DNA of 64,000 nucleotides, from assembly GCA_040397235.1 (NCBI GenBank), contig JBBAWH010000001.1:243640-307639 (forward strand), in the 5' to 3' direction. The first letter of the stretch is position 1, and each line of letters starts with the position of its first letter. Made by a program: the position numbers and the translations under genes. Under the pieces are notes generated by a model. The model was not told where the DNA came from. It searched no databases and saw only the letters and a program-made list of their open reading frames with translations. Shown piece after piece: positions 1-64,000 of the stretch. This stretch comes from Candidatus Limnocylindrus sp. (lineage in GTDB: Bacteria; Chloroflexota; Limnocylindria; Limnocylindrales; Limnocylindraceae).

Positions 1-820
1 TCGTGCCAGCACCATTCATCACCTTCAACGCGGAGCGCACAATAACTCTGAACTCATTGGCCACCGGAACCATGTCCGCGATGCCGCCAACCATGGCGAG
101 CACGGAGAGCTCTGCCAAGAGCTCACGGCGTTGTGGGTGATCGGCAAGTACTCCTTGGGCAATCTTGAAGGCGAGCCCACTCCCCGCCAAATGTGGGAAC
201 GGATAGATTGAATCAGGTCGATTTGGATTCACCAACCAGGCCGCCTGTGCCGGCTCAGGCGGCACAGCGTGGTGATCGATGATGCCAACGAGAATCCCTG
301 CCTCCAACGCCTTGGCCACGCGTGCACGATCGGCGGTGCCGCAGTCAACTGCGAGGATCAGTTCAACGCCGTCTTCGAGTGCGGCGGCGATCGCCCCCTC
401 AGGGATGCCGTGGCCATCGCCGTCACGTTGCGGGATGTAGCCCTCGGCGATTGCACCAATAGCGCGAAGTGCTCGAATTATGATCGCCGCCCCAGTGATT
501 CCGTCAGCATCAAAGTCGCCAACTACAAGAACGGGCTCCCCCTCTGCGCCGGCGGCACGAAGGCGCGCGATGAGGCCGGTCGCATCAGGGAGGAGGCGCG
601 GATCGTGCAGGGTGCGATCGTTGCGGTCGAGGAATTGGCGCGCGCGGTTCGGATCAGCCAAGCCGCGACTATGAAGGAGTGTCGCAAGCGAGAGGTGCAG
701 GTTCTTGGGGATCAGCAGGTCTGCGAAGAGTTGCAGGAGCTCTGCGCTCGCCTGGAGTTCGCCGTCGGCGGCAGGATGAAGGGTCGCGACCGGCTCAAGG
801 CGCCAGGCCCGCGCTGGCAC
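1..820 (-). CDS. recJ: Single-stranded-DNA-specific exonuclease RecJ, N-terminal part (gene runs off the window start)
   Basis: Minus-strand translation gives ...PVLVVGDFDADGITGAAI...LILAVDCGTADRARVAKALEAGILVGIIDHH..NPNRPDSIYPF..SGLAFKIAQGV, i.e. DHH-family motifs I-III of RecJ. A GTG start lies 1 nt after the secF stop (TAG-G-GTG). Confidence 0.8.
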   Translation of the reverse strand, partial: MPARAWRLEPVATLHPAADGELQASAELLQLFADLLIPKNLHLSLATLLHSRGLADPNRARQFLDRNDRTLHDPRLLPDATGLIARLRAAGAEGEPVLVVGDFDADGITGAAIIIRALRAIGAIAEGYIPQRDGDGHGIPEGAIAAALEDGVELILAVDCGTADRARVAKALEAGILVGIIDHHAVPPEPAQAAWLVNPNRPDSIYPFPHLAGSGLAFKIAQGVLADHPQRRELLAELSVLAMVGGIADMVPVANEFRVIVRSALKVMNGAGT

Positions 821-821
821 C

Positions 822-1811
822 CTACGCCGTGCGGGTTCGAGCCGCTGCCGCCTTGCGCGCCTGAGCGCGCTCCTCCCACCAAACTAGAAGTGGGCTGGCG
901 AAAAAGATCGAAGAGTACGTTCCCGACAGGATGCCGACGAAAAGGATGAGCACAAACGTACGAATCGAACCGCCGGCGAAGACGAGCAGGGTGAGCAGCG
1001 TAATCAACACGGTAGCCGTGGTGTTGAACGACCGACCCAGCGTCTGCACGATCGAGTGGTTGACGATATCGCCGAATGGGGCACCTGCGTGGCGCACCAG
1101 GTTCTCACGGATACGGTCAAACACCACAATCGTGTCGTGCACCGAGAAGCCGATGATCGTGAGCATGGCGGTCACAAAGAGGGCATCGATCTCAATCCCC
1201 GCAACGGTGCCGGCGATCGCGAAGAAACCCACCGTGACGATGACGTCATGGAGGAGCGCCGCGAGAGCTGCCATGCCGAACCGAAGGTTGCGGAAGCGGT
1301 AGGTCATCCAGAGCACGATGCCAATCGAGCCGAGCACAACGAGAAGGAGCGCCTGCTGTGTCAGGTCTTGGCTGATCACGGGGCCAACCGTCGAGACAGA
1401 GCCCTCCTCGGCAATCGGTCCAACAGCCGCAATGACCGCCTCGCGAATGGCCTGGAGTTCAGCGCCCGCGTTATCAATCTGATCTTGTCCAGCCTGCAGG
1501 TCGAGCGGCTTCGTGCGCACAATCAGGAAGCCGGTTCCAGCTTCGGTGACCGTCGCCTCTTCGTGGCCGGCGCTGGCGACTGCCGCCTGCACTACCAGCG
1601 GATCGGCTGGGCTCTCTGGCCGGAACTCCCAGATGGTGCCGCCCGTGTAGTCAATGGAGAACTTCAGCCCAATCGAGCCGCCCGAGAAGGGGGTCGCCAG
1701 CGTAAATAGCAGGCCAGGGATAGTGATAAGAATTGAGAAGACGAAGAACCAGCGCTTGCGCGCAATGATCTTATCCATTGATCGCCCCCCGATCGAGTGC
1801 GTCGAGGTCAC
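822..1811 (-). CDS. secF: Protein translocase subunit SecF
   Basis: 329-aa ORF with multiple TM segments and SecF-like sequence. It overlaps the secD end. An alternative ATG at 1778 with a G-rich RBS would cut the overlap to 8 nt. Confidence 0.9.
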   Translation of the reverse strand: MTSTHSIGGRSMDKIIARKRWFFVFSILITIPGLLFTLATPFSGGSIGLKFSIDYTGGTIWEFRPESPADPLVVQAAVASAGHEEATVTEAGTGFLIVRTKPLDLQAGQDQIDNAGAELQAIREAVIAAVGPIAEEGSVSTVGPVISQDLTQQALLLVVLGSIGIVLWMTYRFRNLRFGMAALAALLHDVIVTVGFFAIAGTVAGIEIDALFVTAMLTIIGFSVHDTIVVFDRIRENLVRHAGAPFGDIVNHSIVQTLGRSFNTTATVLITLLTLLVFAGGSIRTFVLILFVGILSGTYSSIFFASPLLVWWEERAQARKAAAARTRTA

Positions 1812-3159
1812 CCTTCGCCACTCCGTAGAGGTACGGCGAGGAGAAGCGCTTACGCGCGATTACGGCGCGCAGGATCAGGCGCGTCACGGTTACGGCGGTA
1901 AACAGTGAGCAGAGCACGCCGATGATGAGCACCAGCGCGAAGCCCTTAATCGTTGACGAGCCGAAGTAGAAGAGGATGAACGCGGTGATCAAGCTTGAAA
2001 CGTTCGAATCAAGGATGGAGTTCCAGGCTCGGCTGAATCCAGCCTCCACTGCAGGGACGATCCCCTTCCCAATACGCAACTCCTCTTTCGTGCGCTCAAA
2101 GATCAGGATGTTCGCATCCACCGCCATGCCGATGGAGAGGACAAAGCCAGCGATGCCAGCGAGAGTCAGCGTGACGGGGACGAGTCGGAAGATCGCCAAG
2201 ACGATGATCACGTAGAAGATCAAGGCGACGTTAGCGACGGCACCAGCTACGCGGTAGTGCAAGAGCATGAAGAGGAAGACGAGCAAGATCCCGACGGCGC
2301 CGGCGAAGAGCGCTTGGCCGAGGAAGGACGCGCCGAGGGTCGCCTTCACGTCGGTGACACCAATCTCTGCGATCGGGAATGGAAGGGAGCCGAATTTTAG
2401 GATCGTGACAAGATTCGTCGCCTCGTCTACTGCGAAGCCGGCCGCGCCAGGACCCGAGATCTGCGCCTCGCCGCCAGTGATCGCGCTCTGAATGTATGGG
2501 GCCGACTTCACGGCACCGTCGAGAACGATCGCAAAGTAGGAGCCGATGTTCGCCTTTGTCCAGGTGGCGAAGAGCTCTGAGCCCTCCGACTTCAGCTTGA
2601 ACGAGACAACGCGCCGTCCGGTCTCATCAATCTGTACGGCCGAAGACTCAATCTGGTCACCAGAGAAGAGCGCCTTCAGGGTTGTGTCGCTGAGCGTCTC
2701 ACCCTCGCCGGGTACCGGCTTTACGCCGTCGGTAGGCTGGCCCGTCGCCGTGTTAAAGAAGCCGTAGACCTCGCGCGGAAGTGGCACAAGGTCGAGGCGA
2801 CCGGTTGTGCCAAGCAGGGCGCGGATGGAGTCAGGATTGGTGACACCAGGCAGCTCGACCACGATGCGGTCGCTCCCCTGCGTCTGCACGAGCGGCTCTG
2901 AGACACCGGTGCTGTTGACGCGACGCTCAATGATGTCGCGGATGGTGGCGAGATCAGCAGCGGTAGCGCTGATGCCGTCAACTGGCTGCACCTGATACTC
3001 AACGCGTAGCCCACCGCGCAGGTCGAGGCCAAGCTTGGTCTCAATTGGACGCGTGCCACCGGCTGTTCCGCTGGCGGGGAGACTCAGATTTGGAAGTAGG
3101 TCAATAGCCAGCGCCAGAAGGGCTGTGGCCAGGATCAGGTACGGGGTGAACTTACGCAT
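1771..3159 (-). CDS. secD: Protein translocase subunit SecD
   Basis: 462-aa ORF with an N-terminal signal/TM, a periplasmic domain and a C-terminal 6-TM SecD/SecF family region. Confidence 0.9.
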   Translation of the reverse strand: MRKFTPYLILATALLALAIDLLPNLSLPASGTAGGTRPIETKLGLDLRGGLRVEYQVQPVDGISATAADLATIRDIIERRVNSTGVSEPLVQTQGSDRIVVELPGVTNPDSIRALLGTTGRLDLVPLPREVYGFFNTATGQPTDGVKPVPGEGETLSDTTLKALFSGDQIESSAVQIDETGRRVVSFKLKSEGSELFATWTKANIGSYFAIVLDGAVKSAPYIQSAITGGEAQISGPGAAGFAVDEATNLVTILKFGSLPFPIAEIGVTDVKATLGASFLGQALFAGAVGILLVFLFMLLHYRVAGAVANVALIFYVIIVLAIFRLVPVTLTLAGIAGFVLSIGMAVDANILIFERTKEELRIGKGIVPAVEAGFSRAWNSILDSNVSSLITAFILFYFGSSTIKGFALVLIIGVLCSLFTAVTVTRLILRAVIARKRFSSPYLYGVAKGDLDALDRGAING

Positions 3160-3196
3160 TGCCGAGAATCCTAGCAGGGGCGCCCGTCAGCCCCTT

Positions 3197-5101
3197 TCAG
3201 CCACGATCCGCGCCGAGGGCCGATAGGATCCGTGCGGCAAGGGCATCATCTACCCCTGCGACCTCGGTGAGAGCCTCAACGGGGGCGGCGGCGATCCCCG
3301 CCGCTGATCCGAACCGACGCAGGAGCGCCTTTCGCTTCGTTGGGCCGAGCCCACGGATGCCGTCGAGCCGGCTCGCCGTCGCCGCTCGACTGCGCAGCGT
3401 GCGGTGATAGCCGATCGCAAACCGATGTGCCTCATCGCGAAGCCGTTGCAGAAGGCGCAGCCCAGGATCGGTGGCGGGGAGAAGAATCGGCGCGGAGGCG
3501 TCGCGCGGCCAGAGCTCTTCGCGCTCCTTGGCAAGACCGACGAGAGGGATTGTTAAACCTGCAGCATCCAGAACGGCGGCGGCGGCAGAGACCTGCCCGC
3601 GACCACCATCGATGACAAGAAGGTCGGGCAGGCTCCAAGCGCGTAACTCAGCCTCACCACTCCGTTGGGTCCCATCCGCCACGGATCGGGCGAAGCGACG
3701 CGTGAGCGCTTCCGCGTGTGCCGCGAAGTCATCCTGCCCAGTCACCCCCTTAATACGGAAGCGGCGGTACTCCTTCGGCGCAAGCTGACCCTCTTGTGCC
3801 ACGGTTAGCGACGAGACGGTGAATGCTCCCTGAATAGTGCTCACATCGACGCACTCAATGCGCGCCGGCGATGCATCGAGGTTGAGCGCGACGGCGAGCG
3901 CTGAGAGCGCCGCGTCGGCACGCTCACGATCGGCGTCCTCTTCGGCCTCGCGACGAATGAGCCACTCCTCTGCGTTGCGTTCGGCCAGCCGCAGGATCCG
4001 CGCCCGATCACCACGCTGCGGCACGCGCATCTCAACGCGACCCTCGCGACGCGCCGAGAGGAACTCAAGGATCTCCGGGTCACTCCGCTCTGCAGCAGTC
4101 GCAATTGAGGGTGGGATCTCGCCTGCACGTGCGTAGTAGCTTGCAGCAAAGCCTGCGAGGAGCTCTGAGTCACCTGAATCCCCAGCCTCCACTCGATGCA
4201 CATCGCGTCCCACCAGTGCTGAGTCACGAATCTGGAAACAGGCGATGGCAATGTGGCGTCCGTGGCGAGCGATCCCCAGCACATCCTCGTCAGGTCGCCC
4301 TGAGGTCGGCACCTTCTGTTCGTCAAACGTTGTCTCTAGGGAGAGCACCGCATCGCGGATACGCGCGGCGTCTTCAAACGCTTCGCGCTCGGCGGCAGAC
4401 TCCATGCGTGTGGTGAGCATGGTGATGGCGGCGCGGGAGCGACCACCGAGGAAGAGTTGCACCCCGTCAATCTCACGCTGGTAGTCGGCCACCGGGATGT
4501 TGCCGAGGCAGGGGCCCTGGCAGCGCTTCAAGTCATAGAGGAGACAGGGGCGCTCTAGTGCGCGCTCCATCGGCTTGATTGAGATCTCGCAGGTGCGAAA
4601 TTGAAAGAGGCGCTTGATCGCCTCCATGGCAGCATTCACCGAACCGGGTGTGGTGTATGGGCCGAAGTAGCGTGAGCCATCGCGCACGAGTCGCCGAGTG
4701 CGCTCCACACGTGGATACGGATCTGCCGTGACGCGAATGTAGGGGTAGCTGCGATCGTCACGAAGACGGATGTTGTACTTGGGGAGATGCCGCCGCACGA
4801 GTGTGGCCTCGAGGAGGAGCGCCTCCTTCGTGGAGTCGGTGACCGTCCAGTCAAGTGTGGCAACCTCTGCAATCGCATCGCGAATGCGGTGTGCGCCTGG
4901 CTCCCCACCCGCCTGCCAGTAGCTGCGAACGCGTTTGGTGAGGTGCGTCGCCTTGCCGACGTAGATGATCTTTCCTGCACTATCCGAGAAGAGGTAGACA
5001 CCGGGCGCGTCAGGGAGAACCTTGAGCGCCGCCGCGATTGCGTCGGGGACGCTTGGCGCCGGGAGCCGCTCAGGCGCCATCACGCGCCCCAGTACGACCA
5101 C
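3197..5101 (-). CDS. uvrC: Excinuclease ABC subunit C
   Basis: GIY-YIG N-terminus (PGVYLFSDSAGKIIYVGKA..RVRSYW), UvrBC-interaction and C-terminal HhH regions, 634 aa. The start could also be the Met at 5080. Confidence 0.9.
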   Translation of the reverse strand: MVVLGRVMAPERLPAPSVPDAIAAALKVLPDAPGVYLFSDSAGKIIYVGKATHLTKRVRSYWQAGGEPGAHRIRDAIAEVATLDWTVTDSTKEALLLEATLVRRHLPKYNIRLRDDRSYPYIRVTADPYPRVERTRRLVRDGSRYFGPYTTPGSVNAAMEAIKRLFQFRTCEISIKPMERALERPCLLYDLKRCQGPCLGNIPVADYQREIDGVQLFLGGRSRAAITMLTTRMESAAEREAFEDAARIRDAVLSLETTFDEQKVPTSGRPDEDVLGIARHGRHIAIACFQIRDSALVGRDVHRVEAGDSGDSELLAGFAASYYARAGEIPPSIATAAERSDPEILEFLSARREGRVEMRVPQRGDRARILRLAERNAEEWLIRREAEEDADRERADAALSALAVALNLDASPARIECVDVSTIQGAFTVSSLTVAQEGQLAPKEYRRFRIKGVTGQDDFAAHAEALTRRFARSVADGTQRSGEAELRAWSLPDLLVIDGGRGQVSAAAAVLDAAGLTIPLVGLAKEREELWPRDASAPILLPATDPGLRLLQRLRDEAHRFAIGYHRTLRSRAATASRLDGIRGLGPTKRKALLRRFGSAAGIAAAPVEALTEVAGVDDALAARILSALGADRG

Positions 5102-5417
5102 GGAGTGCCTCGCGGCGATTCAGGATGCGCAGGATCTCGTCGAGCGCCTCGCGGAGCTCGATCACCGCCTCACCAGAGGCGATATCGGCAAGGCCATTCC
5201 CTGGCCCAAGGGCGGCGCGGACGGCCACAACACCCTTGCGCAGCGCTGCTCCGTGGGCGTCGCGGAGCTGCGTCGTCCAGGCGCGGTACGGCAGGAATCT
5301 GGCTCGGGCGCGTTCGTCACTCAGCTCATCAAGGATTCGCTCAAGGAGTTGCGCCGCGCGCAGTCCGGCTTGGTCGAGTGCTGGATCGGCATGTCGAGGG
5401 AGGTGCGCCTCAGCCAT
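5070..5417 (-). CDS. Hypothetical small helical protein (115 aa) between uvrA and uvrC
   Basis: The ATG lies 2 nt after the uvrA stop, with a GGAG Shine-Dalgarno 5 nt upstream. It fills an otherwise 318-bp gap in a very compact operon. I recognise no homology. Third-position GC is lower than in neighbouring genes, so coding status is uncertain. Confidence 0.3.
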   Translation of the reverse strand: MAEAHLPRHADPALDQAGLRAAQLLERILDELSDERARARFLPYRAWTTQLRDAHGAALRKGVVAVRAALGPGNGLADIASGEAVIELREALDEILRILNRREALRGRTGARDGA

Positions 5418-5419
5418 CG

Positions 5420-8329
5420 CTACTCCAGCGAGTGGATCGGCTCGCCCTTCAGCGCAAGGGCGAGATAGCGACCGGTATGGCTGCGCTTCACCTTTACAAC
5501 CTGCTCAGGCGTCCCCTCTGCGATGAGTTCGCCACCGCGGCTTCCGCCGTCGGGTCCAAGATCGATCACCCAGTCTGCGGTCTTGATCACATCAAGGTTG
5601 TGCTCGATCACGATGACGCTGTTGCCGCCATCAACAAGTCGATGCAGAACATGCAGCAGGCGATCGACATCGGCGAAGTGCAGCCCCGTGGTTGGCTCGT
5701 CGAGGATGTACATCGTGCGGCCGGTTGAGCGACGGGCTAACTCTGTGGCGAGCTTGACCCGCTGCGCCTCGCCGCCCGAGAGCGTCGTTGCCGACTGCCC
5801 GAGGCGGAGATAGCCGAGGCCCACCTCGCTCAGCGTCTTGAGGCGATTACGAATCGCGGGCACTGCGAAGAAGCGCTCGAGCGCATCCTCCACCTGCAGC
5901 TCCAGCACATCGGCAATCGTCATCCCCTTCCAGGTCACCTCGAGCGCCTCGCGGTTGTAGCGCTTCCCCTGGCACGTTTCGCAGGGCACGTACACGTCGG
6001 GGAGGAACTGCATCTCAATCTGCAAGATGCCGTCGCCAGAACAGGTCTCGCAGCGGCCACCCTTGACGTTGAAGGAGAAGCGGCCGGCCGCATAGCCGCG
6101 GAGGCGTGCCTCTTGCGTGGCGGCGAAGAGCTCGCGGATCGGCGTGAAGAGACCGACGTAGGTGGCAGGATTCGAGCGCGGCGTACGGCCGATTGGGCTC
6201 TGGTCAATCTCAATCACCTTGTCGATCTCGTCGAGGCCCGTGATCCTATCGTGCGCCCCTGGTCGCTCTTTCGCGCCGTGCAACCTGCGCGCGAGCGCCT
6301 TCTGCAGGATGTCGGTGACGAGGGTGCTCTTGCCGCTCCCCGAGACGCCCGTCACGGCAACGAATTCGCCGAGCGGGAAGGCGACGTCGATCTCGCGCAG
6401 GTTGTGCTCCCGCGCCCCCTTGACCGTGATCGCCTTGCCACTCCCCTTGCGGCGCGTCTTCGGCACCACCACCGAGCGGTCACCACGAAGGTAGGCGCCA
6501 GTAATGGAGTCCTTCGCTTCAAGGAGCTCCTTGAATGTGCCGTTGGAAATCAAGCGACCGCCATGTTCGCCTGCGCCGGGTCCAATATCTACGACCCAGT
6601 CGGCCGTACGAATCGTCTCTTCGTCATGCTCAACCACCAGCACCGTATTGCCGAGGTCGCGCAGCCGAATCAGCGTGGCGATCAGGCGAGCGTTATCACG
6701 CTGGTGCAGGCCGATCGATGGCTCATCAAGGATGTAGAGGACGCCGACCAACCGTGACCCGATCTGCGTTGCCAGGCGAATGCGCTGTGCCTCGCCGCCC
6801 GAGAGCGTGGTAGCAGAGCGATCAACGGTGAGATAGTCGAGGCCAACGTCAACGAGGAAGCCGGCGCGCTCACTGATCTCCTTAATCACCGCCTTGGCGA
6901 TCGTGCGTTCGCGCTCACCGAGCGCTTTGGAGAGGGTGTTGATCCACGGCACCAGCTCGCCGATCGGCATGGAGGCTACTTCAGCAATATTGCGCCCGTC
7001 CACGCGTACGGCGAGGATCTCAGGCTTCAGGCGGCGACCCTTGCAGTCGGGGCAGGGCCTACTCACCATGTAGCGCTCAATCTCTACGCGCACCAACTCT
7101 GATTCCGTCTCTTTGTGTCGGCGCTCAAGGTTCGCGATGATCCCCTCAAAGGCAGCCTTATAGGTATTGCTGTAACTCGAGTTCTCGTAGGTCACCGTGT
7201 AGCGATCCTCACGCTCGGCGTGCAGCAGGTAGTCGAGTGCACCCTTCGGGAGATCGCCCAGCGGCGTCTTGGGATTCCACTTGTTCGCCTTCATCGCTGC
7301 AGTGACCACTTTCAAGTACCAGCTCCCCTCTGGTGAGCGGGACCACGGGATCAAGCCGCCGGTGAGCACCGACTTCTCTGGATCAATCACGCGCTCCTCG
7401 TCGACCTCAAGGCGGAAGCCGAGCCCGGTGCAGGTTTCGCAGGCGCCGTGCGGGGAGTTAAAGCTGAACGAACGCGGCTGCAGGTCGTCGATCACCGTAC
7501 CGTCGTAGGCGCAGCCGAGCTTCTCGCTGAAGAGTCGCTCTTCAAAGGCTGGCTTCTCTTTCTCGGCTGGGGCGGGGGCAACAATGGCGAGTCCCTCTCC
7601 CAGTTTGATCGCCGTCTCTACAGAGTCGGCGAGTCGGCTGCGATCAGGGATCGGCAGAGGCTTCCCCTTCTCATCCACGGGATGCTGGACAACAAAGCGA
7701 TCGACGATGACTTCAATGGAGTGGCGCTTCTTCTTGTCGAGCTTCGGCAGATCATCGGCACTGAGATCGTACTGGACGCCATCAACGCGCACGCGGCTGA
7801 ATCCGGACTTTCGCGCCGCCTCATACATGCGCTCCCCCTCGCTCTTGCGATCGCGAAGGAGTGGGCCAAGCACGAGGATGCGTGTGCCGTCAGGGAGCTT
7901 GAGGATCTCTTCAACGATCTGGTCGAGCGAGACGCGACTGATCGGACGGTCGCACTTTGGGCAGTGCGGGGTTCCGGCACGCGCGTAGAGGAGTCGAAAG
8001 TGGTCCCAGATCTCGGTGATCGTGCCGACGGTCGAACGCGGATTGCGCGACGACCCCTTCTGGTCAATAGAGATGGCTGGCGAGAGGCCATCAATGGAAT
8101 CGACGTCGGGCTTCTCCATCTGCCCAAGGAACTGGCGTGCGTAGGCGGAGAGGCTCTCGACGTAGCGGCGCTGACCTTCGGCGTAGATCGTGTCGAAGGC
8201 GAGGCTCGACTTACCCGAGCCAGAGATGCCGGTGACAACGACGAGCTGGTCCCGTGGAATGTCGAGGTCGATTCCCTTGAGGTTGTGCTCGCGGGCGCCG
8301 CGAACGGAGATCTTGTTCTGTCCCACCAC
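5420..8329 (-). CDS. uvrA: Excinuclease ABC subunit A
   Basis: 969 aa with two ABC ATPase modules ([12 protein letters not shown] / [11 protein letters not shown]) and zinc-finger CxxC pairs. The start codon overlaps the uvrB stop. Confidence 0.95.
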
Positions 8330-10683
8330 TACCCCCTTCGCTTCGGCCGCTCGCCGCGGCGCTTGATCACATTCGGCGTCACGCTTGGATCCCAGGTGCG
8401 GCGACGTACGGGCGCCTCCGTCACTGGGGCCGAGCCCGCATCGGGGATCGTACCCGTCTCCTCCTCATGCTCGTCACGGAGCCCTGGGAGCCAGTCGGCG
8501 GCTGTATCGAGCGCCGGGGCGAGGAGTGTGCGGGCGGCGGCGCCGATCCCCTGCGCGGCTGTCTTTGCGGGACCAGTTCGGCGGCCTCCACCCTGTGCTT
8601 CGCGAGCCGCACGCTCTGCTGCGCGCTCAATCGCCGTCGCCGCATCCTCCTCGAGCACCGAGGTTCGGAGCATACGGATCTCATCGCGAATGGCCGCCGC
8701 GCGCTCAAACTCGAGTGCCTTGGAGGCGATCTGCATCTGCGCCTCGAGTTGCTTCACGAGCTTCTCGATCTCGCTGCGTCCAACCTCACTCAAGGCACCG
8801 CCGCGCTTCCCGCCGGCATAGGTGTCCGCCTTTTCGGCAACGCTCTTGAGCCGATCGTTTAGGTCACGGATCGGCTTCGAGATGGTGGTGGCGGTGATGC
8901 CGTGATCGATATTCCACTGCTCCTGGATCGCGCGTCGTCGATCCGTCTCAGAGATCGCCACCTTCATGGACTCGGTCATCTTGTCGGCGTAGAAGACGAC
9001 CTCGCCCCCCGTATTGCGCGCCGCGCGTCCAACCGTTTGGATGAGTGCCCACGCTGAACGCAGGAAGCCCTCCTTGTCGGCATCGAGAATCGCCACCAGC
9101 GTCACCTCAGGAAGGTCGATCCCCTCGCGGAGCAGGTTGATCCCCACGATCACGTCGAAGACGCCGAGGCGCAGGTCGCGCAGGATCTCGATGCGCTCGA
9201 GCGTGTCGATCTCGCTATGGAGGTAGCGCACACGGATCCCCGCCTCTTCAAGGTACGACGAGAGCTCTTCGGCCATACGCTTCGTGAGTGTCGTAACGAT
9301 CACGCGCTCCTTCTTCTTCACGCGACCTTGGATGCGCTCGAGGAGATCGTCAATCTGCCCCTTCGTCGGGAGCACGGTGATGTGAGGGTCGACCACCCCT
9401 GTTGGGCGGATCAGCTGTTGCACCACCTTGTCTGCTCGTTCTCGTTCATAGCTGCCAGGCGTTGCCGACACATAGATTGCCTGTCGCACGCTCGTCTCGA
9501 ACTCCTCAAAGGTGAGTGGTCGATTGTCGAGCGCACTCGGCAGTCGGAAGCCGAAGTCGACGAGGATCTCTTTTCGCGAGCGGTCGTTCTTGTACATGCC
9601 CACGACCTGCGGGATGCTCATGTGGCTCTCATCAACGACGAGGAGCCAATCGGCTGGGAAGTAGTCGAGCAGCGTCCATGGTCGGGAGCCGGGCTCACGG
9701 CGCGAGAGGTGGCGCGAATAGTTCTCGATCCCTGAACAGAAGCCAACCTCGCGCATCATCTCCAAGTCGAAGGTGGTGCGCTGGCGCAGGCGTGCAGCCT
9801 CGAGGACCTTCCCGGTCGCCTCTAGCTCGCGACAACGCCCCTCCATCTCCACCTCAATGTCGCGAATTGCCTCGGAGAGCTTCGCCGCTGGCGTCACATA
9901 GTGAGTAGCCGGATAGATCGTCATCTCGTTCCGCTCTGCAAGGATCTCCCCCGTCAGCGGATCCACTTCGGCGATTCGTTCTACCTCGTCACCGAAGAAC
10001 TCCACACGCAGGATTGTCTCCTCGCCAGCGGGCTGCACCTCGAGCGTGTCGCCGCGCACACGGAACTTGGCGCGGCCGAGGGTGGCATCGTTGCGCTGGT
10101 ACTGCAGGTCGACGAGGTGGCGCAGGATGGCATCGCGGCGATACTTCCCCGACTTGCGCACCTTGAGCACGGTTGCGCCGTAGTCGACCGGCGCGCCAAG
10201 ACCGTAGATGCAGGAGACCGACGCCACGATGATCGTGTCGCGACGCTCAAAGAGCGCCTTAGTAGCGGCGTGTCGCAGCTGGTCAATCTCATCATTGCGA
10301 CTGGAGTCTTTCTCGATGTAGGTGTCTGATCGTGGGAGGTAGGCCTCCGGTTGGTAGTAGTCGAAATAGGAGACGAAGTATTCAACAGCGTTCTCGGGAA
10401 AGAACCCCTTCAGCTCGGCATAGAGCTGGGCGGCGAGCGTCTTGTTATGCGCAAGGACGAGCGTTGGCCGCTGCACCTGCTGAATCACGTTGGCAATGGT
10501 GAAGGTCTTCCCTGTTCCTGTTGCTCCGAGGAGGACCTGGTGATGGAGTCCATCGGTGAGCCCTTGGACGAGCTCGGTGATGGCGGTTGGCTGGTCACCT
10601 GTTGGGACGAAGTCGGAGCGCAAGGCGAAGGGGCGCCCCGCGGAGGGGGCCAGTTCAGCCGTGGGTTCAGTCGATGGATTCAC
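8329..10683 (-). CDS. uvrB: Excinuclease ABC subunit B, with a ~100-aa low-complexity C-terminal extension
   Basis: [14 protein letters not shown]...[12 protein letters not shown] helicase motifs and a C-terminal UVR domain (IRDEIRMLR). The ORF extends upstream to 10842, but the conserved N-terminus supports the GTG at 10683, overlapping the coaE stop by 17 nt. Confidence 0.9.
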
Positions 10684-11344
10684 CCTGCAAGCATAGGCGG
10701 CGAAGCACGAGGCTCGCCGCACGCACGGTCTCAGGCAGCGGGCCACTCCCGTCAATCGGAGCCGCCCCGATCCCCGCCATCTCCGCAGGGATCCCCGCCT
10801 GTGCGGCGTTGCGCACCTGGAACTCATCCACGCTGCCGCCACGGGTCACGAAGCGGTCGCGGCGGACTCCCTCGTCAGCCTGAAGGAAGAGAACGCCGTC
10901 GAGCTCCTCGGCAAGCCCAGAGCGCCCGAGCGCGATCGCCTCAACGAGCAAGAGGCGGACCCCCCGTGCCTGCGCATCTCGACTCGCCTCACTGATCGCT
11001 TGGCGTACGACCGGCCACTGCAACTCCTCAATGCGGGCCATCACGAACGGGTCGGCAAACGCCCGTGCCGCAAGGAGCTTGGTGTCGAGGCTCCCGTCAG
11101 CATGGCGCGCACCTGGCACGGCCGCGAGGATGGCGTCGCGAAGTGGCGCATCGGACGAACGTGCTGCGTGCAGGAGTGCATCCGCATCGACGTGCTCCAC
11201 AGCGCCGCCAATAGCCTCCTGCAACTCATCGCTCGCGACAAGCGCTGCGGCGAGACTGCTCTTCCCTGACGCAAGAAGGCCACCGAGGCCAACGCGGACG
11301 AGTCGACCACTCACTTCGCCACCTCCCCCTCGAGAGCGAGCCAC
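10667..11344 (-). CDS. coaE: Dephospho-CoA kinase
   Basis: P-loop [13 protein letters not shown] followed by a VDADALLHA block, similar to E. coli CoaE GLTGGIGSGKST..VIDADIIAR. The coaE-uvrB adjacency is conserved in several Gram-positive lineages. Confidence 0.7.
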
Positions 11345-13272
11345 GCCTCTTCGGCCCCTTGAAGCGCCGCCGTAACATCGGCTAGCTCGCTCGCCACCTT
11401 TGCTAGTTCGGTATACGAGGCGAGGACGTTCGGGTCAAGCATCGCGAGCTCCAGGTGTCCCTTCCGCAGTCCATGTCGCTCGAGGTCAGACTCAATCGCA
11501 GCGCGACGACGGCGCGCCTGCTCCTTGCTGAGCCGCTCCGGCTTCGGCGCCTCACTCTTTTTCGGGGCGGGCGCGGCAACCTTCGGCTGAGGCTTGGTGA
11601 GAAGGGTCTGATGTGTCGTGAGGGCGCCTGGCGCACCGAGTCGTCCCGCAACAAGGGCATCGGCGCTCCTCGTGCTCCAACCCGCGGCGACCGCCTCTCG
11701 CCACGCGGTGTAGCCACCGTCGAAGGCGGCGACGACGCCATCTTCAACGACCCAGAGCGATGTGCAGATGCGCTCAAGGAGTCGACGATCGTGACTTACA
11801 ACAAGGAGTGTTCGCTCGCCATCAAGAAGGAATCGCTCGAGCGATTCGCAAGCATCAATGTCGAGGTGGTTCGTCGGCTCGTCGAGCAGGAGCAGGTTTG
11901 CAGGCATGAGACCAAGAATGGCGAGCTCTAGCCGACTGCGCTCACCGCCAGAGAGCACCGCGACCTCCTTCCCCACCGCATCACCGCGGAAGAGGAACTT
12001 CGCGAGATGTGCCCGCGCTTCAGAAACTTCAACAGGTACGGCGGCACGCAGCGCTTCAAGCACCGTAGCGCCATGGAGTCCTGCGGCGCGGACCTGGGCG
12101 AGATACCCAGGCACCACGCCACCGACAATCTCCACGTTTCCGTCGAGGGCTGGGAGGAGGCCAGCGATGGTCTTTAGCAGCGTTGATTTTCCAGCGCCGT
12201 TGGGGCCCACGATTCCGACGCGCTCGCCGCGGCGGAGGGCGAGGCTGCGCGCACGGGTGATCTCAACCTGCGCCGGCTCTCGATACCCGATGGACGCCTC
12301 GCTAAGCCGCAGCGGCTCTGCAGGACCACGCCCGGCTCCTTCCGCTGCAATTGAAAGCGAGATCGCCTTGCGCTCACGAACGACCGGTTCGATTGCAGCG
12401 AGACGGCGCTCATGCTCGTGCATCTTTGCGTACTTGCGATGGCTTCGATACGTCTGAATCAGCTCACGCTCGCGCGCGATCTCCTTCTCGCGACGATCTG
12501 CGTCGCGCTCGTCACCCTCATCCGCTGCACCACGCTGCTTCGAATAGGCGCTGTAGTCCCCACGGAAGCGCGTCACATGACGGGCGCGGACCTCCCAGAC
12601 TCGATTGATGACAGCATCAAGGAAGGCGCGATCGTGGCTGGCGACAATGAGCGCGCCGTTGCGTGCGCGCAGCGCCCCCTCCAGCCACTCAATCGCCTGA
12701 ATGTCGAGATGGTTGGTCGGCTCGTCGAGTAGAAGAAGGTCTGGATCTGCGATCACGAGTCGCGCCAGCGCGACGCGGGTCTGCTCCCCTCCGGAGAGGC
12801 GCGCAGGGGCCTCGTCGTGCCGTGCCGTTGGGAAGCCGAGCCCTCGTAGCGCCGCACCCACCCGGTCTTCCAGGGCGTAGCCATCGGCGGCATCAAATTT
12901 TGTCCGCGCCTCGGCGTATTCGGTTGAGCCGGCACGACCATCAAGCTCCATATCGCGAAGTGCAGCGGCCAGGGAGACGATCTCGGAGGCGCCCCCGATC
13001 ACGGCGTCAATGAGCGTTGGGGCGTTCAGCAGATCGGGGTCCTGCGCCGACTCTTGCGCGAGGAGGCTGATGCGTAAGCCCTTGGCATGCTGCACGCGAC
13101 CCTGGTCGGGAGACTCAGACCCCGCGACCATCTTGAGGAGGGTCGTCTTCCCTGCCCCGTTCGGGCCAACCAGGCCGATGCGCTCCCCAGCGGCAACGCT
13201 CAGCGTCACCTCGTCGAGGATGACGGCGGCGCCGATCTCGCGACGGACATCGCTCAACGTGATGATGCTCAT
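11311..13272 (-). CDS. ABC-F family ATPase (Uup/YheS-like), no transmembrane domain
   Basis: Two ABC cassettes (GLVGPNGAGKTT, GIVGPNGAGKST; LSGGE signatures), an inter-domain linker and a coiled-coil C-terminal tail. The start overlaps the fpg stop (ATGA). Confidence 0.85.
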   Translation of the reverse strand: MSIITLSDVRREIGAAVILDEVTLSVAAGERIGLVGPNGAGKTTLLKMVAGSESPDQGRVQHAKGLRISLLAQESAQDPDLLNAPTLIDAVIGGASEIVSLAAALRDMELDGRAGSTEYAEARTKFDAADGYALEDRVGAALRGLGFPTARHDEAPARLSGGEQTRVALARLVIADPDLLLLDEPTNHLDIQAIEWLEGALRARNGALIVASHDRAFLDAVINRVWEVRARHVTRFRGDYSAYSKQRGAADEGDERDADRREKEIARERELIQTYRSHRKYAKMHEHERRLAAIEPVVRERKAISLSIAAEGAGRGPAEPLRLSEASIGYREPAQVEITRARSLALRRGERVGIVGPNGAGKSTLLKTIAGLLPALDGNVEIVGGVVPGYLAQVRAAGLHGATVLEALRAAVPVEVSEARAHLAKFLFRGDAVGKEVAVLSGGERSRLELAILGLMPANLLLLDEPTNHLDIDACESLERFLLDGERTLLVVSHDRRLLERICTSLWVVEDGVVAAFDGGYTAWREAVAAGWSTRSADALVAGRLGAPGALTTHQTLLTKPQPKVAAPAPKKSEAPKPERLSKEQARRRRAAIESDLERHGLRKGHLELAMLDPNVLASYTELAKVASELADVTAALQGAEEAWLALEGEVAK

Positions 13273-14264
13273 GCCGCCTCCCCCTGGCGCGCCGAGCGCC
13301 GCCGCGCCGCAGCACGTTCACTGCGCGTAGCACCAACCGTCTCTGGGGTAACCCGCTCACTCCAGCGGGGTCCGCGCACAGCACGCGACGCCACGGTGCG
13401 GCCCGCGCCGCGAGGTGCGCGCTGGCAGGTTCGGCATACATGGGTGCCGCGACCCCCCACGACCGAGCGCTGAATTGCCGCACCACATCGGTGACATGGC
13501 TCACCAGTGCGCTGGTAGACGTCGAGTCGCTCCTGCATCTCGCCATCGCCATCTGGTGCGGTGTAGTCGTTGATCGAGGAGCCGCGGGCGGCAACCGCCT
13601 CGCTCAGCACGCCGACGATCGCGAGGTGCAGCGCGTCAATCTGAACGGGACGCAACGCATTCGCAGCGGTAAGCGGATGGATCTTCGCGCGCCAGAGCGC
13701 CTCATCGGCGTAGATGTTGCCGATGCCCACGATGCAGCGCTGGTCGAGGAGGAGGCTCTTGATGCGCGTTCCACGATGCGCAATGAGTGAGCGCAGGGCC
13801 TCTGTGGTGAACGCCGCTGCGAGCGGCTCAACACCATGGTCGGCGAGGAGCGGCGGCGAGTGCGGGTCGAGGCTTGAGGCGGCCTCACCGTCACTTCTCT
13901 GCGCGACGAGCGCAACGCGCCCAAACGCACGGACATCCCGGAAGCGAAGCTCACGACCATCGTCCAGCGTGAGCGAGAGGCGAATATAGGGATCCCGTTC
14001 CACCGCAGCGGGCAGAACCAGCAGCTGCCCCGTCATTCGCAAGTGCACGAGGAGCAGGATTCCACCGGAGAGCTCAACGATGATCCACTTCGCGCGACGA
14101 CGCGTGCCGAGGATGCGCCGGCCACGAACCGCATCGGTGAACGAGGGGGCATCAGGGGTCGCAAGATTGCGTTCACGAAAGACGTTGGCGCTAGTGATCG
14201 TTGCGCCAGTGACGAGTCGTGCGAGATCACGGACGACCGTCTCAACCTCAGGCAGCTCAGGCAC
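13269..14264 (-). CDS. mutM: Formamidopyrimidine-DNA glycosylase (Fpg/MutM) with a basic C-terminal tail
   Basis: N-terminal MPELPEVE catalytic motif, H2TH region and a C-terminal zinc finger (CHRCG...CRTCQ), followed by ~50 extra Arg-rich residues. Confidence 0.9.
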   Translation of the reverse strand: MPELPEVETVVRDLARLVTGATITSANVFRERNLATPDAPSFTDAVRGRRILGTRRRAKWIIVELSGGILLLVHLRMTGQLLVLPAAVERDPYIRLSLTLDDGRELRFRDVRAFGRVALVAQRSDGEAASSLDPHSPPLLADHGVEPLAAAFTTEALRSLIAHRGTRIKSLLLDQRCIVGIGNIYADEALWRAKIHPLTAANALRPVQIDALHLAIVGVLSEAVAARGSSINDYTAPDGDGEMQERLDVYQRTGEPCHRCGAAIQRSVVGGRGTHVCRTCQRAPRGAGRTVASRAVRGPRWSERVTPETVGATRSERAAARRRSARQGEAA

Positions 14265-17115
14265 GGGCGGACCACGGCTTCATCTCGTCCCATCGCGGAC
14301 CACTCTTCACATCAACGGTGAGTGGCACATCCAGCGCGAGTGCCCCCTCCATCGTGTCAACAAGGATTGGCACGAGTCGATCGACTTCACCGTTCGGCAC
14401 CTCCAGCAGCAGTTCGTCGTGTACCTGCAGCACGAGTCGTGCCGTAAGGCTCGCCTCCGCAAGTCGTGGCGCCAGCCGGATCATGGCGATCTTGATCACA
14501 TCGGCCGCCGTTCCTTGAATGGGATGGTTGATGGCGGCACGCTCCCCCGCCGCGCGCAGCGCAGGGTTCCCCGCTCGGAGTTCGGGGATCGGCCGGCGGC
14601 GCCCGAGCTGCGTCGTGACGGAGCCGTTCGTTCGCGCCTCCTCCTTGATCGTGTCGATGTAGCGACGAATCCCCGGATAGCGCTCGAAGTAACCGGCGAT
14701 GAATGTCTTTGCCGCCTCACGAGAGATGCCTGCGCGTGTAGCCAAGCCGAAGTCGCCCATGCCGTAGGCAATGCCGAAGTTGACCATCTTCGCCATGGCG
14801 CGCTCATCGGCGTCCACATCGGCGGCTGGCTTGCCGAGCACACGAGCGGCGGTCGCACGGTGAATATCCTCTCCGGCGGCAAAGGCGGCGATCAGGTGCT
14901 CGTCACGCGTGACGTGCGCCAAGATGCGCAGCTCAATCTGGCTGTAGTCCGCCGCCACCAGCGTGTTCCCCCTCTCCGCAATGAAGGCGTTGCGGATCTT
15001 GCGGCCGAGGGCGGTTCGAATCGGAATGTTCTGCAGGTTTGGATCGGTGGAGCTGAGTCGCCCCGTTGCCGCCACCGCCTGCTGGAAGGTGGTGTGCACG
15101 CGGCCGTCACCCTCCACGAGCTTCGGGAGCGCCTCCACGTAGGTGCTCTGCAGTTTCGAGACGGTACGCCACTCCATGGCGATCCCAACGATCGGATGCT
15201 CCCCCTGGATCTCCTCCAGCACGCTCGCATCGGTCGACCAGGCGCCCGTCTTTGTCTTCTTCCCCTTCGGTAGGCTCAGCTCCACAAAGAGGATTTCGCC
15301 GAGCTGCTTCGGCGAGCCGAGCGCAACAGGGTGACCAACGGCCTGCTCGGACTCACGCTCGAGGCGCGCGATCTCTGCAGTGAATGCCGTGCTCAGCTCA
15401 CTCAGCGCGGAGCGATCAACGGCGACGCCGGCGATCTCCATACGTGCGAGCACTTCGACCAGCGGCAACTCGATCTCGCGATAGAGGCGCAGCGTTCCCG
15501 CCTCGCGCAACTCTTCGGCGAGGGGGCCGCGCGACGCTCTTGTCACGAGCGCAGCAAGAACCGCCTCCTGCAGCGGCTCGAGCCGGTCAGGGAGGTCGGC
15601 GCCGAGTCGCGCGGAGGCAACCTCCACGAGTCCCGGGTTGCGCATGGTGACATTCGCGATCCAGGTGGCCAGCGCTACGTCATCAACAAGGTGCGGCGAG
15701 GCGTCTGGTCGAATGCTCACCATGGCGCCAATCAGACCCTTCACGCCGAGGCCGGCAATCTCACGCGTAGAGCTCGCCAGCGATTCAAGAAGTGCGTGCA
15801 CCACGGCGCCATCGTCGGCGGCGAGAATGGTCCCCGCGTCATCGACGATCGCGATCGCCAGCTCGGCCTCTGGGCCACGTCGGTCCGCACCCACACCACC
15901 AATGGCGAGGTGCCCCTGCGGCGAAAGGCCGCGGAACGCATCTCGCGCCTCGTCAGCGGCGCGCAGGACGCGAATCCCCGCCGCGGCGAGCTCGCCACGC
16001 TTCACCTGTTCGATCTTGGAGTGGGCATCCGATTCGTCTGTGGCGCTACTCGCCGCTTGGGTTGATCGACCCGCAGCGGTATTCCCCGCCGTCACCGCAT
16101 CGAAGTTGAATCCGAGTTGTAGGTCGCTCCCAACTGTCGCCTTCGGCGCAGTCTTTGCGACAGGTGCAGCAGAGCCTCGCAGCGCGGCACCCGCCGCCGC
16201 GGCGCTGACCGCAGCGTTCGCGGCGAGGCGATCCTCACCGGCGAGTGGCGGGAGTCGCTGCGCGAGTGCGCGGAACTCAAGGTCGCGGAAGAGGGCGAGC
16301 GCCGCTTCGCGGTCATACACCCCAATTTCGCCACCCGTGGCCGGCAGGGTGAGTGGCGCATCGCGATCGATGGTCATCAGCCCTTGGCCGGCAAATGCCG
16401 CATCACGGTTCGCAGCGAGCGACTCTCGGATGCGCACAGGCTCGACCTCATCGAGACGCGCGTAGAGCTGCTCTAGCGAGCCGAAGCTTGCAATCAACTT
16501 AGAGGCGGTCTTCTCGCCCACGCCTGGAACACCTGGAATGTTGTCCGAACTGTCTCCCTTCAGCGACTTAAAGTCCACCATCTGCTCTGGGGTGAGGCCG
16601 TACCGCGCGAAGACTCGCTCTGGATCGTATTCAACGATCGCATCAGCGCCACCCTTGGCGGTGTGCATCAGGTGCACCTTTTTGGTGACCAGCTGCAACA
16701 TGTCGAGGTCCCCCGAGACGATGTGCACCTCCCAACCGTCGCGCTCCGCGGCGGTGGCGATGGTGCCGATCACGTCATCCGCCTCGTACCCCGTTGCCTC
16801 AAGGAGCGGCAGCCCCAACGCCGCAACAAGGTCTCGAACGATCGGCACCTGCGAGCGCAACTCATCCGGCATCGATGGCCGCTGTGCCTTGTACGCGGGG
16901 AACCGCTCATGTCGATAGGTGGTGCCCGGGGCATCGAAGGCCACAATGGCACGCTCGGGATCAAGGTCGGCCATCGTCCTCAGCAGGATGCTGGTGAAGC
17001 CGTACGCGGCGTTGGTCAGCTGCCCACGGCTATTCGCCAGCGGTGGCAGCGCATGGAAGGCGCGATAGATCAGCCCATAGGCATCAACGAGGAGGAGTCG
17101 GCGCTTGGTTGGCAT
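14257..17115 (-). CDS. polA: DNA polymerase I
   Basis: 952 aa with an N-terminal 5'-3' exonuclease (LLLVDAYGLIYRAF) and a C-terminal family A polymerase (motifs RRRPIPE..., QVHDELLLE). The start overlaps the fpg end. Confidence 0.95.
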   Translation of the reverse strand: MPTKRRLLLVDAYGLIYRAFHALPPLANSRGQLTNAAYGFTSILLRTMADLDPERAIVAFDAPGTTYRHERFPAYKAQRPSMPDELRSQVPIVRDLVAALGLPLLEATGYEADDVIGTIATAAERDGWEVHIVSGDLDMLQLVTKKVHLMHTAKGGADAIVEYDPERVFARYGLTPEQMVDFKSLKGDSSDNIPGVPGVGEKTASKLIASFGSLEQLYARLDEVEPVRIRESLAANRDAAFAGQGLMTIDRDAPLTLPATGGEIGVYDREAALALFRDLEFRALAQRLPPLAGEDRLAANAAVSAAAAGAALRGSAAPVAKTAPKATVGSDLQLGFNFDAVTAGNTAAGRSTQAASSATDESDAHSKIEQVKRGELAAAGIRVLRAADEARDAFRGLSPQGHLAIGGVGADRRGPEAELAIAIVDDAGTILAADDGAVVHALLESLASSTREIAGLGVKGLIGAMVSIRPDASPHLVDDVALATWIANVTMRNPGLVEVASARLGADLPDRLEPLQEAVLAALVTRASRGPLAEELREAGTLRLYREIELPLVEVLARMEIAGVAVDRSALSELSTAFTAEIARLERESEQAVGHPVALGSPKQLGEILFVELSLPKGKKTKTGAWSTDASVLEEIQGEHPIVGIAMEWRTVSKLQSTYVEALPKLVEGDGRVHTTFQQAVAATGRLSSTDPNLQNIPIRTALGRKIRNAFIAERGNTLVAADYSQIELRILAHVTRDEHLIAAFAAGEDIHRATAARVLGKPAADVDADERAMAKMVNFGIAYGMGDFGLATRAGISREAAKTFIAGYFERYPGIRRYIDTIKEEARTNGSVTTQLGRRRPIPELRAGNPALRAAGERAAINHPIQGTAADVIKIAMIRLAPRLAEASLTARLVLQVHDELLLEVPNGEVDRLVPILVDTMEGALALDVPLTVDVKSGPRWDEMKPWSARA

Positions 17116-17151
17116 ACCGCGAGGGTACCGCAGGAGTGCAGAGCCCTTCGG

Positions 17152-17634
17152 CTAGGCGCGTCGCCTCCGCACGCTCACGAAGACCACCGCAAGGCTCCCC
17201 GTCAGCAGAAGCAGAGCGGCTCCAGAGACGATGGTGGCGCCATCGAGCGTCCCCGATGCGAGGATCTCGTCGCTCGTGCCGTCCGCCTTCACCTCCATCG
17301 AGGCGTCGGGCGCGAGGCTCGATGCGAGGGGGTCGGCGCCAGTCTCCATTCGCGCGGCGCTCTCAGCGCTGCCCGCCAACTGACCAGCAACGCCCCCAAG
17401 AAGGAGTGCGCCGGAGAGTGCGGCGCCCGCGAGGGCACCACGCGGCGCGGCGCTCAGCCAGCCGAAGAGGGCCGATCGCCAGCCGCTTGCAGCGCGCTGG
17501 GCTCGAGCCTCGGCGATACGTGCAATCTCGCTGCGCAGGGCGGGGTTGGCGAAGGGGTCGCGGGCACGGCGGGGCTCACCAGCGCGATAGGCGCTCAGCG
17601 GATCGTGCTCAGGGGTGCCAGAGGCGTTATTCAT
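17152..17634 (-). CDS. Putative membrane anti-sigma factor
   Basis: 160-aa ORF overlapping the sigma-factor stop by 8 nt. It has a cytoplasmic N-terminus and two hydrophobic segments. The call rests on position and topology only. Confidence 0.5.
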   Translation of the reverse strand: MNNASGTPEHDPLSAYRAGEPRRARDPFANPALRSEIARIAEARAQRAASGWRSALFGWLSAAPRGALAGAALSGALLLGGVAGQLAGSAESAARMETGADPLASSLAPDASMEVKADGTSDEILASGTLDGATIVSGAALLLLTGSLAVVFVSVRRRRA

Positions 17635-18289
17635 CTCGCTCTCCCAACGATAACGGTGCCCCAGCGGTTCCCGGCCGCAGGTCGGCGAGAAGGCGACGCA
17701 GCTCCTCGCGCCCTCGGCTGATGCGGCTCTTAATGGTCCCCACCGATACCCCCGTCAGATCAGCGATCTCTGCATAGTCATAGCCATCGACGTCGTAGAG
17801 GAGGATCGCCCGGCGTCGCTCCTCTGGGATCGCTCCGAGGGCGGTAGCCAGAGCGGCGGCGAGCTCGCTCGCCTCGGCACGCTGCGCCGGATCAGAGGCC
17901 GCCCCCGCCTGCGGCTCTGCCGCAACGCGCTCACGGTGCGCACCCTCCCCCGCCTCCTCGTGCGTTTCGCTGGCGAATGGGAGCGTCGGGTGTCGGCGCT
18001 CACGTCGCATGAGGTCGCGCGCGGCGTTCTCCACGATCCGCACGAACCATCCCCGAAGGTTGGTCGGCGCGACCCGGTCAAGGGAGCGGTACGCCGAGAG
18101 GAGTCCAGCCTGCAGGGCGTCGTCGGCGCTCGCCTCGCTCCCCGTGATGCGCAGGGCCATCCGCCACGCCAGATCGAGATCGGGGGTGAAGAGGTCGCGG
18201 AAGGCATCCTGGGAGCCCGCTCGTGCGGCGGCGAGCAGCGCCGTACGCTCCGCCCCCTCGCCTCCGCCTGCTCTACCGCCTCGTGTCAT
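17627..18289 (-). CDS. ECF (sigma-70 family) RNA polymerase sigma factor
   Basis: Region 2 (DAFRDLF...AWRMALRITG...DALQAGLLSAYRSLDRV) and region 4 HTH (ILLYDVDGYDYAEIADLTGVSVGTIKSRISRGREELR) are recognisable. Confidence 0.8.
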   Translation of the reverse strand: MTRGGRAGGGEGAERTALLAAARAGSQDAFRDLFTPDLDLAWRMALRITGSEASADDALQAGLLSAYRSLDRVAPTNLRGWFVRIVENAARDLMRRERRHPTLPFASETHEEAGEGAHRERVAAEPQAGAASDPAQRAEASELAAALATALGAIPEERRRAILLYDVDGYDYAEIADLTGVSVGTIKSRISRGREELRRLLADLRPGTAGAPLSLGERDE

Positions 18290-18324
18290 GTGCCTAGTGT
18301 GCCGCGCCGCTAGGATCTATGGGT

Positions 18325-18410
18325 GCCGAAGTGGCGAAATGGCAGACGCAACCGACTCAAAATCGGTCGACTGAAAGGTCATGTGGGTTCGACTCCCACC
18401 TTCGGTACCA
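18325..18410 (+). tRNA. tRNA-Leu (anticodon CAA)
   Basis: GCCGAAG acceptor stem pairing with CTTCGGT, anticodon loop CTCAAAA, a long variable arm, T-arm GTGGG-TTCGACT-CCCAC, discriminator A and encoded CCA. Confidence 0.85.
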
Positions 18411-18437
18411 AAGCCACCGCCCCGCTACGATAGGGGG

Positions 18438-18524
18438 GCCGAAGTGGCGAAATGGCAGACGCATCCGACTTAAAATCGGCCGGTCGATGAGATCATGCGG
18501 GTTCGAGTCCCGCCTTCGGCACCA
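18438..18524 (+). tRNA. tRNA-Leu (anticodon TAA)
   Basis: Near-duplicate of the upstream tRNA-Leu, with anticodon loop CTTAAAA, a long variable arm, T-arm GCGGG-TTCGAGT-CCCGC and encoded CCA. Confidence 0.85.
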
Positions 18525-18545
18525 ACCACATCGCAGGGAGGCAAC

Positions 18546-18761
18546 ATGAGCGAGAAGGCATTCACACCGCGCGCTGATCGCCCTACCCTCATGCGCGAAC
18601 ATGGCGCCGCTCGCGCAAAGCGCGCCGCTGCAGCCGCCGGCTCAGCTGAATGGCGTACCGCCGCTGCGGAGGTCGCAGCAATTGAGGTAGAACTTGCGAA
18701 GTTTGAGGCGCTGCGCGTTGCGCCAGCCCGAGTTGCTCGACCCGAGGCGAAGGGTAAGTAA
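18546..18761 (+). CDS. Hypothetical small Ala-rich protein (71 aa)
   Basis: The ATG is preceded by GGGAGG at Shine-Dalgarno spacing immediately after the tRNA pair. It is a helical, charged, Ala-rich product (MSEKAFTPRADRPTLMREHGAARAKRAAAAAGSAEW...). GC3 is modest, so coding is uncertain. Confidence 0.3.
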   Translation: MSEKAFTPRADRPTLMREHGAARAKRAAAAAGSAEWRTAAAEVAAIEVELAKFEALRVAPARVARPEAKGK

Positions 18762-18773
18762 CTGCCCGTTGGC

Positions 18774-19814
18774 TTAGCGGCCGAGGATCGCCCCAACGAC
18801 TAGCCCAACAAAGAGTGCTCCCATTGCCGGGCGCGAGGCGAGGAAGGCCGCACCAACATGCCAGAGCGGCCAGAGCGGATATCCCGCGGGTGGGGCGGCT
18901 GGACGCGGCGCAGCAACAATCTTCAGTGCCGGTAGCGCAGAGATCGCGCCGAGTCCGGCGAGTGGCGCCACGAACCACGGGAAGATTCCGACTGCAGGGA
19001 TCGCAAAGATCGCGATCCCCAGATAGCCAGCAGAGATCAGCACCGTTGTGAATACACGCGCACGGCGCTCACCGATGCGAACGACGAAGGTCTTCACGCC
19101 GCGCGAACCGTCTGCCTCGATCTTGTCGAGATGCTTGCCGAAGAGCACGGCGGTGACAAAGAGTGCCCATGGCAGCGTCGCGATCAACGCGATCGCATCA
19201 ACGGAGCCAGTTGCTGCGAGGTAGGTTCCCCCTCCCATGAGTGGACCCCAAACGATGAAGGCGGAGAGCTCACCGAGACCACGTCGCTTGAAGCGCAGTG
19301 GTGGATCGGTGTAGCCCCACGAGAGGATCAGGCCGGCGATCGCAAATGCGCCGATGAGTGGTTCGTTTCGGACGACCATGGTGAAGCCACCGAGGATTGC
19401 GGCCAGGGCGGTCAGCACGCCGATCGCAACAAGTAGCGTGCGGCTCGACATAGCACCTGAGGCGATCGGATGTGGCGAGTAGTCGGCGCGCGGGTAGCCG
19501 GGTCGATCGAGGCCGTCGTGGTAATCACGCCAGTCATTCGCCAGGTTGTTTGCCGCGTGGGCCAGGTTCGCGCCGAGGAATGCGGCGAAGCCGAGGAGGA
19601 TGCCGCTGACGGTGCTTCCGCCGAACGAGACATCACTGATCTTGCCGCTCCACCAGGCGAAGAGGAGGCCTTGGCCCGCGCCGAGAATCGTCAGCGGAAG
19701 GACCGAGGCGCGCGTCAGCAGCAGTGCTCGCGCGACGACCGACATGGTGCGCCAATCAACGCCCTCTGGGGCCGACTGTCGCAGGAGGACGGAGGCGTAA
19801 TCTTTGCTGCTCAT
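18774..19814 (-). CDS. UbiA-family aromatic prenyltransferase (MenA-like)
   Basis: 346-aa polytopic membrane protein with an NDWRDYHDGLDR motif (NDxxDxxxD, characteristic of UbiA/MenA prenyltransferases). Confidence 0.7.
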   Translation of the reverse strand: MSSKDYASVLLRQSAPEGVDWRTMSVVARALLLTRASVLPLTILGAGQGLLFAWWSGKISDVSFGGSTVSGILLGFAAFLGANLAHAANNLANDWRDYHDGLDRPGYPRADYSPHPIASGAMSSRTLLVAIGVLTALAAILGGFTMVVRNEPLIGAFAIAGLILSWGYTDPPLRFKRRGLGELSAFIVWGPLMGGGTYLAATGSVDAIALIATLPWALFVTAVLFGKHLDKIEADGSRGVKTFVVRIGERRARVFTTVLISAGYLGIAIFAIPAVGIFPWFVAPLAGLGAISALPALKIVAAPRPAAPPAGYPLWPLWHVGAAFLASRPAMGALFVGLVVGAILGR

Positions 19815-19862
19815 GCCCCTATTCTCCCCTCTTCTGCATAAACCTGCAGGGCCGGATCTTCC

Positions 19863-22800
19863 TCAGGTTGCGGGGGAGATCAGCTCCAATTCGATCCCAT
19901 CGCCGCCCACGCGGTCGCGCAGGATCGCGGGAAGGCCCGCATCCCATGCGACACCGTTGCGCTGCTCCATCGGCAAGAGTTGGGCGCCACCCCCCTGCGG
20001 GATATGCACCACCACACGGGTCGCCCCTGGTCGCGCACGGAGCTCCCCCTTCACGATCTCCATGGCGCGAATCGTCTCCTCAACGGACTGGCGCGCCTTG
20101 AACTTGATATGCAGCACCGCGCCTGCGGGAATCTCTGCCGGATCAGGATTTGACATGGCCCCTGCGAGCGGCTCTGCAGGTGGCGCCTCGACCGCGACTG
20201 ACGCATCAAATTCGGCGGGTGCGCGCTCCGGCATGAGTGGTGCGCCCGCCTCCATCCCCTCAGGGACCATGCCCGCCGGAATCCCGCCGTTTGGGAGCGG
20301 CGCAACAAAGCGCTTTGCGAAGCGTCGCCCCCCGCTCGAAACGGTGAGCTTGGAGCGGACTGCATCGGCGCTGAGGCGCGTCGCCTCCTCCCACGGAACG
20401 ACGGACTCAACGAGCAGCGACCACTCCTCACCGCGCTGCTCGGTGCGACCGGCGATGAGAATCCCCTCGCCCTCGATCCAGGAGCTCTTCGTCGACTCCC
20501 ACACCTGCGGGAAGGCCACGACCTCCATGCTCCCCGTGAGATCTTCCACGGTGATGATCGCCATTGCGGCACCCTTCTTCGTCACCATCTGCCGAATGCT
20601 CAAGACGATGGCGCCGAGTGTCGCCGTCTCATCGCGGAACGACTCATCGCTAAAGTCGCCAACAAAGGTGCCCACATACGGCTGCATCGCTGGCGCAAGA
20701 GCATTCATTGGGTGATCACTGAGATAGACGCCCATCAGCTCGCGCTCCCAGCGCAGCCGTTCGCGCGTCGAGGCCTCTGTGACGTGTGGGAGTGCGGGGA
20801 TCCCCGCCCCAGCGAGCTCAGGCATCGCATCGAAGAGACCGACCTGCCCAGCCGCACGCTCGCGCTGCGCACTGGAGCCGCCGGAGATCGCGTCGTCAAG
20901 GGCGAGCAGGATCTGCGCTGGATGGCCGAAGCGGCGGAGCGCTCCAACCTTCGCCAGTGCCTCAAGGACGCGCTTGTTCGCAAGGCGCAGGTCAATGCGT
21001 TCGCAGAACTCCTGCAGCGAGGCCGCCTGCTCCCCCACTTCGCGCGCCGCAACGATCGACTCGGCGGCAGTAGCGCCGACATTCTTGACCCCTAAGAGGC
21101 CGAAGCGGATCGCCTCTCCCTCTGGCTCAAAGTCAAGATTTGAGAAGTCAACGTCTGGGGGGAGCACTGGGATGCCAAGGCGGCGGCACTCGGCAATTGC
21201 TGCGGCGACCTTCTCCTCCTTGCTGCGGAAGGCATTCAGCACGCTGGTCATGTACTCCACGGTGTAGTTCGCCTTGAGGTACGCGGTTTGGTAGGCGATC
21301 AGGCCGTAGCAGGTCGCATGGGCCTTGTTGAATCCGTAGTTTGCGAACGGCTCAAATGCCTCGAATACCTTTTCGATTGTGGCGCGTGCGACCCCCCGCT
21401 CGGCGGCGCTCGTGATGAACTCTTGCTTCAAGCCCGCAAGGACATCCTCTTTCTTCTTGCGCACCGCGTATCCCAGCGTGTCCGCCTTCGGGCCCGAGAA
21501 GCCACCGAGCGCAGAGGCCGCGGCCATGATGTCCTCCTGGTAGACGAAGACGCCGTACGTTCGCTTGAGGAACGGCTCAAGGAGGGGGTGCAGATACGTC
21601 ACCGCCTCCTGGCCGTGCTTGCGGCGGATGTAGGTCGGAATGTTCGCCATTGGCCCGGGCCGATAGAGCGCGACCATGGCGGCTAGGTCGTAGACGCTCG
21701 TCGGGCGCAACTCCTTGATATAGCGGCGCATGCCGGGCGACTCGAGCTGGAAGATTCCGGTCGTCTCGCCTGAGGCGAGGAGAGCGAACGTCTTCGCGTC
21801 ATCCAACGGAATCTTGTCGAGATCAATCTCAATGCCGCGGGTCTCTCGAATACGATCCACCGCCGTGCGGAGGATCGTGAGGTTCGCTAGGCCGAGGAAG
21901 TCGAACTTCAACAGGCCGAGCGCCTCTACGCCGTGCATCTCGATCTGGGTCATGACCCCCTCGGAGTTCGTCGCGCGCTGGAGCGCCATGATCTCGGTAA
22001 GGGGCTCGCGGCTGATCACCACGCCGGCGGCGTGCGTTGAGGCGTTCCGCACCACCCCCTCTAGTTGCTCAGCGAGACCGATGAGCTGGCTGTACTCCGT
22101 GCCATCGGCGTAGGCTGCAAATTCTGGGGACTTTCGCGCCTGGGCAAGGCTGATGTTGACGAGGGCTGGCACCGATTTCGCAATACGGTCAACCTCGCTG
22201 TAGCTCTTCCCAAGCACGCGACCCACGTCGCGGATCGAGGCGCGCGCCGCCATCGTGCCGAAGGTGATGATCTGGGCGACACGGTCTTCCCCGTACTTTT
22301 GCGAGACGTAGCGAATCACCTCGTCACGGCGACCATCTTCAAAGTCGATGTCAATATCGGGCATGGTCACGCGGTCCTCGTTCAGGAATCGCTCGAACGG
22401 AAGCTCGTAGTGCAGCGGATCTACGGGCGTGATGCCGAGCGCGTAGGTCACGATCGACCCAGGCGCACTGCCTCGGCAGGTGGTGGCAATCCCCTGCTCT
22501 CGAGCGAAGCGCACGAAGTCGGCCACGATAAGGAAATAGGCGGCGTACCCCATTTTGATGATCACGTTGAGTTCGTACTCGAGCCGCGTACGTGCGGTGT
22601 CGCTCGGCGTGCCGAATCGACGGACGAGCCCACGCTCGGCCTCCTTGGTAAGCCAGGTCTCGACGCTCTCGCCCTCTGGCACCTCGATGTCTGGAACGCG
22701 CGTTGTGCCGAGTTCTAGGCTGAAGTCCACCATCTCGGCGATGAGCCGCGTGTTCTTGAGCAGCTCCGGGCGATCAGGGAAGAGGGCCGCCATCTGCTCT

Positions 22801-23552
22801 GAAGACTTGAGGTAGAAGTCGCCAGAACCAAACTTCATGCGACCCGGTGTCTCAAGGTTGCTCGCCGTGCCGATGCAGAGGAGCACGTCGTGCGCATCAC
22901 GCTGGTCGGCGCGGACGTAGTGCAGGTCGTTCGTCAACACGAGCGGCAGACCCACTTCGGGGGCGAGACGGAAGAGCTGCTCGTTCAGGCGACGCTGCTC
23001 GGGGAGTCCGTGATCTTGCACCTCAAGGAAGAAGCGCCCCTTCCCAAAGATTTCGCCGTACTTCCCAGCGAGCGCGCGCGCGTGCTCCCAGTCATCAACC
23101 TCCAGCGCGCGTGCGATCTCGCCGTTCAAGCAGCCCGAGAGTCCGACGAGGCCCTCGGCGTGCCGCGCAAGATGGTCGTGGTCGGTACGCGGCTTGTAGT
23201 AGAGCCCATCGAGATGTGCGTCGGTCACGATCCGGCAGAGGTTGCGATAGCCCGTTGCGCTCGTCGCGAGGGCAATGAGGTGGAACGGCTGCTGATCGGC
23301 CTTCCCCTCCTTGTCGCGCATCCCACGGCGAGCGACGTACGTCTCAACGCCGATGATCGGCTTAATCCCGTGCTTCTTCGCCGCCTGGACGAACTGGACC
23401 GAGCCGTAGAGGGCGCCGTGGTCGGTGAGGGCGATGGAGTCCATCCCGAGGCGCTTCGTCTCCTCCATCAGCGCCTCCAGGTTGCTCATGCCATCGAGCA
23501 GGCTGAACTCGCTGTGGACGTGAAGGTGCGTGAAATTAGTCTTGGCGCTCAC
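19863..23552 (-). CDS. dnaE: DNA polymerase III alpha subunit
   Basis: 1229 aa with an N-terminal PHP domain (HLHVHSEFSLLDGM), polymerase core, HhH and OB fold. It carries an unusually long Ala/Pro/Gly-rich C-terminal tail. Confidence 0.95.
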   Translation of the reverse strand: MSAKTNFTHLHVHSEFSLLDGMSNLEALMEETKRLGMDSIALTDHGALYGSVQFVQAAKKHGIKPIIGVETYVARRGMRDKEGKADQQPFHLIALATSATGYRNLCRIVTDAHLDGLYYKPRTDHDHLARHAEGLVGLSGCLNGEIARALEVDDWEHARALAGKYGEIFGKGRFFLEVQDHGLPEQRRLNEQLFRLAPEVGLPLVLTNDLHYVRADQRDAHDVLLCIGTASNLETPGRMKFGSGDFYLKSSEQMAALFPDRPELLKNTRLIAEMVDFSLELGTTRVPDIEVPEGESVETWLTKEAERGLVRRFGTPSDTARTRLEYELNVIIKMGYAAYFLIVADFVRFAREQGIATTCRGSAPGSIVTYALGITPVDPLHYELPFERFLNEDRVTMPDIDIDFEDGRRDEVIRYVSQKYGEDRVAQIITFGTMAARASIRDVGRVLGKSYSEVDRIAKSVPALVNISLAQARKSPEFAAYADGTEYSQLIGLAEQLEGVVRNASTHAAGVVISREPLTEIMALQRATNSEGVMTQIEMHGVEALGLLKFDFLGLANLTILRTAVDRIRETRGIEIDLDKIPLDDAKTFALLASGETTGIFQLESPGMRRYIKELRPTSVYDLAAMVALYRPGPMANIPTYIRRKHGQEAVTYLHPLLEPFLKRTYGVFVYQEDIMAAASALGGFSGPKADTLGYAVRKKKEDVLAGLKQEFITSAAERGVARATIEKVFEAFEPFANYGFNKAHATCYGLIAYQTAYLKANYTVEYMTSVLNAFRSKEEKVAAAIAECRRLGIPVLPPDVDFSNLDFEPEGEAIRFGLLGVKNVGATAAESIVAAREVGEQAASLQEFCERIDLRLANKRVLEALAKVGALRRFGHPAQILLALDDAISGGSSAQRERAAGQVGLFDAMPELAGAGIPALPHVTEASTRERLRWERELMGVYLSDHPMNALAPAMQPYVGTFVGDFSDESFRDETATLGAIVLSIRQMVTKKGAAMAIITVEDLTGSMEVVAFPQVWESTKSSWIEGEGILIAGRTEQRGEEWSLLVESVVPWEEATRLSADAVRSKLTVSSGGRRFAKRFVAPLPNGGIPAGMVPEGMEAGAPLMPERAPAEFDASVAVEAPPAEPLAGAMSNPDPAEIPAGAVLHIKFKARQSVEETIRAMEIVKGELRARPGATRVVVHIPQGGGAQLLPMEQRNGVAWDAGLPAILRDRVGGDGIELELISPAT

Positions 23553-23587
23553 GAGTGGCAGTCTAGCGATCGGCGTACCATCCCCCT

Positions 23588-24118
23588 ATGGATGAGCAGG
23601 AACGCGCACGACTACGGGCAGCCATAGAGGCCGCCGAAGGGGGCGCCCCCGATCCCGCCGCAGCAGACGCGCTCATGCGCCGCATGCTGACGGAGAGTCG
23701 CACCATTGCGGTCGTCGGCGCCTCCCCGCGCCCGGACCGCCCCTCGCACGGCGTCCTGCGCACACTCGCCGCAGCTGGCTGGCAGATCCTCCCGATCAAC
23801 CCCATGCCCGAAGCGCTGCGCGACGGGGTGGCGGGCCTCCCCTGCTACCCAACACTCCGTGCCGCTGCCGCCTCACTTCCAGCTGGCGAGCGGATCGATC
23901 TCGTTGATGTCTTTCGGCGCTCCGAAGAGTGCGAGGAGGTTGCACGCGAGGCCGTCGCGATTGGCGCTCGCGGACTCTGGCTGCAGCTTGGGGTGATTAG
24001 CCCCGCTGCCGCATTGGTCGCCGCCGAAGCATCCATCCCTTTCGTACAGGATCGCTGTCCCGCCATTGAGATTCCGCGCCTGGGCATCTCTGGACCAAAC
24101 CCCCAAGTCACAGCATGA
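23588..24118 (+). CDS. CoA-binding domain protein (YccU-like)
   Basis: 176-aa ORF with the Rossmann-like IAVVGASPRPDRPSHGV signature of small CoA-binding proteins. There is no Shine-Dalgarno sequence, and the stop overlaps the next start (ATGA). Confidence 0.7.
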   Translation: MDEQERARLRAAIEAAEGGAPDPAAADALMRRMLTESRTIAVVGASPRPDRPSHGVLRTLAAAGWQILPINPMPEALRDGVAGLPCYPTLRAAAASLPAGERIDLVDVFRRSEECEEVAREAVAIGARGLWLQLGVISPAAALVAAEASIPFVQDRCPAIEIPRLGISGPNPQVTA

Positions 24119-24861
24119 CCACCAACTGGCTAGCACGCCTCCCTGCAGAGACGGCAGACCGGTTGTCGGCGATCTGGATCCCCGTCGGGCTGCCTGGCTT
24201 CTCTGGTGCCGAGAAGGCGCGCTGGAACGCGCTCCTTAGCGAACGCTTCGGCGCCGATGGCTGGCGGATCTCCCACGTCGTGCGCGGAAAGATCGTGCCA
24301 CGAGCTGTAGCAATCCTTGAATACGAAGAGGCATACCGGCGCTACCTGCGCGACCGTCCTGAGTTGGTGAGCTTCTTGGTAGAGGCCTGCGCAAACGTGT
24401 ACGACGACAACCCGACCAACGTCTACGACAACGACTACGAGCAGCCGCACACGGCGATGAACCACTACCAAGACATCTCCGTACGCCGCGTCATTGCCGA
24501 GCTCGTCGACGATCCAGCCTGGCCAACGGTCACGGCAACACCAGATGAGACCGTAGAACTTCTCGATTTTGGCACCGGTGAGCGCGTCACCACACCGCGC
24601 GCGAGCGGCTTCAGGGGCGATGGGCTGCTACAGATTCGCGATCCCCTCTCCCCTGGATACCTGCTCAGCCCAGCGGTCGTGCCGGCGCATGATCCGGCGC
24701 TGATCACCACGAACCCAGGGCGACGTGAGTGGTATCACGAAGAGGGGTGTGGCCATCTCTCCATCGAAACGTTCTGGCAGTCAAGCAAAGTTGTGGAGGT
24801 GCGTCTGGATCGGTTCCTCGCGTCGGGTGATGCCCGATCCATGCCGCTTGCGGGGCTGTGA
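24115..24861 (+). CDS. Hypothetical protein (248 aa), no recognisable family
   Basis: Translationally coupled at both ends (ATGA upstream, GTGA downstream). Good coding character. It has an acidic Asp/Tyr/Asn-rich segment (VYDDNPTNVYDNDYEQPH) and a WYHEEGCGH motif, with no TM and no signal peptide. Confidence 0.6.
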   Translation: MTTNWLARLPAETADRLSAIWIPVGLPGFSGAEKARWNALLSERFGADGWRISHVVRGKIVPRAVAILEYEEAYRRYLRDRPELVSFLVEACANVYDDNPTNVYDNDYEQPHTAMNHYQDISVRRVIAELVDDPAWPTVTATPDETVELLDFGTGERVTTPRASGFRGDGLLQIRDPLSPGYLLSPAVVPAHDPALITTNPGRREWYHEEGCGHLSIETFWQSSKVVEVRLDRFLASGDARSMPLAGL

Positions 24862-25694
24862 GTAGCGTCTTCTTCGGCACCGTGAGCCGCGATCGATATC
24901 TGGAGAGCGGCCGCACCCTACCTGGCGGCGGTGTCTTAAACATGGCGTACCACTGGGCCGCTGCCGGCAAAGAGTTCCTCCTCCAGACGCGGATCGGCTC
25001 GAGCGACCAGGATCTATTCGTGGAGTTCCTTCAGCGCAATCGGATTCCACATCTCCCTGCATCGCTCGTCGTGCCCGGAGAGAGCTCCTCTATCGATGTC
25101 CGTATCGGAGCAGACCGCCAACCGCAGATGGACAACTACGTCGATGGCGTGTGGAAGGTGGTGCACTGCACTGCAGAAGAGCTCGCCGCACTTGCTACCG
25201 CAACGCATTGGCATACCGTCCTCGTGGAAGGAGCGATCGCAGAGCTGGAGCGACTCTCGGCATCTGGACACCTTGAGCATGTGATGGTCAGTGCAGATTT
25301 CCTTGGGTTTCGCCATTACACGCCAGAGCGGCTCCGCGACACGCTCGCGCACATTGATCTCGCCTTCATCGGCTGGCCCGGCGCGCGAGATGATGCGTCA
25401 CTCGCGGAGGTTCGTCGCTTCGTTCTCGACGCTCAGAAGGTGGCCGTCGTAACCCTTGGGGCGCAGGGGGTTCTGGTCGTTGACGGTGGGAGCCAATCGG
25501 AGACGTTCTACCCAACCGTGGCGGTCCCCGTGGCGGGGAGCACCATTGGGTGTGGGGATGCCTTTATCGCAGCGTTCTTGATGGCGCACCAGGCTGGCGC
25601 CTCCTTGAGTGATTCCGTCGCTGCCGGGCAATCGGCGGGAGCTACCGCGACGGCGTGGAGTCTCCCCCTCCCTGACGCAGCGTACGCAGACTAG
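24858..25694 (+). CDS. PfkB/ribokinase-family carbohydrate or nucleoside kinase
   Basis: 278 aa. The C-terminal anion-hole motif TIGCGDAFIAAF (the DTxGAGD equivalent) and overall ribokinase-fold pattern are present. The GTG start overlaps the preceding stop. Confidence 0.8.
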   Translation: MSSVFFGTVSRDRYLESGRTLPGGGVLNMAYHWAAAGKEFLLQTRIGSSDQDLFVEFLQRNRIPHLPASLVVPGESSSIDVRIGADRQPQMDNYVDGVWKVVHCTAEELAALATATHWHTVLVEGAIAELERLSASGHLEHVMVSADFLGFRHYTPERLRDTLAHIDLAFIGWPGARDDASLAEVRRFVLDAQKVAVVTLGAQGVLVVDGGSQSETFYPTVAVPVAGSTIGCGDAFIAAFLMAHQAGASLSDSVAAGQSAGATATAWSLPLPDAAYAD

Positions 25695-25963
25695 GTCAGC
25701 AGGGCGAGCAAGATTCCTGCGGCCGCTGCAAGGCCAACGCCCGCCAAGCGGCGCAATCGATTGGCGATGAGCTCACCCTCGAGACGATCGACAAGGTCGG
25801 GGCCACTCCCCGGGGTGCCGCGCCACGCCTCATAGCGAGTCGCTGCACCGACGCGGCTTGCCCACTCCGTTCGCGCTCGAAGGAGCGGTGGGAGCCGGAG
25901 TGCAAGGTAGACGAACCCGGCGATGCCGAGACCGCCAACGAAGAGTCGAACCAGGTCGAGCAC
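25691..25963 (-). CDS. Hypothetical small membrane protein (90 aa, two TM helices)
   Basis: The GTG start immediately follows the gatB stop (TAA-GTG). It has two hydrophobic helices and GC3 around 70%. Its stop overlaps the PfkB stop at a CTAG. Confidence 0.4.
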   Translation of the reverse strand: MLDLVRLFVGGLGIAGFVYLALRLPPLLRARTEWASRVGAATRYEAWRGTPGSGPDLVDRLEGELIANRLRRLAGVGLAAAAGILLALLT

Positions 25964-27397
25964 TTAGGCGTCGAGCAGAGTCTTGAAGACGGCGCCAAGT
26001 TGGGCAGCGTCGCCACGCCCCTTGCTCGCCTTCATCGCCTGGCCAACCAAGAAGCCGATCGCCTGCTGCTTCCCCGCCTTCCAGTCGGCGAGCGCCTGTG
26101 GGTTCGCAGCGAGCACCTCGCTAGCAAGTTTCTTCAGGGCGCCGTCGTCACTAATCTGCCCAAGCCCGCGCTCAGCGATCGCCGCGCGCACATCGAAGCT
26201 GCCGCCCAAGAGCTCGGCGAAGAGTTCTTTCCCTATGGTGCCATTGATCTCCTTGCGAAAGACCGCGCCAATCAGCGCGGCGAATTGCACCGGATCCGGC
26301 TCCGCAGCCCCCTCATTTGCCGCTCGGAGATACTCGCCTGTCACCCAGTTGGCGAGCGTCTTCGCATCAATCGTTGCATCTGCAGCGCGTGACGCCTCAA
26401 AGAGCGCCGCAGCACGAGGCTCACCGACCAAGACAGCGGCATCGTATTCGGAGAGCCCGAGCTGTTCCACATAGCGTGCTCGGCGCGCCGAAGGGACCTC
26501 GGGGATGCTCGCAACGATGCCCGCCAACCAGGCTGGATCAATGGCGAGTGGCGGCAGGTCAGGCTCTGGGAAGTAGCGGTAGTCGTGCGAGTTCTCTTTT
26601 GCGCGCATCGTGTAGGTGCTCTCGCTCGACTCATCCCAGCCGCGTGTCTCTTGCGTGATCGTTCCACCCGATTCAAGGACTTCGGTCTGCCGTGCAATCT
26701 CAAAGGCGATCGCCTTCTCCACCGAGCGGAAGGAGTTCATGTTCTTTACTTCGGTGCGCGTACCAAACGGTGCATCCTCGCTTGGACGGATCGAGACATT
26801 TGCCTCGACGCGCATCTGCCCGTTCTCCATCTCGGCGTCGGCTGCACCGATCGTGCGCAGCAGGAGTCGGAGCTCTTCGGCGTAGCGGCGGGCCGTCTCA
26901 GCGTCGCGAATGTCGGGTTCGGTCACGATCTCAAGGAGCGCGACGCCCGAACGGTTGTAGTCGATCAGGCTGGAGCGCTTCCCGTCACCCCCCTTCTCGT
27001 GGCGAAGGCGAGCCGTATCCTCCTCGAGGTGGGCGCGGCGAATGCGCACGCGACTGGTTCCGGCGCTGGTTGTTACCTCAATGGTTCCATGCTCGGCGAG
27101 TGGGAAGTCGAGCTGGCTGATCTGATACCCCTTCGGTAGGTCTGGGTAGAAGTAGTTCTTGCGATCCCAAATCGTGGTGGCCGGCGCGGCGGCACCGATC
27201 GCAGCACCAACGGCGAGGACTTTCTCAATCGCGGCTCGGTTCGGCACTGGGAGTGCGCCAGGGAGGCCGAGGCAGGTTGGGCAGGTCTTGCTGTTCGGGA
27301 GGTCACCCTCGGCCGCAATGGCGCAGGGGCAGAACATCTTTGTGACGGTGCGTAGCTGTACGTGCACCTCAATGCCGATCACCGCATGCCAGGTCAT
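25964..27397 (-). CDS. gatB: Asp-tRNA(Asn)/Glu-tRNA(Gln) amidotransferase subunit B
   Basis: 477 aa. The N-terminus MTWHAVIGIEVHVQL and the GatB/YqeY C-terminal domain are recognisable. Confidence 0.95.
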   Translation of the reverse strand: MTWHAVIGIEVHVQLRTVTKMFCPCAIAAEGDLPNSKTCPTCLGLPGALPVPNRAAIEKVLAVGAAIGAAAPATTIWDRKNYFYPDLPKGYQISQLDFPLAEHGTIEVTTSAGTSRVRIRRAHLEEDTARLRHEKGGDGKRSSLIDYNRSGVALLEIVTEPDIRDAETARRYAEELRLLLRTIGAADAEMENGQMRVEANVSIRPSEDAPFGTRTEVKNMNSFRSVEKAIAFEIARQTEVLESGGTITQETRGWDESSESTYTMRAKENSHDYRYFPEPDLPPLAIDPAWLAGIVASIPEVPSARRARYVEQLGLSEYDAAVLVGEPRAAALFEASRAADATIDAKTLANWVTGEYLRAANEGAAEPDPVQFAALIGAVFRKEINGTIGKELFAELLGGSFDVRAAIAERGLGQISDDGALKKLASEVLAANPQALADWKAGKQQAIGFLVGQAMKASKGRGDAAQLGAVFKTLLDA

Positions 27398-28578
27398 GCC
27401 GCCACCTCGCGCGCCTTGGCAACGAATCGGCCGATGCGCACCAACGCCTCGCGGAGGTTCTCTTCCGAGGTGGCGTAGCAGATACGCACATGCCCGACGC
27501 CGCTCGTACCGAACGAGGATCCCGGAATCACCGCGACACGCTCTTCGGTGAGGAGGCCCTCAGCGAACTGCTCGTCGGTGAGACCGGTTGAGCGAATGTC
27601 GGGGAAGGCGTAGAAGGCGCCCTGTGGCGCACCGGTTGGTAGTTTGAGTGCGGCGAGGCCATCCAGCACAATGGTGCGACGTCGCGCGTAGGCGGCGCGC
27701 ATCTCCTCGAGCGCCGGCTCGCCGTTCGTGAGCGCTTCAAGGGCTGCATCTTGCGCGATCGTTGGGGCGCTCATGATCGTGTACTGGTGAATCTTGACCA
27801 GGCCCGCAACGATCTCCTTCGGGGCGCAGAGGAAGCCGACGCGCCACCCCGTCATGGCGTACGACTTCGAGAAGCCGCCGATCAGGATGGTGCGCTCACG
27901 CATCCCCGGATAGGCCGACATTGCGCGGTGCGCCGGTCCCTCATAGACGAGTCGGTCATAGATCTCGTCGCTAATCACCACCAGGTCCCGTGCCACGGAG
28001 ATCTTGGCGAGCGCCTCGCGGGTCGGCTCGTCGAGGGTTGCCCCCGTTGGATTCGCCGGATAGCCGAGGAAGAGCGCCTTGGCGCCGGTCGCCGCGGCAT
28101 CAACGGCCTCAGCATGGAGGCGCCAGTTGTCGCTGCCGCTCGTCGCCACCGGTACGGCGGTTCCACCCGCAAAGACGATCGCTGGGAGGTAGGCGACATA
28201 CGACGGCTCTGGCAGCACGATGCGATCGCCCGTACCGACGATGCCGCGTACGGCGAGGTCAACCGCCTCAGAGGCACCGACCGTGATGATGATTTCGCTC
28301 TCTGGATCGTAGGTGACCCCCGAGCGCTCCTGAATCTTCGCGGCAATGGCGCGGCGAAGCTCAATGGTTCCGTAGTTTGAGGTGTAGTGGGTGCGACCAG
28401 CACGTAGGCTCGTCACCGCCGCCTCAACGATGTGTGCAGGAGTGTCGAAGTCGGGCTCCCCCACGCCGAGGCTGATCACGTCGCTCATCGTTGCGGCGAT
28501 GTCGAAGAAGCGTCGGATGCCAGAGGGCGGCACCGCGTGGACGCGGTCAGCGAGTGCGCGCTTTGCGAAGTCGCTCAC
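27394..28578 (-). CDS. Class I pyridoxal-phosphate aminotransferase (aspartate aminotransferase-like)
   Basis: 394 aa with VPPSGIRRF..., GYPANPTG, and the PLP-lysine region GFSKSYAMTGWRVG. It is embedded between gatA and gatB with 4-nt overlaps on both sides. Confidence 0.9.
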   Translation of the reverse strand: MSDFAKRALADRVHAVPPSGIRRFFDIAATMSDVISLGVGEPDFDTPAHIVEAAVTSLRAGRTHYTSNYGTIELRRAIAAKIQERSGVTYDPESEIIITVGASEAVDLAVRGIVGTGDRIVLPEPSYVAYLPAIVFAGGTAVPVATSGSDNWRLHAEAVDAAATGAKALFLGYPANPTGATLDEPTREALAKISVARDLVVISDEIYDRLVYEGPAHRAMSAYPGMRERTILIGGFSKSYAMTGWRVGFLCAPKEIVAGLVKIHQYTIMSAPTIAQDAALEALTNGEPALEEMRAAYARRRTIVLDGLAALKLPTGAPQGAFYAFPDIRSTGLTDEQFAEGLLTEERVAVIPGSSFGTSGVGHVRICYATSEENLREALVRIGRFVAKAREVAA

Positions 28579-30122
28579 GCCGCACCTCCACCGAGCTTGG
28601 TCAGATCATGCGGCGCCACCGTGCGCCATGCTGCGGTTGCCGTGAGCGCCTCGTAGCCCGCGGAGATACTGAGCAGTTCGGCTTCAGACCATGGCTTGCC
28701 GATCAGCTGCAGACCCACAGGGAGGTTCTCAGAGAGGCCGCACGGAATGCTCACCCCTGGGAGGCCCGCCATGTTTGCCGGAAGCGTGCAGGCATCGGCG
28801 AGATACATGGAGACCGGATCGCTCATCTTTGCGCCGAACTTCCAGGCCACTTGTGGACTCGTAGGTGCAACGATGGCGTCGAAGCCCGCCGCCCAGATGC
28901 GATCAAAGTCGCGCGCGATCAGGGTGCGGACCTTCTGTGCCTTCACGTAATAGGCGTCGTAGTAGCCCGCGGAGAGTGCGTAGGTGCCGAGCATGATGCG
29001 TCGGCGCACCTCAGGGCCGAAGCCGCGACCGCGCGTCTCTAGGTAGCCGTTCAAGAGGTCACCGCCGCCGTGCTTTGATGCGCCGTAGCGAACTCCGTCG
29101 TAGCGAGCGAGGTTGGCCGACGCCTCTGCTGGCGCAACGATGTAGTAGGTCGCGAGCGCATGCTCAGTGGTTGGGAGGCTCACCTCTTCCACGATCCCGC
29201 CCGCAGCTTCAAGCGTCGCAACCGCATCACGAACGGCACGCTCAACTCCAGCCTCCATGCCGGCGACAAAGTACTCCTTCGGCAGGGCGAATCGCTTGCC
29301 GCGAATGGCAGATGCGGCGGCATCACCGCTCGGGAGGTTGAGCAGCACCGCATCGAGAGGACTGCGTGAACTTGTGGCGTCGTGCGCATCGGCGCCAGCA
29401 ATCGTGTGCAGCAGCAGTGCTGCATCCTGCGCCGTGCGCGCAAATGGCCCAACCTGATCGAGCGATGATGCAAACGCGACGATGCCGTAGCGCGAGACGC
29501 GGCCGTAGGTCGGCTTCATGCCGACGATGCCGGTGAGGCTCGCAGGCTGACGAATGGAGCCACCCGTATCGGTGCCGATGGAGAGCGGGGCGTGGAACGC
29601 CGCAACAGCGGCGGAGGATCCGCCCGACGAACCACCAGGGACGCGGTCGACCGCCCACGGGTTCACCGTCTTCTTGTATGCGGAGAACTCTGTCGATGAG
29701 CCCATGGCGAATTCGTCCATGTTGGTCTTCCCAAGAATCACCGCACCGGCCTCTCTCAAACGCGCAGCAATGGTGGCGTCGTATGGGCTGATGTATCCCT
29801 CGAGGATTCGTGAGCCCGCAGTTGTGGGGGTTCCGGTGAGGTTGACGAGGTCCTTCAGCGCAACGGGGACGCCGAGGAGTGGCGGGAGCGCGTTGAGCGC
29901 CGCGGCACCAGCGGCACGTGCGGTCGCGTAGCGCGCATCGGCGCGGTCGGCCTCAGCACGCGCCTCCTCGTGTCGAAGGTGCAGCCATGCGCCAAGGACA
30001 CCATCTTCTCGATCAATAGCGGCAAAGAGCTCATCGGTGACGGCGCATGAGGTTGCGGCGCCCGATTGGAATGCGGCGCGCAGCTCGGTCGCGGTTGCGC
30101 GGCGTAGGCTCTCCCCGCTCAT
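28575..30122 (-). CDS. gatA: Glutamyl-tRNA(Gln)/Asp-tRNA(Asn) amidotransferase subunit A
   Basis: 515 aa with the amidase signature GGSSGGSSAAVAA and the Ser-cisSer-Lys region. Confidence 0.95.
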   Translation of the reverse strand: MSGESLRRATATELRAAFQSGAATSCAVTDELFAAIDREDGVLGAWLHLRHEEARAEADRADARYATARAAGAAALNALPPLLGVPVALKDLVNLTGTPTTAGSRILEGYISPYDATIAARLREAGAVILGKTNMDEFAMGSSTEFSAYKKTVNPWAVDRVPGGSSGGSSAAVAAFHAPLSIGTDTGGSIRQPASLTGIVGMKPTYGRVSRYGIVAFASSLDQVGPFARTAQDAALLLHTIAGADAHDATSSRSPLDAVLLNLPSGDAAASAIRGKRFALPKEYFVAGMEAGVERAVRDAVATLEAAGGIVEEVSLPTTEHALATYYIVAPAEASANLARYDGVRYGASKHGGGDLLNGYLETRGRGFGPEVRRRIMLGTYALSAGYYDAYYVKAQKVRTLIARDFDRIWAAGFDAIVAPTSPQVAWKFGAKMSDPVSMYLADACTLPANMAGLPGVSIPCGLSENLPVGLQLIGKPWSEAELLSISAGYEALTATAAWRTVAPHDLTKLGGGAA

Positions 30123-30424
30123 CCGTCGGCCTCCTCGGAGAGGATCGCCTGCACGCGCACAAAGTCACCGCTCCGTGCCGGTGCGTTCTTCAGGGCATCG
30201 TCAACGGGGAGGGATGGCTCAGCGATGTCGTCACGCAGGGGCATCGCCTGAACGATCGTCTGTGCACTCGGCGGGACGCTCGAGGTATCGACATCGGCGA
30301 GGTGGGCCCACTGCTCCAGGATGAGGTTGAGGTCGCCCTGGAGCTTCCCCAACTCGTCGCTGGTGAGGCCGAGGCGTGCCAGCGCAGCGACGCGTTCTAC
30401 CTCGGCACGGGTCAGTTCACTCAT
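30119..30424 (-). CDS. gatC: Amidotransferase subunit C
   Basis: 101 aa (MSELTRAEVERVAALARLGLTSDE...), typical of GatC. It overlaps the gatA start. Confidence 0.85.
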   Translation of the reverse strand: MSELTRAEVERVAALARLGLTSDELGKLQGDLNLILEQWAHLADVDTSSVPPSAQTIVQAMPLRDDIAEPSLPVDDALKNAPARSGDFVRVQAILSEEADG

Positions 30425-30433
30425 GCGGGAATC

Positions 30434-35175
<4,742 letters not shown>

Positions 35176-35208
35176 CCGAGTATTCTACCGCCCGCCACCC
35201 TCCGCCCA

Positions 35209-35251
35209 CGAAAAACGAAGAGGACCCTCGGCCCCGCCGAGAGTCCTCTTC
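35209..35251 (-). terminator. Rho-independent terminator downstream of groEL
   Basis: A 9-bp perfect GC-rich stem (GAAGAGGAC...GTCCTCTTC) with an inner CTCGGC/GCCGAG hairpin is followed on the minus strand by GTTTTTCG. It lies 20 nt after the groEL stop. Confidence 0.6.
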
Positions 35252-35270
35252 ACTAGGTGCGAGGTAGGTA

Positions 35271-36911
<1,641 letters not shown>

Positions 36912-36945
36912 CTATCTACGTTGGGTTACTTGGGCCTTCGTGGAA

Positions 36946-37245
36946 TTAGTCGATGACGGCCAAGATGTCCTTGGCGCCAACGATGAGGAACTCATCGCCA
37001 TCGATCTTGAATTCGGTGCCGGCATACTTTGCGTGCAGGACGCGGTCGCCCACCTTCACGTCAATCGGCTCGCGCTTCCCGTCATCAAGGATGCGGCCTG
37101 GTCCAACGGCGACGACTTCGCCCTCCTGTGGCTTCTCCTGCACCGTGTCGGGCAGGATGATGCCGCTGGCAGTCTTCTCATCGCGGGGGACTGGCTTCAC
37201 GACGACGCGGTCGCCGAGGGGTCGGAGTGCTGCCTTCTTGGCCAT
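36946..37245 (-). CDS. groES: Co-chaperonin GroES
   Basis: [18 protein letters not shown]... The conserved N-terminus places the ATG at 37245, with AAGGAGG upstream. The ORF track extends it to 37287. Confidence 0.95.
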
Positions 37246-37321
37246 CGGTAGAACCTCCTTGTGGGCGGGTGTACCGCCCCTGAACACTTGTGCCTACGCG
37301 GGCGAGGCACGTGCGGAGATG

Positions 37322-37348
37322 TTAGCACTCGAGGGCTTAGAGTGCCAA
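37322..37348. promoter_or_regulatory. CIRCE operator (HrcA binding site) upstream of groES-groEL
   Basis: TTAGCACTC-N9-GAGTGCCAA matches the CIRCE consensus TTAGCACTC-N9-GAGTGCTAA with one mismatch. It sits ~75-100 nt upstream of the groES ATG. Confidence 0.75.
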
Positions 37349-38200
37349 CTCCAAGCGTGGAGGAGCGCCGCTCCCGCGTGGAAAGATGCGGTCAAAGTTC
37401 TCCGCAATGGCGCGAGCGAGCGGCTCAATCGGCTCGCCGCGACGCTCCGCGATCCACGCCAGGGTCAGGGCGACATTGGCCGGCTCATTGCGGTGCGGAT
37501 CTGGCGCCCCCGGCATCGTCAGCCACGGTGCGTCCGTTTCGGTCAACAGGCGATCGGGTGGAATCAACGCGACCCACTCCCCGGTCGCCGACTCCTCAGG
37601 CCGGAAGGCGAGTCCAGAGATGGAGACGGCCCCGCCGAGCGCGAGTGCCTCCTCGACGTAGGCGGCACTCCCCGAGGCACTGTGCAAGATGAAGGGGACC
37701 CGCCCACCGAACGCCTTGGCACCGCCAGGCGCGCCGATCGCCGAGCGCTTGAGCGTTGCCAGGAGCTCTCGCTGTGCCTCATCACCATAATTAAGCGAGC
37801 GGCAGTGCAGGATCAGCGGCTTGCCGAGTGCCGCTGCAACATCGATGTGCGCCTCGAGGTTTTCGATCTGAGCTGCGAGCGGCGCGAAATCGCGCTTGGT
37901 GTCGATCCCCGTCTCGCCAATGGCCACCACACGCGAGTCGACCGCGCGCGCGAGCAGCGCATCGCGCCCTGGAGCATCGGTTACGGCCGTATAGGGGTGG
38001 ATGCCAATCGCGAGGTCGGCCCACGGCAGATCTGGAGCGATCCGAAAGGCCCCCTCAGAGCTCTCGATGCCGTACGACGGAATGAGGAGTCGGACCACTC
38101 CCGCGTCGCGTGCGCGCGCGGCTACCTGCTGGTAGTCATCGTTAAAGCGATCGGCCTGGAGGTGCCCGTGTGCGTCAGTCAGCAGCGGCATCGAGCGCAT
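37337..38200 (-). CDS. tatD: TatD-family metal-dependent DNase/hydrolase
   Basis: 287 aa. The N-terminal LTDAHGHL histidine motif and TIM-barrel hydrolase pattern are present. It overlaps the 3' end of metG, the usual metG-tatD pairing. Confidence 0.85.
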   Translation of the reverse strand: MRSMPLLTDAHGHLQADRFNDDYQQVAARARDAGVVRLLIPSYGIESSEGAFRIAPDLPWADLAIGIHPYTAVTDAPGRDALLARAVDSRVVAIGETGIDTKRDFAPLAAQIENLEAHIDVAAALGKPLILHCRSLNYGDEAQRELLATLKRSAIGAPGGAKAFGGRVPFILHSASGSAAYVEEALALGGAVSISGLAFRPEESATGEWVALIPPDRLLTETDAPWLTMPGAPDPHRNEPANVALTLAWIAERRGEPIEPLARAIAENFDRIFPRGSGAPPRLELAL

Positions 38201-39800
38201 CAGCCTCTAGTCGTGGGAAGAGTGGCTCTGGTGCGCCGAGTGGCCCGGCTGCACCGAGTGCCCCCCATGCGCCGATCTCGTCGAGCGGCGGACCGTTGTG
38301 CCCGTTCGCGTCGTACGGCCAGTTTCGACCGAGCAGCGTCCAGATCTTCGCGGCGATGCAGGGCATCACCGGTGCGGCATAGAGGGAGATAAGGCGACAC
38401 GACTCGAGAAGATCACCAAGCACGCAGCGGAGCTTCTCCTCCGCCGCAGCATCACCGAGTTTCGCTGCCTTCGCGAGCTCCCACGGCTTCTCGCTATCGA
38501 CAAACTTGTTTGCCACGCCGACGAACCCCCAGAGGGCGCCAAGCCACTCATGCAGCGCGTTGCGCTCCAGCGCCGCGATCGCCTCGCGTCGCGTCTCCTC
38601 CCAAGCGGCACCGAGGGTTGATGCGGCTGCCGGGCGCGGGAGCGGCGCATCGGTGAAGGCGCGGCTCGCCAGCGTGGTTGCGCGGTTCACCAGGTTGCCG
38701 AAGTCATTGGCAAGTTCAGAGTTGTAGCGGCGAATGATGGAGTCCCAGCTCACGTCGCCGTCGCGATCAAACGGCACCTCGCGCAGCGCAACGAATCGTG
38801 CGCCATCAGCGCCGAGCGCGGCGACCGCATCATCTGGGTCAAGGAAGTTGCCACGGCTCTTGCTCATGCGCTCGCCGCTGGAGAGGAGCCACCCGTGCAC
38901 CCAGATCTTCTTTGGTGCCTCAAGCCCTGCGCTCCACAGCATCGCTGGCCAGAAGACGGAGTGGAATCGATTGATGTCCTTGCCGATGATGTGCAGATCG
39001 GCGGGCCACCATGGCGCGCCAGCAGCCTCCGCCGGGAAGCCCGCGCCAGTGAGGTAGTTGATCAGGGCGTCGTACCAGACGTAGATGGTCCCGGCCTTCG
39101 GGTCACCCTCCCCCGTTGCGGTCAGCGCGCTGCTCCCATCTTCATGAATGGGGAATGGAATCCCCCACGTTGCCCCTTCGCGGCTGATCGAGAAATCTTC
39201 CAACCCCTGGCGGACAAATCCGAGCATCTCGTTCCGTCGATATTCGGGCTGCACGGGCGATGGATCCTGCGTCAACCAGGCCTCAAGACGCTTTTGGTAG
39301 GCGCTGAGTCGGAAGAACCAGTTGCGCTCAGTCAGCCACTGCAGCGGGATGCCAAGATGGTTGGGGCAGACGGTCTTGTCGCCCTCCTTGACCACGTCAT
39401 CAGCGTTGCGGAACCCCTCGTTGGGGCAGTACCAGCCTTCATAGCTACCGACGTAGATGTCTCCAGCTGCAAACGAGCGCCGAACCATCTCCTGCGCGGC
39501 AAGGGTGTGGTCCGCGTCGGTGGTGCGAATGAATCGATCGGGGCTAATCAGCAGCTTCGCCTCGCTCACTTGGAAGAGGGCGACCTTGGCGTCAACGAAG
39601 GCCTTCGGTGTCACCCCCTCCTCTGCAGCGCGGGCGGCGATGTTGACCGAGTACTCGTCCGTACCGGTCAGGAAGCGCACCTCGTCGCCGCGCATACGGC
39701 GCCAACGGGCGATGGCATCGGCGCCGATCACCTCATAGAGCGTGTGCAGGCCAGGCTTGTTGTTGGCATACGCGATGGCTGTCGTTAGGTAGTACCGCAT
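38175..39800 (-). CDS. metG: Methionyl-tRNA synthetase (short, class without C-terminal tRNA-binding extension)
   Basis: The conserved start MRYYLTTAIAYANNKPGLHT (HIGH-type motif region) is at 39800 and a KMSKS motif (RMSKSRGN) is present. The ORF track start at 39926 is an upstream in-frame extension. Confidence 0.9.
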   Translation of the reverse strand: MRYYLTTAIAYANNKPGLHTLYEVIGADAIARWRRMRGDEVRFLTGTDEYSVNIAARAAEEGVTPKAFVDAKVALFQVSEAKLLISPDRFIRTTDADHTLAAQEMVRRSFAAGDIYVGSYEGWYCPNEGFRNADDVVKEGDKTVCPNHLGIPLQWLTERNWFFRLSAYQKRLEAWLTQDPSPVQPEYRRNEMLGFVRQGLEDFSISREGATWGIPFPIHEDGSSALTATGEGDPKAGTIYVWYDALINYLTGAGFPAEAAGAPWWPADLHIIGKDINRFHSVFWPAMLWSAGLEAPKKIWVHGWLLSSGERMSKSRGNFLDPDDAVAALGADGARFVALREVPFDRDGDVSWDSIIRRYNSELANDFGNLVNRATTLASRAFTDAPLPRPAAASTLGAAWEETRREAIAALERNALHEWLGALWGFVGVANKFVDSEKPWELAKAAKLGDAAAEEKLRCVLGDLLESCRLISLYAAPVMPCIAAKIWTLLGRNWPYDANGHNGPPLDEIGAWGALGAAGPLGAPEPLFPRLEADALDAAAD

Positions 39801-39935
39801 CGTGGGCGATTGTCGCAGAAGAGCGCGCCCCCAGCGCGATACGCCGGCAGTATCCGCACCGTGGGAGGGTGCCAGAGCAGGCGTACGGCTCCTGCGGGTC
39901 ACGTGATCCGGGCCGCCGCCGCACAAGGAGGCGCA

Positions 39936-40331
39936 ATGAACAAGGTCATGCTCGCTGGCAGGATTACCAAGCCCGTCGAATTGAGAACGCTCCCCTCAGG
40001 CTCCAAGGTCGCGGTGGGGAACTTCGCAACCCATGACTTCCGCGGCGGCGAGGAGCGCACGGAGTTCCATCGGCTCGTCTTCTGGGAGAAGCTCGCTGAG
40101 ATTGCCGCCGCCCATCTGCAGGCGGGATCGCTCGTCAGCATCGATGGCCGCCTTAAGACCCACGAGTGGGAGAGCGAAGGGTCGCGCCGCTGGATGACCG
40201 AGGTGATCGTGAATCGCCTGGAGTTCCTCGGGCCAAAGCCGCAGTCCGGTGACCCGGTGGCACAAGGGTCAGAGCCGACTGATCTCGGTGAGGCCGAGTA
40301 CGGCGAGGAGATCGCGCCAGTTCGCGCCTAG
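39936..40331 (+). CDS. ssb: Single-stranded DNA-binding protein paralog lacking the acidic C-terminal tip
   Basis: ATG preceded by AGGAGG. The OB fold reads MNKVMLAGRITKPVELRTLPSGSKVAVGNFATHDFRGGEERTEFHRLVFWEKLAE... The C-terminus ends ...EAEYGEEIAPVRA, without the canonical DDDIPF. Confidence 0.8.
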   Translation: MNKVMLAGRITKPVELRTLPSGSKVAVGNFATHDFRGGEERTEFHRLVFWEKLAEIAAAHLQAGSLVSIDGRLKTHEWESEGSRRWMTEVIVNRLEFLGPKPQSGDPVAQGSEPTDLGEAEYGEEIAPVRA

Positions 40332-41278
40332 CTCTCGTCGTCGACGCTCTCTGGTGCCGTGTCGTCATGGGCGAGGTTCCAGAGGCGTCGACGTTCAAGC
40401 CCCCACAGGGTGGCGATACGTCGAATCGCCGCGCTGCGCGACTCACCCGCCGTCACAGCGCGCCCCACAAGTTCGAGTGCTGCCGCATATGGGCCCTCGG
40501 GATCATCGGTGTCAGGTAGATCTGCGGCCGCCTGCGCACCGACAACGATGACGAACTCACCGCGCGCATCAATCTCCCCCGCACTCACCGCCGCTGCGAG
40601 TTGGCCGAGGGTGCCGCGGCGAATCTCCTCGTGCAACTTCGTGAGCTCGCGACAGATTGCCCCCACGCGGTCGTCGCCGCACACGCGCGCCAGATCGACC
40701 AGTGTCGCGGCCACACGCGGCCCCGCCTCATAGATCACGGTACCGCGCTCATCAGAGGCGATGGCACCAAGCACCTTGGTTCGGTCGACGCCACTCCGCG
40801 GCAGGAAACCTTCAAATGACCAGCGTGGGCCAGTGACGCCCGCTGCGACAACCGCCGCGAGGAGTGCGGATGCGCCGGGGATAGGGATCACGCGGATCCC
40901 TGCAGCGACCGCAGCGGCGACGAGCGTTCCCCCTGGGTCACTGATCAGGGGCGTGCCAGCGTCGCTGATCAGCGCGATGGCGGTGCCAGACAGCAGCCGG
41001 GCAATGATCGGCGCAACTCGGTCGGCCTCATCAAAACCTGGAAGGGCCGTCACCTCTGTCTGCACGCCAAAGCTGGCCAAGAGCGGGCGAGAGACACGCG
41101 TGTCTTCGGCAACGATCAGTCCAACCTCGCGAAGCACAGCCGCTGCACGCGGCGTGAGATCGGCGAGATTACCGATCGGGGTAGAGACGATATGCAACGC
41201 CCCAGGCGTTGCGCCACCGCCGCGCAGGTCCTCAGTCAAGCTTCGGGCGCCGCCGAGGGTAGAGATAGTCGCTTCCAC
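40328..41278 (-). CDS. rsmI: 16S rRNA (cytidine1402-2'-O)-methyltransferase RsmI
   Basis: ALHIVSTPIGNLADLTPRAAAVL..., a tetrapyrrole-methylase-fold N-terminus typical of RsmI. The annotated start overlaps nadE by 47 nt, so the true start may be a downstream non-ATG codon. Confidence 0.85.
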   Translation of the reverse strand: MEATISTLGGARSLTEDLRGGGATPGALHIVSTPIGNLADLTPRAAAVLREVGLIVAEDTRVSRPLLASFGVQTEVTALPGFDEADRVAPIIARLLSGTAIALISDAGTPLISDPGGTLVAAAVAAGIRVIPIPGASALLAAVVAAGVTGPRWSFEGFLPRSGVDRTKVLGAIASDERGTVIYEAGPRVAATLVDLARVCGDDRVGAICRELTKLHEEIRRGTLGQLAAAVSAGEIDARGEFVIVVGAQAAADLPDTDDPEGPYAAALELVGRAVTAGESRSAAIRRIATLWGLERRRLWNLAHDDTAPESVDDES

Positions 41279-42095
41279 TGCTCCGCCCCCCCACCTTTGC
41301 GATTGGCGGCATCTGGCGCTTGAACTCCGATCGACGAATCATCTCACTCACCCGTGAGACAAATTCGCGATCAAAGCCCTCCGCAATCACGTCTTCAAGC
41401 GGAAGGCGACGATCAACGATGCGGTGGAGCACGCGATCAAGGGTTGGGTAATCAAATCCACCCTCACCCTCGTCGGTCTGACCCGGCCAAAGATCGGCGC
41501 TCGGCGCCTTCTCAATGATCTGCGTCGGCACGCCGAGGTGGCGCGATAGCTCGCGTACCTGCGTCTTGTATAGATCGCCGATTGGGTTGAATGCCGAGGC
41601 GGCATCGCCGAAGATCGTGGAGTAGCCGATCAGCATCTCGCTCTTGTTCCCCGTGCCGACCACTACCCCACGGTGCTGGGCTGAGCGGTCATAGAGCGTG
41701 GCCATTCGCAATCGTGCCGCCATATTCCCCCGACGCACTGGGGTTACGCTCTCGCCCGCGGGCAGGTTCGCGATGAGTGCCGCCAACGGCGCCTCAATTG
41801 AGATGAGTTCACTCTGACAGCCGAGGTCGCTCACGATCGCCTCGGCATCAGCCCTCGAATTGGGCGATGACGCTGCGGTTGGCATCAGCACAGCCACCAG
41901 ACGATCTGCGCCGATGGCTGCGGCGGTCAGGTAGGCAACCAGCGCGGAGTCAATGCCGCCGGAGAGGCCGAGGAGAACTCGCTCGGCGCCGGTGCTCGCC
42001 ACGTGCGAGGTGATGAAGGAGCGGCACATGGCCGCGACCATCTCGGGGTCAATCGCGAGTTCGTCGTGAGGTGCACTACCGCTCTCGCCTCTCAT
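41232..42095 (-). CDS. nadE: NAD+ synthetase, synthetase (ATP pyrophosphatase) subunit only
   Basis: 287 aa with the PP-loop LGLSGGIDSALVAYL. It has no fused nitrilase domain. Confidence 0.85.
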   Translation of the reverse strand: MRGESGSAPHDELAIDPEMVAAMCRSFITSHVASTGAERVLLGLSGGIDSALVAYLTAAAIGADRLVAVLMPTAASSPNSRADAEAIVSDLGCQSELISIEAPLAALIANLPAGESVTPVRRGNMAARLRMATLYDRSAQHRGVVVGTGNKSEMLIGYSTIFGDAASAFNPIGDLYKTQVRELSRHLGVPTQIIEKAPSADLWPGQTDEGEGGFDYPTLDRVLHRIVDRRLPLEDVIAEGFDREFVSRVSEMIRRSEFKRQMPPIAKVGGRSSGSDYLYPRRRPKLD

Positions 42096-42103
42096 TAGGT
42101 TGC

Positions 42104-43003
42104 CTATGCCTCCTCGAGGCCGGCGCGGGTGGCGATGATGCGGTCGTATTCGCGGCGCGTCAGCTCCAGACGCTCATCACGCAGGAGTGGAAGTGCGGTG
42201 CGGGCGCGTGCCACCTCGTCAAGATCGATCTCGGCAAGGAGAAGCGCCTCTTCGAAGAGGGGCGCCTCTGCGAGCACGACACCGTCGGGTCCGATCACGC
42301 GCGAGCCGCCCCAGAAGATCAGTGACTCATCGACGCCGACCCGATTCGTGAAGGCAACATAGGAGGTCGTGAGCGCCGCGGTGGCACGAAGCAGGGTGCC
42401 CCAGGATGCTGCGGAGCCAAGCCCCTGATCGGCATCCACGCTTGCGCCGCGCGCTGGCCCCGCCGCCACGTTGATGAGGAGCTCGGCCCCATCCTGCGCA
42501 AGGATCGATGGCAGCGTTGGATGCCAGAAGTCCTCGCACACACCGATGCCGATTCCGACATCGCCCTGAACCGCTGATCCACCAAGGGCCGCTCGGGTCG
42601 CGCGAATCGCATCGCCCGCCGCGAGGAAGCGTCGCTCATCAAAGAGTCCGTACGTTGGTAGATAGCACTTGCGCGCCACATGTCGCACCTCGCCACCCTC
42701 TAGTAGGGCGGCGGCGGCAAAGAGTCGATGGTCATCGGTTGACTCAACAAATGAGACAACCGCAGAGGGGCCGCCGCTCGTGAGCTTTGCCAGCGCTTGG
42801 AGGCGTGGATCGCTGCGTCGCATCGCAACCTCTGGCGCGAGGTCTTGCAGTTGATACCCGGTGAGGCCGAGCTCGGGAAAGATCACAAGATCGGCGCCCG
42901 CGGCACGAGCCTCAGCGATCTTCGCTTGATGCAGGGCGAAGTTCTGCGCGAGGTCACCAAGTGCCGGGGCGATTTGCGCGAGGGCGAGCACTCTGCGTCG
43001 CAT
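42104..43003 (-). CDS. Carbon-nitrogen hydrolase of the NadE-glutaminase type (separate polypeptide)
   Basis: The E-K-C triad contexts FPELGLTGY, RKCYLPTYGLFDERRFLAAGD and GIGVCEDFWHP closely mirror the glutaminase domain of fused glutamine-dependent NAD synthetases. It ends 8 nt before nadE. Confidence 0.8.
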   Translation of the reverse strand: MRRRVLALAQIAPALGDLAQNFALHQAKIAEARAAGADLVIFPELGLTGYQLQDLAPEVAMRRSDPRLQALAKLTSGGPSAVVSFVESTDDHRLFAAAALLEGGEVRHVARKCYLPTYGLFDERRFLAAGDAIRATRAALGGSAVQGDVGIGIGVCEDFWHPTLPSILAQDGAELLINVAAGPARGASVDADQGLGSAASWGTLLRATAALTTSYVAFTNRVGVDESLIFWGGSRVIGPDGVVLAEAPLFEEALLLAEIDLDEVARARTALPLLRDERLELTRREYDRIIATRAGLEEA

Positions 43004-43009
43004 CAGCCC

Positions 43010-44944
43010 CTACTTTTGCAAATCCCACGTGTGGATCGACCACGCGTATAACGGGCTTTGCACATCTGCTGTTTTCGTCGCCCAGGTAAAGCGGTTCCGA
43101 AGTAGTGCGTAGGAGGGATCCCCCCAGAGGAGGAGATACGGCCGCTCGCTCCGCCGGAGCGATTGAATGGTGGCGTAGATACCGACGCGCGAGCTAATGC
43201 TCCCGGCTGAGACGCCTTGGGCCAGGAGCTGATCGACGCCCGAGCTCGACCAGCAGACGAAGTTCTTCCCAGCCGGTGCCTCTTCGGTTGGGCAGGCGCT
43301 GGAGGCGAAGATATCCGAGTCATCGGGATCAAGGCCCCACTGCCACGCGCCGAGATAGAGATCAAAGTCGTTTGGGTAGCGCAGCCGTGGCGCGATGTCC
43401 GTGGCAAACGGAAGCTCGGCGACGGCGAGCGAGATGCCGCACTCAGCAACCTGGTCAACGATCAGCTGGGCCGCACGGGTTCGCGCAACCTGGCCCTCCC
43501 GAACGATGATGTCAGCCTCAAGTCGCGTGCCGGCGCGAGCGAAGACGCCATCCTCACCTGCGACCCATCCGTCGGCAATGAGCGCGGCGCGTGCACCAGC
43601 GACATCGCGCGTGGCCTCTGCTGCGGCGGGGTTTTCAGCCGCCCACGAGGTTGGCGCCACGGTGCTGGAGATCTTGATCCCGGTCTCATCTGTTGCGCCA
43701 GTGATGATTGCTGGCAGGTCGACGCACGAGGCGAGGGCGCGGCGGATAACGCTGCTGGCGAAGAGGCGCCCTTCGCGTGTATTGAACGCAAGGTAGTTGT
43801 AGCCGCGAAGCGACGCGGTGTGGAGCAGCGTGGCGTCGTCGCTCACGGTCAGGCCAGCAACATCTGCGGCTCGAAGGTCAGGGGCCCAATCAATCGCACC
43901 CCCTTGAAAGGCCTTCAGCACACCGGCGGGCGATGCAAAGACCGTCAGGGTCATCGCCGACATCGGCGGCTCGCCAAGGGCGAATCCCTTGAAGGCGGCG
44001 AGCTGCACGAAGGTACCGGGCACACGCTCGACGAATTCGTACGGCCCAGCGCCGATAGGTGCGCTCTGTACGTCGAGAAGTAGGAACGCGGCGCCAAGCT
44101 GCCCTTCAGTTGGTGCGAGGAGTAGTCCCTCCAGCGCAGCCAGCCGCACGTAGAGCGCACGTGCGTACTGTTCGTCGTCGCGGCTCCCCGTCGGCTCGCC
44201 AGTGCTGCTGAGTTGCGGATAGCCGCGTGGGTCTGGCAGATCAAGGCCAGCGTCGGCAAGGGTGCGCTCCAGCTCGGTGACGCGCGATGCATAGGTGCAG
44301 TTTGTCCCCCCCGAGGCGGCGCATCCGCCGCCGTCAATATCGGCGGCAATGTTCTCGCGGGTCAGGGAGACCGCATTGCGATCTGCCGCTTGAACCTTGG
44401 CTTGGAGTCGAGCCAGTGATGCGGTGAGCGTGCCCTTGGGGAGGATTGGGATGGTGAGTCCGCGTGTCTGCCAGGGTGCCCATGGCGACTTCAAGGTGAA
44501 GGTGAGCGCACCGTCTGCCTCCGCCTCCACAGAGGCCAGGTGGTTCCCGACCACGGCGCAAATGTCGCTCACAAGCGGACAGCGCGTTGAGGCTCCAAGT
44601 TCATAGGTAAAGATCACATCGTCGGTGGTGAGTGGCGACCCATCGTGGAAGGTGAGCCCCGAGCGCAGTGTGACGCGCCATTTCGTGCCACCTGCCGCAC
44701 TCGAGGCGTCGCCATCGGCGAGCACCGGGGTTGGCGCGAAGGCGGCATCGGCGCGGTAGAGACCAGCGTGGACCATGGAGCCAACGAGGGCGGAGGCATC
44801 GTCGGAATAGGCGAGCTCTAGGCCGGCGGGCTCACCGACGATCCCCACCTTCAGCGTGCGACTGGAGATGACCGTGCAGCCAGCGAGCAGGGTTGCCGTT
44901 AAGAGAGCTGCCGCAAGGAACTTTAGGCCCCGATGCATCGGCAT
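43010..44944 (-). CDS. ABC transporter substrate-binding lipoprotein, family 5 (peptide/nickel/opine type), with no adjacent permease or ATPase genes
   Basis: 644 aa with a lipobox LLAGC after the signal peptide and a family-5 SBP fold pattern. GAGGGGAG lies upstream of the ATG. Confidence 0.8.
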   Translation of the reverse strand: MPMHRGLKFLAAALLTATLLAGCTVISSRTLKVGIVGEPAGLELAYSDDASALVGSMVHAGLYRADAAFAPTPVLADGDASSAAGGTKWRVTLRSGLTFHDGSPLTTDDVIFTYELGASTRCPLVSDICAVVGNHLASVEAEADGALTFTLKSPWAPWQTRGLTIPILPKGTLTASLARLQAKVQAADRNAVSLTRENIAADIDGGGCAASGGTNCTYASRVTELERTLADAGLDLPDPRGYPQLSSTGEPTGSRDDEQYARALYVRLAALEGLLLAPTEGQLGAAFLLLDVQSAPIGAGPYEFVERVPGTFVQLAAFKGFALGEPPMSAMTLTVFASPAGVLKAFQGGAIDWAPDLRAADVAGLTVSDDATLLHTASLRGYNYLAFNTREGRLFASSVIRRALASCVDLPAIITGATDETGIKISSTVAPTSWAAENPAAAEATRDVAGARAALIADGWVAGEDGVFARAGTRLEADIIVREGQVARTRAAQLIVDQVAECGISLAVAELPFATDIAPRLRYPNDFDLYLGAWQWGLDPDDSDIFASSACPTEEAPAGKNFVCWSSSGVDQLLAQGVSAGSISSRVGIYATIQSLRRSERPYLLLWGDPSYALLRNRFTWATKTADVQSPLYAWSIHTWDLQK

Positions 44945-44966
44945 CTCCCCTCTCGCTCTCTCGTGG

Positions 44967-44982
44967 ATCGGCAGGTGCCGAT
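44967..44982. promoter_or_regulatory. Perfect 7-2-7 palindrome ATCGGCAGGTGCCGAT upstream of the SBP gene
   Basis: An inverted repeat 23-38 nt upstream of the SBP start codon, in the 100-bp gap after the NUDIX gene. It could be an operator or a weak terminator. Confidence 0.25.
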
Positions 44983-45046
44983 CTCTCCACAGGATAAGGG
45001 TTTGCCGTGCACTTTTGTGGCGGAGCGACCCGCCCGCACGAATCGC

Positions 45047-45496
45047 CTATGCAGCGAGGGCCGCGTAGGCGCGCTCAACGAGGCCGCACTCTGTCTGGAA
45101 GTCCAGGAGGGCAATCGCCTCATCCATCGGCACCCAGCGCACCTCGTCGAACTCTTTATCCCACTGATCGAACGAACCGCCGATCGCTTCCATCAGGTAG
45201 TAGTGCACCGTTTTGTCGATGCGCTCCCCGCCGCGCGTAAACGAGTAGTGAATGGCATCAAAATACGAGAGGATCTGCACCTCAAGGCCCGTCTCTTCGC
45301 GCACCTCGCGAAGCGCCGTCTCCTCTCGGGTCTCACCCTCTTCAGGGGTCCCCTTCGGAAGTGACCAGATGAAGCCGTCGCGCTCTCGACGACGGCGTCC
45401 AATCACGATCTCTGGCCGGCCGCCGACACCTCGAATGACGAGGCCTCCAGCCGACATTGCGCTGCGGCGTGTTGCTCCCATGCGCTGCTCCCTCAC
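45047..45496 (-). CDS. NUDIX hydrolase
   Basis: 149 aa with the Nudix box GTPEEGETREETALREVREETGLEV (GX5EX7REUXEEXGU). Confidence 0.8.
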   Translation of the reverse strand: MREQRMGATRRSAMSAGGLVIRGVGGRPEIVIGRRRRERDGFIWSLPKGTPEEGETREETALREVREETGLEVQILSYFDAIHYSFTRGGERIDKTVHYYLMEAIGGSFDQWDKEFDEVRWVPMDEAIALLDFQTECGLVERAYAALAA

Positions 45497-45645
45497 CTTA
45501 CCGATGGACGGGCGGCCGGGGCCGTACCCGCAATTGAGCCGATGGTAGCCCCCGCAGCGGCGGCGCGCTGCTCAGGCGCGGGGCGCTACTCTAGTGGCAC
45601 GCGTGGCGACGCAGCAGCAGCCGCGCACAACAGAGGGGAGGGCCC

Positions 45646-48342
<2,697 letters not shown>

Positions 48343-48345
48343 CTG

Positions 48346-49347
48346 CTACTCAAATTGTCCGATCACATCCACGAGAAGGTCCGCAAAACGAGCTGAGTCC
48401 ACCCCTACGGCAACATCCACTGAGGCGGCGCGTCCGCGATCACGTAGCCGCTCGGGGAACCAATCCACCACTGTCCTGCCGCGCTGAAGATCAGCGAGCT
48501 CGATGTCAACAGCGGCGTGCACTACGGCAACGAGTTCAGGGTCCACCAGGTGCGCCACTGCAACCGCGTCATGGATTGCGCAGTAATTCCATCCATAACG
48601 CTCTTGGTAAAACACCTCAAAAAAGCCAAGCAGATCAGAGAAGACGCGTCCGGCTCGGTTGCCAGTCGCCTCAAGGCGCGCCCGCTCAGCGGCCCCCATC
48701 TTGGCAAGATGCGTCGCATCAAGGCCAACCATGGTGATCGGGATCCCGCTTGCGAATACGACAGCGGCAGCATCTGGATCGACGTAGACGTTGAACTCTG
48801 CCGCGCTCGTAACGTTTCCTTCGCCGACCGCACCGCCCATCCATGAGATGTGCGAAACCTTCGAGATCAGCTCGGGGTGCGCTTGGATGAACAGCGCGAT
48901 ATTCGTGAGCGGCCCGAGCGGCGCCAAGACGACCGGCTCTGGCGAAGCGGCAAGGAGCGTTGCAATCAGATCGACCGCGCCAGCTTCGTGCACGTGGCCT
49001 GCGGGTTCTGGAAGGTCTGCCCCCTCGAGGCCCGACTCCCCGTGAACATACGCCGCCGTGAAGAGTGGTCGCACAAGCGGCACCGCAGCACCGGCCGCCA
49101 CAGGCATATCGTGGGCGCCCAACAGCGCGAGTACCCGCCGGGTATTCAGGAAGGTGTTCGGCAGGGTTGAGTTCCCCGCAACTACCGTGACGCCAAGCAG
49201 ATTCAGTTCAGGTCGCGCGATAGCGATAGCAATTGCCATTGCATCATCGTGCCCTGGGTCGCAATCAATGATGAGAGGGAGCGGCTTCGCACGAGTGCCG
49301 AGTGGAGCGCGACGTGGCGAGTTTGGATACGGCGTTGAGAGTGGCAT
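48346..49347 (-). CDS. Inosine-uridine preferring nucleoside hydrolase family protein
   Basis: N-terminal PLIIDCDPGHDDAMAIAIAI (DxDxxxDD calcium/ribose-binding motif). The start is taken at the Met at 49347, because the longer ORF would run into tRNA-Val. Confidence 0.85.
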   Translation of the reverse strand: MPLSTPYPNSPRRAPLGTRAKPLPLIIDCDPGHDDAMAIAIAIARPELNLLGVTVVAGNSTLPNTFLNTRRVLALLGAHDMPVAAGAAVPLVRPLFTAAYVHGESGLEGADLPEPAGHVHEAGAVDLIATLLAASPEPVVLAPLGPLTNIALFIQAHPELISKVSHISWMGGAVGEGNVTSAAEFNVYVDPDAAAVVFASGIPITMVGLDATHLAKMGAAERARLEATGNRAGRVFSDLLGFFEVFYQERYGWNYCAIHDAVAVAHLVDPELVAVVHAAVDIELADLQRGRTVVDWFPERLRDRGRAASVDVAVGVDSARFADLLVDVIGQFE

Positions 49348-49392
49348 TGGATTCGGCGTCAGTGGGCTCACGCGCGGACTATACAGCCTAGG

Positions 49393-49469
<77 letters not shown>

Positions 49470-49491
49470 TAGGGCGGAGATTCTACTAGGT

Positions 49492-49746
49492 TCAGCCAGC
49501 CAGACTCCTGAGGATGAAGTTCTCGAGCAGGTTCAGCACGATCATCGTGACGAGCGGCGACCAGTCCACGCCGCCGAATGTTGGCAGGATGCGCCGGGCT
49601 GGGGCGAGGATCGGCTCGCTCATGTCGTAGATGATTCGCGAGATCCGATAGTTGCCGGAGGGGTCGAACCAGGAGAGGAGTACGCGCCCCAGAATTACCC
49701 ACCAAAGGGTCTGAAAAACGAGACCAACGATCGCTGACGTACTCAT
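49492..49746 (-). CDS. YggT family membrane protein
   Basis: 84 aa with two TM helices and YggT-like sequence (LLSWFDPSGNYRISRIIYDMSEPIL). Confidence 0.8.
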   Translation of the reverse strand: MSTSAIVGLVFQTLWWVILGRVLLSWFDPSGNYRISRIIYDMSEPILAPARRILPTFGGVDWSPLVTMIVLNLLENFILRSLAG

Positions 49747-49755
49747 ACCTACAGC

Positions 49756-50460
49756 CTACCCGCGCGGCCCAAAGAGCGCGCTCCCCACCCGCACCTCGGT
49801 GGAGCCCTCGCTGATCGCGACCTCGAAGTCGCCGCTCATCCCCGCGGAGCGCAGTGGTCCAAGGTGTAAGCCGAGCGCCTGTGCGTCGGCGTCCACTTGT
49901 GCTGCAAGTGTTTGGAACTGGGCGAAGGTTGGGCGTGCCGCCTCCCCACCCGCCGTGAGCCTCCCCACCGTAAAGAGCCCGGCCAAGGTGACTGGAGCGC
50001 CTTTAACGGTTGCGGCGATGGCGGGAAGTGCCGCGCGCAGGCCCTCGGGCGTGAAGCCCGACTTGGCCGGATCTTCGTCCACGTTCACCTGGAGTGCGAT
50101 CTTGATCGGTTTGGCTCTCTCGGTGGCGAGTGCGGCGATGCGCTCGAGCAGGTCAACGCTGCCCACGGTGGCGATGCGGTCCGCAGCCTCCATCGCGCGT
50201 CGCGCCTTGTTGGACTGCAGCGGGCCGATCAGCACCCAGGTGAGGTTCGCCGTGGGTCGCAGAGCCGCAACGGCGGCGCGCTTCGCTTCGAGCTCTTGCA
50301 CGCGGTTCTCACCGAAGAGGGTGCATCCAGCGTCTACGACAACCGCGATCTGTTCGGCGGCCACACCCTTCGTGACCACCATGAGTTCGGCGGGGCCAGC
50401 GGCGCGCACGCGCGCTAATAGCTCGCGATAGCGGGTGGTGAGATCAGCGGCGCTTAGCAT
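49756..50460 (-). CDS. PLP-binding protein YggS/PLPHP family
   Basis: 234 aa. The VVTKGVAAEQ...LFGENRVQE alanine-racemase-N-like fold signature is present. Confidence 0.85.
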   Translation of the reverse strand: MLSAADLTTRYRELLARVRAAGPAELMVVTKGVAAEQIAVVVDAGCTLFGENRVQELEAKRAAVAALRPTANLTWVLIGPLQSNKARRAMEAADRIATVGSVDLLERIAALATERAKPIKIALQVNVDEDPAKSGFTPEGLRAALPAIAATVKGAPVTLAGLFTVGRLTAGGEAARPTFAQFQTLAAQVDADAQALGLHLGPLRSAGMSGDFEVAISEGSTEVRVGSALFGPRG

Positions 50461-50482
50461 CGCCTGAGGTTACCCCCAGCAA

Positions 50483-51694
50483 CTAGGAGATGCGGTTGCG
50501 CGGACGCAGGAAGGCTGGGATATCGAGATCGCTTAAGTCGACCTCTTCTGGCTGCGGAGCGACTGGCAGAGGTGCCTGGTCGGCCTCGTCACGGCCAACT
50601 GGGGTCAACTCAGGTGTGGGGGTGTAGGTGAGGCTCCCCGTCGGAGCCTCCTGCACGGCGACGCCATCGTCACGCAGGCTCCATGCGCCACTATCGGTCG
50701 CTCGGTATGGGGCGCGTGGGCTGGAGGTCGAACCCTGTCGATCCGCTGAGAAGCCGGTGGCAATCACGGTGATCTGAATCTCATCGCCGAGCGACTCGTC
50801 GAGCGAGGTGCCGAAGATGATGTTCGCCTCGTCGTCTGCGCGTGCGGTTATGTGGTTGATCGCCTCGTTCACCTCATGGAGTGTGACGGTGGCCGAAGCG
50901 GCGACGTTGATCAGCACGCCTGTAGCGCCCTGGATGTCGACCTCGAGGAGTGGTGAGGCAATCGCGATCTCGGCTGCGGAGGTGGCACGGTTCTCGCCAC
51001 TGGCGCGACCGATCCCCATCAGGGCGGAGCCAGCGTCGCGCATGATCGAACGCACGTCAGCGAAGTCGAGGTTGATGATGCCAGGCACCGTGATGACATC
51101 GCTGACGCCCTTGACCGCCTGGCGCAGCACGTCGTCGGCGATGCGGAACGAGTCTTCCATAGAGGTCTGGCGGCTCACGACACTCAGGAGTCGCTCGTTA
51201 GGAATAACGATGAGGGTGTCGACATGCTTGCGCAGTTCGATCACGGCAGCCTCGGCTACCGCAGCCCGTCGCTTCCCCTCAAAGACGAACGGCTTGGTGA
51301 CGATGCCGATCGTGAGGGCGCCAATCTCCTTGGCGATCTTCGCAATGACAGGGGCAGCGCCCGAGCCAGTGCCGCCACCCATGCCAGCGGTCACAAAGAC
51401 GAGGTCGGAGCCCTCAAGGGCGGCGCGCAGATTTTCGATATCTTCCTGGGCGGCACGCTCACCCACGGCAGAGTCACCGCCGGCGCCGAGGCCGCGAGAG
51501 ATCCCGTCACCAATGCGGATGCGGGTTGGGGCATGGGACTTCACCAACGCCTGGGCATCGGTATTCACGGCGATGAACTCCACGCCGAGGAGCTCGGCGC
51601 GAATCATGCGGTTGACGGCGTTGGACCCTGCGCCGCCGACACCGACGACGCGAATGAGCGCGAAATTCTCGGTTTGCGCTGCCATCGACTCCAT
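50483..51694 (-). CDS. ftsZ: Cell division GTPase FtsZ
   Basis: Tubulin signature GGGTGSGAAPVIA, N-terminus IRVVGVGGAGSNAVNRM and a C-terminal conserved peptide DIPAFLR. Confidence 0.95.
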   Translation of the reverse strand: MESMAAQTENFALIRVVGVGGAGSNAVNRMIRAELLGVEFIAVNTDAQALVKSHAPTRIRIGDGISRGLGAGGDSAVGERAAQEDIENLRAALEGSDLVFVTAGMGGGTGSGAAPVIAKIAKEIGALTIGIVTKPFVFEGKRRAAVAEAAVIELRKHVDTLIVIPNERLLSVVSRQTSMEDSFRIADDVLRQAVKGVSDVITVPGIINLDFADVRSIMRDAGSALMGIGRASGENRATSAAEIAIASPLLEVDIQGATGVLINVAASATVTLHEVNEAINHITARADDEANIIFGTSLDESLGDEIQITVIATGFSADRQGSTSSPRAPYRATDSGAWSLRDDGVAVQEAPTGSLTYTPTPELTPVGRDEADQAPLPVAPQPEEVDLSDLDIPAFLRPRNRIS

Positions 51695-51814
51695 GCCCTC
51701 CGAACCTGTTGCCTCGACTCTGCGCCGCCCGGGGCTAGCCCCGTTTAGACGACGCCCTCCCGTCGATCCCGCGCAGTGTAGCAGCGCCCCGCCCGCTATT
51801 CGCGGCGGGTTGGG

Positions 51815-53056
51815 TTACCCCCGAATACGACCGAAGAGGTTGCGCACCCCCCCGAAGAGGCGCCCTACGAATCCTGCTTCTGGCTCCTCGGCGATCCCCG
51901 CCTCATCCAGGCCGCGAGCGACCCAAGAGAAGAGGCCGAGCACGGCCGCCTGGCCAGGCCCACGGAACTCGTCGAGGATCCCCAAAATTGGCCCAGTTGG
52001 CGATGCAACGCGAACCGGCGCCTTCAGGATCTCACGTCCAAGCGCCTCGACGCCTTGAAGCAGCGCCCCACCGCCGGTCAAGACAACGCCTGCGCTGGTC
52101 ACCTCTGGGCCCGCCTTGGCGATCACGCCAGCGATCAGTTCAAAGATCTCGCTCATACGTGGCTCAATGATGCGAGCGAGCTCGAGTCGGCCAATGCGCC
52201 GACCAGCTGGCTCATCGGGAACGTTGTACTGCTCCGCGTCACTGGCGGTGCGCGGGTCGCAGGTGCCGTAGGTCATCTTCAGCTCTTCGGCGGCAAGGAG
52301 GCTTGTCTTGAGCCCGATCGCCACGTCACGAGTAATGAAGGCGCCGCCGATTGGCAGGACCGCCGTATAGACGACCGCATTCTGGTGGAAGATCGCGATA
52401 TCGCAGGTCTCTGCCCCGACATCAACCAGGACTGTTCCGAGTTCACGCTCGGTCTCAGTGAGCGTCAGCTCGGCAGCGGCGAGCGACGCTGGAACGTAAT
52501 CGTCGACCGCGATGCCAGCAGCCTGCACGCACTTCTCAAGATTCTGCACGGCGGTGCTGCCGGCGGTGATGAGGTGCGCGCGAGCCTCGAGTCGGTAGGC
52601 GATCATGCCCCGTGGCTGCTGGATCCCCTCCTGGCCATCCACGATGTACGACGAGGGAAGCACATTGAGCAACATGCGCGAGTTCGGTACCTCGATCGCA
52701 CGGCAGACCTCAAGGACGCGATCCACGTCGTCATCGCGAATCTCACGATCGGGATTGGCGACGGCTACCTGGCCGCTCGTGTTCACCCCCAGCACATGGT
52801 TCCCGGAGATGGTGATCGTGGCGTGCTCAATGTGATAACCGGAGAGGCGCTCAGCGGCATCAACGGCGGCGCGGATTGCGGCGCCCGTCTTCTCGATGTC
52901 GGTGACAACACCCTTGCGCATCCCTTGGTTCGGGTAGGTCCCCTTACCAATGACGCTGATGGAGCCATTCTCGCCACCAATGTGCGCAATGGCGCATGAA
53001 ACCTTCGAGGTGCCGATATCAATCGCGGCGATCGTTGTGTAGCGCTCTTCTGCCAT
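51815..53056 (-). CDS. ftsA: Cell division protein FtsA
   Basis: 413-aa actin-fold ORF (IAAIDIGTSKVSCAIA...) upstream of ftsZ. Confidence 0.95.
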   Translation of the reverse strand: MAEERYTTIAAIDIGTSKVSCAIAHIGGENGSISVIGKGTYPNQGMRKGVVTDIEKTGAAIRAAVDAAERLSGYHIEHATITISGNHVLGVNTSGQVAVANPDREIRDDDVDRVLEVCRAIEVPNSRMLLNVLPSSYIVDGQEGIQQPRGMIAYRLEARAHLITAGSTAVQNLEKCVQAAGIAVDDYVPASLAAAELTLTETERELGTVLVDVGAETCDIAIFHQNAVVYTAVLPIGGAFITRDVAIGLKTSLLAAEELKMTYGTCDPRTASDAEQYNVPDEPAGRRIGRLELARIIEPRMSEIFELIAGVIAKAGPEVTSAGVVLTGGGALLQGVEALGREILKAPVRVASPTGPILGILDEFRGPGQAAVLGLFSWVARGLDEAGIAEEPEAGFVGRLFGGVRNLFGRIRG

Positions 53057-53136
53057 TTAGTTGCCCCCTCCACTCTGTGCGCTCATCTTGCGCATCATAC
53101 CCCTGCTCACCCGAACGCCACGCCCTTTCTGCACCA

Positions 53137-54225
53137 TCACGGGCTCACCGTGGGGGCTGCGGGGCTTGGCGATGGATCAGAGGGAGCCGGGCTAGTGCTG
53201 GGGCTGGGACTTGGACCCACGGATGGTGGTGGCGGTCGCACACCCTTCGCCGTGTAGGTGCCAGCCTGGTCGTCGGCGAGGATGACCCAACCGATCCGCG
53301 TCTCCCGTCCGGCGAGCAGGCTGCGCAAGAGGCGGACCTGGCCCGGGATCATGCTCGTTGGGCGAATGGTGGCGGAGTAGATGCCGAAGACTGAATGCCA
53401 CTCGATCGATGGCCCGGTGGCCACCACGACGAAGCCGAAATCGCTGAGGAGGCGGAGGGTCAGGGTGGTGGCGCCGGTGCCGAAGTCCTCTGGCGTCAGG
53501 GAGGCCAGGCGCGTGGCCACATCGAGCTCGGTTGCCGTGAGTTGCCGAACTGTAAGGAGTGGGCTTGGCACGCGATCGTCGTAAAGGAGGGGGGCTGCCG
53601 CAAGTGCGGCTGCCGCCGTCGGCGCCAGATCGAGCGTGTCGATGTTGCCAAGAAGTTCGCCACTCTCGGTGACGGCATAGGCCAGGTCGCCAATCTGCCA
53701 GCGCAGTAGAAGCGACTTCTCGCGCACTCGAATCTGAATCCCATCGGGAAGCCCAGCGCTGACCCGCACAGAGGCGACGAGCGGTAGCGCTGCCACCGCC
53801 TCCTCTGCGGCGCGGAGGTTCACGCCGAGGAGGCTGCTGCCGATCGGAATGTTTGCAGCCGCGATCACCGCATCGGGATCAAGGAGTAGGGCGCCGACGA
53901 CTGAGATGTTGCCGACCGTCGTGAGGCTGGCGCGCGCAGCCACCGGAGGTAGGAGGAACGCCGCCACCAAGAGTGCGCCGAGGGCAATCGGGCGCAGCCG
54001 AGCCGCCGCTCCAGGGGTGAGACGTGGACCTCGCCCCGACGTCGCGCCAGGCTCTTCGTTCGGGTGCTGATTCGCGGAGCCTCTGACTGGCGTCACGCCA
54101 GCGCGCCGACGGCTTCCGCCAAGCCCAGGGCGTACGCCGAGCGGCGCCTCACCCGGGGCGAATGGTCGTGCGCCTGCACCGCGATGCTGCCCGCGATCCC
54201 CTGTCGATGATCTGCGATCGCTCAT
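53137..54225 (-). CDS. ftsQ: Cell division protein FtsQ/DivIB with disordered Arg/Gly N-terminus and Pro/Ser-rich C-terminal tail
   Basis: Single TM helix (IALGALLVAAFLLPPVAA) followed by a POTRA-like region. It sits between ddl and ftsA. Confidence 0.65.
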   Translation of the reverse strand: MSDRRSSTGDRGQHRGAGARPFAPGEAPLGVRPGLGGSRRRAGVTPVRGSANQHPNEEPGATSGRGPRLTPGAAARLRPIALGALLVAAFLLPPVAARASLTTVGNISVVGALLLDPDAVIAAANIPIGSSLLGVNLRAAEEAVAALPLVASVRVSAGLPDGIQIRVREKSLLLRWQIGDLAYAVTESGELLGNIDTLDLAPTAAAALAAAPLLYDDRVPSPLLTVRQLTATELDVATRLASLTPEDFGTGATTLTLRLLSDFGFVVVATGPSIEWHSVFGIYSATIRPTSMIPGQVRLLRSLLAGRETRIGWVILADDQAGTYTAKGVRPPPPSVGPSPSPSTSPAPSDPSPSPAAPTVSP

Positions 54226-55346
54226 TGCGCGCTACGCGACGCAGGACGCGCCGCCGCTGCAGCGACAAGCTCAACGCACAGCTCCGTAAAGCTCGAGCCG
54301 CCCGACATCACTAGTGCGGGGAAGAGCGAGATCGGCGTGAAGCCAGGGAAGGTATTCACCTCTGAGAGGTACCAGTGGCCGGCGCGTTCGCCGCTCCGCG
54401 CCATCAAGAAGTCCATGCGTGCGAGGCCACGACTCTGGGCGGCGGTGAAGAGCGCAACGGCGGCGGCGCGCATCTCATCTGCCAGAGCCGGTGGCAGGTC
54501 GCTTGACGTCGTGGTGCGCGAGACGCCCGGCGCGTACTTGGCGTCGTAATCGTAAAACTCACGGCCGGGAAACACCTCGCCAGGGCCGAATGCCTGCACC
54601 GATCCGTTCGTGCGCTCGAGAACAGCAACCTCCAGCTCGCGGGCGCGCTCAAGATAAGGCTCAAGCATCGCGCGATCGCCAAAGCGCAACGCCTCGTCAA
54701 CCGCATCTGCCCAATCGGCTGACGTGTGCGCGATCTTCATGCCGATAGACGATCCGTGCGCTGCGGGCTTGCCGATCAGTGCGCCCGTCGACGTGTGCTC
54801 GTTGGCAAATGCGGCGATGGTACGAAGGAGACCCTCGCGGTCTGACGACCACTCGCCTTGTGTGATGACGAGCTCGGGGAGCGTCGCTACTCCGCCTTTG
54901 CGCGCGAGCGCCTTGAAGCGCGGTTTGTCCATGCCGAGGGCGGCGACTGCGGGGGTGTCACCGACATAGTTCAGCCCGGCCGCCGCAGCCGCTGCGGCGA
55001 TCGTGCCATCTTCATCGCCCGGTCCATGCAGCGCAGGGACGACGATCGTTGCTGGTGCCGATGCGGCAACGCTTTGGAGATAGGTATCGAGCGCCATGGG
55101 CTGTGTGCCACGGAGCGCTGGCGCGGTGAGATCCGTGTATGCGCCGCCAGGGAGATCGCCGCGGCGGTGTGCCGCTGGCAACGGTCGAAGCGAACCATCT
55201 CGTGCGATATGTGCCTGCGTTACGTGCAGCCCTGCATCGAGCAGCGCAGCGGCGATGGCGGTGCCAGAGATCGTGGAGATATCTGACTCCGCGCTCCTCC
55301 CGCCGAAGAGCACGAGGACTGGTGGGAGTGCGCTGTGCCCACTCAC
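54222..55346 (-). CDS. ddl: D-alanine--D-alanine ligase
   Basis: VLVLFGGRSAESDIS... and an ATP-grasp C-terminal half. It has 4-nt overlaps with ftsQ and murB. Confidence 0.9.
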   Translation of the reverse strand: MSGHSALPPVLVLFGGRSAESDISTISGTAIAAALLDAGLHVTQAHIARDGSLRPLPAAHRRGDLPGGAYTDLTAPALRGTQPMALDTYLQSVAASAPATIVVPALHGPGDEDGTIAAAAAAAGLNYVGDTPAVAALGMDKPRFKALARKGGVATLPELVITQGEWSSDREGLLRTIAAFANEHTSTGALIGKPAAHGSSIGMKIAHTSADWADAVDEALRFGDRAMLEPYLERARELEVAVLERTNGSVQAFGPGEVFPGREFYDYDAKYAPGVSRTTTSSDLPPALADEMRAAAVALFTAAQSRGLARMDFLMARSGERAGHWYLSEVNTFPGFTPISLFPALVMSGGSSFTELCVELVAAAAARPASRSAQ

Positions 55347-56302
55347 GCGGCGGACTCCCCGATGAAGGCGATCTCAGTGGCGAGGATGATCCCGCTCTGC
55401 GTAAGGACCGCATCGCGGCAGGTGTCGTGGAGCGCGCGGATCTCCGCTGCGGTTGCTCCCCCACGATTGAGGATCCAGTTGGCGTGCATCTCGGAGACCT
55501 CTGCGCCGCCCACGCGCACCCCCTTCATACCCGCAGCCTCAATGAGAGCGCCCGCGCTCAGCTCGCCTGGGGGATTGCGAAAGACGCTGCCAGCGCTCGG
55601 AATGCCGAGCGGCTGATGCTCGCGACGCCAGCGGCGAATCTCCTCAAGATGCGACTTGATCAGCTCTGGCTCGCCTGGTGTCAGGGTGACCCTCGCCCCC
55701 AGAATCACCTCGCTGCCCCCCTCTGGTCGCTTGAATCGCGACTCGCGGTAGCTGAACGCGGCGTCGGCGATAGAGATCTCTGACTCGGAGCCATCCGCGC
55801 GGAGGAGCGTGATGGAGGTGGTGATCGCGGCCATCTCGCCGCCGTGCGCTCCAGCATTTGCCCAGATTGCGCCACCGATATTCCCCGGAATGGCGAGGGC
55901 GAACTCAAGCCCGGTGAGCCCCGCCTCGGCGGCAATCGTCGACGCCTTCGCCATGGGGACCCCTGAATCGAAGGAGATCGTTCCCGCAACACGATCGACG
56001 TCGTACCCCGCGCTGCGATTGAGGGCAACGATGCCACGAATGCCATAGTCCCCCACCACCACATTGCTGCCGCGCCCAAGGATGCGCAGTGGCCAGCCGC
56101 GTGACGCAGCGAGGCGAACCAGCCCACGCAGGGCGAAGCGATCGCGAATGGTGACCATGAGGTCGGCCGGCCCACCGACACGCATCGTGGTGTGTTCGGC
56201 GAGTGGCTCGTTGCGCAGCACCTTCAAGCTGAGTCGGCGCTCCAGTTCGCGAGCGGCAACCTCGGCATCGGCCCACGGCTGATGCGTGTGCACCTCGCTC
56301 AT
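55343..56302 (-). CDS. murB: UDP-N-acetylenolpyruvoylglucosamine reductase
   Basis: 319 aa with an FAD-binding PCMH domain (TTMRVGGPADL..., GRGSNVVV). Confidence 0.9.
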   Translation of the reverse strand: MSEVHTHQPWADAEVAARELERRLSLKVLRNEPLAEHTTMRVGGPADLMVTIRDRFALRGLVRLAASRGWPLRILGRGSNVVVGDYGIRGIVALNRSAGYDVDRVAGTISFDSGVPMAKASTIAAEAGLTGLEFALAIPGNIGGAIWANAGAHGGEMAAITTSITLLRADGSESEISIADAAFSYRESRFKRPEGGSEVILGARVTLTPGEPELIKSHLEEIRRWRREHQPLGIPSAGSVFRNPPGELSAGALIEAAGMKGVRVGGAEVSEMHANWILNRGGATAAEIRALHDTCRDAVLTQSGIILATEIAFIGESAA

Positions 56303-57402
56303 TCCCGACCGCCCAGTTGCAGCAGCCTCTGCGCGATGACCATCGCGGCATCAGGGTGCGCCAACGTTGTAGCGGCACGCGCCGCTGCAGCGCGCTGTGC
56401 TGGCGTCGCATAGTCGGCAACCGCCGCGAGAAGGCGTTCGGAGGTCAGCTCCTCATCGTTAATCAGCGTCACAGCGCCAGCCGCTGCGGCGGCCTCTGCA
56501 TTGGCGCGTTGATGGCCGCCGGCAAATGGGTACGGCACGATGATGGCGGGGAGCCCAGCGGCGGCCGCTTCGGCAATTGTTGATGCACCGGCGCGTCCGA
56601 GCATCAGATCGGCGGAGACGAGTGCCCCCTCCATCTCTCCCCCACCCAGGAATGCGACGGGCAGGTAGCGGTCACGCAGCTCCGCAGGGAGGCTCGCTCG
56701 TCGACGCTCTGCATCGGGGAGGCCCTCCATCACCACGTGCAGGACGCTCCACCCCGTGAGCAGCGTTGCAAGCGCACCGGCGAGTGCCGTCTCGAATCGA
56801 CGAACGCGCTGCGAGCCGCCGAACACCAAGAGGAGTTGATCGCTCTCGCTGAGGCCGCGCGCAGTTCGTGCCGTTGTGCGATCAATCGTGAGCTCGCGCA
56901 CAGGGGTGCCGGTCACGGTCGTCTTCGCACCGCTCCATGGCGCGCGCTCTGCCGTCTGCCGCCAGGCAACTGCGCGATGTGAGGCGAGCGGTGCAACGAG
57001 GGTGTTCGATCGTCCCGCCTGTACGTTCCCCTCCCATAGGAGGCTCGGCGTGCGCGTGAGCCACGCGGCGATCAGCGTAGGGATGGCGATGTATCCACCC
57101 GTGGAGAAGATCACGTCGGGTCGCACGCGACGGATCAGGCGAATCGCCTGCAGGATTGACCAGAGCAGCTTGGCGGCATCACGCGCCGTCGCGAGCAACC
57201 ATGCGCCGCTCGGTCGCAGACTTGGGGCGGCCAAAAGCGTCAACGGGTACCCCGCCTCTGGAACAAGGCGCGACTCGACGCCACGTGCGCCGCCGAGCCA
57301 GCTGATCTCAGCGTCGGAGTGGAGCTGGCGAACCGTACGAGCTACGGCGAACGCGGGGAAGAGATGTCCCCCCGTTCCGCCACCCGCGATTAGCACGCGC
57401 AT
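56299..57402 (-). CDS. murG: UDP-GlcNAc:lipid I GlcNAc transferase MurG
   Basis: MRVLIAGGGTGGHLFPA classic N-terminus with AGGAGG 5 nt upstream of the ATG at 57402. The ORF track extends it to 57438. Confidence 0.9.
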   Translation of the reverse strand: MRVLIAGGGTGGHLFPAFAVARTVRQLHSDAEISWLGGARGVESRLVPEAGYPLTLLAAPSLRPSGAWLLATARDAAKLLWSILQAIRLIRRVRPDVIFSTGGYIAIPTLIAAWLTRTPSLLWEGNVQAGRSNTLVAPLASHRAVAWRQTAERAPWSGAKTTVTGTPVRELTIDRTTARTARGLSESDQLLLVFGGSQRVRRFETALAGALATLLTGWSVLHVVMEGLPDAERRRASLPAELRDRYLPVAFLGGGEMEGALVSADLMLGRAGASTIAEAAAAGLPAIIVPYPFAGGHQRANAEAAAAAGAVTLINDEELTSERLLAAVADYATPAQRAAAARAATTLAHPDAAMVIAQRLLQLGGRE

Positions 57403-58633
57403 CACTACCTCCTGCCTGGCTTGGATCCATCGTCTCACGCGATACCGAGAGAAGCAGCCCGATTGCTGCCATCAGAACAATGAGTGAAGAGCCGCCCTGG
57501 GAGACCAGCGGGAGCGGCACGCCTGTCACTGGGAGTAGGGCGAGGACAACCGCAATGTTGATGAATGCTTGCCCGGAGATCCAGACCACGATGCCCGTCG
57601 CCAGCAATGCGCCGTAGGTGTCGGGGGCGCGACGTGCCGTTCGCAGACCACGGAGAGCGATCGCCAAGAAGGCCGCGATCACGATGAGCATGCCGAGCAG
57701 GCCAGCCTCCTCGCCGATCACCGCAAAGATGTAGTCGTTCCATGCATACGGAATATTGATCCCGCCCAGCTGCTGGGAGGAGCCGAGGCCTGAGCCGAGC
57801 GGCCCACCGACCGCCATCGCGATCAAGCCTTGCATTGTCTGATAGGTGGAGCCGGTTGGATCAGAGAACGGGTCGCTGAACCCACCGAGGCGGGCAACCT
57901 GATATCCGTTGACGAACATCAGCGCGATGGCAGCGGCTGCCACGCCAAACCCCGGCACCAGCACCCAGCGCAGGGGGACACCCGCGACAAAGAGGAGCGA
58001 GAACCCGATCAGGCCGAGAATCGACGCGGTGCCCAGGTCTGGCTCAACAAGTACAAGGCCAACGGAGAGCACGATCGCCAAGAGTGGCGAGAGCATCGTC
58101 TCGAACGTCTTGCCGATCTCGTGACCTCGCCGAGCGAGAAAATCAGCCAGGAAGATGATCAGCGAGAACTTCGCCGCCTCAGCGGCGTGAATGCTGATCG
58201 GCCCAACCGAGAGCGACCGTCGGAGCCCAGCCTCGGTGGGAACGCCAGGGATCATCACGGCGATCAGGAGGGCAATCGAGATGATCATGGCGAGGGGTGC
58301 GAACGAGCGCCAGCGGCGATAATCGGCGGCAGAGAGGATGTACAAGAAGGCAAAGCCGATGATTGCGTAGAAGAGCTGCTTGCCACCCGCACCGTAAGCG
58401 TCATTCGTCTTGATCAGGCTATTCATCGCAGACGCAGAGAAGACCATCAGCACCCCGATCCCAACGAGGACGACTGCGGGGAAGAGGATCGCCATATCTT
58501 CGCCAGGACGTTCGATCCGTAGCGCGCTCGCGATGCGCTGGCGCGCAGAGCCGATTCGCTGCGGTGCCCCGCCGCTGGCTGGGCGAGCTCCAGGGGTGCG
58601 CGTCACACCAGGCTGTCGCACGAGTCGGCTCAC
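57308..58633 (-). CDS. ftsW: Peptidoglycan glycosyltransferase FtsW (SEDS family)
   Basis: 441 aa with ~10 TM helices and SEDS motifs. The low-complexity C-terminal tail overlaps the murG 5' end by ~95 nt. Confidence 0.9.
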   Translation of the reverse strand: MSRLVRQPGVTRTPGARPASGGAPQRIGSARQRIASALRIERPGEDMAILFPAVVLVGIGVLMVFSASAMNSLIKTNDAYGAGGKQLFYAIIGFAFLYILSAADYRRWRSFAPLAMIISIALLIAVMIPGVPTEAGLRRSLSVGPISIHAAEAAKFSLIIFLADFLARRGHEIGKTFETMLSPLLAIVLSVGLVLVEPDLGTASILGLIGFSLLFVAGVPLRWVLVPGFGVAAAAIALMFVNGYQVARLGGFSDPFSDPTGSTYQTMQGLIAMAVGGPLGSGLGSSQQLGGINIPYAWNDYIFAVIGEEAGLLGMLIVIAAFLAIALRGLRTARRAPDTYGALLATGIVVWISGQAFINIAVVLALLPVTGVPLPLVSQGGSSLIVLMAAIGLLLSVSRETMDPSQAGGSDARANRGWRNGGTSLPRVRRSSYGSPAPLRR

Positions 58634-60186
58634 TGTGTGGCCTCAACCTGCGCGAGGACGGCGGCGCGGAACGCCTCGCCACGTGCGCCGAAGGGGTTGT
58701 TGTACATATCAAAGCTGGAACCGATCGGGCTCAACAGCAGCGTGGCGCGAATCCCATCTGTGCTCGGGGTGCCGATCTCGTGCGCCAGGCTGGTTCCCAC
58801 CGCTACCGCGCTCTCCACACTCGTCGCGCGCTCAATGCGCTGGAGTCCTGCGCTGCGGAAGAGCGCCTCGAGCTCATCGGAAAGTTCACCCATCACCACG
58901 GCGGCGGAGCAGCGTTCGGCGACAATCGGCGCTAGGTCGGTAAGGTCGAGCCCCTTACTTCGTCCGCCAGCAATGAGGATCAGGGGCTTTGGGAATGAGC
59001 GAACTGCAGCGGCAACCGCATCTGGCTGCGTCGCCTGCGAGTCGTTCACGTAGCGAATGCCGTTGACCACGGCAACCGTCTCGAGTCGGTGCGGAATGCC
59101 GGTGAATGAACCTACCGCGCTCCGGATTGCGTCTGGTGCCACCCCCGCAATGAGCGCCGCGCTGACGGCGGCGAGCACATTGCTCACGCTATGCTCGCCG
59201 GGGAGTGCAATCTCACCGACCGGCATGATGCGCCCACCAGGACCGGTGGCAGCGACACCGCCACCAAAACGCGGTGCGCGCAAAACGCCAGCGGCAACGA
59301 TCCAGCCACCAACAATCCCAACCCCGCCTGGGATTGGGCTACTGAGACGATATCCGACCATCTCAACGCGCCCGATTCCTCCATACGCGGCCACCACTGG
59401 ATCATCAAGGTTGACGACCATGACGCCATCATCGGCGATGCGGTCTGCGAGAAGTCGCTTGACGCTACGGTAGGCAGCAACGCTGCCATGTCGATCGAGG
59501 TGATCAACGGTCACGTTCGTAAACACACCAACATCAACGGCCGAGTGGAGCGATGGGAGCTGCAGCTCCGACAGCTCGATCACCACACGTGTATCCGCTG
59601 GGAGTGTTGCCGCGCGTCCGATCAGTGGCTTCCCGTTGTTGCCACCGAGTTCTACCGGGTGCGATGGGTCTCGCGCCAGAATCGTCGCAATCAGGTTGCT
59701 GGTGGTGCTCTTCCCCTTCGTCCCCGTCACGCCAACACGCCAACGGTTGCCAAGGAGGCGAAGCGCCCACTCCGGCTCACTGATCAGTACTGGGCCACGC
59801 GCACCCCTCTCCCCGACCAGCGGGATCGCCCCAGTGGCAAAGGCGCGAAGGTCACGCTCAATGGTGGGGCGCACCGTAGGGAATCCGAGCGTTACCGCGG
59901 GGCTATGCACAACGAGATCCGCCTCGGCGAGTAGCGGCGCCAGGTTCTCGGCATCGCCGAACGAGGTACGAATTGCGCTGCCAGCGAAAGCCTCGGCAGC
60001 GCCGACCACTCGCTCCATGGTGTCTGTGTCGTGGACCGTCACGTTCGCACCCGCTCCAGCGGCAAATGCCGCAGTTGCTTGGCCGGTGCGCCCGCCACCA
60101 AGGATCAGGACGTTGCGCCCACGCAGGCTCCCCGCCGCAATGGCTGGCGCCTCAAGATCGTTCAGCGTGAGGCCGCCGCCGCTCAT
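58630..60186 (-). CDS. murD: UDP-N-acetylmuramoylalanine--D-glutamate ligase
   Basis: Rossmann-like N-terminus (RNVLILGGGRTGQATAAF), Mur ligase P-loop GVTGTKGKSTTS, 518 aa. Confidence 0.9.
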   Translation of the reverse strand: MSGGGLTLNDLEAPAIAAGSLRGRNVLILGGGRTGQATAAFAAGAGANVTVHDTDTMERVVGAAEAFAGSAIRTSFGDAENLAPLLAEADLVVHSPAVTLGFPTVRPTIERDLRAFATGAIPLVGERGARGPVLISEPEWALRLLGNRWRVGVTGTKGKSTTSNLIATILARDPSHPVELGGNNGKPLIGRAATLPADTRVVIELSELQLPSLHSAVDVGVFTNVTVDHLDRHGSVAAYRSVKRLLADRIADDGVMVVNLDDPVVAAYGGIGRVEMVGYRLSSPIPGGVGIVGGWIVAAGVLRAPRFGGGVAATGPGGRIMPVGEIALPGEHSVSNVLAAVSAALIAGVAPDAIRSAVGSFTGIPHRLETVAVVNGIRYVNDSQATQPDAVAAAVRSFPKPLILIAGGRSKGLDLTDLAPIVAERCSAAVVMGELSDELEALFRSAGLQRIERATSVESAVAVGTSLAHEIGTPSTDGIRATLLLSPIGSSFDMYNNPFGARGEAFRAAVLAQVEATQ

Positions 60187-61154
60187 CCCTGTGCCCGTGT
60201 TGCCAGGAAGGTGACGATACCGAGGATGCCGCCAATCGCGCCGATGATCCAGAAGCGGAAGGTGATCTGCGTCTCCGCCCAGCCGAGCCGCTCGAAGTGG
60301 TGGTGGATCGGCGTGAACAAGAAGATGCGCTTGCCAGTGAGCTTGACGCTCGCGACCTGCAGGATCACCGAGCCGGTCTCCACCACAAAGATGATGCCGA
60401 TCAGTGGCAGGAGCAGCACGTGGCCGGTCACCAGCCCAGTGACTGCGAGTGCGGCGCCGAATCCGAGTGCGCCAGCATCACCAATGATCACGCTCGCCGG
60501 ATGCACGTTGAACCAGAGGAAGCCAACCAACGCGCCCGCGATCAGTGCGCAGACGATCGCAAGGTTCACCTGACCTGGAGCGTTGAGGAGCGCGATCACC
60601 ATATAGCTGATCCAGGCGAAGGTCATGGTTCCGCCAGAGAGCCCGTCGAGGCCGTCGGTAAGGTTCACGCCATTGCTCGTCGCGACGATGGCAACCACGG
60701 CGACGGCAATCCATAAGATTGGTGCGATCGGTACCTCGCCAACAAAGGGCACGACGAGTGAGGAGAAGGCGAAGTGCTGCTGCAGATAGATGGCCGAGAT
60801 GATTGCCACCCCGGTCTGCCAGAGCAGCTTCTGTCGTGCTGAGATGCCATCACCAGTGCGCGCATTAAGCCAGTCATCAAACGCGCCGAGGAGGGTGACC
60901 CCGAGAAGCGCAAGCAGGACGGCGTAGGTTGAGGCGTCGACTACGTCAAGGAGGAGCGCGAGGGCAATCACAATTCCCGTGAGCAGGAGACCACCCATCG
61001 TCGGTGTCCCCTCTTTGACGATGTGCCACTCAGGGCCAAACTCTCGTCGGACGCGCTTGCCGAACCCTGCGTACTTCAAGAGGCGCAGGTAGGCCGGCAT
61101 CAGCACGAAGACACAGACGAATGCGAGTACGAGCGCCTGAACAATGGCAATCAC
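60183..61154 (-). CDS. mraY: Phospho-N-acetylmuramoyl-pentapeptide transferase
   Basis: 323-aa polytopic ORF with MraY motifs (NLTDGLDGL, FDDWLN...). Confidence 0.95.
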   Translation of the reverse strand: MIAIVQALVLAFVCVFVLMPAYLRLLKYAGFGKRVRREFGPEWHIVKEGTPTMGGLLLTGIVIALALLLDVVDASTYAVLLALLGVTLLGAFDDWLNARTGDGISARQKLLWQTGVAIISAIYLQQHFAFSSLVVPFVGEVPIAPILWIAVAVVAIVATSNGVNLTDGLDGLSGGTMTFAWISYMVIALLNAPGQVNLAIVCALIAGALVGFLWFNVHPASVIIGDAGALGFGAALAVTGLVTGHVLLLPLIGIIFVVETGSVILQVASVKLTGKRIFLFTPIHHHFERLGWAETQITFRFWIIGAIGGILGIVTFLATRAQG

Positions 61155-62635
61155 TTCACCTCCTCGCTCCAGCGGGTAGCGAGCCCACCGATTAATCGCT
61201 CCAGCTCTACCGAGCGCGATGCCTTTACCAGGATAGTGTCGCCCGACGCCGCCATGTCGCCCAAGAGTCCAACGGCGGCGGCGATGCCAGCTTCGTCGCT
61301 ACTCAGGCGCATGATCTTCTCGATCGGCATACCGCCAGCCCGCGCCCCCTCGGCAATGCCGTCGGCCTTGGCGCCAAACACGATCAACAGTTCAAGCCCG
61401 CTCGTTGCGGCGGCGTGCCCAACGGCGTTATGGGCGTCGGCGGCGTATGCCCCAAGCTCCCCCATGGCACCAAGCGCCGCAAAGCGGTGTGGGCGGCAGG
61501 CTGCAAGTGTTGCCAGCGCCGCTGCCATGCTGGTCGGCGCAGCGTTGTACGCATCATCAATCACTCGAATGCCCGACATCATGCGCACCGTGGCGCGGCC
61601 AGATGGAAGCTGCACGGTGGCGAGGCGGGCCGCTGCCTCACCTAGTGCGATGCCGCAAAGATCTGCAACGGCGATAGCGAGCGCCGCCGCCTTGGCGAAG
61701 TGAAGCCCAAAGAGCGGCAGATCGACGCGCACCGTTTCAGTACGGATCTGCAAGGTAACGGCGGTGTGGCCCGACGCTTCATCGAGCACTGCATCAACGA
61801 TGCGAATATCGGCGGTCGCGGCGTGGCCGGCCGCAACGCTACGCGCCGGTGTTCGCGTGGTGAGACGAGCGACACGGAGGTCGTCGGCGGCGAGTACAGC
61901 CCAGCCCTCAGGCGAGAGTGCCTCAACGAGCTCACCCTTGCCGCGCTCAATGGCATCAAGGTCCCCTGCCCGCTCGGCGTGCACGGCATCAATGGCGGTC
62001 ACCACACCGATGAGGGGACGCGCCAGGGTGCAGAGCGCCCGAATATCACCCTCGACGTACATCCCCATCTCAGCGACGTAGCGCACGGTTCCGTCGGGGA
62101 GATTGAGCAGCGACATGGGCAGCCCAATCTCGTTGTTGGCGTTCCCTGGGGTGGCGGCGCAGCCGGCCGACTCACCCCCAAGGGCGGCGGCGATGAACTG
62201 CTTCGTCGTGGTCTTCCCCACAGAGCCGGTGACGCCGATCACCTCAAGCGTGAAGCGGTTGCGCCACTCCGTCGCCGCACGACTGAGGGCGGTACGTCCG
62301 TTCTCAACAGTGATCAGCGAGGCACCCGCCGCTCGTACCGCCAGCTCAACCTCGGCCAAAATCTGTCGAAGCTCTGGAGTTGCCTCTCCCCCCTCAAGGA
62401 CAATGGCTGTCGCACCGGCGCGCAGCGCCTCGCTGGCATGGTGGAGGCCGTGCGTTCGCTCACCCGGGAGGGCGAGGAACATCTGACCTGCAGTGGCAAG
62501 GCGCGAATCGACCGCGCAGCCGCGGATCGCCTGCGTGCCATCAGCGATCAGCGTGCCGCCGAGGATGCTGGCAAGTTCGTGGCCCGATGTGGCAAGGGGC
62601 CCGCTCACCGTTCGTGCTGCTGCTGAGGGGGCCAT
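61151..62635 (-). CDS. murF: UDP-MurNAc-tripeptide--D-alanyl-D-alanine ligase
   Basis: GVTGSVGKTTTKQFI P-loop and the MurF-diagnostic IDDAYNAAPTSMAAAL (cf. IDDSYNANPxSM). It lacks the MurE DNPR motif. Confidence 0.85.
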   Translation of the reverse strand: MAPSAAARTVSGPLATSGHELASILGGTLIADGTQAIRGCAVDSRLATAGQMFLALPGERTHGLHHASEALRAGATAIVLEGGEATPELRQILAEVELAVRAAGASLITVENGRTALSRAATEWRNRFTLEVIGVTGSVGKTTTKQFIAAALGGESAGCAATPGNANNEIGLPMSLLNLPDGTVRYVAEMGMYVEGDIRALCTLARPLIGVVTAIDAVHAERAGDLDAIERGKGELVEALSPEGWAVLAADDLRVARLTTRTPARSVAAGHAATADIRIVDAVLDEASGHTAVTLQIRTETVRVDLPLFGLHFAKAAALAIAVADLCGIALGEAAARLATVQLPSGRATVRMMSGIRVIDDAYNAAPTSMAAALATLAACRPHRFAALGAMGELGAYAADAHNAVGHAAATSGLELLIVFGAKADGIAEGARAGGMPIEKIMRLSSDEAGIAAAVGLLGDMAASGDTILVKASRSVELERLIGGLATRWSEEVK

Positions 62636-64000
62636 CAGCCGCGCCTCACGCTGCGGAAGGTTGGTAGATCCCCACCCACCGCCGGCATAACCGGAGCGGA
62701 GGGTTCCGGCGCGCCGGGGTGGGTGGGGGGAGTCAAGCCGCCAGCTGCAGCCGCAACGGCGGGGGAAATGTTGTACACGGAGATGAGATCTTGCGCCACG
62801 CGGCGGAAGAGCTCAAAGGACTCGATGCGATTCACGATCGCACCTTGGCGCTGTGTGACCGGAGTTCCTCGGCGAATGGAGATCGCGATGACGTACTCCG
62901 GCGCAGTCTTGCCGACCCAGCCAACGAAGGTGAAGTTGTAGTGCTCAAAGTCCCACGCACCCTTACCGCCGTCGGCGTCCTTCAGCCAGATCTGCGCGGT
63001 TCCAGTCTTTCCGCCGTAGGCGTACCCGTCCATGCGGGTCAGCTTGGCGTAGAAGGGGACGCTGGATGTTACCTGGCTGGTCATACGTACCATCTGCGCC
63101 GAAATCTCTGGTGAGGTCGCTGTACCACGAACGGTGATTGGAATGGTGACGCCGTCGACTGACTCAACGAGACGTGGACGCACCAGCACGCCACCGTTCA
63201 CGAGCGCGGAGTAGGCAACGGCAAGTTGAATGAGCGTCGTTCCGACACCCTGTCCGAACGAGGCATTCGCGACATCAATCTCGCGCCATCGACGATCGGT
63301 TGGATCGTTCACTAAGCCCTGGCTCTCTCCAACAACGTCAATGCCGGTCTTGCCACCGAAACCGAAGCGCAGCCATGTGGCATAGAGGCGCGCGGCAGCC
63401 TCACGTGCGTTGCCGCCGAGTGAGAGGCCAACCTTGCTAAAGATGATGTTGCGGCTCCAGGCAAGCGCAGCGGTGAGCGTCATGGAACCTTTTGATTTGA
63501 GGTCAGAGTTGCGCACCTTGGTTGCGCCGTTATCAAGCGTGAGCAGTGCCTCATCTTGAATCTTGGTAGTCGGCGTATAGAGGCCCGACTCCAGTGCAGC
63601 GACTGAGGTGATCGCCTTCATCACCGATCCAGGCTCATAGACGCTGGTCGTTGCTGGATTAATGAAACGGCCCGGGTCTCGCGCCGCCGTCACGCCGAAG
63701 TTGTTGGCATCGTAGGAGGGCCATGAGGCTGAGGAGATGATTGCGCCCGTGTACGGGTCCATCACGATTGCGCTCACCGATTCGGCATCATCGGCGATCC
63801 CGGCCGTCGCAACCTCCTGCTCAACCAGGGTCTGCAGCGTGGCGTCGATGCAGAGCTGCAGGTTTGATGGGGTTCGACCTGTCGTTACCTGCGTCGTTTC
63901 TAGCTGACCATCAGTGCCACGCACCGTTGTGCTGACGCTCGCCGCACCGGCGAGCTGCTCGTTGTAATACTCCTCAAGGCCGTACTGGCCACCCCCATCC
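62635..64000 (-). CDS. ftsI: Penicillin-binding protein transpeptidase (FtsI-like), C-terminal part; the gene continues past the window end
   Basis: SxN (AWSRNIIFS) and KTG (GGKTGTAQI) active-site motifs. The stop overlaps the murF start. Confidence 0.85.
   Translation of the reverse strand, partial: DGGGQYGLEEYYNEQLAGAASVSTTVRGTDGQLETTQVTTGRTPSNLQLCIDATLQTLVEQEVATAGIADDAESVSAIVMDPYTGAIISSASWPSYDANNFGVTAARDPGRFINPATTSVYEPGSVMKAITSVAALESGLYTPTTKIQDEALLTLDNGATKVRNSDLKSKGSMTLTAALAWSRNIIFSKVGLSLGGNAREAAARLYATWLRFGFGGKTGIDVVGESQGLVNDPTDRRWREIDVANASFGQGVGTTLIQLAVAYSALVNGGVLVRPRLVESVDGVTIPITVRGTATSPEISAQMVRMTSQVTSSVPFYAKLTRMDGYAYGGKTGTAQIWLKDADGGKGAWDFEHYNFTFVGWVGKTAPEYVIAISIRRGTPVTQRQGAIVNRIESFELFRRVAQDLISVYNISPAVAAAAGGLTPPTHPGAPEPSAPVMPAVGGDLPTFRSVRRG

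Follow-up and report, generated by a model that had tools for sequence, protein, structure and literature searches.

We found that the conserved unit at this locus is a two-gene cassette, in which the gene of a 248-aa protein (protein X) is followed by that of a short FrlD-like PfkB-family kinase, and not a triad of genes. The family of X is nameless, has neither a database entry nor a solved structural relative and appears undescribed. As judged from sequence and gene context, X probably carries out a step of nucleoside or NAD salvage that has gone unrecognised, since it stands nearly constantly beside the kinase and since distant relatives are fused to enzymes of NAD synthesis. In the window (the whole stretch of 64,000 nt that was analysed), the locus is laid out as follows.

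23552, minus strand: GTG start codon of dnaE, divergent from the module.
23553..23587, no strand: divergent intergenic spacer of 35 nt between the dnaE start and the module.
23588..24118, plus strand: ORF1, predicted CoA_binding_2 protein (YccU/YneT-type; PF13380), 176 aa, ATG start.
24115..24861, plus strand: protein X, long form of an apparently undescribed alpha/beta domain family, 248 aa, ATG start.
24858..25694, plus strand: ORF3, short FrlD-like PfkB-family kinase (PF00294), 278 aa, GTG start.

A preliminary description of this DNA had reported three translationally coupled plus-strand ORFs that begin 35 nt from the dnaE start with no Shine-Dalgarno sequence, and we found both the ORFs and their setting as described. 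The 4-nt overlaps were read directly as ATGA at 24115-24118 (ORF1/X) and GTGA at 24858-24861 (X/ORF3), and no purine-rich Shine-Dalgarno-like run precedes the ATG in the spacer (23553-23587). A scan for promoter and terminator consensus sequences found none, with no sigma-70 consensus match in the same spacer, and a search against Rfam gave no riboswitch, of the NAD class or any other, ahead of the genes in the window and in 12 related loci. The further claim that this is the only multi-gene plus-strand unit is compatible with the ORF list of the 64 kb, since the remaining long plus-strand ORFs are isolated or shadows of minus-strand genes. ORF1, X and ORF3 are real genes; X has 898 homologues (E ≤ 1e-3, identity 62-97%) of conserved length. 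The GC content of the module is like that of its flanks and gives no signal of horizontal transfer. The window also encodes an IU_nuc_hydro homologue.

Synteny was followed across 80 loci from related genomes of Chloroflexota and Actinomycetota (at least two phyla). We found PfkB downstream of X on the same strand in 77 of the 80 loci, with a gap within about 110 nt in 76 and a stop/start overlap in about 16. Only in the Limnocylindrus/Aquidulcis clade (L001-L010) does the CoA-binding gene lie directly next to X, and the window and its ten closest relatives share 4-nt overlaps among all three ORFs; more loosely, a CoA_binding_2 gene lies on the same strand in the neighbourhood of X in 47/80 loci. 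No CoA-binding homologue was found near X-PfkB in the fetched flanks of Actinomycetota-labelled loci and L048/L050/L077/L078, and in L081 it is with the cytidine deaminase and PNP genes, not with X, that the CoA-binding gene shares translational coupling. Hence, the triad is syntenic elsewhere only in part: it is adjacent in L001-L010, and beyond those only the X-PfkB dyad is retained. ORF1 is a lineage-specific neighbour that lies outside the conserved core of the cassette, and the CoA-binding gene became its direct neighbour only in the streamlined Limnocylindrus/Aquidulcis lineage.

Further neighbours of the cassette belong to nucleoside metabolism. The Anaerolineae operon has the order Bmp SBP, ABC ATPase, two permeases, X and PfkB; the L081 cassette is flanked by a Bmp-type importer, IU_nuc_hydro, cytidine deaminase and PNP; and Amidohydro_1 occurs in the X-PfkB context of L048. 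None of NadD, PncA/B, NadE and PnuC stands beside long-form X at any locus examined. The bacterial context of X is one of general nucleoside catabolism and is not NAD-specific, which counts against a reading in terms of NAD. GatB adjoins X-PfkB in 53 loci, all of them in Limnocylindria-type genomes, and is absent beside X in the 17 Actinomycetota-labelled and four Anaerolineae-type loci checked; we therefore consider this adjacency lineage-specific synteny and reject a functional link to GatCAB. In Actinomycetota, no extra conserved neighbours were found, the candidate upstream ORFs being antisense shadows or a non-conserved TPR regulator.

Profile searches agree with the flanking identities first proposed, a CoA-binding protein and a PfkB kinase. 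ORF1 is a predicted CoA_binding_2/YccU-type protein (PF13380, 115.4 bits against a cut-off of 22.8, E 2.6e-33) that matches PDB 2duw (E 2e-34) and also 1iuk and 2d59. ORF3 belongs to the PfkB family (PF00294, 51.7 bits against a cut-off of 25.8, E 1.1e-13) and has a GG motif, PGGGVLNMA (aa 22-30, nt 24921-24947), and a GxGD catalytic/anion-hole motif, GCGDAF (aa 231-236, nt 25548-25565); its C-terminal region aligns over the GAGD motif with 6wb7 and 3uqe. The region where NXXE is expected (aa 166-179, IDLAFIGWPGARDD) holds no clear NXXE by eye, on the sequence only. The best NCBIfam match of ORF3 is fructoselysine 6-kinase (NF007321; aa 12-263 against model positions 13-253 of 261), but its 64.6 bits are far under the equivalog cut-off of 247, and we rejected the FrlD identity. 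JGI pipelines label kinases of this type fructoselysine 6-kinase, a name that is automatic. Against the model of the ATP-dependent ribose-1-phosphate kinase, NF053626, the match is weak (E 1.4e-4).

In agreement with the proposal that X falls in no recognisable family, we found no match for it in Pfam (at E ≤ 1), PHROG or PADLOC and the defence-system libraries, a sole weak match in NCBIfam (aspS, E 0.12), and neither sequence nor fold similarity to any solved chain in the PDB. A membership test for the NADAR/YbiA fold was negative, X has no homology to the CinA C-terminal domain (PncC; the Pfam search was empty), and the precomputed Pfam column is blank over the X domain in more than 200 homologues. 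No homologue was found among INPHARED cultured phages and PLSDB plasmids, and the literature searched on the X domain or its fusions held nothing relevant. X is the long form of a broader domain of about 180 aa (the short form), and at 90% identity the family falls into about 900 clusters of the long form and over 500 of the short form. Identity across phyla is 62-75%, and the median identity is highest for X (67%), then PfkB (49%) and the CoA-binding protein (46%). X occurs in Limnocylindria and acidimicrobial MAGs obtained from freshwater, groundwater and soil metagenomes, and the broader domain occurs in bacteria, DPANN-like archaea and jumbo-phage contigs, in stand-alone, tandem-duplicated and putatively secreted forms.

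Conservation was computed over 119 long- and short-form X sequences with a mean column identity of 30%. We found 8 residues invariant and about 26 near-invariant, mostly polar or aromatic. We distinguished the following regions of X.

24187..24216, plus strand: Gly-rich loop GLPGFSGAEK (aa 25-34) between strand 1 and helix 1.
24397..24489, plus strand: family-wide core signature by residue conservation, VYDDNPTNVYDNDYEQPHTAMNHYQDISVRR (aa 95-125).
24511..24609, plus strand: beta-hairpin insertion (aa 133-165), subfamily-specific and missing from the short form of about 180 aa.
24610..24696, plus strand: second conserved block FRGDGLLQIR...PAVVPAHDP (aa 166-194), with the patterns F.G..L.QIR and L.P..VP.H.P.
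24730..24756, plus strand: WYHEEGCGH (aa 206-214), conserved in the long-form subfamily only, except W206.
24760..24789, plus strand: C-terminal family signature SIETFWQSSK (aa 216-225), with the pattern S.E.F[WY]Q.[NS]K.

The Gly-rich loop follows the family pattern PG[YF]xGxx[KR], with G28 and G31 at least 90% conserved in A4, and is a putative phosphate-binding loop. Over the 119 sequences, H117 and R124 of the core signature are invariant, and V95, Y96, D97, N102, Y108, Q119, D120 and R125 are conserved to at least 90%. In the second block, F166, G168 and P186 are invariant and R175, V189, P190, H192 and P194 reach at least 90%, and in the C-terminal signature E218 and Q222 are invariant across the 119 sequences, while A1 shows no variation at S216 and K225, and A3 keeps the Ser in at least 90% of its sequences. 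Short-form proteins align to profile positions 20-131 and 165-235 only, and the insertion that they lack has strands at 146-151 and 157-161 in the secondary structure. Both sequence features that had first been remarked on are present, the acidic stretch VYDDNPTNVYDNDYEQPH (aa 95-112), which belongs to the family core motif, and WYHEEGCGH at aa 206-214. The idea of an H/E/C/H metal site did not hold up: C212 is not invariant, and the motif is missing from the broader family. Since conservation of this motif is limited to the long form, we rejected the site as a family feature. The same region is the least confident part of the structural model, with a mean pLDDT of 60 for residues 201-210 and 80 for 211-220.

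Short-form X domains are fused to enzymes of NAD synthesis. We found PfkB-X-NadD fusions (P0193, P0201, P0204, P0209 and P0249), X-NadD or NadD-X fusions (P0164, P0244, P0304, P0323 and P0168) and X-NUDIX fusions (P0332 and at least seven others). For all the nucleotidyltransferase parts, the nicotinate-nucleotide adenylyltransferase model TIGR00482 is the best match, or the second-best behind another NadD model, and three exceed its cut-off of 112.45 (P0164 at 137.5, P0168 at 121.6 and P0249 at 117.4). The fused PfkB domains have no BLAST-detectable similarity to the PfkB beside long-form X, so function can be carried between the subfamilies by analogy only; against NF053626 they score weakly (E 8e-7 and 5.5e-10). 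Single-ORF long-form X-PfkB "fusions" (P0122, P0175 and P0240) have the look of truncated or frameshifted read-throughs, and we left them out of the evidence. Other fusion partners are an RNase Z-like MBL, Pth2, PHP, HAD, CofD, cREC_REC and a CdiI-like immunity domain, and at one locus a Q_salvage (Qng1-like) gene comes next after the gene of a short-form X; the fusions to MBL, Pth2, PHP and the like, together with the Q_salvage neighbour, point toward processing of RNA ends or ADP-ribose derivatives over plain NAD salvage.

The neighbours of the X domain on viral contigs have an NAD/ADP-ribose flavour. An X-NadD fusion on one viral contig lies beside ADP-ribosylglycohydrolase and RtcB, and NAMPT, NUDIX, PARP and IDO are among the neighbours on jumbo-phage contigs. 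Elsewhere, one short-form X has an N-terminal signal-peptide-like sequence, by reading of the sequence, and its gene is flanked by those of a TonB-dependent receptor and a nucleotide phosphodiesterase; a 5'-nucleotidase is close by.

Tentatively, and with slightly less than even confidence, we read X-PfkB as a two-enzyme ribosyl salvage cassette, in which the kinase would make a riboside 5'-phosphate that X would convert hydrolytically. For substrate class, reaction order and the chemistry of X, we infer the following. The substrate would most likely be a pyridine (nicotinamide/nicotinate) riboside or another scavenged nucleoside that enters through the Bmp-type ABC importer, and the PfkB kinase would phosphorylate its 5'-OH. 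X may then bind the resulting mononucleotide via the Gly-rich loop and the conserved R124, R125 and R175, and may hydrolyse it via a polar cluster of Y70, D97, N102, Y108, H117, D120, H192, S216, E218, Q222 and K225. The surroundings of the member with the signal-peptide-like sequence, a TonB-dependent receptor, a phosphodiesterase and a 5'-nucleotidase, suggest that X would be like a hydrolase and would need neither ATP nor PRPP. Most specifically, we guess that X could be an NMN-to-NaMN deamidase, a non-homologous analogue of PncC, whose NaMN would pass to NadD; the next guess is that X could cleave the N-glycosidic bond to yield the base and ribose-5-phosphate. The observed coupling to the kinase, the fusions to NadD and NUDIX, the nucleoside genes around the cassette, the NAD/ADP-ribose neighbours on viral contigs and the enzyme-like conservation of X speak for this cassette. 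Against it stand the negative riboswitch search, the fusions that point elsewhere, and the residue conservation: no Cys is invariant across the family and no plain set of metal ligands is shared by all members, so the residues do not reveal how X would catalyse its reaction. That X is a new enzyme fold and family for a pyridine-nucleotide/ribosyl salvage step hitherto assigned to unrelated proteins or to no gene, for example a PncC-independent NMN deamidase or the orphan NMN nucleosidase, used by abundant uncultured freshwater Chloroflexota/Actinomycetota, DPANN-like archaea and jumbo phages (with PfkB-X-NadD as an NAD-rebuilding counter-defence), seems to us rather doubtful.

It is unlikely that the cassette is instead a generic kinase-then-nucleotide N-glycosidase route, on the pattern of PsuK/PsuG or queuosine/Qng1, with no specific NAD link in these bacteria, in which PfkB would phosphorylate an imported, possibly modified, nucleoside and X would release the base and ribose-5-phosphate. 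The company of long-form X (Bmp importer, IU_nuc_hydro, cytidine deaminase, PNP and, in L048, Amidohydro_1) is consistent with such a route, as are the Q_salvage gene after one short-form X, the secreted member near a phosphodiesterase and 5'-nucleotidase, and the IU_nuc_hydro homologue in the window. However, this leaves unexplained why X is repeatedly fused to NadD, which is biosynthetic and uses the mononucleotide, and X and Q_salvage coexist in L104, so they are not simple substitutes for one another.

It is distinctly improbable that X is non-catalytic, as a ligand-binding, specificity or regulatory subunit or a chaperone of a labile intermediate for PfkB, NadD and NUDIX. Its dense invariant His, Asp, Glu, Arg, Tyr and Gln, its higher conservation than that of its enzyme partners, and its stand-alone, tandem-duplicated and secreted forms argue against such a role.

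We consider it very unlikely that PfkB is a ribose-1-phosphate kinase (or a ribose-5-phosphate C1 kinase) that would make ribose-1,5-bisphosphate for X to use, for example in PRPP-independent phosphoribosyl transfer to nicotinamide/nicotinate or as an "NMN phosphorylase" before NadD. The NUDIX, PfkB and NadD fusions would all fit one such chain, the L081 cassette has next to it a PNP-type phosphorylase, which yields ribose-1-phosphate, and both the window PfkB and the fused PfkB domains match NF053626 weakly. However, these matches fall far short of the cut-off (330) and lie for the most part in the generic region of the ATP site, the signal-peptide-bearing X by a TonB receptor fits a bisphosphate donor poorly, and no RuBisCO or R15P-isomerase context was seen. 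Scarcely credible is the three-gene pathway of the preliminary description, with phosphorylation of a sugar, nucleoside or cofactor coupled to an acyl-CoA step and X as an H/E/C/H metalloenzyme: despite the 4-nt overlaps here and in the ten relatives closest to the window and the CoA_binding_2 genes near X in 47 loci, it is largely refuted by the synteny (X-PfkB without a CoA-binding homologue, and the coupling in L081), and the metal site fails on C212 and on the narrow spread of its motif.

The proposed salvage cassette resembles several known systems in part. The NMN deamidase PncC is commonly fused to ADP-ribose pyrophosphatase (COG1058) in CinA, and NadD prefers NaMN. By analogy, X would act at a like place, between NMN formation and a NaMN-preferring NadD, and the fusions run parallel, X-NUDIX to COG1058-PncC, with X-NadD joining X to the next enzyme; X has no sequence homology to PncC, so any relation would be one of functional analogy. 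For PsuK/PsuG and Qng1 (DUF2419), a nucleoside 5'-phosphate made by a kinase, of PfkB type or another, is cleaved by a dedicated second enzyme. PsuK/PsuG is likewise a two-gene unit of kinase and partner, X is unrelated in sequence to IndA/PsuG and Q_salvage, and to our knowledge PsuK/PsuG is not fused to NadD. FrlD/FrlB shares a short PfkB kinase (about 260-280 aa) with a second enzyme that acts on the phosphorylated product, but the FrlB (SIS), FrlA and FrlC genes are missing here and the context is nucleosides, not Amadori compounds. In the ADP-heptose pathway, the phosphatase GmhB acts between the kinase and adenylyltransferase steps, and HldE (RfaE) has the outer architecture of the X fusions, with an N-terminal PfkB and a C-terminal HIGH-motif nucleotidyltransferase. 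However, the PfkB parts of the X fusions have no specific rfaE_dom_I match, and the nucleotidyltransferases fused to X are all NadD-type and not RfaE domain II, with no HldE-type one among them; hence, we rejected an HldE-like logic with X as a phosphatase between kinase and adenylyltransferase. The phage NARP3 system comprises a PnuC-like importer and an NR kinase/NMN adenylyltransferase (PMC13464706). NadR/NARP3 and the X systems (PfkB-X-NadD; Bmp-ABC-X-PfkB) share the outline of importer, riboside kinase and adenylyltransferase, and differ in kinase (P-loop versus PfkB here) and importer (PnuC versus Bmp ABC here); NadR has no counterpart of domain X.

The X family was missed by every curated library searched, despite its size and strong conservation. 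If X is an enzyme of NAD/nucleoside salvage, it would close a gap in the metabolism reconstructed for uncultured plankton that depend on vitamins, and would be a new component of the toolkit of NAD-centred phage-host conflict. Should its chemistry prove different, X and PfkB still make up a clean two-protein system that lends itself to testing.

Three plus-strand ORFs, joined by 4-nt overlaps (ATGA for ORF1/X and GTGA for X/ORF3), make up the module, which the preliminary description had recorded accurately at 23588-25694:

Genes of the module
23588-24118, + strand: ORF1, CoA_binding_2 protein, 176 aa (PF13380 and PDB match)
24115-24861, + strand: X, 248 aa (ORF)
24858-25694, + strand: ORF3, PfkB-family kinase, 278 aa (PF00294; GG and GxGD motifs)

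We found 35 nt between the ORF1 start and the divergent dnaE GTG (23552), with no purine-rich run upstream, in line with the reported lack of a Shine-Dalgarno sequence. The GC content of the module equals that of its flanks, and neither a consensus scan for promoters and terminators nor an Rfam search found an element in or beside it. Between the PfkB gene and gatB lies a minus-strand 90-aa ORF (25691-25963), convergent to the PfkB gene and overlapping its stop codon by 4 nt; it has hydrophobic N- and C-terminal segments and is probably a small membrane protein. A similar ORF of about 91 aa occupies the equivalent position in about 30 related loci, among them L081. Elsewhere in the window, Rfam placed two adjacent tRNA genes on the plus strand (18325-18407 and 18438-18521) within an otherwise minus-strand block.

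Both outer proteins are typical of their families, CoA_binding_2 for ORF1 and PfkB for ORF3, in agreement with the preliminary labels of YccU-type CoA-binding protein and ribokinase-fold kinase. ORF1 matches PF13380 (E 2.6e-33) and PDB entry 2duw (E 2e-34), and ORF3 matches PF00294 at 51.7 bits and has both the GG and GxGD motifs. Of the full-length NCBIfam matches of ORF3, fructoselysine 6-kinase scores best, with 64.6 bits where the cut-off is 247. Since this score is far below the cut-off, ORF3 is classed simply as a short FrlD-like PfkB protein. Public pipelines auto-name it 'fructoselysine 6-kinase' or 'sugar/nucleoside kinase'.

The middle protein matched nothing in Pfam-A, NCBIfam, PHROGs or PADLOC, nor any PDB sequence with a single-sequence query or two profiles, and every public source that names it, including NCBI records of Candidatus Limnocylindrus/Aquidulcis MAGs, labels it 'hypothetical protein'. 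Its homologues form 898 clusters at E<=1e-3, and the family appears undescribed, as had been suggested earlier. We confirmed 175 genome loci and fetched 80, on which the neighbourhood statistics rest. Most loci are from Chloroflexota (Limnocylindria-type and Anaerolineae-type MAGs); 17 are labelled Actinomycetota (Ilumatobacteraceae, Acidimicrobiaceae, Propionibacteriales), and their X is still 62-75% identical to that of the window. Outside the genus-level clade, X is the best conserved of the three, with a median identity of 67% (PfkB 49%, CoA-binding protein 46%). One public protein of 294 aa, P0127, differs from X by a systematic set of replacements (P>F/L, A>V, R>C/W, H>Y), equivalent to every coding-strand C read as T. 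This is what reads converted by bisulfite or a deaminase would probably give on assembly, so we regard the entry as an artefact of the database rather than a variant.

Searching 1.84 billion representative proteins with a profile gave 410 hits, the more distant of which align as two separate blocks, at profile positions 20-131 and 165-235. They define a short form of about 180 aa, without the hairpin insertion (aa 133-165) or WYHxEGCGH, in which no Pfam domain was found. Built from 27 close homologues, an AlphaFold2 model of X had a mediocre pLDDT of 78, its conserved C-terminal third poorly resolved; with 92 distant homologues added, pLDDT reached 91.8 and pTM 0.88. Scored over 119 long- and short-form sequences, Y70, H117, R124, F166, G168, P186, E218 and Q222 are invariant, and W21, G28, G31, W50, E71, Y74, V95-Y96-D97, N102, Y108, Q119, D120, R125, R175, V189-P190, H192, P194, W206 and F220 are at least 90% conserved. 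Hence, the acidic stretch singled out in the preliminary description is the family's core signature. The H/E/C/H motif noted with it is subfamily-specific and was rejected as a family-wide site, being absent from the short form, with C212 variable even within the long-form subfamily. A Gly-rich loop joins strand 1 to helix 1; taken together with three conserved arginines, it points to a possible phosphate-binding role. X is an undescribed, enzyme-like domain and, as far as these searches can tell, the family is new at sequence and fold level alike.

To see which neighbours are conserved, we surveyed the 80 loci by tblastn and clustered their ORFs. PfkB lies downstream of X on the same strand in 77, within about 110 nt in 76 and with a stop/start overlap in about 16; no other neighbour is near-universal. 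Of the other three loci, one is on a contig that stops directly 3' of X. Only L001-L010, the ten genomes closest to the window, have the CoA-binding gene directly beside X; elsewhere in Limnocylindrales it is 1-3.5 kb upstream. GatB adjoins the cassette in 53 loci, all in Limnocylindria-type genomes, and the Actinomycetota-labelled loci have X and PfkB without further partners. Thus, the triad, whose conservation in related genomes the preliminary description had proposed to check, is not a conserved three-step pathway; X and the PfkB kinase are a conserved functional pair.

Members of the wider family sit within operons for nucleoside uptake and catabolism. Three Anaerolineae-type loci (L048, L050, L077) have a plus-strand operon of Bmp substrate-binding protein, ABC ATPase, two BPD_transp_2 permeases, X and PfkB; in L078, ATPase, permeases and X are present and PfkB was not found within 5 kb. 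In L081 (6439-8695), the stop codon of CoA_binding_2 and the start codon of a tandem cytidine deaminase gene overlap, and a PNP_UDP_1 phosphorylase comes next; an antisense PLP enzyme separates this group from X. Upstream, in divergent orientation, are a Bmp-type ABC importer and an inosine-uridine nucleoside hydrolase. The coupling of CoA_binding_2 to cytidine deaminase suggests that the YccU-type protein may be tied to nucleoside catabolism. For the window's tight triad, the best reading is a layout particular to its lineage, without the cdd/PNP block of relatives such as L081, perhaps through loss in a streamlined genome. A homologue of the nucleoside hydrolase, 51% identical to the L081 copy, is found 23 kb from the module (48346-49428, minus strand); its longest ORF shares about 33 nt with a minus-strand tRNA (49396-49469), which makes a start further downstream probable.

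Fusions repeatedly join the family to NadD and NUDIX. Among 38 multidomain members, 8 have a cytidylyltransferase-like domain and 4 a PfkB domain, and at least 8 proteins are X-NUDIX fusions. Tri-domain PfkB-X-NadD proteins recur (P0193, P0201, P0204, P0209, P0249), the third partner being NadD, the NaMN-using enzyme of NAD synthesis; X-NadD and NadD-X forms occur as well. Hence, the kinase link of the window's gene order is seen independently, as gene fusion, in distant relatives. For all X-fused nucleotidyltransferase domains, TIGR00482 (nicotinate-nucleotide adenylyltransferase) ranks first, or second after another NadD model, with three exceeding its trusted cut-off; none resembles HldE/RfaE. 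Sporadic partners are RNase Z-like metallo-beta-lactamase, PHP, HAD, CofD, Pth2, cREC_REC and a CdiI-like immunity domain. Tandem X domains occur in P0131, P0145 and P0144, and giant proteins of 1,400-2,900 aa (P0144, P0206, P0216, P0256) contain X with no other domain recognised. A NUDIX-like stretch in the window (45254-45442, minus strand) aligns over 77 aa, at 35% identity, with the NUDIX domain from one of the X-NUDIX fusions.

X was found in 11 IMG/VR contigs, several above 200 kb, and not in cultured phage genomes or plasmids; their neighbour sets include NAMPT, NUDIX, PARP, IDO, RtcB and HAD_SAK_2, each seen once. The phage-like contig L091 has an X-NadD fusion (7000-8271) near two RtcB ligases and two ADP-ribosylglycohydrolases, with a SpoU methylase, a Metallophos protein and an LMW phosphatase around it, a candidate RNA-repair or NAD counter-defence island. 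In L104, a Q_salvage gene (DUF2419/Qng1-like, 5664-6713) comes 49 nt after a short-form X (5001-5615), which hints at modified-nucleotide salvage. Another short form, P0349 (L106, 5001-5675), has a signal-peptide-like N-terminus as read from its sequence, a TonB-dependent receptor upstream, a nucleotide phosphodiesterase on the other side and a 5'-nucleotidase nearby. Stand-alone genes in archaeal-type contexts have uninformative housekeeping neighbourhoods.

We give slightly less than an even chance to the X-PfkB pair being a general salvage cassette for a ribosyl compound, in which the kinase would convert a riboside to its 5'-phosphate and X would act hydrolytically on the resulting mononucleotide. 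The most economical specific proposal for X would be deamidation of NMN to NaMN, a chemistry we consider quite unlikely. It would explain the position of X between a riboside kinase and NaMN-preferring NadD, and would fit a secreted member because it needs no ATP. PncC is fused to an ADP-ribose pyrophosphatase in CinA, a fusion mirrored by this proposal. Against the salvage reading, no NAD gene was seen adjoining long-form X; it is also weakened by the lack of any riboswitch found, by fusions that point toward processing of RNA ends or ADP-ribose derivatives, and by the different subfamilies of fused and neighbouring PfkB. The cassette is like NadR and the phage NARP3 system (PMC13464706), PncC/CinA, PsuK/PsuG, Qng1 and FrlD/FrlB in logic only; X failed every membership test run and belongs to none of them.

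Among the alternatives, a nucleotide-N-glycosidase step after the kinase, on some nucleoside, is unlikely, a non-catalytic, ligand-binding X is improbable, and a ribose-1,5-bisphosphate route is very doubtful. The acyl-CoA-coupled pathway first proposed for the triad is the least credible, its arrangement being lineage-specific; the original observation holds and its interpretation only in part. The main finding is the X-PfkB dyad together with the X domain family.

Follow-up and report, generated by a model that had tools for sequence, protein, structure and literature searches.

The division of glutamine-dependent NAD synthetase (NADS) between two genes, one for a glutaminase (G) and one for a synthetase (S) subunit, is already known; genome context had led to its prediction, and biochemical work confirmed it in 2012, in the study that defined the "type C" (clustered) NADS (De Ingeniis et al., 2012; PMC3376133). 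TTC1538 (S) and TTC1539 (G) of Thermus thermophilus HB27 co-purified at about 1:1 as a tight complex that used glutamine, S alone accepted only ammonia as nitrogen source, and the complex preferred ammonia over glutamine about 50-fold. The same survey recognized a "remote" class, with G away from nadE, which was read as NADS subunits encoded apart, and its Table S3 has Alicyclobacillus and Geobacter among the genomes with adjacent G and S genes. As a signature of glutamine-utilizing NADS it gave an extended C-terminal loop, which separates two-component from single-component enzymes (Table 2 of PMC3376133), and helices alpha-9 and alpha-18 in the S-domain were a further type C feature. Related enzymes are the fused type F NadE (PRK13981/PRK02628; about 550–590 aa), the octameric NadE of about 680 aa from M. 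tuberculosis and human (3dla, 6ofc, 6ofb), and type N NadE (E. coli, B. subtilis, H. pylori, M. jannaschii), which has the single-domain PP-loop fold but neither a G partner nor the extended C-terminal loop.

The window analyzed here, a stretch of 64,000 nucleotides from Candidatus Limnocylindrus sp., carried two adjacent minus-strand genes that very probably encode the G and S subunits of a two-subunit type C glutamine-using NAD synthetase. The predicted G gene (42104..43003), coding for a stand-alone glutaminase of the nitrilase superfamily, had an ATG start and 299 codons plus stop; the single-domain nadE, or S gene (41232..42095), had an ATG start and 287 codons plus stop. The 8-nt spacer between them (42096..42103, minus strand) was read off the sequence, from the TAG stop of G to the ATG of S. 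An earlier note on this DNA had described a CN hydrolase ending 8 nt before a 287-aa NadE, in agreement with the list of open reading frames and the sequence, and all of its motifs were located: FPELGLTGY (G residue 42), RKCYLPTYGLFDERRFLAAGD (111), GIGVCEDFWHP (152) and SGGIDS (NadE residue 45). The gene order mirrored the domain order of the fused enzymes, as the note had stated, with G covering positions 6–247 and S positions 269–537 of the 546 of the PRK13981 model. The two starts were 908 nt apart (908 mod 3 = 2), placing the genes in different reading frames, so that a G/S fusion by stop-codon read-through is impossible.

The pair was flanked by co-directional genes on the minus strand. 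A family-5 solute-binding protein gene (43010..44944; Pfam SBP_bac_5, 1.8e-46) ended 6 nt upstream of G, and was kept beside it only in near-identical relatives; it was rejected as a functional partner because it was absent from all 80 more distant loci. Directly downstream of nadE was an RsmI-like methyltransferase gene (40328..41278; Pfam TP_methylase, 8.8e-25), which as called overlapped the 3' end of nadE, with a later TTG start possible. Of the 80 loci, 21, spread over several phyla, had an RsmI-like homologue after nadE, and the gene found here probably shares a transcription unit with nadE; nothing in the neighborhood survey of the 80 loci pointed to a functional link with G/S. A scan for promoters and terminators found nothing between G and S and nothing above shuffled expectation, and informs on one point only, namely that no internal terminator separates the two genes. 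The Rfam scan of the window returned three tRNAs only, with no riboswitch near the G/S operon.

The G protein matched Pfam CN_hydrolase (4.2e-39), and its best NCBIfam match was the N-terminal half of the fused NAD+ synthase PRK13981 (145 bits, 2.7e-42). The next branch outside NadE was N-carbamoylputrescine amidase (aguB, TIGR03381), with 87.5 bits where the cut-off is 410, and G was likewise below the cut-offs for deaminated glutathione amidase (63.6 vs. 355) and archaeal nitrilase (42 vs. 500). Its top three PDB matches were all fused NadE: 5kha (Acinetobacter baumannii), 3n05 (Streptomyces avermitilis) and 4f4h (Burkholderia thailandensis). These scores bear out the proposal of the earlier note that G tracks the glutaminase domain of fused NadE rather than generic nitrilases. 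PRK13981 was also matched by all of 48 diverse members of the G family, with a best E-value of 7e-53 compared to 3.6e-36 for the next non-NadE family. The placement of G among nitrilase branches is a ranking of profile scores, and when the G-family profile was compared with PDB chains (5kha, 208 bits; 4f4h, 154; 3n05, 150; other nitrilase-fold enzymes, ≤138), the margin over generic nitrilases was large for 5kha and only 12–16 bits for 4f4h and 3n05. NadE of the M. tuberculosis type reached 97 bits, below several generic nitrilases. The source databases gave the G protein no name beyond "predicted amidohydrolase" or "hypothetical protein".

Alignment with M. tuberculosis NadE, which the earlier note had proposed, revealed a conserved Glu-Lys-Cys triad together with conserved glutamine-site and tunnel-entrance residues. 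Catalytic Glu44 (in FPELGLTGY; codon at 42872..42874, minus strand), Lys112 (in RKCYLPTYGLFDE; 42668..42670, minus) and the nucleophile Cys156 (in GVCEDFWHP; 42536..42538, minus) aligned with Glu52, Lys121 and Cys176 of the M. tuberculosis enzyme, and each was invariant in the 48 family members. The equivalent of the YRE-loop, Y118–E123, came after Lys112, with Y118, F121 and E123 corresponding to Tyr127, Phe130 and Glu132, while E157 and W160 corresponded to Glu177 and Phe180 (Trp179 in the human enzyme). Residues of NadE named as glutamine-binding or tunnel-constriction positions (PMC6946656) were kept in 39–48 of the 48 sequences. G shares with the octameric enzymes the triad, the aromatic and glutamate of the YRE-loop, and the equivalents of Tyr58 and Pro204; their ammonia-tunnel concept would also apply to the G/S pair. 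The octameric enzymes were nevertheless much more distant, both by the G-family profile score and by S, which aligned with them over residues 37–186 only, and the M. tuberculosis coupling residues Arg128 and Glu129 were not conserved in G (Gly119 and Leu120, respectively).

The S protein matched Pfam NAD_synthase (PF02540, 8.5e-77) and passed the single-domain model PRK13980 with 302.9 bits (cut-off 255), sharing with type N enzymes the single-domain PP-loop fold. The best PDB matches were 3p52, 1xng, 2e18 and the S-domain of the fused 3n05. The PP-loop ATP-pyrophosphatase motif SGGIDS (S residues 45–50; 41946..41963, minus strand) was kept throughout the aligned partner S-subunits; S344, G345, G346, D348 and S349, in the numbering of a concatenated G+S alignment of 21 syntenic pairs, were invariant. 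Unlike type N enzymes, S had both an adjacent G gene and, at its C-terminus, an extended loop (residues 264–287, PIAKVGGRSSGSDYLYPRRRPKLD; 41235..41306, minus strand). Single-domain NadE structures ended at S residues 263–267, so that S ran about 20 residues past their ends, and the fused 3n05 aligned as far as residue 280. The tail motif IAK.S.RT.G.D[FY].Y.R was present in all 56 partner S-subunits, and this C-terminal clamp was sharply conserved (IAK.S.RT.G.DF.Y.RDWG). Residues ~225–263 of S aligned with branch IV/V and fused structures, whereas alignments with E. coli/B. subtilis-type structures stopped near residue 224; this is consistent with the presence of alpha-18, at the level of alignment rather than of a residue-level helix map.

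The fused enzymes were the closest sequence relatives of G, with the same triad, the same G-then-S order and a C-terminal loop that is related (...TKISAKGFGKDRRLP in 3n05), and the joined length of G and S, 586 aa, was close to that of 3n05 (590 aa). They differ from the present pair, in which a stop codon, 8 nt and a change of frame separate two polypeptides. Neither protein reached the fused-model cut-off of 479 bits (G, 145; S, 221), and S resembled single-domain NadE (3p52, 177 bits) no less than it did the fused S-domain (3n05, 160 bits). With the Thermus pair, by comparison, the locus shared the clustering, in one putative operon, of a nitrilase-like gene for G with a single-domain nadE, and an S with the extended C-terminal loop. 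The likeness to TTC1538/TTC1539 rests on the published description and on the shared type C genera, as loci from Alicyclobacillus and Geobacter (L073, L050, and L042) shared both the G family and the synteny of the present locus. Unlike the Thermus enzyme, the Limnocylindrus pair comes from an uncultured lineage of Chloroflexota and is known here from its genes.

Homologues of G were sampled with a search clustered at 50% identity, the initial search having given only matches >91% identical. This returned 263 clusters at 50% identity (E < 1e-30), and species-representative genomes contained at least 579 stretches matching G. The split G/S arrangement is therefore widespread among genomes derived from metagenomes, frequent both in uncultured Chloroflexota and in several further phyla, and not rare as the earlier note had supposed. 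The nearest named genomes were Limnocylindria MAGs, at about 60% identity. In 62 of 80 loci, drawn from different species and phyla, a NadE homologue was found downstream of G and on its strand, an adjacency far beyond chance; counting informative loci, the homologue lay within ~460 nt in 60 of 76. The syntenic loci spanned Chloroflexota, Acidobacteriota, Methylomirabilota, Poribacteria, Dormibacteraeota, Alicyclobacillus, Geobacter and others. The gap between G and S had a median of -1 nt, with a 4-nt overlap in 17 of 56 pairs. In one related locus (L005), an apparent natural G-S fusion, a 611-aa ORF, was rejected as the product of a 1-nt frameshift: it was discarded as evidence of fusion because the "linker", read in the other frame, restored the G tail that sister genomes conserve, ending in an ATGA overlap with nadE.

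Gene anatomy, family, catalytic and signature residues, and synteny are thus directly observed for this pair. A single-domain PP-loop S, a separate G with an intact triad, clustered same-strand genes and S's extended C-terminal loop were all found together, as in type C NADS. The G-domain scores, the triad, the synteny and the S loop agree in supporting the earlier note's reading of a split two-subunit glutamine-dependent NAD synthetase. By homology with the Thermus pair, and from the fused-enzyme literature, the two proteins would be expected to form a tight glutamine-using complex with ammonia channeling. G and S would be co-transcribed, probably with coupled translation, and their products would form a tight hetero-complex, in which S would dock on G through its conserved C-terminal loop (264–287). 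Glutamine would be hydrolyzed by G through a thioester on Cys156, with the triad Glu44-Lys112-Cys156, and the ammonia freed would pass into an inter-subunit tunnel whose predicted entrance consists of the YRE-loop equivalent Y118–E123, Y50 and P183. The SGGIDS PP-loop of S would adenylate nicotinic acid adenine dinucleotide (NaAD), and ammonia would then attack the NaAD-AMP intermediate in S to give NAD+. Because the Thermus complex prefers ammonia about 50-fold, it is uncertain whether glutamine serves as the main nitrogen donor in vivo.

The earlier note had also called the ammonia-channeling mechanism of the arrangement poorly characterized. The arrangement itself has been published and verified biochemically (PMC3376133); for the structure of the split form the note's statement stands, since no split G/S complex was among the solved structures matched by G, S or the G-family profile. 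A search of the open-access literature for later work on how the split form is built or functions found none. An AlphaFold2 prediction on G and S joined end to end, run with no alignment, gave a mean pLDDT of 35.8 and a pTM of 0.24, too low for a structural conclusion.

Several other readings of the locus were considered. It is unlikely that NadE is a normal ammonia-dependent enzyme and the CN hydrolase an independent amidase, similar to omega-amidase or carbamoylputrescine amidase, which shares its operon with no complex and no channeling. The single-domain cut-off passed by S, best PDB matches of S that are annotated as ammonia-dependent, and the ammonia preference of the Thermus complex (PMC3376133) would fit such an enzyme, as would the significant E-values of G against aguB and other nitrilase families and the occurrence of some G homologues away from nadE. 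However, G scored best against the G-domains of NadE without approaching the curated cut-offs of those other families, the G-then-S order, with both genes on one strand and their stop and start codons overlapping, recurred in many phyla, S carried the C-terminal loop of fused and two-subunit enzymes that single-domain structures miss, and the Thermus G and S form a tight complex (PMC3376133). About equally improbable is that the stand-alone G family forms a heteromeric assembly with a tunnel and regulation unlike those of fused enzymes, for example one that associates reversibly and thereby shifts between ammonia and glutamine use with nitrogen status. There is room for such an assembly because the G family is a large, coherent clade across phyla, the S clamp is conserved, and in about one-fifth of informative genomes G is apart from nadE.

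Still less likely is that G is a shared ammonia-donating subunit serving one or more further amidotransferases or partners besides NadE, with adjacency to nadE being one context of several. In its favor, 14 of the 76 informative loci had G with no NadE within 4 kb, and in four of these (L023, L035, L043, and L052) G was followed by a gene with GTPase motifs, putatively Era-like as judged by eye. Yet the genes beside G in the 14 loci were mixed housekeeping genes with no recurring amidotransferase seen among them, and the 2012 survey had read its "remote" class as subunits of one NADS encoded apart (PMC3376133). Finally, the view that the two ORFs are spurious or a pseudogene, left where a frameshift or a sequencing error interrupted a fused nadE, is hinted at by the fused-like joined length and by the reverse artefact in L005, but is effectively refuted, as the two-ORF layout with its own ATG and 8-nt gap was repeated in independent NCBI and Logan assemblies, stand-alone G proteins of 298–302 aa formed >100 clusters across many samples, the nearest 150 G representatives at 50% identity were nearly all stand-alone (~275–310 aa), 56 ORF pairs in other species were likewise split with variable gaps, and S satisfied the full-length single-domain model.

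The two-subunit type C synthetase is thus the best explanation of the locus. This two-gene reading is correct but not new, because type C was verified in T. thermophilus in 2012, and as a discovery the pair has limited value, being an ordinary further example of a known two-subunit NAD synthetase. For annotation, the G protein could be named NAD synthetase glutaminase subunit. The distribution of the family extends type C beyond a handful of cultured species, to uncultured Chloroflexota and other phyla.

The two adjacent ORFs described in the earlier note were present on the minus strand, head to tail and separated by a spacer of 8 nt (42096-42103), and every motif cited there was found where it had been placed. 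The upstream ORF (G; 42104..43003, -) had ATG start and TAG stop codons, encoded 299 aa and matched CN_hydrolase in Pfam (4.2e-39), while the downstream ORF (S; 41232..42095, -) started with ATG, encoded 287 aa and matched NAD_synthase (8.5e-77). Their start codons are 908 nt apart, and the ORFs are therefore in different frames. No second copy of either gene was detected in the window.

In NCBIfam, G scored highest against PRK13981, a model of fused NAD+ synthase, and covered its N-terminal half (145 bits; positions 6-247 of 546). The model of the M. tuberculosis-type fused enzyme, PRK02628, came second at 96 bits and that of N-carbamoylputrescine amidase third at 87.5 bits; all scores against non-NadE families were far below the curated cut-offs. 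The top three solved structures matched by G were the fused enzymes 5kha, 3n05 and 4f4h. A search of 1.84 billion representatives clustered at 50% identity recovered 263 clusters at E<1e-30, and nearly all of the best 150 of these were stand-alone proteins of ~275-310 aa matching end to end; G-S fusion was ruled out for the few longer ones. Among 48 aligned, diverse members of this stand-alone family, Glu44, Lys112 and Cys156 were invariant, and PRK13981 was matched by 48/48 members with the best E-value of any family. The family profile scored highest in the PDB against 5kha (208 bits), 4f4h (154 bits) and 3n05 (150 bits), with generic nitrilase-fold enzymes below these three entries (≤138 bits). 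Sequence similarity by itself is good but not overwhelming evidence of the NadE affinity of G, because only 5kha stood well clear of the generic enzymes, and the M. tuberculosis enzyme had a lower score (97 bits).

Alignment to M. tuberculosis NadE, the comparison proposed in the earlier note, was performed with HMMER using residue roles from PMC6946656, and mapped seven glutamine-site or tunnel-entrance positions: Tyr58, Tyr127, Phe130, Glu132, Glu177, Phe180 and Pro204 of the M. tuberculosis enzyme corresponded to Y50, Y118, F121, E123, E157, W160 and P183 of G, each kept in 39-48 of the 48 family members. The C-terminal segment of G (residues 268-299; 42104-42199, -) carried R268 followed by PLLRDER..L, conserved across the stand-alone family. 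In N-carbamoylputrescine amidase (5h8i) its counterpart was the C-terminal region, whereas HMMER gave no alignment of this segment to the ~550-aa fused NadE structures; it may have a role in nitrilase-type dimerisation or in docking of S.

S contained the PP-loop motif SGGIDS, exceeded the curated cut-off of 255 for the single-domain NadE model PRK13980 (302.9 bits) and also matched the C-terminal half of the fused NadE model in NCBIfam. According to the 2012 study of the family (PMC3376133), what sets two-component, glutamine-utilising enzymes apart from single-component ones in the same branches of the tree is an extended C-terminal loop. Judged from its sequence, S carries this signature of glutamine-utilising enzymes, because its tail outruns the single-domain structures 3p52, 1xng and 2e18, which stop at S residues 263-267, matches the fused 3n05, which aligns to residue 280 via its own C-terminal loop, and is strongly conserved as FKR..P.IAK[LV]S.RT.G.D[FY].Y.R(DWG/RRP) among 56 partner S-subunits from other genomes.

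Scanning one genome per species for G homologues gave 80 loci among the matches listed, from Chloroflexota (Limnocylindria, Anaerolineae), Acidobacteriota, Methylomirabilota, Poribacteria, Dormibacteraeota, Alicyclobacillus, Geobacter, Planctomycetes-labelled MAGs and others. The split arrangement, considered rare in the earlier note, is much more common than assumed there. Among these matches, the nearest species representatives were Limnocylindria MAGs (~60% identity). A NadE homologue lay downstream on the same strand in 62/80 loci, and within ~460 nt of G in 60 of the 76 informative loci, four ending too early to judge. The median gap between the ORFs was -1 nt, with a 4-nt overlap in 17/56 pairs, which suggests translational coupling. 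This conserved synteny excludes chance adjacency, and an assembly artefact behind the split is excluded by the same layout at other loci and, exactly repeated, in independent assemblies of near-identical relatives. One apparent fusion, a 611-aa ORF in which an Arg-rich "linker" joins G to S, from an uncultured Chloroflexia MAG (L005:3986-5821; MFD00392.bin.2.85, contig CAVYGH010000013.1), was rejected as a natural fusion. In another frame its linker encodes the conserved G tail of sister genomes (…DGFDVA…) followed by an ATGA overlap with nadE; the continuous ORF therefore stems from a 1-nt indel, which probably arose in long-read assembly.

At 14 G-homologue loci (L023, L025, L031, L035, L043, L047, L052, L053, L057, L066, L069, L079, L081 and L082) there was no nadE within 4 kb, and the genes coming after G were housekeeping genes of various kinds. 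Their G homologues were 38-48% identical to that of the window, and these loci probably represent the "remote" type R class of PMC3376133, in which the two genes lie apart. At L023, L035, L043 and L052, labeled as two Promineifilaceae, one Anaerolineaceae and one Chloroflexota, the product of the next gene had GTPase motifs and appeared Era-like by eye.

The neighborhood (37337-48342) was of housekeeping character, with TatD-like, MetRS, SSB (opposite strand), RsmI-like, NadE, G, solute-binding protein and NUDIX hydrolase genes; Pfam calls on the matching gene of a syntenic relative (L001) suggest that the long ORF at 45646-48342 (+) encodes an aconitase. Directly after nadE, the RsmI-like (TP_methylase) gene (40328-41278, -) overlapped its 3' end by 47 nt from the GTG start as called, and may instead start at a TTG, which would reduce the overlap to a few nt at the nadE stop codon. 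This gene followed nadE in 21/80 loci (Chloroflexota, Poribacteria, Dormibacteraeota and Acidobacteriota), and we know of no functional link between the two. A gene for a 644-aa family-5 extracellular solute-binding protein (43010-44944, -) is probably on one transcript with G, because just 6 nt separate its end from the start of G; this linkage was confined to near-identical relatives (0/80 more distant loci). Linkage of nadE to the PII gene glnB has been reported in some bacteria (PMC7196632), but we saw no such gene in the immediate surroundings of G and S. At Rfam gathering thresholds, the 64-kb window contained no riboswitch or other structured RNA beyond three tRNA genes (18325-18407, +; 18438-18521, +; 49396-49469, -).

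The family matches, the triad, the C-terminal loop and the cross-phylum synteny support the earlier reading as a split glutamine-dependent NAD synthetase, and by homology G and S most likely form a "type C" two-subunit enzyme, a kind already published. In Thermus thermophilus, TTC1538 and TTC1539 form a co-purifying complex (~1:1) that uses glutamine, although it still favors ammonia ~50-fold; S alone uses only ammonia (PMC3376133). The link to the Thermus pair is indirect rather than sequence-to-sequence: Alicyclobacillus and Geobacter, listed with adjacent genes in Table S3 of that study, had the same G family and synteny as the window, and its supplement places Chloroflexi among the groups holding enzymes of the Thermus cluster. 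No split complex was among the solved structures matched by G, S or the G-family profile, and we found no later open-access work on its structure or mechanism. By homology with the fused enzymes and with the T. thermophilus pair, on which the cited experiments were made, G would hydrolyze glutamine at Cys156, its docking aided by the S C-terminal loop, and ammonia would pass through an inter-subunit tunnel to S, where it would attack NaAD previously adenylated at the PP-loop, yielding NAD+. These results add a probable type C pair in an abundant uncultured lineage of Chloroflexota, and a predicted role for a protein that databases list simply as "predicted amidohydrolase" or "hypothetical protein".
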